In this document: positions 1 through 52,279 of the stretch, one piece after another | How the letters are laid out: every line of letters starts with the position of its first letter | How positions within the stretch are numbered: position 1 is the first letter of the stretch | Program-made: the position numbers and the translations under genes | Notes under the pieces: generated by a model | What the model saw: only the letters and a program-made list of their open reading frames with translations | What the model was told of the DNA's origin: nothing | Database searches by the model: none | Source: Actinomycetota bacterium | GTDB taxonomy: Bacteria; Actinomycetota; Acidimicrobiia; Acidimicrobiales; WLNW01 | NCBI GenBank assembly: GCA_009699605.1 | Contig: WLNW01000002.1 | Span: forward strand, 1 to 52,279 | Direction: 5' to 3' | DNA: 52,279 nt

Positions 1-146
1 ACCGGCCAAGGCTGCACCGGCCAAGGCTGCACCGGCCAAGGCTGCACCGGCCAAGGCTGCACCGGCCAAGGCTGCACCGGCCAAGGCTGCACCGGCCAAG
101 GCTGCACCGGCCAAGGCTGCACCGGCCAAGACTGCACCGGCCAAAC
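1..146 (+). repeat. Perfect 15-bp tandem repeat (accggccaaggctgc). There are 8 identical copies, 1 copy with a single substitution, and a partial copy. It runs off the 5' window edge.
   Basis: Read directly: 1-120 is 8 identical 15-mers, 121-135 has one g-to-a change, and 136-146 is partial. It is in frame with the downstream ORF and encodes (PAKAA)n. Confidence 0.95.
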
Positions 147-718
147 CCAAGAAGAAGCCCGCTGCGACAGTGGCGGCACCATCGAACGCGCGTCGTCCGG
201 CGACGACCACTCCCCAAACTCCGGCGCCGACATCGTCTGCAACGGCGGCCCGCGCCGTCTCAAAGGATCAATCTGTGACGAAACCCGCTCCCGCGAAGGC
301 TTCTGCCGCCAAGGCTGAGCCAAAACCCGAGCCGTCCAAGCCTGCGTTCGACAAGAAGTTCCTCGATGAGCAACGCATCATGCTCAACGTGGAACGGGCG
401 AAGTACCTGCACTCGGCCCAGATGCTCAAGGCCGAAGCTGACGCGTTGGTGTTCGAACGCGAGCCGGGTGACGTGCAGTTCGACGAGGAATCCGGCGAGG
501 GTGACACACTCGCTGTCGAGCGAGATTTCGATCTGGCGCGGTCTGCTCAGGCCAACCAGCAGGTCGACGAGATCGACGCGGCGCTCGCCCGGATCGGCGC
601 CGGAACTTATGGCATCTGCCGCGTCTCGGCCCAGCCCATTCCGAAGGAGCGCCTTCGGGCCATCCCGTGGGCCACGGAGCGGGTCGAGTACAAGGTGGGC
701 GGCCTCGGCCGTCGCTGA
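2..718 (+). CDS. DksA/TraR-family protein (5' partial) with a Lys/Ala/Pro-rich repetitive N-terminal region
   Basis: The C-terminus EIDAALARIGAGTYGICRVSAQPIPKERLRAIPWATERVEYK matches the DksA/TraR C4 zinc-finger region, but only one Cys is retained. The frame is open from the window start through the PAKAA repeats. The position upstream of lspA-rluD-dnaE is the usual actinobacterial synteny. The true start may lie upstream of the window or at GTG 170. Confidence 0.7.
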   Translation, partial: PAKAAPAKAAPAKAAPAKAAPAKAAPAKAAPAKAAPAKAAPAKTAPAKPKKKPAATVAAPSNARRPATTTPQTPAPTSSATAARAVSKDQSVTKPAPAKASAAKAEPKPEPSKPAFDKKFLDEQRIMLNVERAKYLHSAQMLKAEADALVFEREPGDVQFDEESGEGDTLAVERDFDLARSAQANQQVDEIDAALARIGAGTYGICRVSAQPIPKERLRAIPWATERVEYKVGGLGRR

Positions 719-719
719 G

Positions 720-1289
720 GTGGTGGCCCTCGCGGTTCGCCGTGCGCCCCGCGCGCTGACCCCGTTGGTCGTCGGCGGGGTGGTCCTGGCCGACCAGCTG
801 ACCAAACGTTGGGCCGCGGCCGATCTTTCGGACGGCCGGGTCATCGACATCGTGTGGACGTTGCGCCTCAACCTGGTGCTCAACTCCGGGTCGGCGTTCA
901 GCGTCGGGCGCGGTCTCGGTCCAGTACTCGGTGTGCTCGCCGTCGTCGTCGTGATCGTGCTCATCCGCATTGGCCGGGTCTTCAACTCGCCTGCCACTGC
1001 CTTCGGCCTCGGCGCGGTGCTCGGTGGCGCGATCGGCAACCTGACCGACCGAGTGTTCCGCCACGGCAGCGGCGGCTTCCTCGGCGGCTACGTCGTCGAC
1101 TTCATCGATTTCCAGTGGTGGCCGGTCTTCAACGTGGCCGATATGGCCATCGTGTGCGGAGCGCTCGGCCTGGCTTGGTTCTCTACCCGTAGCGATCTCG
1201 GCGATTCAACCGACGATGCCGCTCCCTCTGATCCCACCTCGGCGGTCGACCGCCCTCCAACGCCTGAACCGAGCAACCTCGACGCATGA
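720..1289 (+). CDS. lspA: Lipoprotein signal peptidase (signal peptidase II)
   Basis: Motifs LNSGSAFS, GGAIGNLTDR and VVDFIDF..WPVFNVADMAI, with multiple TM segments. GTG start at 720, directly after the upstream stop. Confidence 0.9.
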   Translation: MVALAVRRAPRALTPLVVGGVVLADQLTKRWAAADLSDGRVIDIVWTLRLNLVLNSGSAFSVGRGLGPVLGVLAVVVVIVLIRIGRVFNSPATAFGLGAVLGGAIGNLTDRVFRHGSGGFLGGYVVDFIDFQWWPVFNVADMAIVCGALGLAWFSTRSDLGDSTDDAAPSDPTSAVDRPPTPEPSNLDA

Positions 1290-2194
1290 TTGAAACCATT
1301 CCTTCGGCCCTCGACGGCGAGCGCGTCGACCGGGTCATCGCCTTGATGCTCGGCTGCAGCAGGGTTCAAGCCGTGGCACTCCTCGACAGCGGCGCGGTGC
1401 GCATCGATGGCGAGGTCGTGCAGCAGCGCTCGCGGCGCATGCGCCTTGGTGAGCAGATCGAGACGCCCGAAGTCGACCTTTCGCCCCCCATCCCGGTGGC
1501 CGACCCCTCGGTGGAGTTCACCGTCGTCCACGCCGACGAGCACGTCATCGTCATCGACAAGCCGGCCGGGCTGGTCGTGCACCCCGGGGCCGGCAATCCC
1601 GACGCAACGCTCGTCAATGGTCTGTTGGCGCGCTTCCCGGAGATCTCGTCGGTCGGCGAACCCCAGCGGCCCGGCATCGTGCATCGCCTCGACAAGGGCA
1701 CCTCTGGGCTGTTGGTGATCGCTCGCACGCCGCTCGCCTACGATGACCTCGTTGGGCAACTGGCGGCCCACGAAGCGCACCGGGGCTACCGTGCTCTGGC
1801 CTGGGGTGAGTTCGAGACGCCGAACGGTGTCGTCGATGCGCCGATCGGCCGTAGCGATCGCGACCCGACCAAGATGGCGGTCAGCCAGAACGGGCGTGAG
1901 GCCCGCACCCGCTACCGCGTCGATCGCACCTTCACCGACCCGGTGGTCGTGTCGCTGCTGACCTGCGAGCTCGAGACCGGGCGCACGCACCAGATCCGCG
2001 TGCACCTGGCGGCGATCGGCCATCCCATCGTGGGCGACAACCGGTACCGCGGCACGCGGCCCGGGTTGCACGTCGATCGGCCTTGGTTGCATGCGGCCAC
2101 GTTGCGATTCGAGCATCCCGAGACGGGTGACGAGATGTCGTTCGAGTTGCCGTTGCCGGCCGACTTGGTCGCGGTGCTCGACACCCTCGCGTGA
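1286..2194 (+). CDS. rluD: RluA-family 23S rRNA pseudouridine synthase (RluD-like) with an S4 domain
   Basis: Motifs [12 protein letters not shown] and [15 protein letters not shown] overlap with the lspA stop. Confidence 0.9.
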
Positions 2195-2223
2195 GGTGAA
2201 CGATCGCGGCGCAAGACCGTGGT

Positions 2224-2670
2224 TCAGTCGCCGGCCTCGGGCCAGTCGCGGTCACCGTGGGCCATGCCTGCGATATCGGCCAGCGTGAACGAGTCGAGGT
2301 AGCGGCGCATGTGCGACCCGGCACTGCCCCAGATCGCGAGGAGCACGCACTGGCCCTCGTGATCGCAGCTGCCGTTGGTGTGCGGCTGGCCGAAGTCGCC
2401 GGCCACGATGGGGCCGTCGACGGCGCTGATGATCTGGCTGAGCAGGATCTGTGCCGGCTCGCGGGCGAGGACGTATCCGCCGCCGACCCCGCGTTTCGAG
2501 CGCACGATGCCTGCGCCCTTGAGCGCGAGCAAGATCTGCTCGAGGTAGGGCTGGGGGAGCCCGGTGCGATCAGCGATCTCGCGCACCGACGTCGGCGTGC
2601 CACCGTCGCCGTGCAATGCAAGCGACAGCAACGCCCGGCTTGCGTAGTCGCCGCGTGTCGAAACCTTCAC
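2224..2670 (-). CDS. Rrf2-family transcriptional regulator
   Basis: N-terminus MKVSTRGDYASRALLSLAL...VREIADRTGLPQPYLEQILLALKGAGIVRSKRGVGGGYVLAR is the canonical Rrf2 winged HTH. GTG start. Confidence 0.9.
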   Translation of the reverse strand: MKVSTRGDYASRALLSLALHGDGGTPTSVREIADRTGLPQPYLEQILLALKGAGIVRSKRGVGGGYVLAREPAQILLSQIISAVDGPIVAGDFGQPHTNGSCDHEGQCVLLAIWGSAGSHMRRYLDSFTLADIAGMAHGDRDWPEAGD

Positions 2671-2833
2671 AGGGGAGCATCCTAGAGGTGACGCACGGGC
2701 CCGCGAGGCTTGGTGGTCGCCCGAGAAACGTGGTCAACTTTGTGTTGCGCGCGGAAGCGGTGAGGCACCGACAGCCGGAGCCCAACGGGTTCTCCCGTCC
2801 GCTGCGTCAGGACCCCCTCCTGGAGGACAAAGC

Positions 2834-3937
2834 ATGAGCGAAGAGCCGGTCTTACCGGATTACGCCGGGGCGTGTGTCTGCAACGTCGTTCCCGCCTTGC
2901 TCGAAGCGTCGTCGGACCCGGTCGAGTGGTTGCCCGATTTTGTTCACGAGGCGAACCAGGTGGTGCTGTTGGTGATCGACGGCATGGGGTGGGAGCAGCT
3001 CCAGGCCCGACGCTCGTTCGCTCCGGTCATGACCGCGATGCACGGGCGGGCGATCACCACCGTGGCGCCGTCCACCACCGCCACGGCGCTTACGTCCATC
3101 GCCACCGGCCTCACGCCGGGCGAGCACGGCGTGGTGGGCTACCGCATCAACGTCGGCGGGGAGATCCTGAACGTGTTGCGCTGGAACACGCCCAACGGCG
3201 ACGCCCGCCTCACGATCCCGCCCGGCAGCTTTCAGAAGGCCGCGTCGTTCGCGTCGCAGCATCCACCCATCGTCACCCGCGCCGAGTTCCATCACGGTGG
3301 GTTCAGCGGCGCACACCTCGAAGGCACGCGCTTTCACGGCTACCGGTGCATGTCCACGTTCCTCGTCGAGATGCGCCGGCTGCTGCGCGCGAACGAGCCG
3401 TTCATCTACGCGTATTACGACGGCCCCGACAAGGTCTCGCACGAGTATGGCCTCGGCGAGCACTACGACGCCGAGGTGGCGGCCGTCGACCGTCTGGTGG
3501 CCGACATCATGGACGAGCTGCCCCCGGGAGCGGTGCTCGTGATCACCTCCGACCACGGCCAGGTCCACACCGGTGATGCCGTCCACGAATTGCCCACCGA
3601 CGTGCTTGAGCACGTGGCGATCCAATCCGGCGAGGCGCGTCTGCGCTGGCTTCACGCTCGCGGCGGTCGGGCGAACGCGCTGCTCGAGGCGGTGGACCAT
3701 CATCTCGGCGACCTCGCCTGGGTTCGCACGCGGGCGCAGGTCATTGGTGAGCAGTGGTTTGGTCCGCACATCACACTCGAAGGGGCGAACCGCCTCGGTG
3801 ACGTGGCGCTCGCGGCGAAAGGTGTCCACGCCTTCCTCGACCCAGCCGATTCCGGCCCGTACAAGCTCATCGGCCGCCACGGTTCGCTCACCAGCGCCGA
3901 GATGCTCGTGCCGCTGCTCTCGCACGGCCGTTTCTGA
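2834..3937 (+). CDS. Alkaline phosphatase superfamily protein (nucleotide pyrophosphatase/phosphodiesterase-like)
   Basis: Metal/nucleophile motifs VIDGMGWEQL, PSTTATALTSIATG and ITSDHGQ. GGAGGA Shine-Dalgarno sequence upstream of the ATG. Confidence 0.75.
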   Translation: MSEEPVLPDYAGACVCNVVPALLEASSDPVEWLPDFVHEANQVVLLVIDGMGWEQLQARRSFAPVMTAMHGRAITTVAPSTTATALTSIATGLTPGEHGVVGYRINVGGEILNVLRWNTPNGDARLTIPPGSFQKAASFASQHPPIVTRAEFHHGGFSGAHLEGTRFHGYRCMSTFLVEMRRLLRANEPFIYAYYDGPDKVSHEYGLGEHYDAEVAAVDRLVADIMDELPPGAVLVITSDHGQVHTGDAVHELPTDVLEHVAIQSGEARLRWLHARGGRANALLEAVDHHLGDLAWVRTRAQVIGEQWFGPHITLEGANRLGDVALAAKGVHAFLDPADSGPYKLIGRHGSLTSAEMLVPLLSHGRF

Positions 3938-3966
3938 CCGCGTCCACTCATCGCCAGGGGAGATCC

Positions 3967-4503
3967 ATGTCTGACACCAATCCTTCACCGATCGAACGCG
4001 CCGAGATCGTCGATCCGCCCGCCGCTCCGGAGGAGGAAACGGCGGTTCGCCGTGACGAGTACATCGAACAGCCAGCCAAGGTCATGCGGGTCGGCACGAT
4101 GTTGAAGTCACTGCTCGAGGAGGTGCGCAACACCACGCTCGACGAAGCAAGCCGAGACCGGTTGCGCGACATTTACGAGACTTCCGTGGCCGAGCTCGGA
4201 TCTGCGTTGTCGCCCGATCTGCGTTCGGAGCTCGGTCGGTTGGCGTTGCCCTTCGCCGACGAGCCGTCCGAGCCGCCGTCGGCGGCCGAGATCCGCATCG
4301 CGCAGGCCCAGCTCGTCGGCTGGCTCGAGGGTCTGATCCAAGGCATCCAGGCCACCTTGTTCGCCCAGCAAATGGCCGCGCAGCAGCAGTTGGCGAACAT
4401 GCGCGGGGAGATCGGCCCTGGTTCTGGGGGCCCGGGCGGACCCGGCCCGCGCTCCGGCCAGATCATCGACAGCGCCGAAGGGCGGCCGGGCACGTACCTC
4501 TGA
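3967..4503 (+). CDS. bpa: Bacterial proteasome activator Bpa/PafE family protein
   Basis: EQPAKVMRVGTMLKSLLEEVR...DEASRDRLRDIY...IRIAQAQLVGWLEGLIQGIQATLFAQQMAA closely follows my recollection of M. tuberculosis Rv3780. It has a Gly/Pro-rich tail and the C-terminal residues G-T-Y-L (GQYL in Mtb). Confidence 0.85.
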   Translation: MSDTNPSPIERAEIVDPPAAPEEETAVRRDEYIEQPAKVMRVGTMLKSLLEEVRNTTLDEASRDRLRDIYETSVAELGSALSPDLRSELGRLALPFADEPSEPPSAAEIRIAQAQLVGWLEGLIQGIQATLFAQQMAAQQQLANMRGEIGPGSGGPGGPGPRSGQIIDSAEGRPGTYL

Positions 4504-4504
4504 A

Positions 4505-4675
4505 GCACGCGTCGTCGCCGACGCCGTGCGCGATGCCGCCGGCTTTCCGATCGGTGGCGTCCCACCGGTGGGTCATGCCACGCCGCTACGGATCTTCATC
4601 GACAATGACCTGCTCGGTTACGACGTCGTGTGGGCCGACGAGGCTCGTCTCGGCGCAACCAGGTGGCATCCGTGA
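4505..4675 (+). pseudogene. Remnant of a YbaK/ProX-like aminoacyl-tRNA deacylase (C-terminal fragment only)
   Basis: A frame absent from the ORF track translates to ARVVADAVRDAAGFPIGGVPPVGHATPLRIFIDNDLLGYDVVWADEARLGATRWHP*. The tGf.iGGv.P.G....i.iD..L......vw pattern is typical of the last third of YbaK-domain proteins. There is no room upstream for the rest of the domain because bpa ends at 4503. Confidence 0.5.
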
Positions 4676-4769
4676 CGCGCCGGTGCGCCCGAGCGGTCGC
4701 CCGGCTAGCGTCGGAATGACACCCTTGTGATTCCGGCGGCCTGCGAAACGGCCCCCGACGGAGCGTCGC

Positions 4770-7700
4770 GTGCCCGACTCGTTCACCCATCTGCATGTCC
4801 ACACCGAGTTCTCGATGCTCGATGGCGCGGCGCGCGTAGGCGAGCTGGTCGCGGCTGCTGCGTCTGACGGGCAGCCGGCCCTCGGCATCACCGATCACGG
4901 CAACATGTATGGCATCCTCGACTTCTACAAGGAGTGCCGCAAGCAGGGCGTTACGCCCATCCTCGGCACCGAGGCGTACATGGCGCACGAGAGCCGCCAC
5001 GAGCGTCCGGCTCGTCGCGGCCGGGTCGACGACTCGGGCGGCGACACCGACGGCGGGGCCAAGCTCTACTACCACCTCACGCTCCTGGCCGAGAACAACG
5101 TCGGCTACAAGAACCTCATCCAGCTGTCGTCGCGCGCCTACATGGAGGGCTACTACTACAAGCCCCGCGTCGACTGGGAGACGCTGGCCGACCACAGCAA
5201 GGGGCTCATCGCCACCACAGGGTGCCTCGGCGGACACGTGCTTCAGTCGCTCATGCGGGGCGACATGGAAGCTGCGGTCACCAAGGCAGCCCGGCTCCAA
5301 GACATCTTTGGTCGCGACAACCTCTTCGTCGAGATCCAGGACCAAGGCATCCCCGAACAGCACCGCACCAATCCCATGCTGTTCGACCTCGCGCGCCGCA
5401 TCAAAGCGCCGTTGCTCGCCACCAACGACAGCCATTACGTGCATCGTCACGACGCGATCGCCCACGACGCGCTGCTGTGCGTGCAGACGGGTTCGCTCAT
5501 GAGCGACCCCGATCGCTTCAAGTTCTCCGGCGACGAGCACTACCTCAAGACCGCCGCGGAGATGCGCCACGTGTTCTCCGAGGTTCCCGAGTCGTGCGAC
5601 AACACCCTGTGGATCGCCGAGCGGTGCAACGTCGAGATCGAGTTCGGCAAGCCACAGCTGCCCGAGTTCCCGCTGCCCGCTGAGTTCGCGCCGCAAGAGG
5701 GCGAGGCCTACGACGTCAAGTGCCGGCAGTACCTCGAGCACCTCACCTTCGAAGGCGCTCGCGCCCGGTGGGGCGCCGCGCTGCCCGACGCCGTAGTCGA
5801 GCGCCTCGCGTACGAGCTCCAGGTCATCGGCGACATGGGCTTCAGCTCGTACTTTCTCATCGTCGGCGATCTCATCGCGTACGCGCGTGGTCGCGACATC
5901 CGAGTCGGACCGGGGCGTGGCTCGGCCGCGGGCTGTGCGGTGGCCTACTGCCTGCGCATCACCGACCTGGATCCGATCAAGTACGACTTGTTGTTCGAGC
6001 GGTTCCTCAACCCGAGTCGCGTGTCGATGCCGGATATCGACATGGACTTCGACTCTCGTTATCGCGACGAGATGATCCGTTACGCCGCCGAGCGCTACGG
6101 CCGCGACCACGTCGCCCAGATCGTGACCTTCAGCCAGATCAAAGCGCGGGCCGCGGTGCGCGACGCGGCGCGCGTGCTCGGCTATCCGTACATCGTCGGC
6201 GACAAGATCGCGAAGGCCATGCCGCCGCTGATCATGGGTCGAGACACACCACTCGCGGCATGTCTCGAGCTCAATCCGAAGTTCGAGGACGGCTTCAAGA
6301 TGGCCTCGGAGATTCGCGACATGTACGCGAACGACGCCGATGCCCACAAGGTCATCGACGTCGCGCGCGGTCTCGAAGGATTGCGCCGCCAGGACGGCAT
6401 ACACGCTGCCGCGGTGGTGATCACCAAGGATCCGCTCACCGAGTACCTGCCGATCCAGCGCAAACCCGAGGCCGGCGGCAACATCGAGAACGCACCCGTC
6501 GTCACGCAGTACGAGATGCACGGTGTCGAAGAGCTCGGTCTGCTCAAGATGGACTTCCTCGGGCTGCGCAACCTCGATGTCATCTCCGACGCGCTCGTGC
6601 TCATCAAGGCCACCTGCGGCATCGATGTCGACATCGACAACGTGGCGCTCGACGATGCCAAGACCTACGAGTTGTTGTGTCGTGGCGACACCATCGGCGT
6701 GTTCCAACTCGAGTCGCCACCGATGCGCGCGCTCATCCGTTCGATGGGGCCCGATTGCTTCGAGGACGTGGCCGCGCTCGTCGCCCTGTATCGCCCGGGT
6801 CCCATGGCCGCGAACATGCACAACGACTACGCCGACCGCAAGAACGGTCGCAAGGAGATCGCCTACCTGCACCCCGACGCCGAGGAGATTCTCGGCGGCA
6901 CCTACGGCTTGTCGATCTACCAAGAACAGGTCATGCGCATCGCCCAGCGCTTCGCCGGATACTCGCTCGCCGAAGCCGACAACCTCCGCAAGGCGTGCCT
7001 TCCTGCCGGCACCAAGATCCTCACCAAGGAGCACGGCTACGTTCCCATCGAGCAGGTGATGCGCCTGCGGTGCCGCGACGTGCAGACCATCGATCCGCAA
7101 ACCGGCAGCAGCCGCTACGAGCCGGTGAACGACGTCTGGTCCGTCGGGGTCAAGCCCGTATACCGGCTCACCACCTCCACGGGCTACACGGTCGAGGCGA
7201 CGGGCAACCATCCTTTCCTCATCGAGGACACGTGGTGTCGACTCGACACGATCGAGCTCGGCGACCTGGTCGGCGTGGCCTCCAGAACGCGCACGGAAGG
7301 TGGGAGCAAGGCGACAACGGCCGAGACCGAGCTCGCGGCGCTGCTCATCTCCGAGGGGTACACCCCGAATCACGCGGCCGGCGTGCATGCGAACGCCCAC
7401 TTCTCGAACACCGACCCGGAACTACTCGATGCGTTCCGCCGTGCGTTCGAGGCGCACTTCGGCTACCCACACGCGCGCAGCTGGACGGATGGGCGCATCA
7501 TCCAACTTTGGCTCACTCGAGCGGAGCTCGCAGCGCTGCTGCCTGCGCTCGGCACGGTCGGGCTTGCCGCCGACAAGTCGATTCCCGACCGAATTATCAA
7601 CGCGTCCGCTCATAAGGTTGAGCGCTTCCTCGGGCTGTACTTCTGTGCGGATGGGTGGGCCGATCGAAGCGGTGCGCACTATGGGTCCAAGAGCCGTGCT

Positions 7701-9560
7701 GTGTGCCTCGCGCTCAAGCGAATGCTCTTGCGCTTCGGCATCGTCGGCAACCTGCATGCTCGCAAGATCGAGGACCATGGCGCGCACTACACGCTCTCCA
7801 TCGCCGACAAGGGCCACGCCAAGGCGTTCACCCAGCTCGTGCAACCGCACCTCACCGCGCAGAAAGCGGCCAAGGTCGATAGGTGGCTCGGCGAGTGGGG
7901 CCATGACACCAGCGCGACCAACATCGGAATCCCCGCGGTCTTCTTGGAGCTCGAGCTCCTCCGCCGGGCCAAGGTCACCGGCCGGTCGGCTCGCTCGCTC
8001 GGCGTTGACAGCGGCGGGTACGTCGCGTCGAGGGTGCTGCACCGCGACACGCTGAACGGCCTGTTGTACTCCGAACGTCTCGAGGATCTGCGCACCGGCG
8101 ACCTGCTCTGGGACACCGTGGTGTCCGTGGAGTACGTCGGCGACAAGGAGTGCTTCGACTTCGAGATGTTGCACCTCGACCGGCCGTACGCCGTCGTCGA
8201 AGATTTCGCGTTGCACAACTGCGGAAAAAAAGATCGCGTCCTCATCCAGAAGGAGCGCGAGAAGTTCGTGCTCGGGTGCGACACCAACGGCTACGGCGCC
8301 GCGCTCGGCACCAAGTGGTTCGACATCATCGAGCCGTTCGCCGACTACGCGTTCAACAAGAGCCACAGCTACGGCTACGGGTACATCGCGTACCAGATCG
8401 CCTACCTCAAGGCGAACTACCCGGTCGAGTACCTCGCGGCGCTGCTCACGAGCGTCAAGGCATCGCTCGACAAGGCGGCGATATATCTCAACGAGTGCCG
8501 CGTCATGGGCATCCGCGTCGCGGTGCCCGACGTGAACGAATCCCTCAGCGACTTCCGGGCGCTGCCCGATCTCGTGTCGTCGACCCACCCGCTCGGCACG
8601 GTGGTGTTCGGGCTGTCCGCGGTGCGCAACGTGGGCACCGGGCTCGTCGAGCACATGGTCAAAGAGCGCCAGGCCAACGGGAACTACTCGAGCTTCTACG
8701 ACTTCTGTGAGCGCGTCGATGTCACCGTGCTCAACAAGCGAACAATCGAGTCGCTCATCAAGGCGGGCGCCTTCGACTCGCTCGGCCACGCCCGCAAAGG
8801 GCTGCTGTCGGTCTTCGAGCGAATCATCGACGACACCGTGGCCCGGCGTCGCGAACACGACATGGGCGTCATGTCGCTGTTCGGCGAACTCGAGGGCGGC
8901 GTGGTGTACGAACGGGCGACCATCCCATCCGACGAGTTCGAGAAGATGCCTCGGCTCGCGTTCGAGAAAGAGATGCTCGGCCTCTACATCTCGGATCATC
9001 CGCTCATGGGGGCCGAGGTTGCCCTGCGCCGGCGCACCGACTGCACGCTGAGCGAGCTCACCGACGCGGCCGATGGCACCATGAAACGGGTCGGTGGGGT
9101 GGTCACGAACCTGCAGAAGAAGTGGACGAAGAAGGGCGAACTCATGGCCGTCTTCGTGCTCGAAGATCTCGAGACCTCGTTCGAGGTCATGGTGTTCCCG
9201 CGCACCATGACCGAGCACGGCCACAAGCTGGTCGACGACGCCATCGTCACGATGCGCATCCGGGTCGACGGCCGCGACGATCTGCCCAAGCTCATCGCCC
9301 ACGAGATCGACATCGTCGAGAACATCGATGTCGGGGTGGCCGCTCCCGTGCGGGTGCGGCTGTCGGCCAACGCGCTGCACCCCAGACTCATCGATACGCT
9401 CAAATCGTTGTTCTCGGAGCACCCGGGTGATTCGCCGGTGTTCCTGCACCTCGACGAGCGGCAGGTGCTCCGGCTGCCGGCGAACTTCTCCGTCGACGCC
9501 GGAAATGGCTTGGTCGCCGAGTTGCGCGTGCTGCTCGGACCTGACGCAATTCTCGTCTGA
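4770..9560 (+). CDS. dnaE: DNA polymerase III alpha subunit (DnaE1), interrupted by an intein
   Basis: PHP-domain N-terminus FTHLHVHTEFSMLDGA, a polymerase core and OB fold. It is 1596 aa, or 1188 aa once the 408-aa insertion is removed. GTG start. Confidence 0.95.
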   Translation: MPDSFTHLHVHTEFSMLDGAARVGELVAAAASDGQPALGITDHGNMYGILDFYKECRKQGVTPILGTEAYMAHESRHERPARRGRVDDSGGDTDGGAKLYYHLTLLAENNVGYKNLIQLSSRAYMEGYYYKPRVDWETLADHSKGLIATTGCLGGHVLQSLMRGDMEAAVTKAARLQDIFGRDNLFVEIQDQGIPEQHRTNPMLFDLARRIKAPLLATNDSHYVHRHDAIAHDALLCVQTGSLMSDPDRFKFSGDEHYLKTAAEMRHVFSEVPESCDNTLWIAERCNVEIEFGKPQLPEFPLPAEFAPQEGEAYDVKCRQYLEHLTFEGARARWGAALPDAVVERLAYELQVIGDMGFSSYFLIVGDLIAYARGRDIRVGPGRGSAAGCAVAYCLRITDLDPIKYDLLFERFLNPSRVSMPDIDMDFDSRYRDEMIRYAAERYGRDHVAQIVTFSQIKARAAVRDAARVLGYPYIVGDKIAKAMPPLIMGRDTPLAACLELNPKFEDGFKMASEIRDMYANDADAHKVIDVARGLEGLRRQDGIHAAAVVITKDPLTEYLPIQRKPEAGGNIENAPVVTQYEMHGVEELGLLKMDFLGLRNLDVISDALVLIKATCGIDVDIDNVALDDAKTYELLCRGDTIGVFQLESPPMRALIRSMGPDCFEDVAALVALYRPGPMAANMHNDYADRKNGRKEIAYLHPDAEEILGGTYGLSIYQEQVMRIAQRFAGYSLAEADNLRKACLPAGTKILTKEHGYVPIEQVMRLRCRDVQTIDPQTGSSRYEPVNDVWSVGVKPVYRLTTSTGYTVEATGNHPFLIEDTWCRLDTIELGDLVGVASRTRTEGGSKATTAETELAALLISEGYTPNHAAGVHANAHFSNTDPELLDAFRRAFEAHFGYPHARSWTDGRIIQLWLTRAELAALLPALGTVGLAADKSIPDRIINASAHKVERFLGLYFCADGWADRSGAHYGSKSRAVCLALKRMLLRFGIVGNLHARKIEDHGAHYTLSIADKGHAKAFTQLVQPHLTAQKAAKVDRWLGEWGHDTSATNIGIPAVFLELELLRRAKVTGRSARSLGVDSGGYVASRVLHRDTLNGLLYSERLEDLRTGDLLWDTVVSVEYVGDKECFDFEMLHLDRPYAVVEDFALHNCGKKDRVLIQKEREKFVLGCDTNGYGAALGTKWFDIIEPFADYAFNKSHSYGYGYIAYQIAYLKANYPVEYLAALLTSVKASLDKAAIYLNECRVMGIRVAVPDVNESLSDFRALPDLVSSTHPLGTVVFGLSAVRNVGTGLVEHMVKERQANGNYSSFYDFCERVDVTVLNKRTIESLIKAGAFDSLGHARKGLLSVFERIIDDTVARRREHDMGVMSLFGELEGGVVYERATIPSDEFEKMPRLAFEKEMLGLYISDHPLMGAEVALRRRTDCTLSELTDAADGTMKRVGGVVTNLQKKWTKKGELMAVFVLEDLETSFEVMVFPRTMTEHGHKLVDDAIVTMRIRVDGRDDLPKLIAHEIDIVENIDVGVAAPVRVRLSANALHPRLIDTLKSLFSEHPGDSPVFLHLDERQVLRLPANFSVDAGNGLVAELRVLLGPDAILV
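6996..8219 (+). mobile_element. Full-length class-1 intein with a LAGLIDADG homing-endonuclease domain, inserted in DnaE
   Basis: The extein junction LRKA|C...HN|CGKKD replaces the Met of the conserved LRRAMGKK motif. Block A is CLPAGTKILT and block B is TGNHPF. LAGLIDADG-like motifs are LAALLISEGYT and FLGLYFCADGWAD. The C-terminal block is VVEDFALHN followed by a +1 Cys. Confidence 0.9.
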
Positions 9561-9693
9561 GCACGACCGGGCCGTCGTCCCGGTATCCTGGGTGCACTGG
9601 TCTCGCGAGACTGTTGCGACTCCAAGTTGCGGATCTGCCCCGCGAGCGCTGGACTAGAAGCGTCAGAAATCCGTCCGAGCCGGGGTTGCGTGT

Positions 9694-10365
9694 ATGCCGA
9701 TCGAGGTCGAAACCAAGGACTGCACGGCGCTGAGTGATGCCGAGTTGGCCGAAATGGCTGATCTCGGAGGCGACGGTTCGCACCGCTTCGAGATCGGGCA
9801 CTTGTCGAAGCAAGCCGAGGCCTGGGTGCTCATCGCCGTGGCCAAGGAGAGCGACAAGGTCAAGGGCTTTGCGTTCTTCACCCTCGAGCGTATCGGTGGC
9901 ACGCCGAGCGTGCTCATCGGCCTCGGGGCGGTCAAGCGCACCGCCAAGCGCGACAGCGTGCTCAAGGCCATCATCAACGAGCAGATGCGCCGGGCCGTGC
10001 TCGCCTTCCCCGACGAAGACGTGCTGGTCGGCTGTCGCTTCGACAGCGCAGGCGCCTTCGAGGCGTACAAGACGCTGCATGATGTCGTGCCTCGCCCCGA
10101 GCACAAGGCCACGGGCGAGGAGCGGGCGTGGGGTCGCCGGCTCGTCAAGCGATTCGGGATCGACGCCACCGAATACGAGGATCGGGTGTTCGTAGCCCGA
10201 GGCGACGGCGGTGTGCCCTGTGTGCTCGCCCATGCCAGCGCCAAGCCCGACAAGATCAGCCCCGACGTCGAGGCGTTCTTTGAGACGCTCGACGCCGAGC
10301 GCGGTGACGTGCTCATCGCCTTCGGCTGGGCCAAGGCCGAAGACCTCCTCAAGCTCGGTTCCTGA
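9694..10365 (+). CDS. Hypothetical protein (possible GNAT-like fold)
   Basis: A clean 223-aa ORF with ATG start and protein-like composition. I recognise no diagnostic motif. Confidence 0.5.
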   Translation: MPIEVETKDCTALSDAELAEMADLGGDGSHRFEIGHLSKQAEAWVLIAVAKESDKVKGFAFFTLERIGGTPSVLIGLGAVKRTAKRDSVLKAIINEQMRRAVLAFPDEDVLVGCRFDSAGAFEAYKTLHDVVPRPEHKATGEERAWGRRLVKRFGIDATEYEDRVFVARGDGGVPCVLAHASAKPDKISPDVEAFFETLDAERGDVLIAFGWAKAEDLLKLGS

Positions 10366-10400
10366 TCGCGAGCGTTTCTCCGGCGTATCGAACGACGGTC

Positions 10401-11006
10401 ATGGACCTCACCGAGACGTTGGCCCGGCGCCACATGGTGCGCTCGTTCCTTGACCGACCTGTCCCCGCGGCACCGCTGCAACGGGTGCTCGCGGCGGCCA
10501 CTCGGGCCCCGTCGGCCGGCTACGCCCAAGGGCTCGACCTCGTCGTGCTCGATGAGCCGGTGGCCCGGTCGCAGTACTGGGACACGACCCTGCCCGCGCC
10601 GCGCCGCGCCACCTTCCCGTGGCCCGGCCTCCTGGTCGCACCGGTCCTGATACTGGTCTGCGTCGACCCCGGGGCCTATGTGGCGCGCTACGCCGAGCCC
10701 GACAAGCGGGCCACCGGCCTCGGCTCGGGCGCCGATGCGTGGGCCGTTCCCTTCTGGTTCGTCGATGCGGGGATGGCGGCCGAGAACGTGCTCCTCGCGG
10801 CGGTCGACGAAGGACTCGGCGCCTGCTTCTTCGGGGTTTTCGATCACGAGCCGGCGCTCAAGGCGGCGCTCGGCATCCCGGCCGCCGTGCGCACCGTGGG
10901 CACGATCGCTATCGGGCACGAAGACCGCGCCGGCGCCCGACCGAGCCGTTCGTCGCGCCGCGACCGGCGCCCTGTCGGCGACGTGGTTCACGTCGGACGC
11001 TGGTAA
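10401..11006 (+). CDS. Nitroreductase-family protein
   Basis: N-terminus LARRHMVRSF...VLAAATRAPSAGYAQG, and a C-terminus RRDRRPVGDVVHVGRW typical of actinobacterial nitroreductase-family proteins. Confidence 0.75.
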   Translation: MDLTETLARRHMVRSFLDRPVPAAPLQRVLAAATRAPSAGYAQGLDLVVLDEPVARSQYWDTTLPAPRRATFPWPGLLVAPVLILVCVDPGAYVARYAEPDKRATGLGSGADAWAVPFWFVDAGMAAENVLLAAVDEGLGACFFGVFDHEPALKAALGIPAAVRTVGTIAIGHEDRAGARPSRSSRRDRRPVGDVVHVGRW

Positions 11007-11043
11007 CTTCTCCCTGTTGCGTGATCGGGGAGACGAAGCCGAG

Positions 11044-11445
11044 ATGGCTGCACAAGTTCCGTTGGTGTCGTATCTGGTTCTCGACGGCGCAGGCCCGTAC
11101 CTGTCGGCCCATGTTTGCACCGCCTGTGGTGCGCGGTCCCTCGAGCGCCGCAATGCGTGCCCCAAGTGCGGCAGCGCCGCTGGCTTCGACAAAGCCCGCC
11201 TGGCCGACACGGGCGTGGTCACGTCGTTCACGATCGTGCAGCGCGCGGCACCCGGGGTGAAGGCCCCGTTCATCTCGGCCACCATTGCCTTGGACGGCGG
11301 CGGCGCGGTCACTGCGAACGTCGTCGACACCGAACCCGACCCCGAGCACGTCACGCTCGGCATGCCGGTCACGCTCACCACGTTCGTCGTTGGCACCGCC
11401 GACGACGGCGCCGAAGCCGTCGCGTTCGGCTACGCCCCGATCTGA
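11044..11445 (+). CDS. Zn-ribbon/OB-fold protein (DUF35 family, thiolase-associated)
   Basis: CTACGARSLERRNACPKCGS rubredoxin-like ribbon followed by an OB-fold segment. It sits directly upstream of a thiolase-like gene, which is the usual pairing. Confidence 0.8.
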   Translation: MAAQVPLVSYLVLDGAGPYLSAHVCTACGARSLERRNACPKCGSAAGFDKARLADTGVVTSFTIVQRAAPGVKAPFISATIALDGGGAVTANVVDTEPDPEHVTLGMPVTLTTFVVGTADDGAEAVAFGYAPI

Positions 11446-11512
11446 ATCGCTTCACCCGAATCCGATCATCCCGATCGCACCACCTGCCCGCATCGTTCGA
11501 AGGAGTCCACCA

Positions 11513-12718
11513 ATGGCTGGAGACAATGTCTGGGTCCTCGGGGCTCACATGACCAAGTTCGGCCGTCACGACGACAAGGACGTGCTTGACCTGGCGGCCA
11601 TCGCGTCGCTGGCCGCGCTCGCCGACGGCGGCGTGACCATCCAGGACATGGATGTCATAGGCGCTGGCTCGCTGTTCAACGCCGCGTCGGGCATCGGTCA
11701 GCAGATCCAGAAGCAGATCGGTCAGACCGGTATCCCGGTGTTCAACGTCGTCAACGCGTGCGCCACCGGCGCTACTGCGGTGCGTGCGGTGTACCTGTCG
11801 ATCAAGGCCGGCGAGGCCGACATGGGGTTGGCGGTCGGCGTCGAGCAGATGGGCAAGATGGGCCTGCTTGGCATGGGGGCAGGCGGCAGCGGCAAGACGG
11901 AGTACGTGCCGTCGGGCCGCGACGGGCGGGTCATGCCCACCGAGGGCCTCCTCGGCACCTTCAGCATGCCGGGCGTGTTCGCGCAGGCCGGCATGCAGTA
12001 CCTGTACGAGAACGACGACGTCGATGTCGAGCACTTCTACAAGATCAGTGAGAAAAACCACGCGCACTCCACGCTGAACCCGCTGTCGCAGTACCAGAAG
12101 CGCTTCAGCCTCGACGAGATCAAGGCCGCGCCCATGATCTCGTTCCCGAACACGATGCCCATGTGCTCACCGAACACCGACGGTGCGGCCGCAGTGGTGC
12201 TGATCAGCGAGGAACGCCTCCGGTCGATGCCCAAGGAGGTGCAGCGCCGTGCGGTGAAGATCTCCGCGTCTGTGCTGCAGACCGATCCGTGGGTCGAGTC
12301 GGGCGCCGCGTTGCCCGACGTCAACACCTGCACGCGCAACGCAGCGAAGAAGGCATACGAGATCGCGGGCGTCGATCCGCAGGATCTCGACCTCGTCGAA
12401 CTGCACGACTGCTTCGCCACGGCCGAACTGTTGCACTACGACAACCTCGGCCTGTGCGAGCCGGGTGGTGCGGGCAAGTTCCTCGACGAGCACGGCCCGT
12501 ACCGCGACGGCAAGATCCCGGTCAACGTGTCAGGCGGCCTCGAGTCGAAGGGTCACCCCATCGCGGCCACCGGCGTGGCCGGCGTGTACGAGATCACGAC
12601 GCATCTGCGCGGCGAGGCCGGCGATCGCCAGATCGAAGGCGCGAAGGTCGGCCTCACGCACGTGATCGGACTTGGCTCCACGTGCGGTATCCACATCCTC
12701 GAGAAGGCGTCGCTCTAG
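11513..12718 (+). CDS. Thiolase-domain protein (SCP-x / lipid-transfer-protein type)
   Basis: MAGDNVWVLGAHMTKFGRH, VNACATGATAV, and the C-terminal NVSGGLESKGHPIAATG...GLGSTCG. AAGGAG Shine-Dalgarno sequence upstream of ATG 11513. Confidence 0.85.
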   Translation: MAGDNVWVLGAHMTKFGRHDDKDVLDLAAIASLAALADGGVTIQDMDVIGAGSLFNAASGIGQQIQKQIGQTGIPVFNVVNACATGATAVRAVYLSIKAGEADMGLAVGVEQMGKMGLLGMGAGGSGKTEYVPSGRDGRVMPTEGLLGTFSMPGVFAQAGMQYLYENDDVDVEHFYKISEKNHAHSTLNPLSQYQKRFSLDEIKAAPMISFPNTMPMCSPNTDGAAAVVLISEERLRSMPKEVQRRAVKISASVLQTDPWVESGAALPDVNTCTRNAAKKAYEIAGVDPQDLDLVELHDCFATAELLHYDNLGLCEPGGAGKFLDEHGPYRDGKIPVNVSGGLESKGHPIAATGVAGVYEITTHLRGEAGDRQIEGAKVGLTHVIGLGSTCGIHILEKASL

Positions 12719-12726
12719 ACCCGCCC

Positions 12727-13770
12727 ATGGCTGACAAAGGGGAGCTTCTCGAAATCGTCGACGCGTCGCCCGAAGCGGTCATGGACTACTTCGACGACCG
12801 CGGATGGGGAGACGGGCTCCCGCTCGTGCCGCCCACCGTCGAACGGGTCGAAGCGATGCTGGCGGCGTGCGGCGGGGCCGACCCCGACGAGGTGCTGTCG
12901 GTGCTCCCACCGCGCTTCGGCGAGTGCACCCGACGCATGGTTGCGATCAACGCGGTGCTGGCCGGCTGCCGACCCGATGTCATGCCGGTGCTCGTCACCG
13001 CTGCCCGCGCGCTCGGCCACCCCGAGCTCAACCTGCGGGGCGTCAACGCCACCACGCATCCGGTGGCCCCGTTGCTCATCGTTCACGGCGACATCGCCAC
13101 CTCGGCGGGTTACAACAGCGGACTCGGCGCGTTCGGGCCGGGGAACCGGGCCAACGCCACCACGGGTCGGGCGGTGCGCTTCTTGTTGTTGCACGTGGCC
13201 GGCGCTCGTCCGGGCCCGGGTGACGCGTCCACCCAGGGCCAGCCGGCGAAGTACTCGTACTGCGTGGCCGAGAACACGGCGGCCAGCCCGTGGGAGAGCT
13301 ACCCGCGCTCGGTCGGTGTCGATGCGCCGTCGGCTATCACCTTGCACTGCGGTGAGAACCCGCACAACTTTCACGATATGGAAGCCGATCACCCCGGACC
13401 CATCCTCGAAAAGGCCGCGTCGGTGATGGCCACGCTCGGCGTGAACAACGCACCGATTGGCCAGGGCGAGTACTTCGTCGGGCTCGGGCCCGAGCACGCG
13501 GCGACCATCGCGAGCCATAACTGGACCCGGCGCGACGTGCAGAGCTACCTGTACGAGCGCGCCCGGTTGCCGGCGGGGCTCTACCGTAAGCAGTTCGGTT
13601 CGCTGGCTTGGTTCCCGTGGATGCATGAGGTGCCCGACGATCACCTCATGCCGGCTACCGGCCATCCTGATCACTTCAAGATCTTCGTGGTCGGCGGCGC
13701 GGGCAAGCACAGTTGCGTGGTGCCCAGCTGGGGCATGACCAAATCGGTGACCTTGGCGGTCGCGCCATGA
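12727..13770 (+). CDS. Conserved hypothetical protein (347 aa), upstream partner of the candidate selenoprotein
   Basis: Long ORF with ATG start 8 nt after the thiolase stop and protein-like composition (DYFDDRGWGDGLPLVPPT...). I do not recognise a family. Confidence 0.6.
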   Translation: MADKGELLEIVDASPEAVMDYFDDRGWGDGLPLVPPTVERVEAMLAACGGADPDEVLSVLPPRFGECTRRMVAINAVLAGCRPDVMPVLVTAARALGHPELNLRGVNATTHPVAPLLIVHGDIATSAGYNSGLGAFGPGNRANATTGRAVRFLLLHVAGARPGPGDASTQGQPAKYSYCVAENTAASPWESYPRSVGVDAPSAITLHCGENPHNFHDMEADHPGPILEKAASVMATLGVNNAPIGQGEYFVGLGPEHAATIASHNWTRRDVQSYLYERARLPAGLYRKQFGSLAWFPWMHEVPDDHLMPATGHPDHFKIFVVGGAGKHSCVVPSWGMTKSVTLAVAP

Positions 13771-13804
13771 GCGCCGTCGCCGCGTTCCTCTCCCAGGAGT
13801 CCGC

Positions 13805-14341
13805 ATGAGTCTTCGCGTCTATGCCCCCGACGGTGCGATGGGAAAGCCCCCGGTGCACCGGGCCACTTCGCCCGCCGTGCTCACGAACTTGCGCATCGGC
13901 GTGCTCGACAACGCCAAGCCGAACGCTCGTGCTCTCATGGTGCGAACCGCCGAACAGATCGCGGCGCGCACCGGCGCCCGGCTCGTGCTCGTCACCGACA
14001 AGGGGCCGGGCGGAAACGCGGCCACCCCGTGCACCCCTGGGGTGTTCGACCAACTCGGCGAGGAGGTCGACCTGGTCCTCACCGGGTCGGCCGATTGAGG
14101 CAGTTGCACGTCGTGGAGTGTCCACGACTCCGTAGAGCTCGAAAAGCGCGGCATCCCCACGGTGGTGTTCACCACCACCAAGTTCGAGCTGCTCACGAAC
14201 AAGGTGGCGGCGAGCTTCGGGTTGCCCGACGCGCGTATCGTCACGGTCGATCATCCGCTCGGCGGAACGGACAGGGCGACGATCGAACGGTGGGCCGATG
14301 CTGCGGTCGACACGGTGGTGGCGCTGCTGACCAGCGGCTGA
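13805..14341 (+). CDS. Candidate selenoprotein of the UGSC type, with in-frame TGA at 14096-14098 read as Sec (178 aa)
   Basis: The ORF track stops at 14098, but the same frame stays open for 80 more codons to TGA 14339-14341 with clearly protein-like sequence (GSCTSWSVHDSVELEKRGIPTVVFTTTKFELLTNKVAASFGLPDARIVTVDHPLGG...). The motif around the TGA reads GSAD-U-G-S-C. A hairpin begins 11 nt downstream. AGGAG Shine-Dalgarno sequence before ATG 13805. Confidence 0.7.
14110..14128 (+). promoter_or_regulatory. Candidate bacterial SECIS hairpin
   Basis: GTCGTGG-AGTGT-CCACGAC forms a perfect 7-bp stem with a 5-nt loop containing GU. It begins exactly 11 nt after the in-frame TGA. Confidence 0.6.
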
Positions 14342-14453
14342 CCACCGGGTTCGCGTCGGCTGTGCGCTGCCGTCGGCGCCGAACGGCAGAGTGCGCGAGG
14401 CTTCGGCCGGGACCGGCACGACATTGGCGTCGTGCGCTCGGAGGGGCACGCGC

Positions 14454-15380
14454 ATGAAGGCCGTAGTGAACGGGGAGGGCGGCGTGACGGTCGCGGAGGT
14501 CGACGAACCCGATGGTCCCGGCGCACGGCTCGAGATCCGGTCGTCGAGCATCTGCGGCACCGACCTCAACTTCATCGCGATGGGCGCCACGGGCTTCGTG
14601 TACGGCCATGAGTTCGCCGGAGTCGTCGACGGCGTGCCCTACGCGATCGAACCGACCTTGCATTGCGGAACCTGCGACCAGTGCATCGCGGGCCACACCC
14701 AACGGTGCACGAACGGCGCGGCGAACTTGGGCATCTTCGTCAACGGTGGACTCTGCGAACGGCTCATCGTGCCCGAGTACACCCTGGTGCCATTGCCGGC
14801 ATCTTTGCCGGTAGAAGACGCATGCCTCGTCGAGACCGGCTCGGTGGCCATGCACGGGGTGCGCCGCGCGGCCATCGTCCCGGGCGAGCGCGTGGTCGTG
14901 GTCGGCGGAGGCAGCATTGGTCTGCTGGCGGTCGCATCGGTTCGTCATCTCGGTCACCCCGTCGACCTCGAAGCGCGCCATCCTGCGCAGGCCGCGGCGG
15001 GCGAGCGCCTGGGCGCGGGTCGGCCCTCGGGGGCGTACGACGTGATCATCGAAGCCACTGGCTCGGCCTCGGGCGTCATTCGATGCACGGAGCTGGCCTC
15101 ACCCGGCGCGCGCGTCATCCTGCTCGGCGTGTTCCACGACACGGTGCCGCTGCCGGGCATCGTCACGCTGGTGAAAGAGCTCACCTTCACTGCCGCCATG
15201 GCGTACGGCACTTCCGACGGCGTTCGCGAGACCGAGCTCGTCGCGCAGATGCTCGGCGCGACGCCCGAGATCGCCCGCACCGTGATCACCCATCGCTTCG
15301 CACTCGCCGACGCGCCCGAGGCGTTCCGCGTCGCAGGCGATCGTGCGGCGGGTGCGATCAAGGTGGTGCTGCAACCTTGA
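14454..15380 (+). CDS. Zinc-dependent alcohol dehydrogenase family (MDR) oxidoreductase
   Basis: SSSICGTDLNF, GHEFAG, and the structural-zinc motif CGTCDQCIAGHTQRC. Rossmann motif VVGGGSIGL. Confidence 0.85.
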   Translation: MKAVVNGEGGVTVAEVDEPDGPGARLEIRSSSICGTDLNFIAMGATGFVYGHEFAGVVDGVPYAIEPTLHCGTCDQCIAGHTQRCTNGAANLGIFVNGGLCERLIVPEYTLVPLPASLPVEDACLVETGSVAMHGVRRAAIVPGERVVVVGGGSIGLLAVASVRHLGHPVDLEARHPAQAAAGERLGAGRPSGAYDVIIEATGSASGVIRCTELASPGARVILLGVFHDTVPLPGIVTLVKELTFTAAMAYGTSDGVRETELVAQMLGATPEIARTVITHRFALADAPEAFRVAGDRAAGAIKVVLQP

Positions 15381-16213
15381 GCATCACGATCGACCATGCC
15401 GGTCAGGTCGCGCTGGTCACCGGTGCCGGTGCCGGGATCGGACGAGAAATCGCGCGGTGGCTCGCCCGCGCCGGCGCGGCGGTCGCGGTGAACGACATCC
15501 GCGCTGCGAACGCCGACGCCGTCGTCGCCGAAATCGAAGCCGAAGGTGGGCGGGCGGTGGCGGTGGTCGCGGACTGCCGCGACGACGCACAGGTCGAGCT
15601 CATGGTGGCCACGGTCCTCGACCGGCTGGGCGGGCTCGACATCGCCGTCAACAACATCGGCATGCTCCCCAAGGGCCGCGGCACGATGCCGTTCGTCGAG
15701 ATGGACGGCGCCTATTGGCGCGACATCGTCGAGCAGAACTTCGTGCTGGCCGCGCTCTGCGCCCGAGCCGAGGCGCGGGCGCTGCTCGCGCAGGGCCGCG
15801 GTGGCGTGATCCTCTTCGTAACCTCCGGTGAGACCACCCGACCGTCGCCATTCAACTCGAGCTACGCGTCCTCCAAGGCGGCGCTGAACCACCTGACCAC
15901 GTCGCTCGCGGTCGAGCTCGGCCCCGACGGCATCCGCGTGCTGGCCATCGCACCGGGTACCACGCTCACCGAATCGGTCCGTGCCGCGTTCACCGAGGAA
16001 CACGTCGCCCAGATCGTGGGCTCCACCGCACTGCGCCGCATGGTCGAGCACGACGAGTTGGCGCGACTGACGGTGTTTCTCACGAGCGATCTGGCGCGGT
16101 GCATCACCGGCCAGTTCATCCTCGCCGACGCCGGGGCGTTCCTCTCGCGCACCCGACCGCGTAACCTTCGACACGACGAGACTGAACTCACGAAAGGCGA
16201 CCCGCGTGCTTGA
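15377..16213 (+). CDS. SDR-family oxidoreductase
   Basis: VALVTGAGAGIGREIA, NNIG and YASSKAAL motifs. The only in-frame start near the N-terminus is TTG 15377, which overlaps the upstream stop (TTGA). Confidence 0.8.
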   Translation: MSITIDHAGQVALVTGAGAGIGREIARWLARAGAAVAVNDIRAANADAVVAEIEAEGGRAVAVVADCRDDAQVELMVATVLDRLGGLDIAVNNIGMLPKGRGTMPFVEMDGAYWRDIVEQNFVLAALCARAEARALLAQGRGGVILFVTSGETTRPSPFNSSYASSKAALNHLTTSLAVELGPDGIRVLAIAPGTTLTESVRAAFTEEHVAQIVGSTALRRMVEHDELARLTVFLTSDLARCITGQFILADAGAFLSRTRPRNLRHDETELTKGDPRA

Positions 16214-16478
16214 TGAAGCAACGATTGTGCTGGCACTCGACGAGGTGCGTTCCCTGGTTCAGGCCGACGGCGGTGACATGGAGCTGGTGGGGCTCGATGC
16301 CGACACCGTGCGCCTGCGGCTGGTGCTCGAGGGCGCCTCGTGCGAGGAGTGCGTGATGCCTCGCGACTTCCTCGAGCAGATCGCCCTCGACGTGCTCAAG
16401 CGCAACGTTCCCGGTGTCGCCGCGGTGTCAATCGACGACCCGCGCGAACACCCGGGCTACGTACCGTCCGAGCACTGA
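16206..16478 (+). CDS. NifU C-terminal-domain-like small protein
   Basis: LDEVRSLVQADGGDMELVGLDADTVRLRLVLEGASCEECVMP matches the NifU-like pattern (dGGd.elv......v.v.l.GaC..C). Confidence 0.7.
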   Translation: MLDEATIVLALDEVRSLVQADGGDMELVGLDADTVRLRLVLEGASCEECVMPRDFLEQIALDVLKRNVPGVAAVSIDDPREHPGYVPSEH

Positions 16479-16482
16479 GCTC

Positions 16483-17244
16483 ATGCTCGAGCTCGCGGGG
16501 AAGCTCGCATTGGTCACGGGGGGAGCGAGCGGCATCGGTGCCGGCGTCATCGTGGCGTTGCAGGCCCAAGGCCTGCGCGTTGCGTCGCTCGACCTGCAGC
16601 CGGGCGGTCCGGCAGATGTGCGCGTTGCGTGCGACGTTGCCGACGAGCAGTCGGTTGTCGCGGCAACGGCCGACGCAGTGGGTCAGCTCGGTGGGCTGCA
16701 CTACGCGTTCTGCAATGCGGGCGTCGCCGGGATGGGCAGCATCTTGACGATGCCCATGGCCGAGTACGACCGGGTGATGAACATCAACTTGCGGGGCGTG
16801 GTGCTCACGTTGCGCGAGGCGGCCAAGGCCATTCGCGACAGCGGCCAGGGCGGCGCGATCGTGTGCACGGCGTCGAGCGCGGGGATCATGGCCGACATCG
16901 GCATGGTGCACTACTCGCTGGCCAAGATGGGGGTGCGCCAACTGGTCCGCGTCGCGGCACGCGAGCTGGCTGTGCACGGCATCCGCGTGAACGCCGTCGC
17001 CCCCGGGCCCACGGTGACACCGATGCTCGACGGTGCGGCCGAGATGACCGGCTACTTCGAGCATCTGGCCGCGATCACGCCGCTCGGGCGGCTCGGCACC
17101 GTCGAGGACATCGTCGACGCCGTGCTCGCCCTCTTCGCGCTGAAATGGGTCACCGGTCAGACGCTGGCGGCCGATGGCGGGGTCACGGTGTGCTCCAGCA
17201 CCGACGTGCCGGGCATCGATGCCGAGGCGTTGGCGTCATGGTGA
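16483..17244 (+). CDS. SDR-family oxidoreductase
   Basis: LALVTGGASGIG, NAGV and YSLAKMGV motifs. Confidence 0.85.
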   Translation: MLELAGKLALVTGGASGIGAGVIVALQAQGLRVASLDLQPGGPADVRVACDVADEQSVVAATADAVGQLGGLHYAFCNAGVAGMGSILTMPMAEYDRVMNINLRGVVLTLREAAKAIRDSGQGGAIVCTASSAGIMADIGMVHYSLAKMGVRQLVRVAARELAVHGIRVNAVAPGPTVTPMLDGAAEMTGYFEHLAAITPLGRLGTVEDIVDAVLALFALKWVTGQTLAADGGVTVCSSTDVPGIDAEALASW

Positions 17245-17259
17245 GCGCACGACGCGTCG

Positions 17260-18693
17260 GTGCGGGCAACGTCAGCGCGTGACGCGACCTCGTGGGCTAC
17301 TTCAACTGACGACGCGTACGACTCGGTGATCTCGTTCCTGCGGGCTGACCGCGAAGAGCGCGAGGCACACCCGCGCTATCGGGCATCGGTGGTCGCCGTC
17401 GCAGTCATGGGCGCCGCCGCAAGTAGCTTCACCGGAGCGCTGCTGTTCGGCGCGCTGCCCGCGATCGCCGCCGACCTGCACACGTCGACGAGCGTGATCT
17501 CGTGGCTTGGCATCGCTCCATCGATTGCGTTCGCAGTGAGCATGCCGTTGTTCGGCAAGCTCGGTGACCTCTACGGACACCGCAAGGTCTTCATCCTCGG
17601 GTGGGCGGTGGCCGCAGTGCTGAGCCTCGCCGCCGCGGCATCGCCCAACGTCGGCTGGTTGATCGCGTTGCGCACCGCCGGACAGCTCGCGGGCACATCG
17701 ACCAGCCCGGCGGCCTACGGCGTGCTGGCCCGAATCTTCGCACCCGATGAACGAGCCGGACCGTACGCCCGCGTCACCGTGGCCCTCGCAATCTCGCCCA
17801 TCGTGGGGGTCGCGATCGGCGGGCCTTTGGTGTCGAGCGTTGGATGGCGCGTCCTGTTCGTGGGACAAGGGATCGTCTCCGCGGTCGCGGTGGTCGTCGC
17901 AGTGGTGCTGCTGCCGCAAACACCCTGTCGTCCCGGCGTGCGGTTCGACGTCGCCGGCGTGCTCACCCTCGCGGTGGGTCTCACGTCGCTCCTCCTGGCG
18001 GTGAACCGCCTGCGCTCGTGGGGAATCGGCCACTTGGGGCTGCAGGTCCTCGTCGCGGTCGGTGTCGTCTCGCTGATCGCCTTCTTCGTGGTCGAGCAGC
18101 GGGTTGCCGAGCCCTTGCTGGCGCCCTCGATGTTGCGCAATCGAATCGTGGCGGCCGCGATGGGCACCAGTCTGTTCGTCAACGCCGGCTTCAATGGCCT
18201 CGACGTGCTCACGCCCTTCGCGGCGCGCGCGTTGTTCGATTACGACACCACCACCATCTCGTGGATCAACGGCGTGCGTGCGTTTGGGTTCGCATCCGGC
18301 GCCGCTGGTGCCCGTCGTTTCCTGGCGCAGCGCCCGAGTCGCCAGGTGATCATGATGGGCCACAGCGCGGTGGCGGCTTCCTTCGTGATCGTGGCGTTCG
18401 GTGCGCACGAGTCGAGCGTGCCGTGGTTCGTGGGTGGGCTCGTGATCGGCGCGTTCGGCACCGGCTTCGGCCGGCCGTCGCTCGCCACGTCGATCACGAA
18501 CGCGGTCGGCGCACACGACGCGGGGGTCGCCAACGGGGCCAACAACATGGCGCACCAGGTTGGGGCCAGCATCGGCCAGACGACCTTGATCGCGATCGCC
18601 GCCGGCGGCGCATCCGGCGATGTGGCCTGGGCATGCCTGGTGGCCGCGGCGTTTGCCGCCGCGAGCCTGGCCACGGCGTCCCGCCTTCGCTGA
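17260..18693 (+). CDS. MFS transporter (drug:H+ antiporter-like)
   Basis: Many TM segments and the MFS loop motif GKLGDLYGHRKVF. The start is uncertain: GTG 17260 or GTG 17326. Confidence 0.8.
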   Translation: MRATSARDATSWATSTDDAYDSVISFLRADREEREAHPRYRASVVAVAVMGAAASSFTGALLFGALPAIAADLHTSTSVISWLGIAPSIAFAVSMPLFGKLGDLYGHRKVFILGWAVAAVLSLAAAASPNVGWLIALRTAGQLAGTSTSPAAYGVLARIFAPDERAGPYARVTVALAISPIVGVAIGGPLVSSVGWRVLFVGQGIVSAVAVVVAVVLLPQTPCRPGVRFDVAGVLTLAVGLTSLLLAVNRLRSWGIGHLGLQVLVAVGVVSLIAFFVVEQRVAEPLLAPSMLRNRIVAAAMGTSLFVNAGFNGLDVLTPFAARALFDYDTTTISWINGVRAFGFASGAAGARRFLAQRPSRQVIMMGHSAVAASFVIVAFGAHESSVPWFVGGLVIGAFGTGFGRPSLATSITNAVGAHDAGVANGANNMAHQVGASIGQTTLIAIAAGGASGDVAWACLVAAAFAAASLATASRLR

Positions 18694-18749
18694 AGTCATC
18701 GTGGAATGGCGTCCGCACTACGATCGACTCGTTCGTGGGGACTCGGGGG

Positions 18750-19811
18750 ATGATCATGGCGCAGACATGTCAGGCGGCGGTGTTCTTGGGCAACGACACC
18801 TACGAGGTGCGCGAGTTCGCGGTGCCCGATCCGCCGCCCGGTGGTGCCGTCATCAAGGTCGAGGCGGTCGGCTTGTGCGGCAGCGACGTCGCGCAGTTCC
18901 ACGGGGTCGAGCTGGTCCCGGGAGCGTCGATGTTCCCCGTGATCCCGGGGCACGAGACGGTCGGGCGCGTGGTCAAGCTCGCGGCCGACGCAACGCTCGG
19001 GGTGAGCGAAGGGGACCGCGTGGCGGTTGACGAGATCCTGTCGATCGCGCCCACGTTCCGCGTGTACGGATACACCGACATGACGGGCGACGGCACCCTC
19101 GGCCTGTGGGGCGGCTACGGCGAGTACATGGAGATCTTCGCGGGTACGAAGCTGCACCGGCTCACCGACAACCTGCCGGCCGAGCAACTCACGTTGTTCG
19201 AACCGTTGGCGAACGCCGTGAACTGGACTGACATAGCAGGGGTGAAGGAGGGCGACTCGGTCGTCATTCAGGGCCCGGGTCATCAGGGCCTCGCGGTGCT
19301 CGAAGCCGTGCTTGCGCGCAAGCCCGGACAGGTCTTCGTAACCGGTACGTCCGACGATGGGATGCGCCTCGCCACCGCGACACAACTCGGTGCCACCCAC
19401 ACGATCATGGTCGACAAGGTCGATCCGGTGGCATTTGTGGCCGACCACACCGGTGGCACGATGGCCGACGTCGTGATGGACATCGCGTCGGTGGTGCACA
19501 CCGTGCCGCTGTGCATCGACCTTGTCCGGTGGAACGGCCGCGTGCTGCTCGCTGGGCTCAAGCACTTCAAGCCGATTCCGAACTTCGTGACCGACATGAT
19601 CGTGATGAAGGCGCTTACGGTGTGCGGTGGCAGTGGGTTCACGTTTGCGTCGATGCAACGAGCGGTCGAGATGCTCGAGAGCGGCGAGGCGCGTAGCGAC
19701 CTCGTGGTCGGCGAAGTGTTCGGGCTCGACCAGATCGACGACGCCATGGCGCTGCTGTCGCGAGCCCTGCCCGGACGCGACGCGGTGCGCGTGGGTCTGC
19801 GGCACGCCTGA
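18750..19811 (+). CDS. Zinc-dependent alcohol dehydrogenase family (MDR) oxidoreductase
   Basis: GLCGSDVAQFHG and PGHETVGRV motifs. ATG at 18750 (or 18756). Confidence 0.85.
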   Translation: MIMAQTCQAAVFLGNDTYEVREFAVPDPPPGGAVIKVEAVGLCGSDVAQFHGVELVPGASMFPVIPGHETVGRVVKLAADATLGVSEGDRVAVDEILSIAPTFRVYGYTDMTGDGTLGLWGGYGEYMEIFAGTKLHRLTDNLPAEQLTLFEPLANAVNWTDIAGVKEGDSVVIQGPGHQGLAVLEAVLARKPGQVFVTGTSDDGMRLATATQLGATHTIMVDKVDPVAFVADHTGGTMADVVMDIASVVHTVPLCIDLVRWNGRVLLAGLKHFKPIPNFVTDMIVMKALTVCGGSGFTFASMQRAVEMLESGEARSDLVVGEVFGLDQIDDAMALLSRALPGRDAVRVGLRHA

Positions 19812-19815
19812 GCGC

Positions 19816-20718
19816 TCACACCGGACGGCGCGTGCTCGCGACCACCACCAGTGCCACTGAGCTGCACACCACGCCGATGCCGAGGATCTGCAGCGATTGC
19901 AGCGACTCGCCGAGGAAGATCGCCGCGGCGCCTGTGCCGAGCACCGGTTCCCCGATCGCGATGACGGAAGCGAGCGATACGTCGATCGTGCGGTATGACC
20001 AGATCATCAGGGCGTGGCCCAGCAGGCCGGGCACGAGCGCGAGGGCGGCGATGCGGACCCAGTCGGCACCGTGGATGTCGACGAGCGATTCGCCGCTGAT
20101 CAACGCGCACGAGAAGGTGATCACGAGCGCGCCGATGTTCGCCGCGGCGAGCCATGTGAGGGTGGGAACGCTGCGCGTGCGGGCCCGCTTCGAGGCGAAC
20201 GTGAACGCGACCCACGCAACGACGTTGCCGATAGAGACAAGCACGCCCAGCGTGGGGTTGGAGCCGTAGTCGTTGCCGTTGCCGACGACGAGTGCAACAC
20301 CGCCCAGGGACGCCAGGGCCAGCAGCCACACGATGGGCAGTGGGCGTTCGCCGAACTGCCACGCGGCGAGCGGCATGATCAGCATCGGCGCGAGCGCGTA
20401 GATCAACACCACGACGGCGACGCTCGTGAGCTGCAACGAGGTGAAGAACACGATGACGTGCACGGCGAACAGCACCGTGGCCGGCGCGCTGGCGCGAATG
20501 TCCGCCGGAGCGAAGCGGTGGCCTCGCACGCGTGCGAACACGAGCAACGCCGCCACGGCAATGAGTTGGCGCCAGGCGAGCATCACGAAGGTGGGCGCGT
20601 CGATCGATTTGCCCAACACCGCGGCACTCGCCCAGAAGAGTGTGGCCGCCACTGCAGCACCCACGCCTGCGGCGCGGGTGCTGGCCGATGCTCCGGTGTC
20701 GTGCGCGAGGACGGACAT
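19816..20718 (-). CDS. EamA/DMT-family transporter
   Basis: A 300-aa protein of about 10 TM segments with duplicated EamA-like halves. Confidence 0.8.
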   Translation of the reverse strand: MSVLAHDTGASASTRAAGVGAAVAATLFWASAAVLGKSIDAPTFVMLAWRQLIAVAALLVFARVRGHRFAPADIRASAPATVLFAVHVIVFFTSLQLTSVAVVVLIYALAPMLIMPLAAWQFGERPLPIVWLLALASLGGVALVVGNGNDYGSNPTLGVLVSIGNVVAWVAFTFASKRARTRSVPTLTWLAAANIGALVITFSCALISGESLVDIHGADWVRIAALALVPGLLGHALMIWSYRTIDVSLASVIAIGEPVLGTGAAAIFLGESLQSLQILGIGVVCSSVALVVVASTRRPV

Positions 20719-20733
20719 CGAGATGCTCGATGC

Positions 20734-22725
20734 TCAGGACGGGCGGGTGAGCAGCGAGCGCAACACCGTGGGGTCGGTCGTAGGGGCGAGACAGGAGTAT
20801 TCCCGGCATACGTAGGCCGCGGCCGCGCTGCGTCCCTCCCACAAGGGCGAGTCGTAGGGTTCGCCCCACGCGAGTACCGCGTTCGGAAGGTACATGGACG
20901 ACGCGACCGCCACGAGGTCCGGATGTTCGCCGCTTACGACGATCTCGGTGACGCCCGACACGAGCAGATCGATCGCGGCGAGAGCGTTGCCGAACGCGGT
21001 TGGTTGGTTGGCGGCGACGGTGCCCACGAGGCGCAAGATGTCGGCGGCGCGTGCGCGATGGTGCTCGAGGCCGGTGAGCGCGGCCAACCGGAGCAAGGCC
21101 ACCGCAGCGAGGCTGTTCGCCGACGGCGTGGCGTTGTCGAGGATGTCCTTCGGTCGCGTGAAGAGACGCTCGGCATCGGTGCCGGTGCTGAAGAGACCGC
21201 CGTTCTCATCGTCCCAGAAGAGCTTGAGCATCGCATCGGCGGTTTGCATCGCCGTGTGTGTCCAGCGCGCTTCGCCGGTGGCCTCGGCGAGGCGGAGGAA
21301 CGAGTCGACCACTGCGGCGTGATCGGCGGCGTACGCGAGATGACGCGCTCCGGAATCGGCCTGCCATGACCGGAACCAGCGCCCATCGACGAGCAACTGG
21401 TCGCAAAGGAACGTGGCGTTCGCTCGTGCAGCGGCGAGCCAACGTTCGTTCCCGGTGGCCGCGGCGGCCTCGGCGAGCGTGGCGAGCATCAGCCCGTTCC
21501 ATTCGGTGAGCACCTTGTCGTCGAGACCGGGCTTCGGTCGTTCGAGACGATGGGCGTAGAGCGCCTCACGACAGGCCTCGATGTGTGGCGGTCGGACGAG
21601 ATCGCCCCGCAACGACCGCACGAGAATGTTGTGGCCTTCGAAGTTGCCGCCTTCGGTGATCCCGTACCACTCGATGGCGTCGTCGACATGTGCGGCGAGC
21701 CCGGCCTCGGTGAGCACGGAGCGCACTTCGTCGATGGACCAGACGGCGAACTTGCCTTCCTCGCCTTCGCTGTCGGCATCCTCCGCCGAGTAAAAGCCAC
21801 CCGAGGCGTGGGTCATGTCGCGGAGTACGTACTCGATGGTCTCGCTGCACACTTGGAGATAGCGCTGTTTGCCGGTGATTTGCCACGCGTGCAGGTAGAG
21901 GCGGGCCAGCAGCGCATTGTCGTACAGCATTTTCTCGAAGTGCGGAACGGTCCACTGTGCGTCGACCGAGTAGCGGGCGAACCCGCCGGCGAGGTGGTCG
22001 TAGATGCCCCCGCTCGCCATGGCGTCGAGCGAGCCGGTGACGATGCGTAGGAGGTCGTCGTCGCCCGTGTGGGCGAACAACCGGAGCAGCGCCTCGTGCG
22101 ACATCGTTTGGGGGAACTTCGGCGCCCCGCCGAACCCACCCCATGCTGCGTCGTGCTGCTTGCGCAGCGCGGCGCCCGCGTCGAATAGCACCTCGAGGCC
22201 CGGCAAGGAATCGGCGGCCACGATGCGCGTTTGTTGCGTGATGGCCTCGGTGATGCGGTCGGCCTGCTCGAGGATCTCGTCGCGCTGGTGCAGCCACACA
22301 TCGTGCACGTTCTCGAGCAGCTGCACGAACGACGGCATGCCGTGGCGCGGCGAGCTCGGGAAGTAGGTGCCGCCGAAGAAGGGACGACCGTCGGGTGCGA
22401 GGAAGACGCTCATCGGCCAACCGCCGCGTCCGGTGAACGCCTGCACCGCGTCCATGTAGATGCCGTCGACGTCGGGCCGCTCTTCGCGGTCGACCTTCAC
22501 GTTGACGAACAGGCGATTCATGATCGTCGCGGTCGGGCCGTCCTCGAAGGACTCATGGGCCATCACATGACACCAGTGGCACGACGAGTAGCCGACCGAC
22601 AAGAAAATCGGCTTGTTCTCGGCGTGTGCCCGCTCGAAGGCCTCGGCTCCCCACGGGTACCAGTCGACGGGATTGTCTGCGTGCTGGCGCAGGTAGGGGC
22701 TCGACTCGTCGGCGAGGCGGTTCAC
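20734..22725 (-). CDS. Thioredoxin-domain protein (DUF255 / YyaL, SPATA20-like) with a six-hairpin glycosidase-like C-terminal domain
   Basis: [22 protein letters not shown]...[21 protein letters not shown] is the family signature. GTG start. Confidence 0.9.
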
Positions 22726-22768
22726 GCCGTGAGCCTAGGGTGCCGTTGCTGGCGTGCCCCGACCCGCT

Positions 22769-23908
22769 TCAGTCGCGCGAGGTTGCGGTGGCGAGCACTT
22801 CGGGGCTCGGCCAGCGGACGTCGGCGGCCCAACCGAGCCGTTCGAATGCCCGGATGAGGGCGGCAGAGGCGTCGATCTGACCGGGCAGGGCGCCGTGGCG
22901 AGCCGAGGACGGATCGGCGTGGTGAAAGTTGTGGAAGCTCTCGCCGAGGGACACGAGGGCGAGGGAGGCGACGTTGGTGCTGCGGTCACCGCTGGGGAAT
23001 GGTCGGCGCCCGAACATGTGACACACCGAGTTGATGCTCCAGGTGACGTGATGTAGCAGCAGCATGCGCACCAGACCGGCCCACAGCATCGTGCGCAACG
23101 CATCGACGTACGAGTGGGTGAGCAAGAACCCGACCCCGAACGGCAACGCGAATGACGCCAGCGCGAAGATCGGGAACAGCTTGCTGATGGTGACCAGGTC
23201 GCGATCGCGCAAGAGGTCGCTCGCGTAGCGCTGCGGTGGGCTTCCGCCGTGTCGGAAGAGCCAGCGGACATGCGCGTGGAGAAACCCACCGACACGGTTT
23301 CCGGCACCTCGGTCGTGGACCCACGGCGAGTGCGGATCGCCAGGTTGGTCGCTGCGGACGTGATGGTGGCGGTGGGTCGCGACCCAGCCGATGACGGAAC
23401 CCTCGACGGCCAGCGACCCGGCGGAAGCGAGCACGATCTTCAGGACTCGGTTGGCTCGGAAGCTGCGGTGGGTGAACAGACGGTGATAGCCGACGCTGAT
23501 GCCATAGCCGGTGATCACGTAGAGCACCACGGCCACCAGCACGTCGCGGAAATGGATCACGTTGCCCCACAGGAACGGGATACCCACCCCGAGTGCGATG
23601 CCCGGGCCGATGATGATGAGCCCGGTCACCAGGCGGCCGATGGCGCTCGGCGGCGCGCTGACCTGCCGGGCGCGTACCTCCGCGTTTGCGACGTCGGTCG
23701 ACGGCGCGTCGGGCGAAGAAGCCGGGCTGACGAACGTGCTTGTAGGCAAGGTGCCTCGAGATCGAGAACTGGCCGAGGCAACTCGCGAGGGTGAGCGCTG
23801 CGTCGACGTGAACGCCGAGGTGACGCTGTGGGCAGCGTACGGGAGCACACCGAAAATCCGAGGCAAGGCGCCAGTGGAGGAGCGCGCCGCAAAGTGCGGC
23901 GATGTCAT
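22769..23908 (-). CDS. Acyl-CoA (delta-9 type) fatty acid desaturase
   Basis: Three histidine boxes: GYHRLFTHRSF, THRHHHVRSDQPGDPHSP and HNFHHADP. The start is uncertain. ATG 23908 is the first Met upstream of the TM core, but third-position G+C drops between about 23700 and 23908, so a TTG start near 23748 is possible. Confidence 0.75.
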   Translation of the reverse strand: MTSPHFAARSSTGALPRIFGVLPYAAHSVTSAFTSTQRSPSRVASASSRSRGTLPTSTFVSPASSPDAPSTDVANAEVRARQVSAPPSAIGRLVTGLIIIGPGIALGVGIPFLWGNVIHFRDVLVAVVLYVITGYGISVGYHRLFTHRSFRANRVLKIVLASAGSLAVEGSVIGWVATHRHHHVRSDQPGDPHSPWVHDRGAGNRVGGFLHAHVRWLFRHGGSPPQRYASDLLRDRDLVTISKLFPIFALASFALPFGVGFLLTHSYVDALRTMLWAGLVRMLLLHHVTWSINSVCHMFGRRPFPSGDRSTNVASLALVSLGESFHNFHHADPSSARHGALPGQIDASAALIRAFERLGWAADVRWPSPEVLATATSRD

Positions 23909-24095
23909 GACGCCTCGACCAGCGCCGATACCGATTTGCTCGTCGAAGCAGACACCGACTCGCTCGGCGGTGCCTTCCTGTCGTCGATCAGTTCGCTCTT
24001 CGGCGACATGGTCGACCAAGGTTCGCAGAACACCGCGGTGCTGGTCGGTCTGCTCATGGTGGTGTACCTCGTGCGCTGAGCACGCGGCACAGCTG

Positions 24096-25211
24096 TCAAC
24101 AGGTGCGACGGAGCTTGCCGAGCGCGGTGCGTTCGAGCGAGGACACGAACTCGATCGCGCGGGGTAGCGCGTAGGGGGCGAGCAAATCGCGACCGAAGTC
24201 GCGCAGCTCGTCGAGCGCGAGCGTGTCGACACCCGTGACGAGTACGACGTGTGCGACCACGATCTGACCCCACGCTGGGTCGTCGCGCCGCACGACGAGC
24301 ACGTCGGACACCTTGGGATGCCCGATCAGCACGCGCTCGACGGCCTCGGGCCACACCTTCTCGCCGCCGGTGACGATGACCTGATCGCCGCGGCCGTGCA
24401 CGACCAGCTGTCCGGCGCTCGTCAAGACGCCGGCGTCGCCGGTCGCGAACCATCCGTCGGCCGACTTGGGGTCGGTGTCGGACCCGGCCGAACGGTATGC
24501 CCGCAGCAACATCGGGCATCGGACGTACACCTGGCCGTCGCGGATCTCGACCTCGACACCATCGAGCGCGCGTTGGTCGTACCAGATGCCACTACCGGTC
24601 TCGGTCATGCCGTAGGTCAACGTGCAGTTGACCGGCACGCGCTCGGGCGGTGCGGAACCGCCGAGCAGGATGCGTTCGAAGATCGACGGGTCGATGCGGG
24701 CGAGTGCAGCCGGCACGAGCGATGTGTGAGTCGCACCGGCCTGCGCCGCGGCCTGTACCTCGGCCGCGTCGAAGCCCGGGTGTACGTCGAGCGGCGTGCC
24801 GGTGTGTAGGGCACGCGTGATCACCGACAAGCCGCCCACGTGAGCCACGGGGAGGCAGCACAACCAGCGGTGGCGATCGGGTTCGATCCCGAGTCGGGCG
24901 CTGGCGGCGAGCGCCGACGCGCGTACCGCGTCGTGGGTGAGAACCGCACCCTTGGGCGCTCCGGTCGTGCCGCTCGTCGCGACCACGAGCGCGTCACCGG
25001 TCTCGACCGGTCGCGCCCCCGAACGAGCTCTTCGGGTACCTGACTCGTCGACAATGACCGACGGACCGATCGAATCGATCAGCCGTGTCTGTAGCGCCTG
25101 GGGAAGGCGCACATCGATCGGGAGCACGGCGTCGCCGTCGCCCCACGTGCGTTGCAGTTCGGCGACGAATGCAGGACCTGCGGGCATCACGAGGGCGATC
25201 AACTCTCGCAT
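24096..25211 (-). CDS. menE: o-Succinylbenzoate-CoA ligase (short actinobacterial AMP-ligase form)
   Basis: The AMP-binding motif TSGTTGAPKG and a 371-aa length. It is divergent from menA within a men cluster. Confidence 0.8.
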   Translation of the reverse strand: MRELIALVMPAGPAFVAELQRTWGDGDAVLPIDVRLPQALQTRLIDSIGPSVIVDESGTRRARSGARPVETGDALVVATSGTTGAPKGAVLTHDAVRASALAASARLGIEPDRHRWLCCLPVAHVGGLSVITRALHTGTPLDVHPGFDAAEVQAAAQAGATHTSLVPAALARIDPSIFERILLGGSAPPERVPVNCTLTYGMTETGSGIWYDQRALDGVEVEIRDGQVYVRCPMLLRAYRSAGSDTDPKSADGWFATGDAGVLTSAGQLVVHGRGDQVIVTGGEKVWPEAVERVLIGHPKVSDVLVVRRDDPAWGQIVVAHVVLVTGVDTLALDELRDFGRDLLAPYALPRAIEFVSSLERTALGKLRRTC

Positions 25212-25297
25212 GCCCCGATGCTACGACCGTCTTGCCTGGGCACGTGTGCCTGTGCCGTGCAAGCCTGTGCGCCGACCGGACCGAGGCGGGGGCGTGC

Positions 25298-26182
25298 GTG
25301 GCCAACAAGTGGATCGCAGGTGCTCGACCGCGCACGTTGCCGGCGGCCGTGGTGCCGGTGGTCGTCGGTACTGCAGCGGCAGTGCACGACGCTGGCGAGT
25401 GGAACCACGGGGTCATCGTGTGGCGAGCGATCGCCGCACTCGTCGTGTCGTTGGCCATCCAGATCGCGACGAACTATGCCAACGACTACAGCGACGGGGT
25501 CAAGGGAACCGACTCGGCCGGGCGGGTCGGTCCGATCAGGCTGGTGGCGTCGGGGCTTGCGTCACCCCGCGCGGTGAAACGGGCTGCCTTCCTCTCGTTT
25601 GGCGTGGCCGGGGTGGCTGGTCTGGCGCTGGCGGCCACGGCGGGATGGTGGCTTCTCGCCATCGGTGCAGCTTCCTTCCTCGCCGGTTGGTTCTACACCG
25701 GCGGTTCGCGGCCGTATGGGTATGCCGGGTTCGGCGAGCTCTTCGTGTTCGTGTTCTTCGGGCTCGTCGCTACGGCAGGTTCCACCTACGTGCAGCTCGA
25801 GAAGTTCACCGGGCTGTCCTTCGCGGTAGCGGTGCCCGTGGGGCTCTTCGCCACCGCGCTGCTGGTGGTCAACAACCTGCGCGACATCCCGACCGACGCC
25901 GTCACCGGCAAGCTCACCCTCGCGGTGCGCATCGGCGACAAGCGCACGCGCATCCTCTACCTCGTCCTGATGACGTTGCCGTTCGTGCTCGTGCCGTTCA
26001 TCGCCGGCCTGTCGCGCGTCGGCGCGGCGTTGGCGTTCGTTGCGCTGCCGTCGGCGCGCAAGCCGGTACAGATCGTGCTCGAGGGGGCCAAAGGGCCGGC
26101 GCTCATCCCCGTGCTCGGGCGCACCGGGCGCATTCAGCTCATCTACGGAGTGTTCCTCGCGATCGGGCTGGCCATCAGCTGA
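25298..26182 (+). CDS. menA: 1,4-dihydroxy-2-naphthoate polyprenyltransferase
   Basis: UbiA-family motif [15 protein letters not shown]-terminus [14 protein letters not shown] and many TM segments. GTG start at 25298. Confidence 0.85.
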
Positions 26183-26242
26183 TCGGACACCGACGGGGTC
26201 CGGTATCGGCCCGGCGCTTCGATCGCCGTACCATCGCCGGTT

Positions 26243-27160
26243 GTGTCGTCGTCCCGTTATCTGAACTTCGAGCGCGAGGAATGGCGCCTCCTGCGGGCCA
26301 ACACGCCGCTCACGCTCGACCAAGCCGATCTCGACCGGCTTCGCGGCATCAACGAGCGCATCGACCTGGCTGAGGTGGCCGACGTGTACCTGCCCCTCAG
26401 CCGTCTGTTGAACCTCCACGTGGCTGCCACGCAAGAGTTGAACCACGTGTCAGCGACCTTCCTCGGCACCACTCGCCCGCAGGTGCCGTACATCATCGGC
26501 ATCGCCGGCAGCGTTGCCGTGGGCAAGAGCACGTTCGCCCGCATCTTGCAAGCGCTCCTGTCGCGCTGGGCCGAGCACCCGTCGGTCGACCTCGTCACGA
26601 CCGACGGGTTTCTGCGTCCGAACGCCGAGCTGACCGAGCGCGGGCTGATGAACCGCAAGGGCTTCCCGGAGAGCTACGACACGCGACGACTGCTCGAGTT
26701 CCTCCGCGAGGTGAAGTCGGGCTCGCCGGAGGTGTCGGCGCCGGTTTACAGCCACATCGCCTACGACATCGTTCCCGACGAGTCGGTGGTAGTTCGTCAA
26801 CCCGACGTGATGATCCTCGAAGGTCTCAACGTGCTGCAGGTCGGCGATGGCGCAGCCGAGTTCGTCAGCGACTTCTTCGACTTCTCGATCTACATCGATG
26901 CCGACGAGCGCGACGTCGAGCGCTGGTACGTCGAACGCTTCCTCGCGCTTCGTGGCACGGCATTTCGCGAACCGGGCTCGTTCTTCCGTGACTACGCGCC
27001 CCTCGGTACAGACGACGCGGTCGAGACAGCGCGCACCATCTGGCGCGACATCAACGGGCGGAACCTTCGTGAGAACATCGCGCCAACCGCGGATCGGGCG
27101 ATGCTCACGGTGCGAAAGGGCGCCGACCACCGAGTGACCCAGGTCCGACTGCGCAAGTGA
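26243..27160 (+). CDS. coaA: Type I pantothenate kinase
   Basis: P-loop [12 protein letters not shown] and the CoaA-typical segments DGFL.PN and LEGLNVLQ. Confidence 0.9.
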
Positions 27161-27937
27161 TCAGCGCACGCGCCGCAGCCAGTCGAGCACCAACGTCGCG
27201 GTGCGGTCCGGTTGCTCGAGGTGCGCCGCGTGTCCGGCGCCCTGCACGAGCGCGACCTCGGCGTTCGAGCCAACGGCGTCGGCCATGTCACGGGCGATGG
27301 AAGCGAACTTTCGGTCGTCGGTCCCGACGAGGAGCAGCATCGGCATGGCGAGTTCACCCAATCGGTCCCAGAGCGGCTCCTGTGCACCGGTGCCCAACGA
27401 GCGCAGGCTCGATGCGAGGCGGGTTGCGGTGTTGCGCCGCCGGGCGTCTCGGTGCGCCGCCGATGGCGGCAATGTCGCGAAGATCGGTTGGGCGAGCCAT
27501 TCGTCGACGAATGGCTCGAGACCAAGCGTTTCGAGACGATCCGCGAGCGCGAGGTCGCGCTCGAGCCGAGCATCTCGCTCGTCGTCGTCGAGAAGCCCGG
27601 GCGACGCACCGATCAATACGACGCGCTCCACGAGCCCGGGCGAATCGAGCGCAAGTCGCAACGCGATGCGACCACCCATCGAGTAGCCGAGGTAGTCCGA
27701 TCGACCACCGACGAGACCGAGTAGCCAGGCAGCATCGACGAGGTCGGCGCGCTCGTGGCCGCTCGCGCCGTGGCCGGGGGCGTCGACCAGTCGGAGCCGG
27801 TAATACGGCGCGAGCGCGTCATCGAAGGGTGACCAGCAGCCGGCGTTCTGCGTGAATCCGTGGAGCAGAACGAGGCGGCTCGCATCGACGGGGCCGCGTT
27901 CCTCGTAGGCCAGCGCGCCCGGATCCACCGTAGTCAT
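27161..27937 (-). CDS. menH: Alpha/beta hydrolase, probable SHCHC synthase
   Basis: LLHGFTQN, the nucleophile elbow GYSMGG and the C-terminal GHAAHLE. It lies divergent from menD. The function is assigned from context. Confidence 0.7.
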   Translation of the reverse strand: MTTVDPGALAYEERGPVDASRLVLLHGFTQNAGCWSPFDDALAPYYRLRLVDAPGHGASGHERADLVDAAWLLGLVGGRSDYLGYSMGGRIALRLALDSPGLVERVVLIGASPGLLDDDERDARLERDLALADRLETLGLEPFVDEWLAQPIFATLPPSAAHRDARRRNTATRLASSLRSLGTGAQEPLWDRLGELAMPMLLLVGTDDRKFASIARDMADAVGSNAEVALVQGAGHAAHLEQPDRTATLVLDWLRRVR

Positions 27938-27962
27938 GGTGGTCACCGTAGAGTCTGCGAGG

Positions 27963-29627
27963 ATGGCTGACGTGGAACCGCCCCCGCACGACGTGGCCGC
28001 GACCTTTTGTGCGACCCTCGTGGATGAATGGGTGCGTGGCGGCGTGACGCACGCGTGCATTTCGCCCGGTTCACGATCAACGCCTCTGGCGCTGGCACTC
28101 GCCGCCGAGTCGCGACTTCAGATCTCGGTGCATCACGACGAACGGTCCGCATCGTTCGTGGCCCTCGGTCTTGCGCTGGCCACGAAGCGCCCGGCGGTCG
28201 TGCTCACGACCAGTGGCACCGCCGCGGCCGAGCTCCACCCGGCCGTGATCGAGGCGCACCAGGCCGGTGTGCCGATGCTCGTGGTCACGGCCGATCGGCC
28301 ACCCGAGTTGCGCCACGTGGGGGCACCCCAGACGATCGATCAGTTGTCGTTATTCGGCGGCGCGGTACGTCGCTTCATCGAACCGGGTGTCGCGACGTGG
28401 GCCGGACGCGGGGGATGGCGCTCGCTCGGCGCGCAGGCGGTGCTCGTGGCCCTCGGCGCGGGCGGCGGGGCGGCAGGCGGCCATCCGGGTCCGGTGCACC
28501 TGAACCTGGCGTTTCGCGAGCCGTTGCTCGGACGTTCGCGCGAGCTCCCGCCCGGCCGCCCGCGCAACGCACCTTGGCACCGTGCGGCCGACGTGCGCAT
28601 TGACGGTGGCGTCGTCATCGACCGGGCCAAGACCGGCCTCGTGGTGGCCGGTGCGGGGGCGGCACGCCATGCGGCGGGCATCCGCCGACTCGGCTGGCCC
28701 GTCCTCACCGATCCTCGAAGCGGGCTCAGTGGCGTGGCGCACGCCGACCCGATCCTTCGTGTCCCATCCTTCGCGACCGCCAACGTGCCCGACACCGTCG
28801 TGCGGGTCGGCGATCTGCCTGCGTCCCGCGTGGTCAACGAGTGGTTGGCGTCCACCGGCGCCACGCAGATCGTGATCGCTGATACGTGGGTCGATCCGGC
28901 TCGTGACGCCACGTTCCTCGCACCCACGTTCAGCGTCGACATGAGCGCGTCGCCGCCGCGGGCGTGGCTTCGCACGTGGATGCAGGCCGACGCGATAGCG
29001 GCCAAGGCCATCAGTTCGCAGCTCGCTCGATCGAAGGGCATCACCGAGCCCGTTGTCGCGCGGATGATCGTGGGCGAGACGCCACGCGGCGGCCATGTCG
29101 TCGTCGCCTCGTCGATGCCGGTGCGCGACCTCGAGTGGTACGCGCCGCGTCGTACCGACATCACGGTTCATGCGAATCGCGGCGCAAACGGCATCGATGG
29201 TGTGGTGTCGACCGCGATCGGGGTTGCTGCATCGGGCGTGCCCACCGTGGCGCTGGTCGGCGACGTGGCCTTCCTCCACGACTCCAGCGCACTGATCGCG
29301 TTGGCCCGCCGATCGTTGAACCTCACGCTCGTGGTGGTCGACAACGATGGTGGCGGCATCTTCTCGTTCCTCGCGCAGGCCGAAGCGCTCGACGCGGCAC
29401 GGTTTGAGCTCCTGTTCGGCACCCCGCACGGCACCGACTGTGCCGCACTGGCCCGAGCGCACGGCCTGCGTGTTGTCGAAGCCGCAACGCCGATGGCGTT
29501 GTCGCGGGCCCTCGCCCGCGTCGGCGGTGTCACCGTGATCGTCGTTCGCACCGAGCGAGGGGCCAACGTGGCGTTGCACCGATCGCTGAATGACGCCGTT
29601 CGACGAGCGCTCGACAGCGAGGGCTGA
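27963..29627 (+). CDS. menD: SEPHCHC synthase (ThDP-dependent)
   Basis: ISPGSRSTPLALA, ADRPPELR and the ThDP motif GDVAFLHD...NNDGGGIF. The start is ATG 27963 (alternative ATG 27936). Confidence 0.9.
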   Translation: MADVEPPPHDVAATFCATLVDEWVRGGVTHACISPGSRSTPLALALAAESRLQISVHHDERSASFVALGLALATKRPAVVLTTSGTAAAELHPAVIEAHQAGVPMLVVTADRPPELRHVGAPQTIDQLSLFGGAVRRFIEPGVATWAGRGGWRSLGAQAVLVALGAGGGAAGGHPGPVHLNLAFREPLLGRSRELPPGRPRNAPWHRAADVRIDGGVVIDRAKTGLVVAGAGAARHAAGIRRLGWPVLTDPRSGLSGVAHADPILRVPSFATANVPDTVVRVGDLPASRVVNEWLASTGATQIVIADTWVDPARDATFLAPTFSVDMSASPPRAWLRTWMQADAIAAKAISSQLARSKGITEPVVARMIVGETPRGGHVVVASSMPVRDLEWYAPRRTDITVHANRGANGIDGVVSTAIGVAASGVPTVALVGDVAFLHDSSALIALARRSLNLTLVVVDNDGGGIFSFLAQAEALDAARFELLFGTPHGTDCAALARAHGLRVVEAATPMALSRALARVGGVTVIVVRTERGANVALHRSLNDAVRRALDSEG

Positions 29628-29631
29628 GCGC

Positions 29632-30873
29632 TCAGGGGCGCACGATCGCGCCGAGCATGACCTCGAGCTTGACGCGGGTCTCTTCGAGTTCGGCCTCAGG
29701 ATCGGAATCGGCGACGACGCCGACGCCCGCGAAGAGGCGAGCGGTGTTGTCCCGGATCTCGGCGCTGCGCACGCCGACGGCGAACTCGCCGTTGCCGCGG
29801 TGATCGATCCATCCGACGGGTGCGGCGTACGACCCGCGATCGAACTGTTCGTGCTGAGCGATGAGGCCGAGCGCCGCGCCGCGCGGATCCCCGCCGACTG
29901 CCGGTGTGGGATGGAGCGCGGCGACCAGTTCGAGCACGGACGGCAACGGATGGGACAGCCGGCCCTCGACGCGAGTGGCGAGGTGGTGGAGGTTGGCCAG
30001 GCTGACCACCTGGGGATCGGTCTCGGCATCGAGGTAGGAGCACCACGACAGCAACGTGTCGTGGACCATGTCGATGGTGATCTGATGCTCGATCCGATCC
30101 TTGTGCGACGCGAGCAACGACGCGGCGAGGCGAGCATCGGCGATGGGGTCGGGGCTGCGACCGGTCGTGCCGGCCATGGGTTGGGACCGCACGAGATCGC
30201 CGCTTCGGGCCACGAGGAGCTCAGGCGACGCGCCGGTGAGGGTGGGCATCGCGAACACGTAGCTGGTCGCGTAGTTCCGCAGGAGGCGACGCAGCACGCG
30301 GGCACGCGGGATGGGCGCGTCGCACATGATCACGAGATCGCGCGCGAGCACGACCTTGCGAGCTGCGCCGGCGCGCAGCGCGTCGCGTGCGGCGGCGACT
30401 GCGGCACACCATTCCTCGGCCGGGCGGGTGGTCGCGATGGTGTACGTGGACGGCGCAGCTCGCTGCGGCGCGCGTAAGTGCGTTGCCAGACGGGACGCGA
30501 TGACCGACACGTCGGGTGCTTCGCCATGGCCGATCCAGGTGACCCAGCGGTTGCCGTCGCGATCTCGTCCGTAGACGATCTCCGGGACGACGAGTGAACC
30601 ACTGAGCTGATCGGCACGTCGTTCGAAGTCGAGCGCACCGAACGCGACCGCACCGGTACCCGCGCGGTCGAGGTCGGTGGTCGAGTGGATGTGGGCGAGC
30701 GGCGCCGACTCGGCGGTGGGTGAGGCGACGCCCCCAAGATCGATGGTGCCGGCAGTGCCGAGGCCGGCCAACGCGAACCCGTCGTGCATCCACACGACAC
30801 CGTCGTCGCCTGCGATCGCGATGGGGTCGAGGTCGAGGTCGACTCGGACGGTGACCGCGCGCAAGGGCGTCAT
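29632..30873 (-). CDS. menF: Isochorismate synthase
   Basis: Chorismate-binding C-terminus HPTPAVGG, GWIDHRGNGEFAVGVRSA and AGVGVVADSDPEAELEET. ATG 30873 lies 10 nt after the menG stop. Confidence 0.85.
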   Translation of the reverse strand: MTPLRAVTVRVDLDLDPIAIAGDDGVVWMHDGFALAGLGTAGTIDLGGVASPTAESAPLAHIHSTTDLDRAGTGAVAFGALDFERRADQLSGSLVVPEIVYGRDRDGNRWVTWIGHGEAPDVSVIASRLATHLRAPQRAAPSTYTIATTRPAEEWCAAVAAARDALRAGAARKVVLARDLVIMCDAPIPRARVLRRLLRNYATSYVFAMPTLTGASPELLVARSGDLVRSQPMAGTTGRSPDPIADARLAASLLASHKDRIEHQITIDMVHDTLLSWCSYLDAETDPQVVSLANLHHLATRVEGRLSHPLPSVLELVAALHPTPAVGGDPRGAALGLIAQHEQFDRGSYAAPVGWIDHRGNGEFAVGVRSAEIRDNTARLFAGVGVVADSDPEAELEETRVKLEVMLGAIVRP

Positions 30874-30883
30874 GCTCGGCGCA

Positions 30884-31585
30884 TCAGGGCCGCGTGGCCA
30901 CGATGAGCTGGCTGATGCCGGTGGACAGAAGGATCCGTTCGACGTTGATGAAGCCGGCCGCGCGAACGCCGGCCAGCATCTGGGTCGGTGGTGGGAGGTA
31001 GGCCACCGACTTCGGCAGGTAGCGGTATGCCGCACCATCGGAGAGCAGCGCCCCGATGCGCGGTACGACCTTACCGAAGTACGCACGGTGGCCGGCCCGG
31101 AGCACGGGGTTCTTTGGCTCGGCGACCTCGAGCAGCGCGATGCGACCTCCGGGGCGAACCACGCGGGCCAACTCGACGAAGAACGCTTCGAGCTCGACGA
31201 GGTTGCGCAATGCGAATCCACACGTTGCGCCATCGACCGATGCGTCGGGCACGGGGAGGCGCAAGATGTCGGCCTGCAGCAACGGCGCGTCGGTGCGGGC
31301 GGCGGCCAGCATGCCGAAGGAGAGATCAACCCCGATGGGCCTGATGCCGCTCTTGCCCAGCTCCCGGCAAAAGTCGCCGGTGCCGCACGCGAGATCGAGC
31401 ACCGTGGAACCCGACGCGAGACGTAGCTCGCGGATGGTGCGGCGCCGCCAGCCCACGTCCATGCGGAACGTCATGACCCGGTTCACGAGGTCGTAGCGCG
31501 GCGCGATGGTGTCGAACATCTCGCGCACCGCGCGGACCTTCTCGTCACCTTGGGGCAAGGCGGGGTCGGCTGCCGGGCGGTTCAC
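30884..31585 (-). CDS. menG: Demethylmenaquinone methyltransferase (UbiE/MenG)
   Basis: VREMFDTIAPRYDLVN, the SAM motif VLDLACGTGD, and FALRN. GTG 31585 overlaps the upstream stop (GTGA). Confidence 0.9.
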   Translation of the reverse strand: MNRPAADPALPQGDEKVRAVREMFDTIAPRYDLVNRVMTFRMDVGWRRRTIRELRLASGSTVLDLACGTGDFCRELGKSGIRPIGVDLSFGMLAAARTDAPLLQADILRLPVPDASVDGATCGFALRNLVELEAFFVELARVVRPGGRIALLEVAEPKNPVLRAGHRAYFGKVVPRIGALLSDGAAYRYLPKSVAYLPPPTQMLAGVRAAGFINVERILLSTGISQLIVATRP

Positions 31586-31941
31586 TTGAACCAGACGCGG
31601 GCATACCCGCGGCACGAGTCGTGCAGCACGAGCGACGCGATCCACACGGCGATGGCCAAGCTGATGAGGCCCGTGACCGGGCTCACGGTGAGGAGGAAGA
31701 GGTCGAGAACGACCGACAGGCACGCCCCTGTGCAACCGGCGTAGTACCCGAGCTTCTTCTCGTTGGCGATGCCGTAGGCGCCGCCGGCCTTGAGCAGCGC
31801 CAGCACGAGGAACACCAGCGCGAACGGGCCACCGATGAGGATGCTGTTGAACAGGTCGAAGGCAGCCGAGATGTACAGCATCATGGTGCCCTGCACCAAG
31901 CGGCCGGGCTGTGATTGGTCGATCCAGCGAAACTGGTCCAT
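31582..31941 (-). CDS. Small integral membrane protein (119 aa), function unknown
   Basis: Three to four hydrophobic helices. It is tightly packed between rlmN and menG with a 4-nt overlap. Confidence 0.6.
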   Translation of the reverse strand: MDQFRWIDQSQPGRLVQGTMMLYISAAFDLFNSILIGGPFALVFLVLALLKAGGAYGIANEKKLGYYAGCTGACLSVVLDLFLLTVSPVTGLISLAIAVWIASLVLHDSCRGYARVWFK

Positions 31942-31945
31942 GTGA

Positions 31946-33019
31946 TCAGTTTGCCTTGTCGGGCGCGACAGGCGTGCGTCGGGGCCCGATGGAAACCGCG
32001 CGGGCTCGCAGCTGTCCGCACGCTGCGTCGATGTCGGTGCCACGGTTCTGGCGGACGGTGGCGTTGACTCCTCGGGCCACGAGATCGTCGCGGAACTCGT
32101 GCACGCGGGCGAGAGGCGAGCCAATGGTCGCGAAGCCCTCCGTCGGGTTGAGAGGGATGAGGTTGACGTGGGCGCGAAGGTCACGCGCTATGGCCGCGAG
32201 CTCGCGGGCATCGGTCGGGCGATCGTTGACGTTGTCGATCATGGCCCACTCGAACGAGAGTCGGCGGTTGCGGTGGCCGAGGTACTCGCGGCACGCATCG
32301 GCGAGTTGCGCGAGCGGGTACCGGCGGTTGATTGGTACGAGCTCGTTGCGCAACGTGTCGTTGGCCGCGTGGAGTGAGACGGCGAGGTTCGCCGGCAGGC
32401 GTTCGGTGCCGAAGCGCACGATGCCGGGGATGATGCCCACCGTCGACACGGTGAGATGACGGGCCGAGATACCGAGATCGTCGTGGATGCGCTCGAGCGC
32501 GGCGATGGTGCGGTCGTAGTTGGCGAACGGCTCGCCCATGCCCATGAACACGATGTTCGAGACGCGCCGATCGTTGGCACGCGCGTCACGCGAGGCGCGC
32601 ACGACCTGTTCGACGATCTCGCCGACGGTGAGGTTGCGTTCGAAGCCGCCCTGACCGGTGGCGCAGAAGCCGCACGCCATTGCGCACCCAGCCTGGGTGC
32701 TGATGCACACCGTGGACCGGTCGCGGTAGTGCATGAGCACGGTCTCGACGTGGGAGCCGTCGTGGAGCTGCCACAGCCACTTGACGGTGCCGCCGTCGTG
32801 GCTGGTGCTCTTGGTGGTGGTGCGCAAGGCCGACGGGAGCGCGTCGTCGAGTCGGGCGCGCAGCGCCTTCGGCAGCGTGGTCATCTCGCCCGGCTCGAGC
32901 AGGTGGATGTAGAGGCTCTGCCAGACCTGATCGAGTCGGTAGAGCGGTTCGCCGGCCAGGACCTCGGTGAGCTCGTCGCGGGTGAGGTCGTAACGCGTGC
33001 GACGCGTGAGCGCGCTCAC
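31946..33019 (-). CDS. rlmN: Radical-SAM 23S rRNA/tRNA adenine-C2 methyltransferase
   Basis: CISTQAGCAMACGFCATGQ radical-SAM motif and the RlmN-typical N-terminus YRLDQVWQ. GTG 33019 overlaps the mshD stop (GTGA). The longer ORF-track N-terminus overlaps mshD and was rejected. Confidence 0.9.
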   Translation of the reverse strand: MSALTRRTRYDLTRDELTEVLAGEPLYRLDQVWQSLYIHLLEPGEMTTLPKALRARLDDALPSALRTTTKSTSHDGGTVKWLWQLHDGSHVETVLMHYRDRSTVCISTQAGCAMACGFCATGQGGFERNLTVGEIVEQVVRASRDARANDRRVSNIVFMGMGEPFANYDRTIAALERIHDDLGISARHLTVSTVGIIPGIVRFGTERLPANLAVSLHAANDTLRNELVPINRRYPLAQLADACREYLGHRNRRLSFEWAMIDNVNDRPTDARELAAIARDLRAHVNLIPLNPTEGFATIGSPLARVHEFRDDLVARGVNATVRQNRGTDIDAACGQLRARAVSIGPRRTPVAPDKAN

Positions 33020-33735
33020 GACGCGTCGCCGTCGGCGCGAGCGTCGGCGGTGTACGCGCGATCGATGTGATGCACGTGGAACCCGATGCGCTCGTAGGTG
33101 CGCACCGCAGCCACGTTGTCGTGCTCGACGTAGAGCATGCCTTGGGCCAGGCCGTGAGCGCTGAGCCACTCGAGCCCGGCGAGCGTGAGCGCATTGCCCA
33201 ATCCCTGGCCGTGAAACGCGGGGTCGACAGCGATGACGTAGATCTCGCCGAGGGGCGGATCGCCGAGCGAGGGGTTCGCGGGATGGATCTTGGTCCAGCA
33301 GAACGCGGCGAGTCGGCCGTCGCGCTCGTGGATGCGAAAGCCTTCAGGGTCGAACCACGGCTCGGCCTGCTTGGCCGCGAGGTCGTCAACGGTCATGCCG
33401 CCCTGCTCGGGGTGCCACGCGAACGCACGGTTGTTCACTGCGAGGAACGCCCCGGCGTCGGAGGCCACGAACGGTCGGGTGGGCACATCGGTGTGGGCGG
33501 CTGGCAGTGCGCAGCGCATCTGCAACAAGTCTCGCCACGGGTGGAGCCCTTCGGTGCGCGCGGCGTGGTCGAGCGCGTCATCGACATGTTCGACCCACAG
33601 CACGAACGGGCCGCCGCCTCCCTGGGCCGCGTGCGATCGGGCTGCGCGCAGCTGGGCGACGGGGTCGGGTGGACGGGCCGGGCCGGCGTCCCAACGGGTC
33701 ACCCAACCGGTGTGATCTCGAACGACGAGTGACAT
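33016..33735 (-). CDS. mshD: Mycothiol synthase with a shortened N-terminal domain
   Basis: VNNRAFAWHPEQGGMT, WFDPEGF, FCWTKIHP, GEIYVIAVDPAFHGQGLG and LYVEHDNVAAVRTYERIGF track my recollection of Mtb MshD. The protein is 239 aa from ATG 33735. Confidence 0.8.
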   Translation of the reverse strand: MSLVVRDHTGWVTRWDAGPARPPDPVAQLRAARSHAAQGGGGPFVLWVEHVDDALDHAARTEGLHPWRDLLQMRCALPAAHTDVPTRPFVASDAGAFLAVNNRAFAWHPEQGGMTVDDLAAKQAEPWFDPEGFRIHERDGRLAAFCWTKIHPANPSLGDPPLGEIYVIAVDPAFHGQGLGNALTLAGLEWLSAHGLAQGMLYVEHDNVAAVRTYERIGFHVHHIDRAYTADARADGDAS

Positions 33736-33760
33736 CGATGTGCAGGCTACTGTCACCTCG

Positions 33761-34405
33761 ATGTCGCGCCCCCGTACCCCCAAAGGCCGCGCGCGGGAGG
33801 TGCACCGTCGCCTGGCCGAGGAGTACCCCGAGGCGATCTGCGAGCTCGACCACCGCAACGCGTACGAGCTCCTCACGGCGACCATTCTCTCCGCGCAGAC
33901 CACCGACAAGCGCGTCAACATGGTCACGCCCGAGCTGTTTCGGCGGTATCCGACGCCTGAGGACCTCGCCGGCGCGGAGCTGGGCGAGGTCGAGGAGATC
34001 GTAAGGTCCACGGGCTTCTATGCGAGCAAGGCGAAGAGCATCGTGGGCATGGCGCGCCGATTGGTCGAGGTGTACGGCGGCGAGGTGCCCGGCCCCATCG
34101 AGGACCTCGTCACGCTGCCCGGCGTGGGTCGTAAGACCGCCAACGTGGTGCGCAGCGTCGCGTTCGGACTGCCCGGGCTCCCGGTCGACACGCACGTGCT
34201 GCGCCTCACCAGGAAGCTAGGCATCACTGCCGAGACCGATCCGGTGAAGCTCGAGTTCGAGCTCAACCCGATGCTGCCCTCGGCGGAGCGCGGCGCGTTC
34301 AGCCTGCGCCTGATCCTGCACGGCCGCCGGGTGTGCTTCGCCCGCAAGCCGAACTGCGGCGAGTGCACCCTCGAGGACGTCTGCCCCGCAAGCGAGCTCC
34401 GCTGA
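33761..34405 (+). CDS. nth: Endonuclease III
   Basis: HhH-GPD motif LPGVGRKTANVV, the catalytic region VDTHV.R, and the C-terminal 4Fe-4S motif CFARKPNCGECTLEDVC. The start is ATG 33761 or GTG 33740. Confidence 0.9.
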   Translation: MSRPRTPKGRAREVHRRLAEEYPEAICELDHRNAYELLTATILSAQTTDKRVNMVTPELFRRYPTPEDLAGAELGEVEEIVRSTGFYASKAKSIVGMARRLVEVYGGEVPGPIEDLVTLPGVGRKTANVVRSVAFGLPGLPVDTHVLRLTRKLGITAETDPVKLEFELNPMLPSAERGAFSLRLILHGRRVCFARKPNCGECTLEDVCPASELR

Positions 34406-34482
34406 CCCGTCCTCACCCCGACAGCCCAGCGGTGGGAGTGTGAACATCGTGGGACATGGCCGGGCCGGTGCCGGAGCGCCGA

Positions 34483-34677
34483 TCAGCGCAGCGTGCGCTG
34501 CACCGATTCCAAGAGTCGCGACGCGCTCCGTAGCGCCCGCTCGACCTCGTGCAGCTGGAAGGCGATGCCCTCCTGCTCGGTGCCCTGGTAGCGATCGGCC
34601 ACGTCGACGATGCGGACGATGAGGTCGTCGAGCATGCTCGACGCGGAGGACAACACAGCGACGTCGCTCGTGGACAT
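34483..34677 (-). CDS. Small helical hypothetical protein (64 aa)
   Basis: In the stretch I counted, about 22 of 25 codons have G or C at the third position, which matches genuine genes here. The sequence has an amphipathic-helix character. I recognise no family. Confidence 0.5.
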   Translation of the reverse strand: MSTSDVAVLSSASSMLDDLIVRIVDVADRYQGTEQEGIAFQLHEVERALRSASRLLESVQRTLR

Positions 34678-34780
34678 GCGAGAGGTCTATCCGGTTCACC
34701 GCCCGAAATACCAGTGCACCGAATCCCCTGCGCCAAATGTCCCAGGCGAAGGTGGGAGGAGCCGGTACCGTGTCGCGGTC

Positions 34781-36097
34781 ATGTTGCAGCGACTAGACCT
34801 CCGGGGGCGCGACCTCGGTACCCGCACCGCCGAGACCCGCGCATTGCTCCCCCGACCCGAAGTGGCGGGGGAAGGGCCCACCGTTGCAGTGCGCGAGATC
34901 ATTGCCGCGGTCCGCGGCCGCGGCGACGCGGCGCTGCGTGAGCTCACCGCCCGCTTCGATGGCTGCGACCTTCCCACGGCTCGCGTCCCGTCCGAGGCCG
35001 TCGCGGCGGCGCTCGAGGCGTGCCCAGCTGCGCTGCGCGCCTCGCTCGAGGCGGCGGCCGAGGGCATCCGGGCTTTTCACGAGGCGCAGAACACGCCACC
35101 GCACACCTTCTCGCGCGACGGTCTGCTCATCGAGGGCCGCCACCAGCCGGTCGATCGCGCCGGGTTGTACGTTCCGGGCGGTCGCGCCGTCTATCCGTCC
35201 ACCGTGCTTATGACCGCCATCCCGGCGCGTGTCGCCGGTGTGGCCGAGGTTGTGCTGTGCGTTCCACCGGCCGCCGACGGCAACGTGCCGGCCATCACGC
35301 TCGCGGCGGCTGCATTGGCGGGGGTCGACGAGGTGTACGCCGTGGGCGGCGCGCAAGCCATTGCCGCCATGGCCTATGGCACCGAGACCATTCGCGCCGT
35401 CGATGTGATCGCGGGCCCGGGCAATGTCTTCGTGGCCATCGCCAAACGCGAAGTCGCGGGCATCGTCGGCGTTCCGTCGGCCTTCGCCGGTCCCAGTGAG
35501 ATCGTCGTCATCGCTGACGCGACCACACCGGCGTCGTTGGCCGCGGTTGACGTGATCGTCCAAGCCGAGCATGGTCCGCACGGTCTGGCGTGGCTCGTCA
35601 CGTGGAGCGAAGACGCGGCCGACGCCATCTCGGCCGAGATCGCCCGGCAGGTTGCCGTCGCGCCACGCCGCGCCGACATCGAAGCCACCTTGGCGATGGG
35701 TGGGTGGTGTGCGCTCGTCGATTCGCCCGCCGCGGCCATGATCGTCGCGAACGCCATCGCGCCCGAGCACCTCCAGTTGATGAACGCCGATCCGCAGTCG
35801 TTGGTGCCGCTCGTCCGACACGCCGGCGCGGTGTTCTGCGGGCCGTTGTCGCCGGCGTCCATGGGCGACTACGTCGCGGGGCCGTCGCACGTGCTGCCCA
35901 CCGACGGCACGGCGCGCTTCGCCGGCGCGCTCACCACACGCGATTTCCAGAAGGACATCCACATCGTCACGCTCGATCGCGCAGCCTTCGAACGACTCGG
36001 CCCGCACGTCGAGGCACTCGCGTCCGCCGAAGGACTCGATGCGCACGCCGACTCCATACGCCGCCGGGTGTCGTGGCTCGCGGGAGGCGGCTCGTGA
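34781..36097 (+). CDS. hisD: Histidinol dehydrogenase
   Basis: Conserved segments IDRAGLYVPGG, AVGGAQAIAA, IAGPGN and QAEHGP. Confidence 0.95.
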   Translation: MLQRLDLRGRDLGTRTAETRALLPRPEVAGEGPTVAVREIIAAVRGRGDAALRELTARFDGCDLPTARVPSEAVAAALEACPAALRASLEAAAEGIRAFHEAQNTPPHTFSRDGLLIEGRHQPVDRAGLYVPGGRAVYPSTVLMTAIPARVAGVAEVVLCVPPAADGNVPAITLAAAALAGVDEVYAVGGAQAIAAMAYGTETIRAVDVIAGPGNVFVAIAKREVAGIVGVPSAFAGPSEIVVIADATTPASLAAVDVIVQAEHGPHGLAWLVTWSEDAADAISAEIARQVAVAPRRADIEATLAMGGWCALVDSPAAAMIVANAIAPEHLQLMNADPQSLVPLVRHAGAVFCGPLSPASMGDYVAGPSHVLPTDGTARFAGALTTRDFQKDIHIVTLDRAAFERLGPHVEALASAEGLDAHADSIRRRVSWLAGGGS

Positions 36098-37221
36098 GCC
36101 GCCCACGCGTACGCGACGACCTTGCATTGGTCGAGGGCTATCACTCACCTCAGGTGTCGGTCGACGTGCGGCTCAACACCAACGAGTCGCCCATCGCTCC
36201 ACCGGCCGCATTCACCGAACAGTTCACGGCCGCCGTCGCGACCATCGAATGGCACCGCTACCCAGATCGCTCCGCTTCGGCGTTGCGCGCCAAGCTCGCG
36301 TCGCACTATGGCGTGCGCGCCGAACAGGTCTTCGTGGCCAACGGCTCCAATGAAGTCCTGCAATGTCTCCTGCTGGCATACGGCGGGACGGGCCGTCGCG
36401 CCGCGGTATTCGAACCCACGTACGCCTTACACAGCCACATTGCCCGCGTCGTTGGCACCGAGGTCGTGGTCGGGCAACGTACCGAGCAGTTCGACCTGGA
36501 TCTCGACGTCGTGCGCGAGGTGATCACGGCCAATCAGCCCGAAGTCGTGTTCCTGTGTTCGCCGAATAACCCCACCGGTGTGGTCGATCCGCCCGAGACC
36601 GTGCGCACCGTGCTCGACCTCACCCGCGACTATGGCGGGCTGGTCATCGTCGACGAGGCCTACGGCCAGTTCACTCCGACATCCGCGGTGTCGCTCATCG
36701 ATGAGCACGAAGCGCTCGTGGTTTCGCGCACGTTCTCGAAGACGTGGTCGCTTGCGGCGTTGCGCTTGGGTTATTGCATTGGGCCATCGTGGCTCATCGC
36801 ATCGCTCGAAGATGTCGCGTTGCCATATCATCTCGACGCGGTCAAGCAACTGGCGGGCACCATCGCGCTCGACTTCCGCAAGGAGATGGACGAGCGCGTG
36901 AGCTTCCTCGTCGAAGAGCGCGGCCGGCTGGCTACCGCACTCGCCGATCTGCCGGTCTCCGTGTGGCCCTCGGGGGCCAACTTCGTCCTGTTCCGCCCCG
37001 AGAACCGCGCGGGCGCCGAAGTGTGGCAGGAACTCGTCGATCGTTCGGTGCTCGTGCGCAACTGCGCATCGTGGCCCGGGCTCGACGGATGCCTACGCGT
37101 CACGGTGGGTACCCGGCGCGAGAACGAAGCGTTCCTCACCGCCCTCGCGGACGTGCTCCGAGCCAGCTCGGTACTCGGCTCCGCATCTCGATCACCTGTT
37201 CCAGGGAAGGAATCGGCATGA
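36094..37221 (+). CDS. hisC: Histidinol-phosphate aminotransferase
   Basis: LNTNESP, NGSNE, PNNPTG and the PLP-lysine region SRTFSKTWSLA. GTGA overlap with hisD. Confidence 0.95.
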   Translation: MSRPRVRDDLALVEGYHSPQVSVDVRLNTNESPIAPPAAFTEQFTAAVATIEWHRYPDRSASALRAKLASHYGVRAEQVFVANGSNEVLQCLLLAYGGTGRRAAVFEPTYALHSHIARVVGTEVVVGQRTEQFDLDLDVVREVITANQPEVVFLCSPNNPTGVVDPPETVRTVLDLTRDYGGLVIVDEAYGQFTPTSAVSLIDEHEALVVSRTFSKTWSLAALRLGYCIGPSWLIASLEDVALPYHLDAVKQLAGTIALDFRKEMDERVSFLVEERGRLATALADLPVSVWPSGANFVLFRPENRAGAEVWQELVDRSVLVRNCASWPGLDGCLRVTVGTRRENEAFLTALADVLRASSVLGSASRSPVPGKESA

Positions 37222-37808
37222 GTCGCTACGCCGAGAAGTCGCGCGCCACAAAGGAAACCTCGATCGACATCTGCCTCGAACTCGATGGCACCGGCGCGGT
37301 CAGGGTGTCGACCGGTCTGCCCTTCTTCGACCACATGCTCGCGCAGCTCGGTAAGCACGGCGGGTTCGATCTGCAGATCACGGCGGTCGGTGATCTGGAG
37401 ATCGACGCGCACCACACGGTGGAGGACACCGGCATCCTCCTCGGCGAGCTGTTTCGTGTCGCGCTCGGCGACAAGGTGGGAGTGCGCCGTTTTGCGTCCA
37501 TCGCGGTGCCCCTTGACGAAGCACTGGTCGAGATCGCGCTCGACCTCTCCGGGCGGCCGTACTTCCACTACGAGGTCGACTTCCCCGGCGAGAAGATCCT
37601 CGGCGATCCACCGTTCGACCCCCAGCTCGTCGAGGAGTTCTGGCGCGCGTTCGTGGTCGCTAGCGCGATCACGTTGCACGTCACTTCCATACGGGGACGC
37701 AACACCCATCACCTCATCGAGGCCACCTTCAAGGGCATCGCCCGAGCGCTCCGCGACGCGGTGCGCGTCGATGGCACAGAGCTGCCGTCGACCAAGGGCG
37801 TGCTGTGA
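37218..37808 (+). CDS. hisB: Imidazoleglycerol-phosphate dehydratase
   Basis: TKETSI, FFDHML, DAHHTVEDTGI and NTHHLIEA. ATGA overlap with hisC. Confidence 0.95.
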   Translation: MSRYAEKSRATKETSIDICLELDGTGAVRVSTGLPFFDHMLAQLGKHGGFDLQITAVGDLEIDAHHTVEDTGILLGELFRVALGDKVGVRRFASIAVPLDEALVEIALDLSGRPYFHYEVDFPGEKILGDPPFDPQLVEEFWRAFVVASAITLHVTSIRGRNTHHLIEATFKGIARALRDAVRVDGTELPSTKGVL

Positions 37809-38458
37809 GCAGCAGCGCCACGGTCGATCGACCGCGCATCGCCGTTCTCGACTACGGCATCGGCAATCTGCGGTCGGCGCAGAAGGCGCTCGAGCACGTC
37901 GGTGCCGACGCCGTGCTCACCGCCGATCCGGCCGAGGTGGCCGCCGCACACGCGGTCGTGCTGCCCGGTGTTGGCGCGTTCGGCGCATGTATGGCCGCGC
38001 TTCGCGACTGCGGGCTCGACGGTGTCGCCCGACGCGCCGTGGCTTCGGGTCGACCGTTTCTCGGCATATGCGTCGGCATGCAGATGCTGTTCGACGAAAG
38101 CACCGAATCACCCGGCACTTCCGGCCTCGGCGTGTTTCCGGGCGTCGTCGACATCCTGCCGGGTGAGGTGAAGCGTCCCCAGATGCAGTGGAACATCTTG
38201 CGCCCCCGCGTGGCCGACCCGTTGCTCGCTGGCCTCGAGCGCGACGCGTGGGTCTACTTCGTGCACTCCTACGCCGCGCCCGATGGCGACATATGCATCG
38301 CCACGTGCGAGTACGGCAGCGACGTAGTCGCCATGGTCCGTCGCGACCAGGTGTGGGCCACGCAGTTCCATCCCGAGAAGTCGGGTGCCACCGGGCTTCG
38401 TCTGCTTACCAACTTCGTTGATCTCGTCCGCTCCGCCCGAACGCCGAAGGTCGGCTGA
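37805..38458 (+). CDS. hisH: Imidazole glycerol phosphate synthase, glutaminase subunit
   Basis: [24 protein letters not shown] and [11 protein letters not shown] overlap with hisB. Confidence 0.95.
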
Positions 38459-39189
38459 TGGATCTCTTCCCGGCCATCGATCTGCGCAACGGAAAATGCG
38501 TGCGGCTCTACCAGGGCGACTACGGGCGCGAGACCGTCTACGGCGACGACCCCGTTTCGCAGGCGCTCGCATTCGTCGCGGCCGGTGCCCCGTGGGTCCA
38601 CGTGGTCGACCTCGACGCGGCGCGCACCGGCGAGCCGCTGAACCGTTCGGTCATCGCGGCCATCGCCGCGGCGATATCGGTGCCGTTGCAGGTTGGCGGT
38701 GGCGTGCGCGACGAACGTTCTGCCAAGGCGCTCTTCGACGCGGGCGTCACGCGCGTGGTGATCGGAACTGCGGCGCTCGAGGATCCAGCGTTCGTGCGGC
38801 GGCTCGCGGCCCGGCATCGCGTTGCAGTGGGTCTCGACACGAAGGGCCGCGAGGTCGCCGTGCGCGGTTGGGTCGACGGATCAGGTCGCGACGTGATCGA
38901 CGTCGCGGCCGAGTTTGTCGACGACGGCGTCGAGGCGCTCGTGATCACCCAGATCGCTCGCGACGGCACGCTGGAAGGGCCCGATCTCGAAGGTCTCGCC
39001 GAGATGCTCGAGGCGTCGCCTATTCCGGTCGTCGCGTCCGGGGGCGTGGGCACCCTCGCCCACATCAGCTCACTCGTCGGCCTGCACGTGGGCACTCGTC
39101 AACTTTCTGGCGTCATCGTGGGACGAGCGCTCTACGAGCGCGAGTTCACGATCGAGGCCGCGATCGCGGCTACCAGGGCCGGTGCATGA
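38458..39189 (+). CDS. hisA: ProFAR isomerase (HisA; PriA-type dual specificity not established)
   Basis: [29 protein letters not shown] and SGGVG. It overlaps the hisH stop by 1 nt. Confidence 0.9.
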
Positions 39190-39962
39190 TGCGCGTTGCG
39201 CGGGTGATCCCCTGTCTTGATGTCACTGCAGGCCGAGTAGTGAAGGGCGTCAACTTCGTCGACCTGCGCGACGCCGGTGATCCGGTCGAGCTTGCGGCGC
39301 GCTACGACGCCGAGGGAGCGGACGAGCTTGTGTTCCTCGACATCACCGCGTCGAGCGACGCACGCGACACCATGGTCGATGTTGTACGCCACACCGCCGA
39401 ACAGGTCTTCATCCCGCTCACGGTCGGGGGCGGCATCCGAACCGTCGACGACGCCCGTCGCATGCTGCGTTCCGGCGCTGACAAGGTGTCGGTGAACACC
39501 GCAGCTGTCGTGCGACCGGTGGTCATCAGCGAGATCGCGTTTGAGTTCGGTGCGCAGTGTGTGGTGTGTGCCATCGATGTGCGTCGGTCCGCCGGAGCCG
39601 ATGCGCCACCTAGCGGCTTCGAGGTGTTCACGCATGGCGGCCGCACCCCAACGGGTATCGACGCGGTGGAGTGGGCGATCCGAGCCGAGCAACTAGGCGC
39701 GGGCGAGATCCTGCTCACCTCAATGGACCGCGACGGCACACGCGACGGCTTCGATCTTCCGCTCACGCGGGCAATCAGCGACGCGGTCGGCGTTCCGGTG
39801 ATCGCCAGCGGTGGCGTCGGCAACCTCGATCATCTCGCCGACGGCGTCCTCGACGGTCACGCCGACGCCGTGCTCGCTGCGTCGATCTTCCACTTCGGCG
39901 AGCACACCGTGCGTGAGGCGAAGCGTCACCTCGCGTCGCGAGGTATCACTGTTCGTCCGTGA
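39186..39962 (+). CDS. hisF: Imidazole glycerol phosphate synthase, cyclase subunit
   Basis: [35 protein letters not shown] and IASGGVG. ATGA overlap with hisA. Confidence 0.95.
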
Positions 39963-40590
39963 CGATCTGGGTCACGATTTCGGCCACGCGAGAGGTGGCG
40001 CCGGCGAAGAAGTGGTCGGCCATCTCGACCGGGTGCACGATGACGTTTCGCCAACCGGCGGTGATCGCGCGCAGCGTCTCGGGTGATGCGTGCTGGTCGT
40101 GCACGCCGACGATGAGGTGCTTCGGCCGTGCGTCGACCGCGGCGACGTACAGTTCGTCAGGGAATAGCCGTAGTGGTGGCGCGATCACGATCCATGCGGC
40201 GAGGCGCCCGTGCGCGCTGGTCAGCGCCACATCGGCACCGAACGAATACCCGCACGCGAACAGCGGCACGGTGGTGTCGAGCGCGGCCGCGGCGTCGAGC
40301 GCCGCGAGGTAGTCGGCGCGTTCGTGGGTCCCACCGGAATGCGTACCGCCACTGGCACCGACCCCGCGAAAGTTGAAGCGCACCGTGACTGCGCCCAATG
40401 CGACGAGCCCGCGCTGCAACGCACCGACGACGTTGTTGTGCAGGTCGCCGCCGTACTGGGGATGCGGATGCGCGATCGCTGCGACCGCTCGGGTGCTCGT
40501 GGTCGGAGTGGGTCGGTCGATCACCGTTTCGAGCACGGTGCCGTCGCTGCTGGTGATGGTGCCAGCTTGGGGGTCGAGGTCGTCGCTCAT
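39946..40590 (-). CDS. Alpha/beta hydrolase fold protein (214 aa)
   Basis: [17 protein letters not shown] and the nucleophile elbow GYSFGA. ATG 40590. Its 3' end overlaps the hisF 3' end by 17 nt. Confidence 0.7.
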
Positions 40591-40641
40591 GGGTGTGACA
40601 CGGTACCGTTTACCCCCGTGACCACGGACGATCGCCTCCCC

Positions 40642-40944
40642 ATGAAGATGCTTGCCGATCGGATCCTCGTGAAGATCGAGGGCCCCGATGGCGAGCGTCG
40701 TTCGTCGGGCGGCATCCTCATCCCGGCCACGGCGCAGCTCAGCAAGCGGCTCACCTGGGCCGAGGTCGTGGCCGTGGGCCCGAACGTGCGCACCATGGAG
40801 AGCGGCGACCGTGTGCTGTTCAGCCCCGAGGACCGCTACGAGGTCGAGGTCCGCGGCGACGACTACATCATCCTGCGCGAGCGCGACGTCCATGCGGTCG
40901 CGGCCAAGCGTCTCGATTCCGAAGGAACCGGCCTCTACCTGTAG
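40642..40944 (+). CDS. GroES/Cpn10-fold protein with a C-terminal extension ending G-L-Y-L
   Basis: MKMLADRILVKIEG...SSGGILIPATA...AEVVAVGP...GDRVLFS...DYIILRERDVHAV follows the Cpn10 pattern with a short mobile loop. A 13-residue tail, AKRLDSEGTGLYL, is added. Confidence 0.75.
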   Translation: MKMLADRILVKIEGPDGERRSSGGILIPATAQLSKRLTWAEVVAVGPNVRTMESGDRVLFSPEDRYEVEVRGDDYIILRERDVHAVAAKRLDSEGTGLYL

Positions 40945-41012
40945 CGCATCAGCGCTTCGTGCCGCAGCACCGCGACAATTCGCTGGTCGGGTCACTGGGC
41001 GCCACCTCTAAC

Positions 41013-41378
41013 ATGACGCCCATGCTCGCTGTCACCCCTATCACCGCATCGGACGAGGAGCTGGCAACGATCAAGTTCGATGCCAACGGCCTCGTCACCA
41101 CTGTCGTCCAGGACATCGTCACCAAAGGCGTGCTCATGGTCGCCTGGATGAACGCCGAAACGTTGCGCACGTCGCTCGAGCAGGGCCGCACCGTGTTCTG
41201 GAGTCGTAGCCGGCAGGAGGTGTGGCGCAAGGGCGACACGTCCGGCGACCGCCAGTTCATTCGCGAGGCCTACTACGACTGCGATGGCGACACGCTGTTG
41301 ATGTTGGTCGAACAAGAGGGCAAGGGTGCGTGCCACACCGGCGAGTACTCCTGCTTCTACCGGCCTTTCGGCGCCTGA
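41013..41378 (+). CDS. hisI: Phosphoribosyl-AMP cyclohydrolase
   Basis: GLVTTVVQD, MVAWMN.E, WSRSRQEVWRKGDTSG, DCDGDTLL and GACHTGE.SCFY. The start is ATG 41013 (the ORF is open from 40959). Confidence 0.9.
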   Translation: MTPMLAVTPITASDEELATIKFDANGLVTTVVQDIVTKGVLMVAWMNAETLRTSLEQGRTVFWSRSRQEVWRKGDTSGDRQFIREAYYDCDGDTLLMLVEQEGKGACHTGEYSCFYRPFGA

Positions 41379-41380
41379 CG

Positions 41381-42922
41381 ATGGCATCGCCGACCCGCGC
41401 TGAGTTCCACGCGCTCGCCCGCAACCACCGGGTCGTGCCCGTGTGGCGAACCCTGTTGGCCGATCTCACCACGCCGGTCGCGGCGTTCGCTCGACTCGTC
41501 GGTGACGGTGACGGTTTTCTTCTCGAGTCGGTCGAACACGGCGAGCGTTGGAGTCGGTGGTCCTTCATCGGCCGCAACCCGTTGGTCACCCTGCGGCTGC
41601 GCGACGGCGTGGTCGAGGTCGAAGGTGACGTCCCCGACAGCATGCCCCGCGACCGCGGAATGCTGTCGGCGCTCGACGAACTGCTGCGCATCTACCGATC
41701 ACCGGTCATCGACGAGCTCCCGCCGCTGCACAGCGGACTCATCGGCTACCTCGGCTACGACATCGTGCGCGAGGTCGAACGGCTCCCGAACGTGAACCCC
41801 GATCCGGTCGGCGCTCCCGACGCGGTGATGTCCATCATCGGCGATGTCGCGGCCTACGACCACTGGCGCCAGCGCGTCATGCTCATCACCAACGTGCTCC
41901 TCGACGAGTCACCGACCGACGCCGCAATGGACGCCGCATACGACCTCGCGACGGCTCGCCTCGAACGCATGGCGACCGACGGCGCGCAACCGGTCGACGA
42001 GCCGTTGTTCGAACCACCCGACCCTGCCGACGAGCTCCCGGCGGTCACGTCGTCCATGGGCAAGGCCGTGTACTGCGCGGCCGTCGATGCCGCGAAGGAG
42101 TACATCCTCGCGGGCGACATCTTCCAGGTCGTTCTCGCGCAGCGGTTCTCGTTGTCGCTAGACGCCGACCCGTTTGACTTCTACCGCGTGCTCCGCCAGG
42201 TCAATCCCAGCCCGTACATGTACTTCTTGCGCCTGCCCGAGGTCACGATCGCCGGTTCGTCCCCCGAGCCGATGGTGCGTCTCGACAACGGCCGCGTTAT
42301 CTCGCGGCCCATCGCCGGAACACGTCGGCGAGGTAAGACCGAAGAGGACGATCGTCGCCTGGCGGCCGAGCTCATCGAACACCCCAAAGAGCTCGCCGAG
42401 CACGTGATGCTCGTCGACCTGGCCCGCAACGATGTCGGGCGCGTCGTGCAGTTCGGTACCGAGAAGGTCGACGAGATGATGACGCTCGAGCGCTACAGCC
42501 ACGTCATGCACATCACCTCGCAGGTCTCGGGCGATCTCGCACCGGGCAAGTCACCCATCGACGTGTTGCGCGCGACGCTCCCCGCGGGCACCGTGTCCGG
42601 CGCGCCGAAGGTGCGAGCCATGGAGATCATCGACGAGCTCGAGCCGGTGAAGCGGGGCATCTACGCCGGTACCATCGGCTACATCGACTTCTCCGGCAAC
42701 ATCGACACCGCGATCGCGATCCGCACCATGGTCGTATGCGGCAACGAGGCCTGGGTGCAGGCCGGTGCGGGTGTCGTCGCCGACAGCGTGCCCGAGCAAG
42801 AACACCTCGAGTGCGAGAATAAGGCCCGCGCGTTGCTGGCCGCCGTGCCAGCCGCTCGCCGCATGACCGCGCAGCGTCGTTCGGAAGCGGCACGCCGCGC
42901 TGCGGCAAAGGCGTCGTCATGA
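41381..42922 (+). CDS. trpE: Anthranilate synthase component I
   Basis: LLESVEHGERWSR.SFIG, the Trp-feedback region, and the chorismate-binding motifs PSPYMYF, GTVSGAPK, GIYAGTIGY and AGAGVVADS. Confidence 0.95.
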   Translation: MASPTRAEFHALARNHRVVPVWRTLLADLTTPVAAFARLVGDGDGFLLESVEHGERWSRWSFIGRNPLVTLRLRDGVVEVEGDVPDSMPRDRGMLSALDELLRIYRSPVIDELPPLHSGLIGYLGYDIVREVERLPNVNPDPVGAPDAVMSIIGDVAAYDHWRQRVMLITNVLLDESPTDAAMDAAYDLATARLERMATDGAQPVDEPLFEPPDPADELPAVTSSMGKAVYCAAVDAAKEYILAGDIFQVVLAQRFSLSLDADPFDFYRVLRQVNPSPYMYFLRLPEVTIAGSSPEPMVRLDNGRVISRPIAGTRRRGKTEEDDRRLAAELIEHPKELAEHVMLVDLARNDVGRVVQFGTEKVDEMMTLERYSHVMHITSQVSGDLAPGKSPIDVLRATLPAGTVSGAPKVRAMEIIDELEPVKRGIYAGTIGYIDFSGNIDTAIAIRTMVVCGNEAWVQAGAGVVADSVPEQEHLECENKARALLAAVPAARRMTAQRRSEAARRAAAKASS

Positions 42923-43755
42923 CCGACGCGTTCGCAGTTCGCCTCGAGCGTGACATCGTTCGCGTCAGCGGTCCCGACGCGGCCACGTACCTGCAAGGCC
43001 AGCTCAGCCAGGATGTGCAGAGCCTGCCCAACGACGCGTGCGCGTACACCTTCGTGCTGCAGCCGCAGGGCAAGGTCGATGCCTGGTTCCGCATTACCCG
43101 CCTCGCCGAGGATTCGTTCGTGTGCGATGTCGACGCGGGATACGGGTCGGTCATCGTCACCCGACTTTTGCGTTTCAAGCTGCGGGTGAAGGTCGACATC
43201 GAGCTCCTGCCGTGGCAGTTCGTCGCAGTGCGCGGTGTCGCTTCGTCCGACATCGACGGAGCGGCGCTCGGTGCCTCGATCTCTGTACCGGTCACCTGGG
43301 GCGGTACGCAAGGCGTCGATTTGCTCGGTCCGGCAGTGGCGCTGCCGGCCGGCGTCGGGGCGGGCGATGCCGATGCCTACGAGACGTGGCGCGTTGCTGT
43401 CGGCATGCCGGCGATGGGTCCTGAACTCGACGAGTCGACGATTCCCGCCGAGGCGGGCGTGGTCGACATCAGTGTCAGCTTCACCAAGGGTTGCTACACG
43501 GGCCAGGAGCTCGTGGCTCGTGTCGACAGTCGCGGCAATCGCACACCTCGCAAGCTCCGCCGCGTGGTGCTCCCACCCGGGCTCCAGGCCGCGCCGGGCG
43601 CCACGTTGTCGGCCGAGGATGGCCACGAGGTTGGCGTTCTCACCTCCGTCGGCGGCCCGTTCGCGTTGGCCTACCTGCGCCGGGAGGTCGAACCTCCGGC
43701 CACGGTCACGCTCGCCGGCCACTCCGTGAACATCGAGGTCCTCCCCACCCCCTGA
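42919..43755 (+). CDS. ygfZ: Folate-binding GcvT-fold protein (YgfZ family)
   Basis: YLQGQLSQD and the signature KGCYTGQELVARV. ATGA overlap with trpE. Confidence 0.8.
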   Translation: MTDAFAVRLERDIVRVSGPDAATYLQGQLSQDVQSLPNDACAYTFVLQPQGKVDAWFRITRLAEDSFVCDVDAGYGSVIVTRLLRFKLRVKVDIELLPWQFVAVRGVASSDIDGAALGASISVPVTWGGTQGVDLLGPAVALPAGVGAGDADAYETWRVAVGMPAMGPELDESTIPAEAGVVDISVSFTKGCYTGQELVARVDSRGNRTPRKLRRVVLPPGLQAAPGATLSAEDGHEVGVLTSVGGPFALAYLRREVEPPATVTLAGHSVNIEVLPTP

Positions 43756-43807
43756 CCCGGCCCTGGTCGAATGGGCTCTTGTGCGGGCAGGGGGAGCCCG
43801 AGGGAGG

Positions 43808-45208
43808 TCATGCCGGGCGGAGGGCGACGAGCATCTGGGTGCCGCGGCCGGTTTCGGGGACGGGTGAGCGAGCGTGCACTTGCCCGCCCATGGTTTCGGC
43901 GAGCTCACCCACGATGGCCAGACCGAGACCGCTACCGGTCTCCTTGGGTAGCGGGCGATGGCGCGCCACGTAGAGGCGCTCGAACACGTGCGGGAGATCC
44001 TCAGGGGCGATGCCCGGCCCGTCGTCGGCCACGGATAGCACCACCCAGCCGTTGTCGGCCCGGAGCGACACGTCGACGCGCGAACCGGCGAACTTCAAGG
44101 CGTTCTCGACCAGGTTGGCAAGGATCTGTGCCAGGCGGTCGCCGTCGACGAGCGCAAGAAGCGGCTCGGGCGGTGTGTCGACGCCCAGCGTGAGACCGCG
44201 TTCGATGGCGCGGGGCTCGAACCCGTGGGTCGAGGCCTGCACGATCGGCACGAGATCGAGCGGCCGGACGTCGAAGGTGAACGCTCGCGCGTCGAGCCGG
44301 GCGAGCAGGAGGAGGTCGGTCACCAGCCGGTCGAGGCGGCGCGATTCGGACAGGATGACCTGGCCGGCGCGTTGCGGCTCGATGGCCTGGTCGGTGAGGG
44401 CCTCTGCGTAACCCTGGATCGAGGCCATGGGGGTGCGCAGGTCGTGCGAGACCGACATGAGGAACTGGCGCTCGAGGCCGCGGCTGCGTTCGAGACTGGC
44501 GGCCATCGCGTTGATCGAGCGCGAGAGCTCCGACATCTCGTCGGTCGCTCCGGGGTGTGGGTCGTCGACGCGCGCGGCGAGGTCGCCATTGGCAATGCGG
44601 CTCGTGGCGTCGCGCGCGTCAACGAGCGGGTTGGTCAGCCGCCGCGACAATCGGGTGGCGATCAAGGCGCCGGCCAGCAGCGTCCCAGCCGCTGCGAGCA
44701 GGAACCACCGTGCCGCCGGTGCGGCCGAACTGGCCGGCTTGCGGGCGAGAACTATCACGTAGCTGCCCAGCCGGCTCGTGCCCGGTGCGGCCGCGTACAC
44801 GATGCCATTCCTCTTGCCGGAGACGCGAGTGCCGGCTTCGAGCGATGCCATGTCGATCTTGGAAAGGGTGATGCCGATCGGTGTCTCGCCCTCGAGGTTG
44901 GCGAAGGATGTTCCGTACAGGAATCCGATGTCGTCGAGCTTGAGGTTGGTGGTGAAGTTCTTCAGTCGCGTGCGGACCGCGGCGCGCTGTTGCGGGCTCG
45001 TAGGGCTGTTGGGGCCCGTGTTCCCGGGACGCAGCGCGAGAATGTTGAGTTCGTCGAACACCGACGCCAGCGCGGTGGCCTGCTCCTCGAGGTCGCGCTT
45101 CGTCGCCTCTGTGGCCCCGAAGCGGGCCAGCAACAAGGTGCCGGCGCCCGCGAACAGCAGCGTCGCGAGCACCGTGCCGCAGATGGTGAGCAGCAATCGC
45201 CGGCGCAC
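43808..45208 (-). CDS. Sensor histidine kinase (TM, periplasmic-type sensor, TM, HAMP, HisKA, HATPase_c)
   Basis: H-box MSVSHDLRTPM, N-box LVENALKF and G-boxes DDGPGI and GSGLGLAIV. GTG start. Confidence 0.9.
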   Translation of the reverse strand: MRRRLLLTICGTVLATLLFAGAGTLLLARFGATEATKRDLEEQATALASVFDELNILALRPGNTGPNSPTSPQQRAAVRTRLKNFTTNLKLDDIGFLYGTSFANLEGETPIGITLSKIDMASLEAGTRVSGKRNGIVYAAAPGTSRLGSYVIVLARKPASSAAPAARWFLLAAAGTLLAGALIATRLSRRLTNPLVDARDATSRIANGDLAARVDDPHPGATDEMSELSRSINAMAASLERSRGLERQFLMSVSHDLRTPMASIQGYAEALTDQAIEPQRAGQVILSESRRLDRLVTDLLLLARLDARAFTFDVRPLDLVPIVQASTHGFEPRAIERGLTLGVDTPPEPLLALVDGDRLAQILANLVENALKFAGSRVDVSLRADNGWVVLSVADDGPGIAPEDLPHVFERLYVARHRPLPKETGSGLGLAIVGELAETMGGQVHARSPVPETGRGTQMLVALRPA

Positions 45209-45214
45209 AGCGAC

Positions 45215-45892
45215 TCAGCCCATCCGATATCCGACACCCCATACGGTGTCGAGGGACAAAAGATCGCCGAACTTCTTACGGAGCTGGCGTACGTGCACAT
45301 CGACGGTGCGATCGTCGCCGATCCAATCGGCCCCCCACACACCGTCGAGCAGTTGACGGCGCGACAGCGCGAGTCCTTGGTGCTCGGCGAGGTACTGCAA
45401 CAGGTCGAACTCGCGCGTGGCCAGCGCGACCGGCACGCCGTTAAGCCGCGCCTCGCGGCGGCCGGTGTCGACCTCGACTGCGCCCATGGTGTGCACGGCG
45501 GCTCCGGTGGGTTTCGGGCCTTCCGCTCGGCGAAGGATGGCCCGCACCCGGGCGACGAGTTCGCGCGGGGAGAACGGCTTCGTCACGTAGTCGTCGGCGC
45601 CCATCTCGAGGCCGAGCACGCGATCGACCTCGTCGTCGCGGGCGGTGAGCATGATGATGGGCACGTCGCTTGTAGCGCGGACCTGGCGGCACACCTCGAG
45701 GCCGTCTACGCGGCCCGGTAACCCAAGATCGAGGATCAAGAGCTTGGGTTGACGGTCGCGGATGGTCTTGAGCGCGGTTTCGCCGTCGGGCGCCTGGTGC
45801 ACCCGGTAGCCGTCACGGCGCAGGTACAGCTCGACGAGGTCCGCGATGTTGGGGTCGTCCTCGACGACCACGATCACGGTTTCGGTACCCAT
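45215..45892 (-). CDS. OmpR-family response regulator
   Basis: The receiver domain VVEDD...LILDLGLPG...MLTA..D...GADDY.TKPF, and a winged-helix C-terminus VDVHVRQLRKK...VWGVGY. AGGAGG Shine-Dalgarno sequence before ATG 45892. Confidence 0.9.
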   Translation of the reverse strand: MGTETVIVVVEDDPNIADLVELYLRRDGYRVHQAPDGETALKTIRDRQPKLLILDLGLPGRVDGLEVCRQVRATSDVPIIMLTARDDEVDRVLGLEMGADDYVTKPFSPRELVARVRAILRRAEGPKPTGAAVHTMGAVEVDTGRREARLNGVPVALATREFDLLQYLAEHQGLALSRRQLLDGVWGADWIGDDRTVDVHVRQLRKKFGDLLSLDTVWGVGYRMG

Positions 45893-45960
45893 CGGTCCTC
45901 CTGGCTCGGCAACCCAATAGTCGCAGGTCATATCGCTCCTCGGCAGCAAACCCGGAAGAT

Positions 45961-46626
45961 GTGATGAAGGTGTTAGAGGAAGGTGTGGGAGGACGAACCT
46001 ACGATTCGGGGGTGGCACAGGGCGACAGAGCAGGTTCGGACCCCTACCGCACCCTCGGCGTCCCGCCCACGGCCAGCGCGGCCGAGATTCGTCGGGCCTT
46101 CCTCGCCAAGGCCCGCCGATATCACCCGGATCACCACCTGGCGTCGACTCCTGGTGTGCAGGCCGACAACGAGCGGGCGATGCGCGAGGCGAACGCGGCG
46201 TGGGCGGTTCTCGGCGACGTAGCGGCACGACGGCGCTATGACGATGCGCGGACCGAGACGGCCGCGGCCGACACACCACGCGGTGCGGCACGCGACGCTG
46301 CGGGGAGGGATGCGCGCGAGGCCCGCTGGGCGGCGGAGGACGCGGCAAAAGCCCAGTGGCGACCGTTCCGCGAGGATCCGGACGAGGTCGATGAGCGCCT
46401 CTGCCAGGACGAACGATCGGCGCATCCGGCGGGCCGCCCGCTCACGTTCAGGTTGACCGTGCGCCTCGTGCTGGGCTTAGGTGTCGGCTTCTTCGTTGGC
46501 GGAGCGCTCAGCGGTGTCGCGACGCTGGCCGGCGCGGGCATCGTGATGTTCGTCGTCGGCGGTGCCATGTTTGTCGTCATGCCGCTGCTGGCGCTCGGCA
46601 AGAGCGTGCGCAACGACCGGCGATAG
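45961..46626 (+). CDS. J-domain protein with C-terminal transmembrane segments
   Basis: DPYRTLGVPPTASAAEIRRAFLAKARRYHPDHH is a J-domain with HPD. Two hydrophobic helices lie at the C-terminus. Confidence 0.75.
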   Translation: MMKVLEEGVGGRTYDSGVAQGDRAGSDPYRTLGVPPTASAAEIRRAFLAKARRYHPDHHLASTPGVQADNERAMREANAAWAVLGDVAARRRYDDARTETAAADTPRGAARDAAGRDAREARWAAEDAAKAQWRPFREDPDEVDERLCQDERSAHPAGRPLTFRLTVRLVLGLGVGFFVGGALSGVATLAGAGIVMFVVGGAMFVVMPLLALGKSVRNDRR

Positions 46627-46634
46627 CGTTGCCG

Positions 46635-47429
46635 ATGATGCCCACCTACCTCGACCGCATCCTCGACACGCACCGAGCGCGCGCGGCAGATGACCAGCGT
46701 TCGCTGGGCTCGCTCGTCGAAGCCGCGCAGGAAATGCCACCGGCACGCGGGTTTCGGGCCGCGCTGGTCGATGCGTCGACGCTCGATGGCATCGCGGTAA
46801 TCGCCGAGGTCAAGCGCCGGTCGCCGTCGAAAGGCGCGTTGGCCGTCAACCTCGACCCGGCCGTGCTCGGCGCGGCGTATGCCGCGGGTGGCGCGGCGTG
46901 CTTGTCCGCGCTTACCGACGTCGAGTTCTTCGGTGGCTCCGCGGCCGATCTTGCGGCGGCGCGAGCCGCGAGCGGTCGGCCGGTGCTGCGCAAGGACTTC
47001 ACGGTGTCCGCGAACGACGTGTGTGATGCACGACTGATGGGCGCCGATTGCGTGCTGCTCATCGCGGCAGCGCTCGACGACACCGAGCTGGAGGCGTTCC
47101 ATTCGCTTGCTCGCACGGTCGGTCTCGACGCGCTGGTCGAGGTGCACGACGAAGCCGAGCTGGCACGGGCGATCGCGGTCGGTGCCGACCTCGTCGGCGT
47201 CAACCAACGCGACCTGATCACCTTCCAGGTCGACCAGCAGCGGGCAGTGCGTATGGCCCCACGCATGCCGAGCGGCGTCGTTCGGGTCGCCGAGTCGGGC
47301 ATACGCGGTCCCGCCGACGCCCGGGTGCTCGCGGCCGCCGGTTATCACGCGCTGCTCGTGGGCGAGTCACTGGTCAAAGCAGCCGATCCGGCGGCGGCCG
47401 TCGCCGACCTGCGCGCCGCAGGCCGATAG
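46635..47429 (+). CDS. trpC: Indole-3-glycerol phosphate synthase
   Basis: IAEVKRRSPSKG, LRKDF, ALVEVH and GVNQRDL. The start is ATG 46635 (alternative TTG 46629). Confidence 0.95.
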   Translation: MMPTYLDRILDTHRARAADDQRSLGSLVEAAQEMPPARGFRAALVDASTLDGIAVIAEVKRRSPSKGALAVNLDPAVLGAAYAAGGAACLSALTDVEFFGGSAADLAAARAASGRPVLRKDFTVSANDVCDARLMGADCVLLIAAALDDTELEAFHSLARTVGLDALVEVHDEAELARAIAVGADLVGVNQRDLITFQVDQQRAVRMAPRMPSGVVRVAESGIRGPADARVLAAAGYHALLVGESLVKAADPAAAVADLRAAGR

Positions 47430-47439
47430 CGTCGTCACC

Positions 47440-48099
47440 ATGTTCGTCAAGATCTGTGGCATCACGAACGAGGAAGATGCGCTGCTCGCCACGGCCCTCG
47501 GTGCCGATGCCGTCGGCTTCGTGTTCGCGCCGTCGTCGCGTCAGATCCAACCGGTGCAGGCCTACGACATCGTCCGGCGTCTGCCGCCCGACGTGCTCAC
47601 CGTGGGTGTGTTCCGCGACCACGCACCGCAGCGTGTCGTGGACATCATGCTCCAGGTCGGTCTCAAGGCCGCGCAGTTGCACGGCCACGAGTCCGTCGAG
47701 GACGTGCGCTTTGTCCGAGCCCGAGTTCCGCTTGTCATCAAGGCGTTCGCTGCGGGATCGTCGGCGCTCGAAGGGGTCGATCGTTATCCTGTCGACGCCG
47801 TGCTCGTCGACTCGGCCACGCCGGGCTCGGGCGAGGTCTTCGACTGGGCGCTGGCCGAGGGTGCGCCACTCGGCCGGCCGGTCATCCTGGCCGGTGGGCT
47901 GACGCCCGAAAATGTGGGCGCGGCGATCGCTCGCGTGAAACCGTGGGGCGTCGACGTTTCGAGCGGTGTCGAGAGCAGCCCCGGACGCAAGGACGCGCGC
48001 AAGGTGCGGGCCTTCATCGAGGCAGCGCGCGCCGCAGCGCCCACCGCCTACGAGAGCGACGAGCTCACCCCCTACGACTGGCAGGAGGACGACATCTGA
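47440..48099 (+). CDS. trpF: Phosphoribosylanthranilate isomerase
   Basis: [30 protein letters not shown] and GVDVSSGVE. Confidence 0.9.
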
Positions 48100-49286
48100 T
48101 GTCGATCATGTCCGAACCAAGTGCGAGCGGCCGTTTCGGTTCTTTCGGCGGTCGCTATGTGCCCGAGACCTTGGTCCCGGCGTGCGAGGAGCTCGAGGCG
48201 GCTTTTCGCGAGGCCTGGGCCGAACCCGCGTTCCGGGCTGAGCTCGATGGGCTGCTCCGCGACTACGCCGGTCGACCGTCCCCGGTCACCGAGGCCAAGC
48301 GCCTCTCCGAGCAGCTCGGCTGTCGGGTCCTGCTCAAGCGCGAAGACCTGAACCACACCGGTTCGCACAAGATCAACAATGTGCTCGGGCAGGCTCTGCT
48401 CGCTCGACGCATGGGCAAGACGCGGCTGCTCGCCGAGACTGGCGCCGGTCAGCACGGTGTGGCCACAGCTACCGCTGCCGCGCTCTTCGGCATGGAGTGC
48501 GTGGTGTACATGGGCGAGGTCGATATGGATCGCCAGTCGCTCAACGTGTTCCGCATGCGCCTTCTCGGCGCCGAGGTGCGCCCTGCGCTGAGTGGCAGTC
48601 GCACGTTGAAAGATGCAGTCAACGAGGCGATGCGTGACTGGGTGGGCACGGTCGAGAACTCCCACTATTGCCTCGGCTCGGCGCTCGGGCCACATCCGTA
48701 TCCATGGATGGTGCGTGAGTTCCACCGGGTCATCGGCGAGGAATCGCGCGCACAGTGCGCGTTGTTGCTTGATGGTGGCACCCCTGACGTGATCGCCGCG
48801 TGCGTCGGCGGCGGCTCGAATGCGATCGGCATCTTCTCCGGCTTCGCCGACACCGATGCCGAGCTCGTCGGCGTTCAGCCCGCGGGCGGTGCCTCGATCG
48901 GCCACGGCTCTCCGGGCATCGTGCACGGCATGGTGTCCTACCTGCTCCAGGACGAATGGGGTCAGGTCGAAGAGGCGCTTTCGATCAGTGCTGGGCTCGA
49001 CTACCCGGGTGTGGGTCCCGAGCACTCGCACCTTGAAGAGATCGGTCGCGCTCGCTATGAGACGGTCACAGATGCCGAGGTCGTCGACGCCTTCCTGTTG
49101 CTGTCGCGCACCGAGGGCATCATTCCGGCGCTCGAGCCGGCGCACGCGATCGCGTGGATGTCGCGCGAGCGGGCCTCGCTCGAGGGCCAAACCGTTCTTG
49201 TGTGCCTGTCGGGTCGGGGGGACAAGGACGTCGCACAGATGATGGACGTGCTCGGCGCCGACGTGTCCACCGGTCGTGGCAGATGA
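48099..49286 (+). CDS. trpB: Tryptophan synthase beta chain
   Basis: [12 protein letters not shown], the PLP-lysine motif [19 protein letters not shown] and GGGSNAIG. It overlaps the trpF stop by 1 nt. Confidence 0.95.
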
Positions 49287-50122
49287 GCGCGACCACCGTT
49301 ACTGCCACCGCCACTCCCGTGCCACCGGCCCCGCTTGCGATCGGTCCGTTCGAGGCCCGGCTGCGGGCCGCGCGCGCCGAGGGTCGCAAGTTGCTGGTGC
49401 CGTACGTCACCGGTGGTCTTGGTGCCGACTGGTGCGAGATCGTGCGCGCGGCGGCCGCCGCGGGCGCTGATGCGATCGAGATCGGCATCCCATTCAGCGA
49501 CCCGGTGATGGACGGCCCCACCATCCAGCAGGCGAGCGACCGCGCGTTGCGCAGCGGTGCCACGCCACAGTCGGTGCTCGACTCGTTGCGCACCATCGAT
49601 GCCGGGGTTCCGCTCGCCGTGATGACCTACGCGAATATCGCGTTCCACGCGGGCTGGGAGCGCTTCGCCTCACAGTTGCACGACGCGAACGTCGCCGCAG
49701 CGATCCTCCCCGATCTGCCCCTCGACGAAGCCGGAGACTGGTGTGTCGCCGCCGACGAGCACAGCGTTGAGACGGTGTTGCTGGCCGCGCCGACTGCGCC
49801 CGACGAACGGCTGCCGCGCATCTGCGAGCGGTCACGCGGCTTCGTCTATGCCGTGGGCCTGCTCGGCGTCACCGGTGCGCGCGAGTCACTCGCGGCGTCG
49901 GCCCTGGTGATCGCTCGCCGCCTCAAGCTGGTGACAGACAAGCCGCTGCTCGTCGGCGTGGGCATCGGTTCGCCCGCGCAGGCCGTCGAGGTGTGTGCCA
50001 GTGCCGACGGCGTGGTGATTGGGTCGGTGGTCGTACAACGCATGCTCGAGGGCGGTGGCCCGGAAGGTGTCGCGGCGCTGGTGCGCGAGTACCGCACCGC
50101 ACTCGACTCGCACGAGTGGTGA
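49283..50122 (+). CDS. trpA: Tryptophan synthase alpha chain
   Basis: [25 protein letters not shown] and GFVYAV...GVTG. ATGA overlap with trpB. Confidence 0.95.
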
Positions 50123-50529
50123 TGAGCGACACCGGTGCGCCCCGCGAGGACGCTCGTCCCTTGTTGGTGTACGAGTACGTGGGCGGTGACCCGTTCTTCG
50201 TAGCGTTGGTCGAGCACTTCTACGAAGGCGTCGAGCGCGATGCCGTGATGCGGCCGATGTACCCCGTCGACCTCACCGGTTCGAAGGCCCGCCTCGCTGG
50301 CTTTCTCATCCAGTATTGGGGTGGCCCGCAGACCTACAGCGAGCAGCGTGGCCACCCGCGGCTACGCATGAGGCACAACCCGTTTGTGATCGGCGCGGCC
50401 GAAGCAGCAGCGTGGTATCACCACATGGAGGCCGCGCTCGGTGCGATGAACGCCGACGATGTGGTGCGCCCAGTGTTCCTCGAGTACTTCGCACGCGCGG
50501 CCGAGGCGATGATAAACGTCGCACCTTAG
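50122..50529 (+). CDS. glbO: Group II truncated hemoglobin (trHbO-like)
   Basis: YWGGPQTYSEQRGHPRLRMRHNPFVIG closely follows the GlbO signature. It overlaps the trpA stop by 1 nt (TGATG). Confidence 0.85.
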   Translation: MSDTGAPREDARPLLVYEYVGGDPFFVALVEHFYEGVERDAVMRPMYPVDLTGSKARLAGFLIQYWGGPQTYSEQRGHPRLRMRHNPFVIGAAEAAAWYHHMEAALGAMNADDVVRPVFLEYFARAAEAMINVAP

Positions 50530-50651
50530 TGGGGACGCAGCCTTGATGCTGGGACCCGGGAGGATGCTTGACTTGGGCCGCGATCTCGACTGGCCTTGGG
50601 TGACACGGCGGGCCGAGGTGGCCCTTTGCCGTCCGACAGGAGATCGCCCAG

Positions 50652-50927
50652 ATGAACAAGACTGAACTCGTCGCGGAACTCGCTCGCCGAACGGAGCTCA
50701 CGCAAAAGGATGCGGGTGCTGCGCTCGATTCGCTGCTCGACATCGTGGCCGAGGGTTTGGCCAAGGGTGACAAGCTCACGATTCCCGGGTATCTCACCGT
50801 CGATCGGGTCGCCCGCAAGGCGCGCACCGCACGCAACCCGCAGACCGGTGCACCCATCGAGATTGCCGCGACCAACGCGGTCAAGCTGAGCGCGGGATCC
50901 AAGCTGAAGGCCGCGGCGAAGGGCTGA
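50652..50927 (+). CDS. hup: HU-family nucleoid-associated DNA-binding protein
   Basis: MNKTELV....T.L..KDA..A.D and the arm motif RTARNPQTGAPIEI. AGGAG Shine-Dalgarno sequence upstream. Confidence 0.95.
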   Translation: MNKTELVAELARRTELTQKDAGAALDSLLDIVAEGLAKGDKLTIPGYLTVDRVARKARTARNPQTGAPIEIAATNAVKLSAGSKLKAAAKG

Positions 50928-50943
50928 ACCGTACGTCGTTGTG

Positions 50944-50978
50944 CCTCGGTCATCGGCCCATTCGGCCGCCGACCGAGG
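50944..50978 (+). terminator. Strong hairpin downstream of hup (possible U-tract-less intrinsic terminator)
   Basis: CCTCGGTC AT CGGCC CATTC GGCCG CC GACCGAGG forms 8 bp plus 5 bp of stem around a 2x2 internal loop. No T-tract follows. Confidence 0.45.
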
Positions 50979-50995
50979 CGCTAGCGTCGTGGCCC

Positions 50996-51463
50996 ATGGC
51001 AACACCCATTTCGCTTACCGTGGGCAAGAAGGCCCCGGCCATCTCCTTGCTCGACCAGACCGGCAGCACCCACACGCTCGCCTCCCACGAGGGTCACAAG
51101 GTGCTGGTGTACTTCTACCCGAAGGCCGACACGCCCGGGTGCACGCAACAGTCGTGCCTGCTGCGCGACCTTGCTGGTCAGATCGGCGACACCACGATCA
51201 TCGGCATCTCGCCCGACAAGCCCGAGAAGCAGGCCAAGTTCGACCAGAAGTACTCGCTCGGGTTCCCGCTGCTGGCCGACACGGAGCACGCCGTTGCCGA
51301 GGCCTACGGCGTCTGGGCCGAGAAGAAGAACTATGGCAAGACGTACATGGGCATCGTCCGCTCGGCGTTCCTGGTCGATGAGACGGGTCGGCTCGAGCAG
51401 GTCTGGTACAAGATCAGCCCCAAGGACACCCCGGCCAAGCTGCTCGAGGCGCTCGGCGCGTGA
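50996..51463 (+). CDS. bcp: Thiol peroxidase / peroxiredoxin Bcp
   Basis: VLVYFYPKADTPGCTQQSC is the Bcp peroxidatic-Cys motif. AEAYGVW is also present. Confidence 0.9.
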   Translation: MATPISLTVGKKAPAISLLDQTGSTHTLASHEGHKVLVYFYPKADTPGCTQQSCLLRDLAGQIGDTTIIGISPDKPEKQAKFDQKYSLGFPLLADTEHAVAEAYGVWAEKKNYGKTYMGIVRSAFLVDETGRLEQVWYKISPKDTPAKLLEALGA

Positions 51464-51909
51464 GCGAGACCCCACGTGATCCGGCCGCGCTTCCTGCGCC
51501 GTCCGAGATCCTGCCGCACCGAGCCCCGTTCCTGTTCATCGATACGCTGCTCTCGCTCGACCCTGGGGTGTCGGCCCGCGGTACGTGGCATCTCACCGGC
51601 GACGAGTGGTTCTTCGCCGGGCACTTCCCCGGTCGGCCGACGCTGCCCGGTGTGCTCATGTGCGAGGCCATTGCCCAGATCGGCGCGGTGGCCACCCTCG
51701 CCGACCGACGCTTCGTGGGCAAGCTCGCGCTGTTCGGCGGGCTCGATGGGGCGCGCTTTCGCCGTCAGGTCGGTCCAGGTGACGCGTTGGTGCTCGAAGC
51801 CGAGATCGGTCGGATGTCTGCGCGCGCCGGCAAGGGAAAAGGGCGCGCCTTGCTGAACGGTCAGGTGGCCTGTGAGTGCGAGCTCCTTTTTGTCATCGCT
51901 GACGCCTGA
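51460..51909 (+). CDS. fabZ: 3-hydroxyacyl-ACP dehydratase
   Basis: LPHRAPFLFID, FFAGHFPGRP.LPGVL..EA.AQ. GTGA overlap with bcp. Confidence 0.9.
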   Translation: MSETPRDPAALPAPSEILPHRAPFLFIDTLLSLDPGVSARGTWHLTGDEWFFAGHFPGRPTLPGVLMCEAIAQIGAVATLADRRFVGKLALFGGLDGARFRRQVGPGDALVLEAEIGRMSARAGKGKGRALLNGQVACECELLFVIADA

Positions 51910-52022
51910 GCGCTCGGAGGCGCTCCGCGGTCCGCGCGGCGGGCGTCGCGTTGACGGCTCGGTCACGCAGTAGGTCGCGTGCCTCGACGATCTCGCACCG
52001 CGCCGATGGCTTGGGACGGGCG

Positions 52023-52279
52023 TCAGGCCGGGCGAAGCACCACAGTGCCGTTGTGGCCACCGAAGCCGAACGAGTTCGAGATGGACACACCGGGTTCCCA
52101 TGGCCGTGCCTGTCCGAGCACCAGGTCGAGCGGCGCCATGTCGGGGTCGTCGTTGACGTGGCCGTCGGTGGGCGGGATCAGCTTGTGCTTCATCGACAAC
52201 ACGACGGCGATCGCTTCGATCGCGCCGGCGGCGCCGAGCGCGTGGCCCGTGACGCCCTTGGTGGAGGTGACGATGGGGC
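52023..52279 (-). CDS. fabF: Beta-ketoacyl-ACP synthase II (3' end only; continues beyond the window)
   Basis: A manual reverse-strand translation gives ...TSTKGVTGHALGAAGAIEAIAVVLSMKHKLIPPT...NSFGFGGHNGTVVLRPA*, the KAS C-terminal signature. It is absent from the ORF track because no start codon lies in the window. Confidence 0.85.
   Translation of the reverse strand, partial: PIVTSTKGVTGHALGAAGAIEAIAVVLSMKHKLIPPTDGHVNDDPDMAPLDLVLGQARPWEPGVSISNSFGFGGHNGTVVLRPA

Follow-up and report, generated by a model that had tools for sequence, protein, structure and literature searches.

We conclude with high confidence that the TGA triplet at positions 14096-14098 of the window (the whole stretch of Actinomycetota DNA that was analysed, 52,279 nucleotides in length) codes for selenocysteine (Sec) in a gene of the UGSC family, and that gene callers have mis-split this gene. 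The family has been known since 2005-2008 and long catalogued with curated models, so that the finding is the correct recognition of a known family and not the discovery of a new kind of gene. Its main value lies in annotation: as long as the gene is carried as two "hypothetical" ORFs of 97 and 59 amino acids, the proteome and the selenium requirement of the organism are both mis-stated. For Acidimicrobiia-like Actinomycetota, where documentation of Sec use is only just beginning, the locus also offers a clean example of a SECIS-type element within coding sequence in which the codons of Sec forms can be checked against those of Cys forms. The gene consists of the following features:

13795-13799, plus strand: Shine-Dalgarno-like AGGAG, 5 nt before ATG 13805, read directly from the sequence
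13805-14341, plus strand: complete UGSC-family selenoprotein gene of 178 codons, among them Sec98, followed by the stop; assigned on the basis of Pfam and NCBIfam matches across the TGA
14096-14098, plus strand: UGA read as Sec98, the first residue of U-G-S-C, aligned with the invariant Cys of CGSC
14339-14341, plus strand: stop codon TGA, the true end of the selenoprotein gene

From ATG 13805 to TGA 14341 there is a single frame, of which the TGA at 14096-98 is the sole interruption. The initial annotation had counted 97 codons up to this TGA and a further 80 open codons to 14339-41, and had described the peptide encoded after the TGA as protein-like. Both statements held when the frame was re-read: the Sec-spanning peptide is ...LTGSAD-U-GSCTSWSVHDSVELEK, and the downstream peptide, which is as originally quoted, has coding-type GC3 and is conserved and under purifying selection (see below). 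Specifically, GC3 of positions 14099-14341 is 0.85, as usual for coding DNA in the window, whose overall G+C content is 67.7%. TGA is the stop of 31 of the 34 confident genes in the window, including the selenoprotein gene itself, and so the codon has not been reassigned; a scan of the window found no other gene with an internal in-frame TGA, ordinary gene boundaries apart. The suspicion that gene callers would truncate or miss such a gene is confirmed by public gene calls, every one of which, among those listed for contigs carrying the gene or near-identical copies of it, cuts it into ORFs of 97 and 59 amino acids, the spurious 59-residue ORF starting at GTG 14162.

Profile searches, made with Sec written as Cys, place the product in the UGSC family. 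It matches the Pfam model PF24696 (UGSC) with 150.3 bits against a GA of 25 (residues 15-176; profile positions 12-171 of 172), and the NCBIfam equivalog model NF041046 with 120.9 bits (residues 29-176; profile positions 3-147 of 147), and both matches span the TGA. The curated cutoff of NF041046 is 125 bits, which leaves the window protein 4 bits short; this score does not conflict with membership at the Pfam level, yet NF041046 alone would not name the protein. Taken separately, the 97-residue half and the downstream half each match the corresponding half of the NCBIfam model. The family name given in the initial annotation is correct: the title of NF041046 is "UGSC family (seleno)protein".

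A homolog search of 5.8 billion proteins returned 290 matches, and the alignment counts given here come from the best 120 of these 290. The column of the TGA is occupied by CGSC in 118 of the 120, all full-length proteins of 173-293 amino acids; the remaining two (P0080 and P0118) are 97-residue products that end exactly at the TGA of the window. The homologs thus align Cys with the TGA or are cut at the same TGA, and they are one polypeptide and not separate genes of 97 and 80 residues, two of the points on which the initial annotation had staked the Sec reading. The U/C-G-S-C motif sits after a TGxAD strand, and C98, G99, S100, and C101 are all invariant; further invariant motifs in UGSC homologs are LDNxKPNA, TxKG, TTTxF, and HPLGG.

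At the nucleotide level, we compared the window with the DNA of P0080 and P0118 (loci L001 and L002), with three genome loci (L003, an Acidimicrobiia MAG; L004, an uncultured actinobacterial MAG with a 1-Mb contig; and L005, Ca. Microthrix UBA2983), and with 80 metagenome loci. Over all loci there are 86 UGSC genes, in which the Sec/Cys column is encoded by TGA (24 genes), TGC (54), or TGT (8). The TGA is therefore kept in the window and in 23 other loci, at identities to the window protein of about 50-99%, and the TGA forms at these 24 loci contain neither a frameshift nor a second stop. Conservation of the sequence past the TGA, as expected if it is read through, is evident from a dN/dS of 0.2-0.4 over the 78-80 codons that follow the TGA, in comparison with each Sec-form relative (dS 0.7-1.4, which is near saturation); such low values imply that the region after the TGA is translated and under purifying selection, which excludes a pseudogene. 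The exact 97-residue product turns up in 116 indexed blocks of public assemblies, which likewise excludes a sequencing error. A neighbour-joining tree gathers the Sec forms into a single deep group and divides the Cys forms between two clades.

Downstream of the TGA lies a potential stem-loop:

14110-14128, plus strand: SECIS-type hairpin within the coding sequence, with a 7-bp stem GTCGTGG/CCACGAC and loop AGTGT, or alternatively 8 bp and a GUG triloop

The hairpin starts 11 nt past the UGA, after a spacer at 14099-14109, and folds at -11.1 kcal/mol as 8 bp with a GUG triloop. Its position, perfect stem, and 11-nt spacing were correctly described in the initial annotation, as was the presence of G-U in the apical loop (AGUGU), which together with the spacing had been likened to the minimal fdhF SECIS. 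The evidence from this single sequence is modest: 0.64% of the TGA triplets in the window carry a comparable perfect hairpin 9-13 nt downstream, and the 61-nt region is no more stable than dinucleotide shuffles (z = -0.95), for which reason we set folding energy aside as support. The case accordingly rests on comparison among loci. All but one of the 24 TGA forms share the identical 19-nt hairpin (20 of the 21 Sec-form sequences that are distinct), and the lone exception, L086, from a lower-G+C organism, reads GTCATGG...CCATGAC, a compensatory replacement of G-C by A-U through TCG to TCA and CAC to CAT, both of them synonymous changes. Pairing is full in all 21 distinct Sec-form sequences but falls to 28-57% when the 3′ arm is shifted by 1-3 columns, and RNAalifold returns exactly this upper hairpin.

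The Cys forms provide a control for codon choice, as 19 Cys-form genes encode the same T-S-W-S-V-H-D peptide. Specifically, i) the loop Ser codon is AGT in 24/24 Sec forms but AGC in 19/19 of these Cys forms; ii) the Val codon is GTC in 24/24 Sec forms but GTG in 15/19 Cys forms; iii) the full 7-bp stem is kept in only 4 of the 19, which makes these four candidates for a recent switch; iv) synonymous diversity dips at codons 102-108 in the Sec forms alone, and the third positions of Thr102, Ser103, and Val106 have a diversity of 0-0.09 there, compared with 0.5-0.6 in Cys forms; and v) the flanking codons Gly99, Ser100, Val110, Leu112, and Glu113 show free synonymous variation in the Sec forms. 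As the Sec forms constitute one deep group in the tree, the contrast in codons between Sec and Cys forms perhaps reflects one historical switch and not many independent events, and the main weight of the comparative argument is on the invariance of the hairpin amid the saturated synonymous sites of the Sec group, plus the single compensatory pair. Together, the Sec-versus-Cys codon contrast and this compensatory pair support interpretation of the hairpin as a probable SECIS.

The SECIS of E. coli fdhF contains a minimal upper stem-loop, 11 nt after the UGA, that is bound by SelB. The hairpin described here has in common with it the 11-nt spacing, a small apical loop with G-U, location within the coding sequence, and constraint on synonymous sites. 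The two differ in that the E. coli element has a bulged U, whereas the stem of the window type is perfect in all 21 sequences; in the loop, which is AGUGU or GUG here and GGUC in E. coli; and in the lower stem, as no extended lower stem is conserved across our loci. A lower stem can be formed in individual sequences, but its pairings are not conserved from locus to locus and RNAalifold drops it, so we have discarded it as a candidate. Rfam SECIS models gave no match in the window at the gathering threshold and none on 14050-14200 at E<=10, a result that carries no information, given the poor coverage of bacterial SECIS elements in that database. Since the hairpin has no bulged U, we refer to it as a SECIS-type element and do not assign it to the fdhF type.

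Pfam scans of 40 proteins of the window detected no SelA, SelB, or SelD domains, nor were selA, selB, or selD genes found in the approximately 9 kb beyond its upstream end, which is occupied by the dcw cell-division cluster; and ARAGORN found no tRNA genes, tRNA-Sec included, in the 52-kb window or in 20 related loci. There is indirect support from elsewhere: in Actinomarinales, another order of Acidimicrobiia, selA, selB, selC, and selD are reported in all 84 complete Actinomarina genomes (a 2026 preprint, bioRxiv 10.64898/2026.04.03.716425), and a catalogue of UGSC selenoproteins covers 26 sequenced bacterial genomes with the Sec trait (PMC5029168).

Three other accounts of the interrupted frame deserve consideration. 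The TGA could be a recently inactivated TGC or TGT Cys codon, in which case the locus would be a pseudogene producing a 97-residue fragment or nothing; a single-base change suffices to convert TGC to TGA, and gene callers do report the 97-residue product. We consider this very improbable and effectively refuted by the comparative data, because the same TGA recurs in 23 other loci at about 50-99% identity, because identical sequence is found in many independent assemblies, because the downstream region combines a dN/dS of 0.2-0.4 with freedom from frameshifts and further stops, and because a hairpin specific to the TGA form has been maintained, even through a compensatory change. Least probable of all, and also effectively refuted, is the division into two genes, one for a 97-residue protein ending at 14098 and the other for a 59-residue protein starting from GTG 14162. 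Both ORFs appear in public gene calls and both match the UGSC Pfam model; against the division, the Cys homologs are single chains of 173-194 residues, GTG 14162 is not preceded by a Shine-Dalgarno motif, the 21 codons from 14099 to 14161 (which encode GSCTSWSVHD, the most conserved motif of the family) would go untranslated, and the split would halve one continuous predicted five-strand sheet.

Somewhat less improbable than either, but improbable nonetheless, is read-through independent of selenium, with a near-cognate tRNA decoding the leaky TGA as Trp, Cys, Arg, or Gly, the hairpin acting merely as a stimulator, and the organism having no Sec machinery. Downstream structures in general are known to be able to promote read-through of stop codons, and the genes for Sec machinery were not found in the window or in the 9 kb or so upstream of it. 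The identity of the column argues otherwise: in the Cys forms it holds an invariant Cys of catalytic type, making a classic Sec/Cys pair, and Trp or Gly in its place would destroy the U/CxxC. The spacing and loop content of the hairpin fit SelB-type SECIS elements, members of the family are on record as selenoproteins where the Sec trait is present (PMC5029168, 26 genomes; PMC2398784), and Sec machinery occurs in another order of Acidimicrobiia (bioRxiv 10.64898/2026.04.03.716425). We therefore favor insertion of Sec at the UGA of a single UGSC gene.

The UGSC-containing protein was first described by Zhang and Gladyshev in selenoproteome surveys of the Sargasso Sea and GOS data (PMC2398784), where it proved to be one of the predicted selenoprotein families of highest abundance in aquatic metagenomes and led all selenoprotein families in frequency of use in non-marine aquatic samples. 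The GOS data yielded 255 Sec and 21 Cys UGSC sequences, and the protein was called a "likely Trx-like fold" that on occasion is fused to an "Unknown_1" domain (PMC2398784). In recent reviews, UGSC, with NF041046, is still placed among families of uncharacterised function (PMC9312934, PMC13188914). The window protein shares with the family a length of about 175-180 amino acids, the same motif column, a full-length profile match, the existence of both Sec and Cys forms, and a hairpin after the UGA. It does not differ in anything essential; the departures are its NF041046 score, lower than the cutoff by the 4 bits noted above, and its predicted fold, which AF2 models as flavodoxin/Rossmann-like and the literature guessed to be thioredoxin-like. 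The balance of forms differs as well, Cys forms outnumbering Sec forms by 62 to 24 in our soil- and freshwater-biased sample, the reverse of the 255 Sec and 21 Cys sequences in GOS.

The AF2 model was that of P0001, a Cys homolog with 71% identity to the window protein, and has a pLDDT of 90.4 and a pTM of 0.86. It consists of five parallel beta-alpha units. Helix 98-113 begins with the U/C column, immediately after strand 89-93, and Cys101 comes one turn on; LDNxKPNA, TxKG, TTTxF, and HPLGG are located at, across, or just past the C-terminal ends of the strands. The predicted fold of UGSC is thus a five-strand flavodoxin- or Rossmann-like alpha/beta domain. A Foldseek search of the PDB with this model yielded generic flavodoxin-like matches (probability 0.96-1.0, TM about 0.4-0.5), and no thioredoxin fold was among the 50 best matches listed, so we do not retain the thioredoxin fold guessed in the literature. 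Flavodoxin-like proteins (flavodoxin, the flavodoxin domain of flavodiiron proteins, PTS EIIB-lactose, and B12-binding domains) have the five parallel beta-alpha units in common with UGSC but are only 9-19% identical to it, and UGSC is without a flavin- or B12-binding motif; the likeness is generic and silent on function. Placement of the U/CxxC at the N-terminus of a helix in the model may nevertheless permit chemistry analogous to that of thioredoxin-fold oxidoreductases.

Three of the neighboring genes are of interest:

12727-13770, plus strand: partner gene, 347 amino acids, directly upstream of UGSC; no Pfam or NCBIfam family; invariant C81, C179, and C208
15377-16213, plus strand: short-chain dehydrogenase (SDR), Pfam adh_short_C2 4e-53, with the start taken from the gene call at L087
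16206-16478, plus strand: NifU-like protein of 90 amino acids with a CxxC (SCEECVMP), identified by Pfam PF01106 on the identical gene in L087

Among loci with enough flanking sequence, the gene for the 347-residue partner directly precedes UGSC in 16 of 18 Sec-form loci and in all 46 Cys-form loci (62/64 overall). The two loci that have no adjacent partner belong to the same subclade, and in the L004 genome the partner (P0131) is encoded on the UGSC contig at a distance of about 30 kb. The partner has at least 3739 homologs; among the best 120, at 68-89% identity, each one named by its source is called hypothetical. Its three invariant Cys are accompanied by a His/Cys-rich motif, and its invariant motifs include WGDGLP, NATTHPVAP, HCGExPHNxHDM, and GGxGKHSxxxPSWGMT. 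The AF2 model of the partner has a pLDDT of 79 and weak fold matches, the best being the alpha subunit of an Fe-S class I fumarate hydratase (E = 2.7e-3, TM about 0.3). Fold searches identified no specific fold relative of either UGSC or the 347-residue partner, HMM searches found no sequence relatives of either in the PDB, and permissive Pfam scans of the UGSC and partner alignments gave nothing consistent.

The NifU-like gene is located four genes downstream of UGSC in the window and adjoins UGSC in 13 loci. The same NifU-like domain constitutes the C-terminal extension of fused UGSC homologs (P0089, P0090, P0105, and P0110; 265-289 amino acids), and may be the "Unknown_1" of the 2008 paper. 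Gene order and these fusions make the 347-residue protein encoded immediately upstream the most likely working context of UGSC, and suggest that UGSC is a redox subunit or dedicated partner of that protein.

A plausible sequence of events can be outlined by analogy with known bacterial SECIS elements and from the model of P0001. The hairpin at 14110-14128, 11 nt past the UGA, would display G and U in its small loop, where SelB carrying Sec-tRNA(Sec) would bind and Sec would be inserted in place of a stop. With Sec98 at the N-terminus of a helix and Cys101 one turn on, the modeled geometry would suit a reversible selenenyl-sulfide U-x-x-C redox center, and the conserved motifs at the strand ends could form a ligand- or partner-binding face, as in other such folds. 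The selenoprotein would then serve, as gene order and fusions suggest, as a redox-active small subunit or a dedicated electron or thiol partner of the 347-residue protein, with the NifU-like CxxC protein also involved in many genomes. We tentatively extend this to the possibility, for which we would claim rather less than even odds, that UGSC, rather than acting alone as an antioxidant thiol/selenol protein, is the selenium-bearing small subunit of a widespread, completely uncharacterised two-component enzyme. In this enzyme the 347-residue protein, with its weak fold likeness to Fe-S hydro-lyase alpha subunits, would be the large subunit and the NifU-like CxxC a third component that is sometimes fused; if so, aerobic Actinomycetota, Myxococcota, and other phyla would possess a selenoenzyme system of a new kind.

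There is precedent for small redox selenoproteins of the U-x-x-C or C-x-x-U type that serve one enzyme, such as GrdA and GrdB of glycine reductase and PrdB of proline reductase. UGSC resembles these in its small size and its Sec/Cys redox pair, in the position of its gene beside that of a larger presumed partner, and in having interchangeable Sec and Cys forms. It has no detectable relationship to them in sequence or fold, however, and its partner belongs to an unannotated family and is not GrdE or PrdA; moreover, its context is not the Stickland fermentation operon of GrdA, GrdB, and PrdB, but the chromosome of aerobic Actinomycetota, beside genes for thiolase, SDR, and ADH. For a family that has had no known role for nearly 20 years, the near-obligate 347-residue partner and the NifU-like fusion are concrete and testable leads, and the useful new leads from this work are the unannotated partner, the NifU-like fusion, and a fold that appears flavodoxin-like rather than thioredoxin-like.

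SDR homologs of more than 50% identity are found within 1.5 kb downstream of UGSC in 12 of 49 informative loci, and 15 of the 49 have either a NifU-like gene or an SDR after UGSC. One genome contig, of 3.55 Mb, carries two partner-UGSC pairs.

The gene directly upstream of the UGSC gene (window 13805-14341, + strand; family PF24696/NF041046) encodes a protein that matches no Pfam or NCBIfam model. The genes discussed here in and around this pair are:

11044-12718, +, contains a ChsH2-like OB-fold/zinc-ribbon protein and an SCP-x-type thiolase ("lipid-transfer protein"), upstream of the UGSC pair
12727-13770, +, 347-aa partner protein
14454-17244, +, contains a Zn-dependent alcohol dehydrogenase and two SDRs, downstream of the UGSC pair
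16206-16478, +, stand-alone NifU-like protein of 90 aa with the CxxC motif SCEECVMP

A protein search returned at least 3739 homologs of the partner, and every one of those with a source name in the top 120 (from Acidimicrobiia, Myxococcota, and others) is labelled hypothetical. The family shows very strong sequence conservation, including three invariant cysteines and an HCGExPHNxHDM motif, and the partner gene almost always lies immediately upstream of UGSC; this is a big, uncharacterised family that merits separate study. UGSC lacks a partner in front in one subclade of Sec forms (genes with TGA at the Sec98 column), comprising L004 and L092, which share one 1.01-Mb contig of an uncultured actinobacterial genome, as well as loci L007 and L008. 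The L004 genome nonetheless encodes a partner homolog (P0131) some 30 kb from UGSC, among catabolic genes for Rieske/KshA, TauD, amidohydrolase, CoA-transferase, and thiolase proteins. Locus L006, on a single 3.55-Mb genome contig, carries two divergent partner-plus-UGSC pairs back to back, both of them Cys forms (TGC or TGT at the Sec98 column):

L006 8236-8799, -, in the first pair
L006 10001-10543, +, in the second pair

The partner-plus-UGSC module has therefore been duplicated as one unit in L006.

In the window, the UGSC pair has neighbours of lipid or steroid-side-chain type on both sides, of which only the first SDR is conserved at other loci. The NifU-like domain encoded nearby recurs as a C-terminal fusion on UGSC proteins of other organisms (P0089, P0090, P0105, and P0110), a Rosetta-stone link between the two. 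This domain may correspond to "Unknown_1", which a 2008 GOS paper (PMC2398784) mentions as a fusion to UGSC.

Selection appears to extend to the 5′ side of the UGA codon, as suggested by the codon directly preceding it:

14093-14095, +, Asp97 codon

Of 23 Sec forms, 22 use GAT here, whereas 53 of 59 Cys forms use GAC, and the codons for Ser95 (TCG) and Ala96 (GCC) are also close to fixed among Sec forms. On the 3′ side, TSWSVHD, the peptide specified across the SECIS-type hairpin, is encoded at 19 Cys-form loci, and four of these retain a perfect 7-bp stem (GTCGTGGAGCGTCCACGAC) with AGC as the loop codon; these stems may be "fossil" SECIS remnants of a Sec-to-Cys switch.

The exact 97-aa truncated product (window 13805-14098) occurs in 116 indexed blocks of public assemblies, where the contigs bearing it reach 0.2-1 Mb; the environments sequenced so far therefore commonly contain the source organism. 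In all four contigs examined (L087-L090), the annotation splits the selenoprotein into two hypothetical ORFs, one of 97 aa and one of 59 aa.

Elsewhere in the window, dnaE (DNA polymerase III alpha subunit, 1596 aa; 4770-9560, + strand) is interrupted at roughly residues 770-1135 by an intein carrying a LAGLIDADG homing-endonuclease domain.
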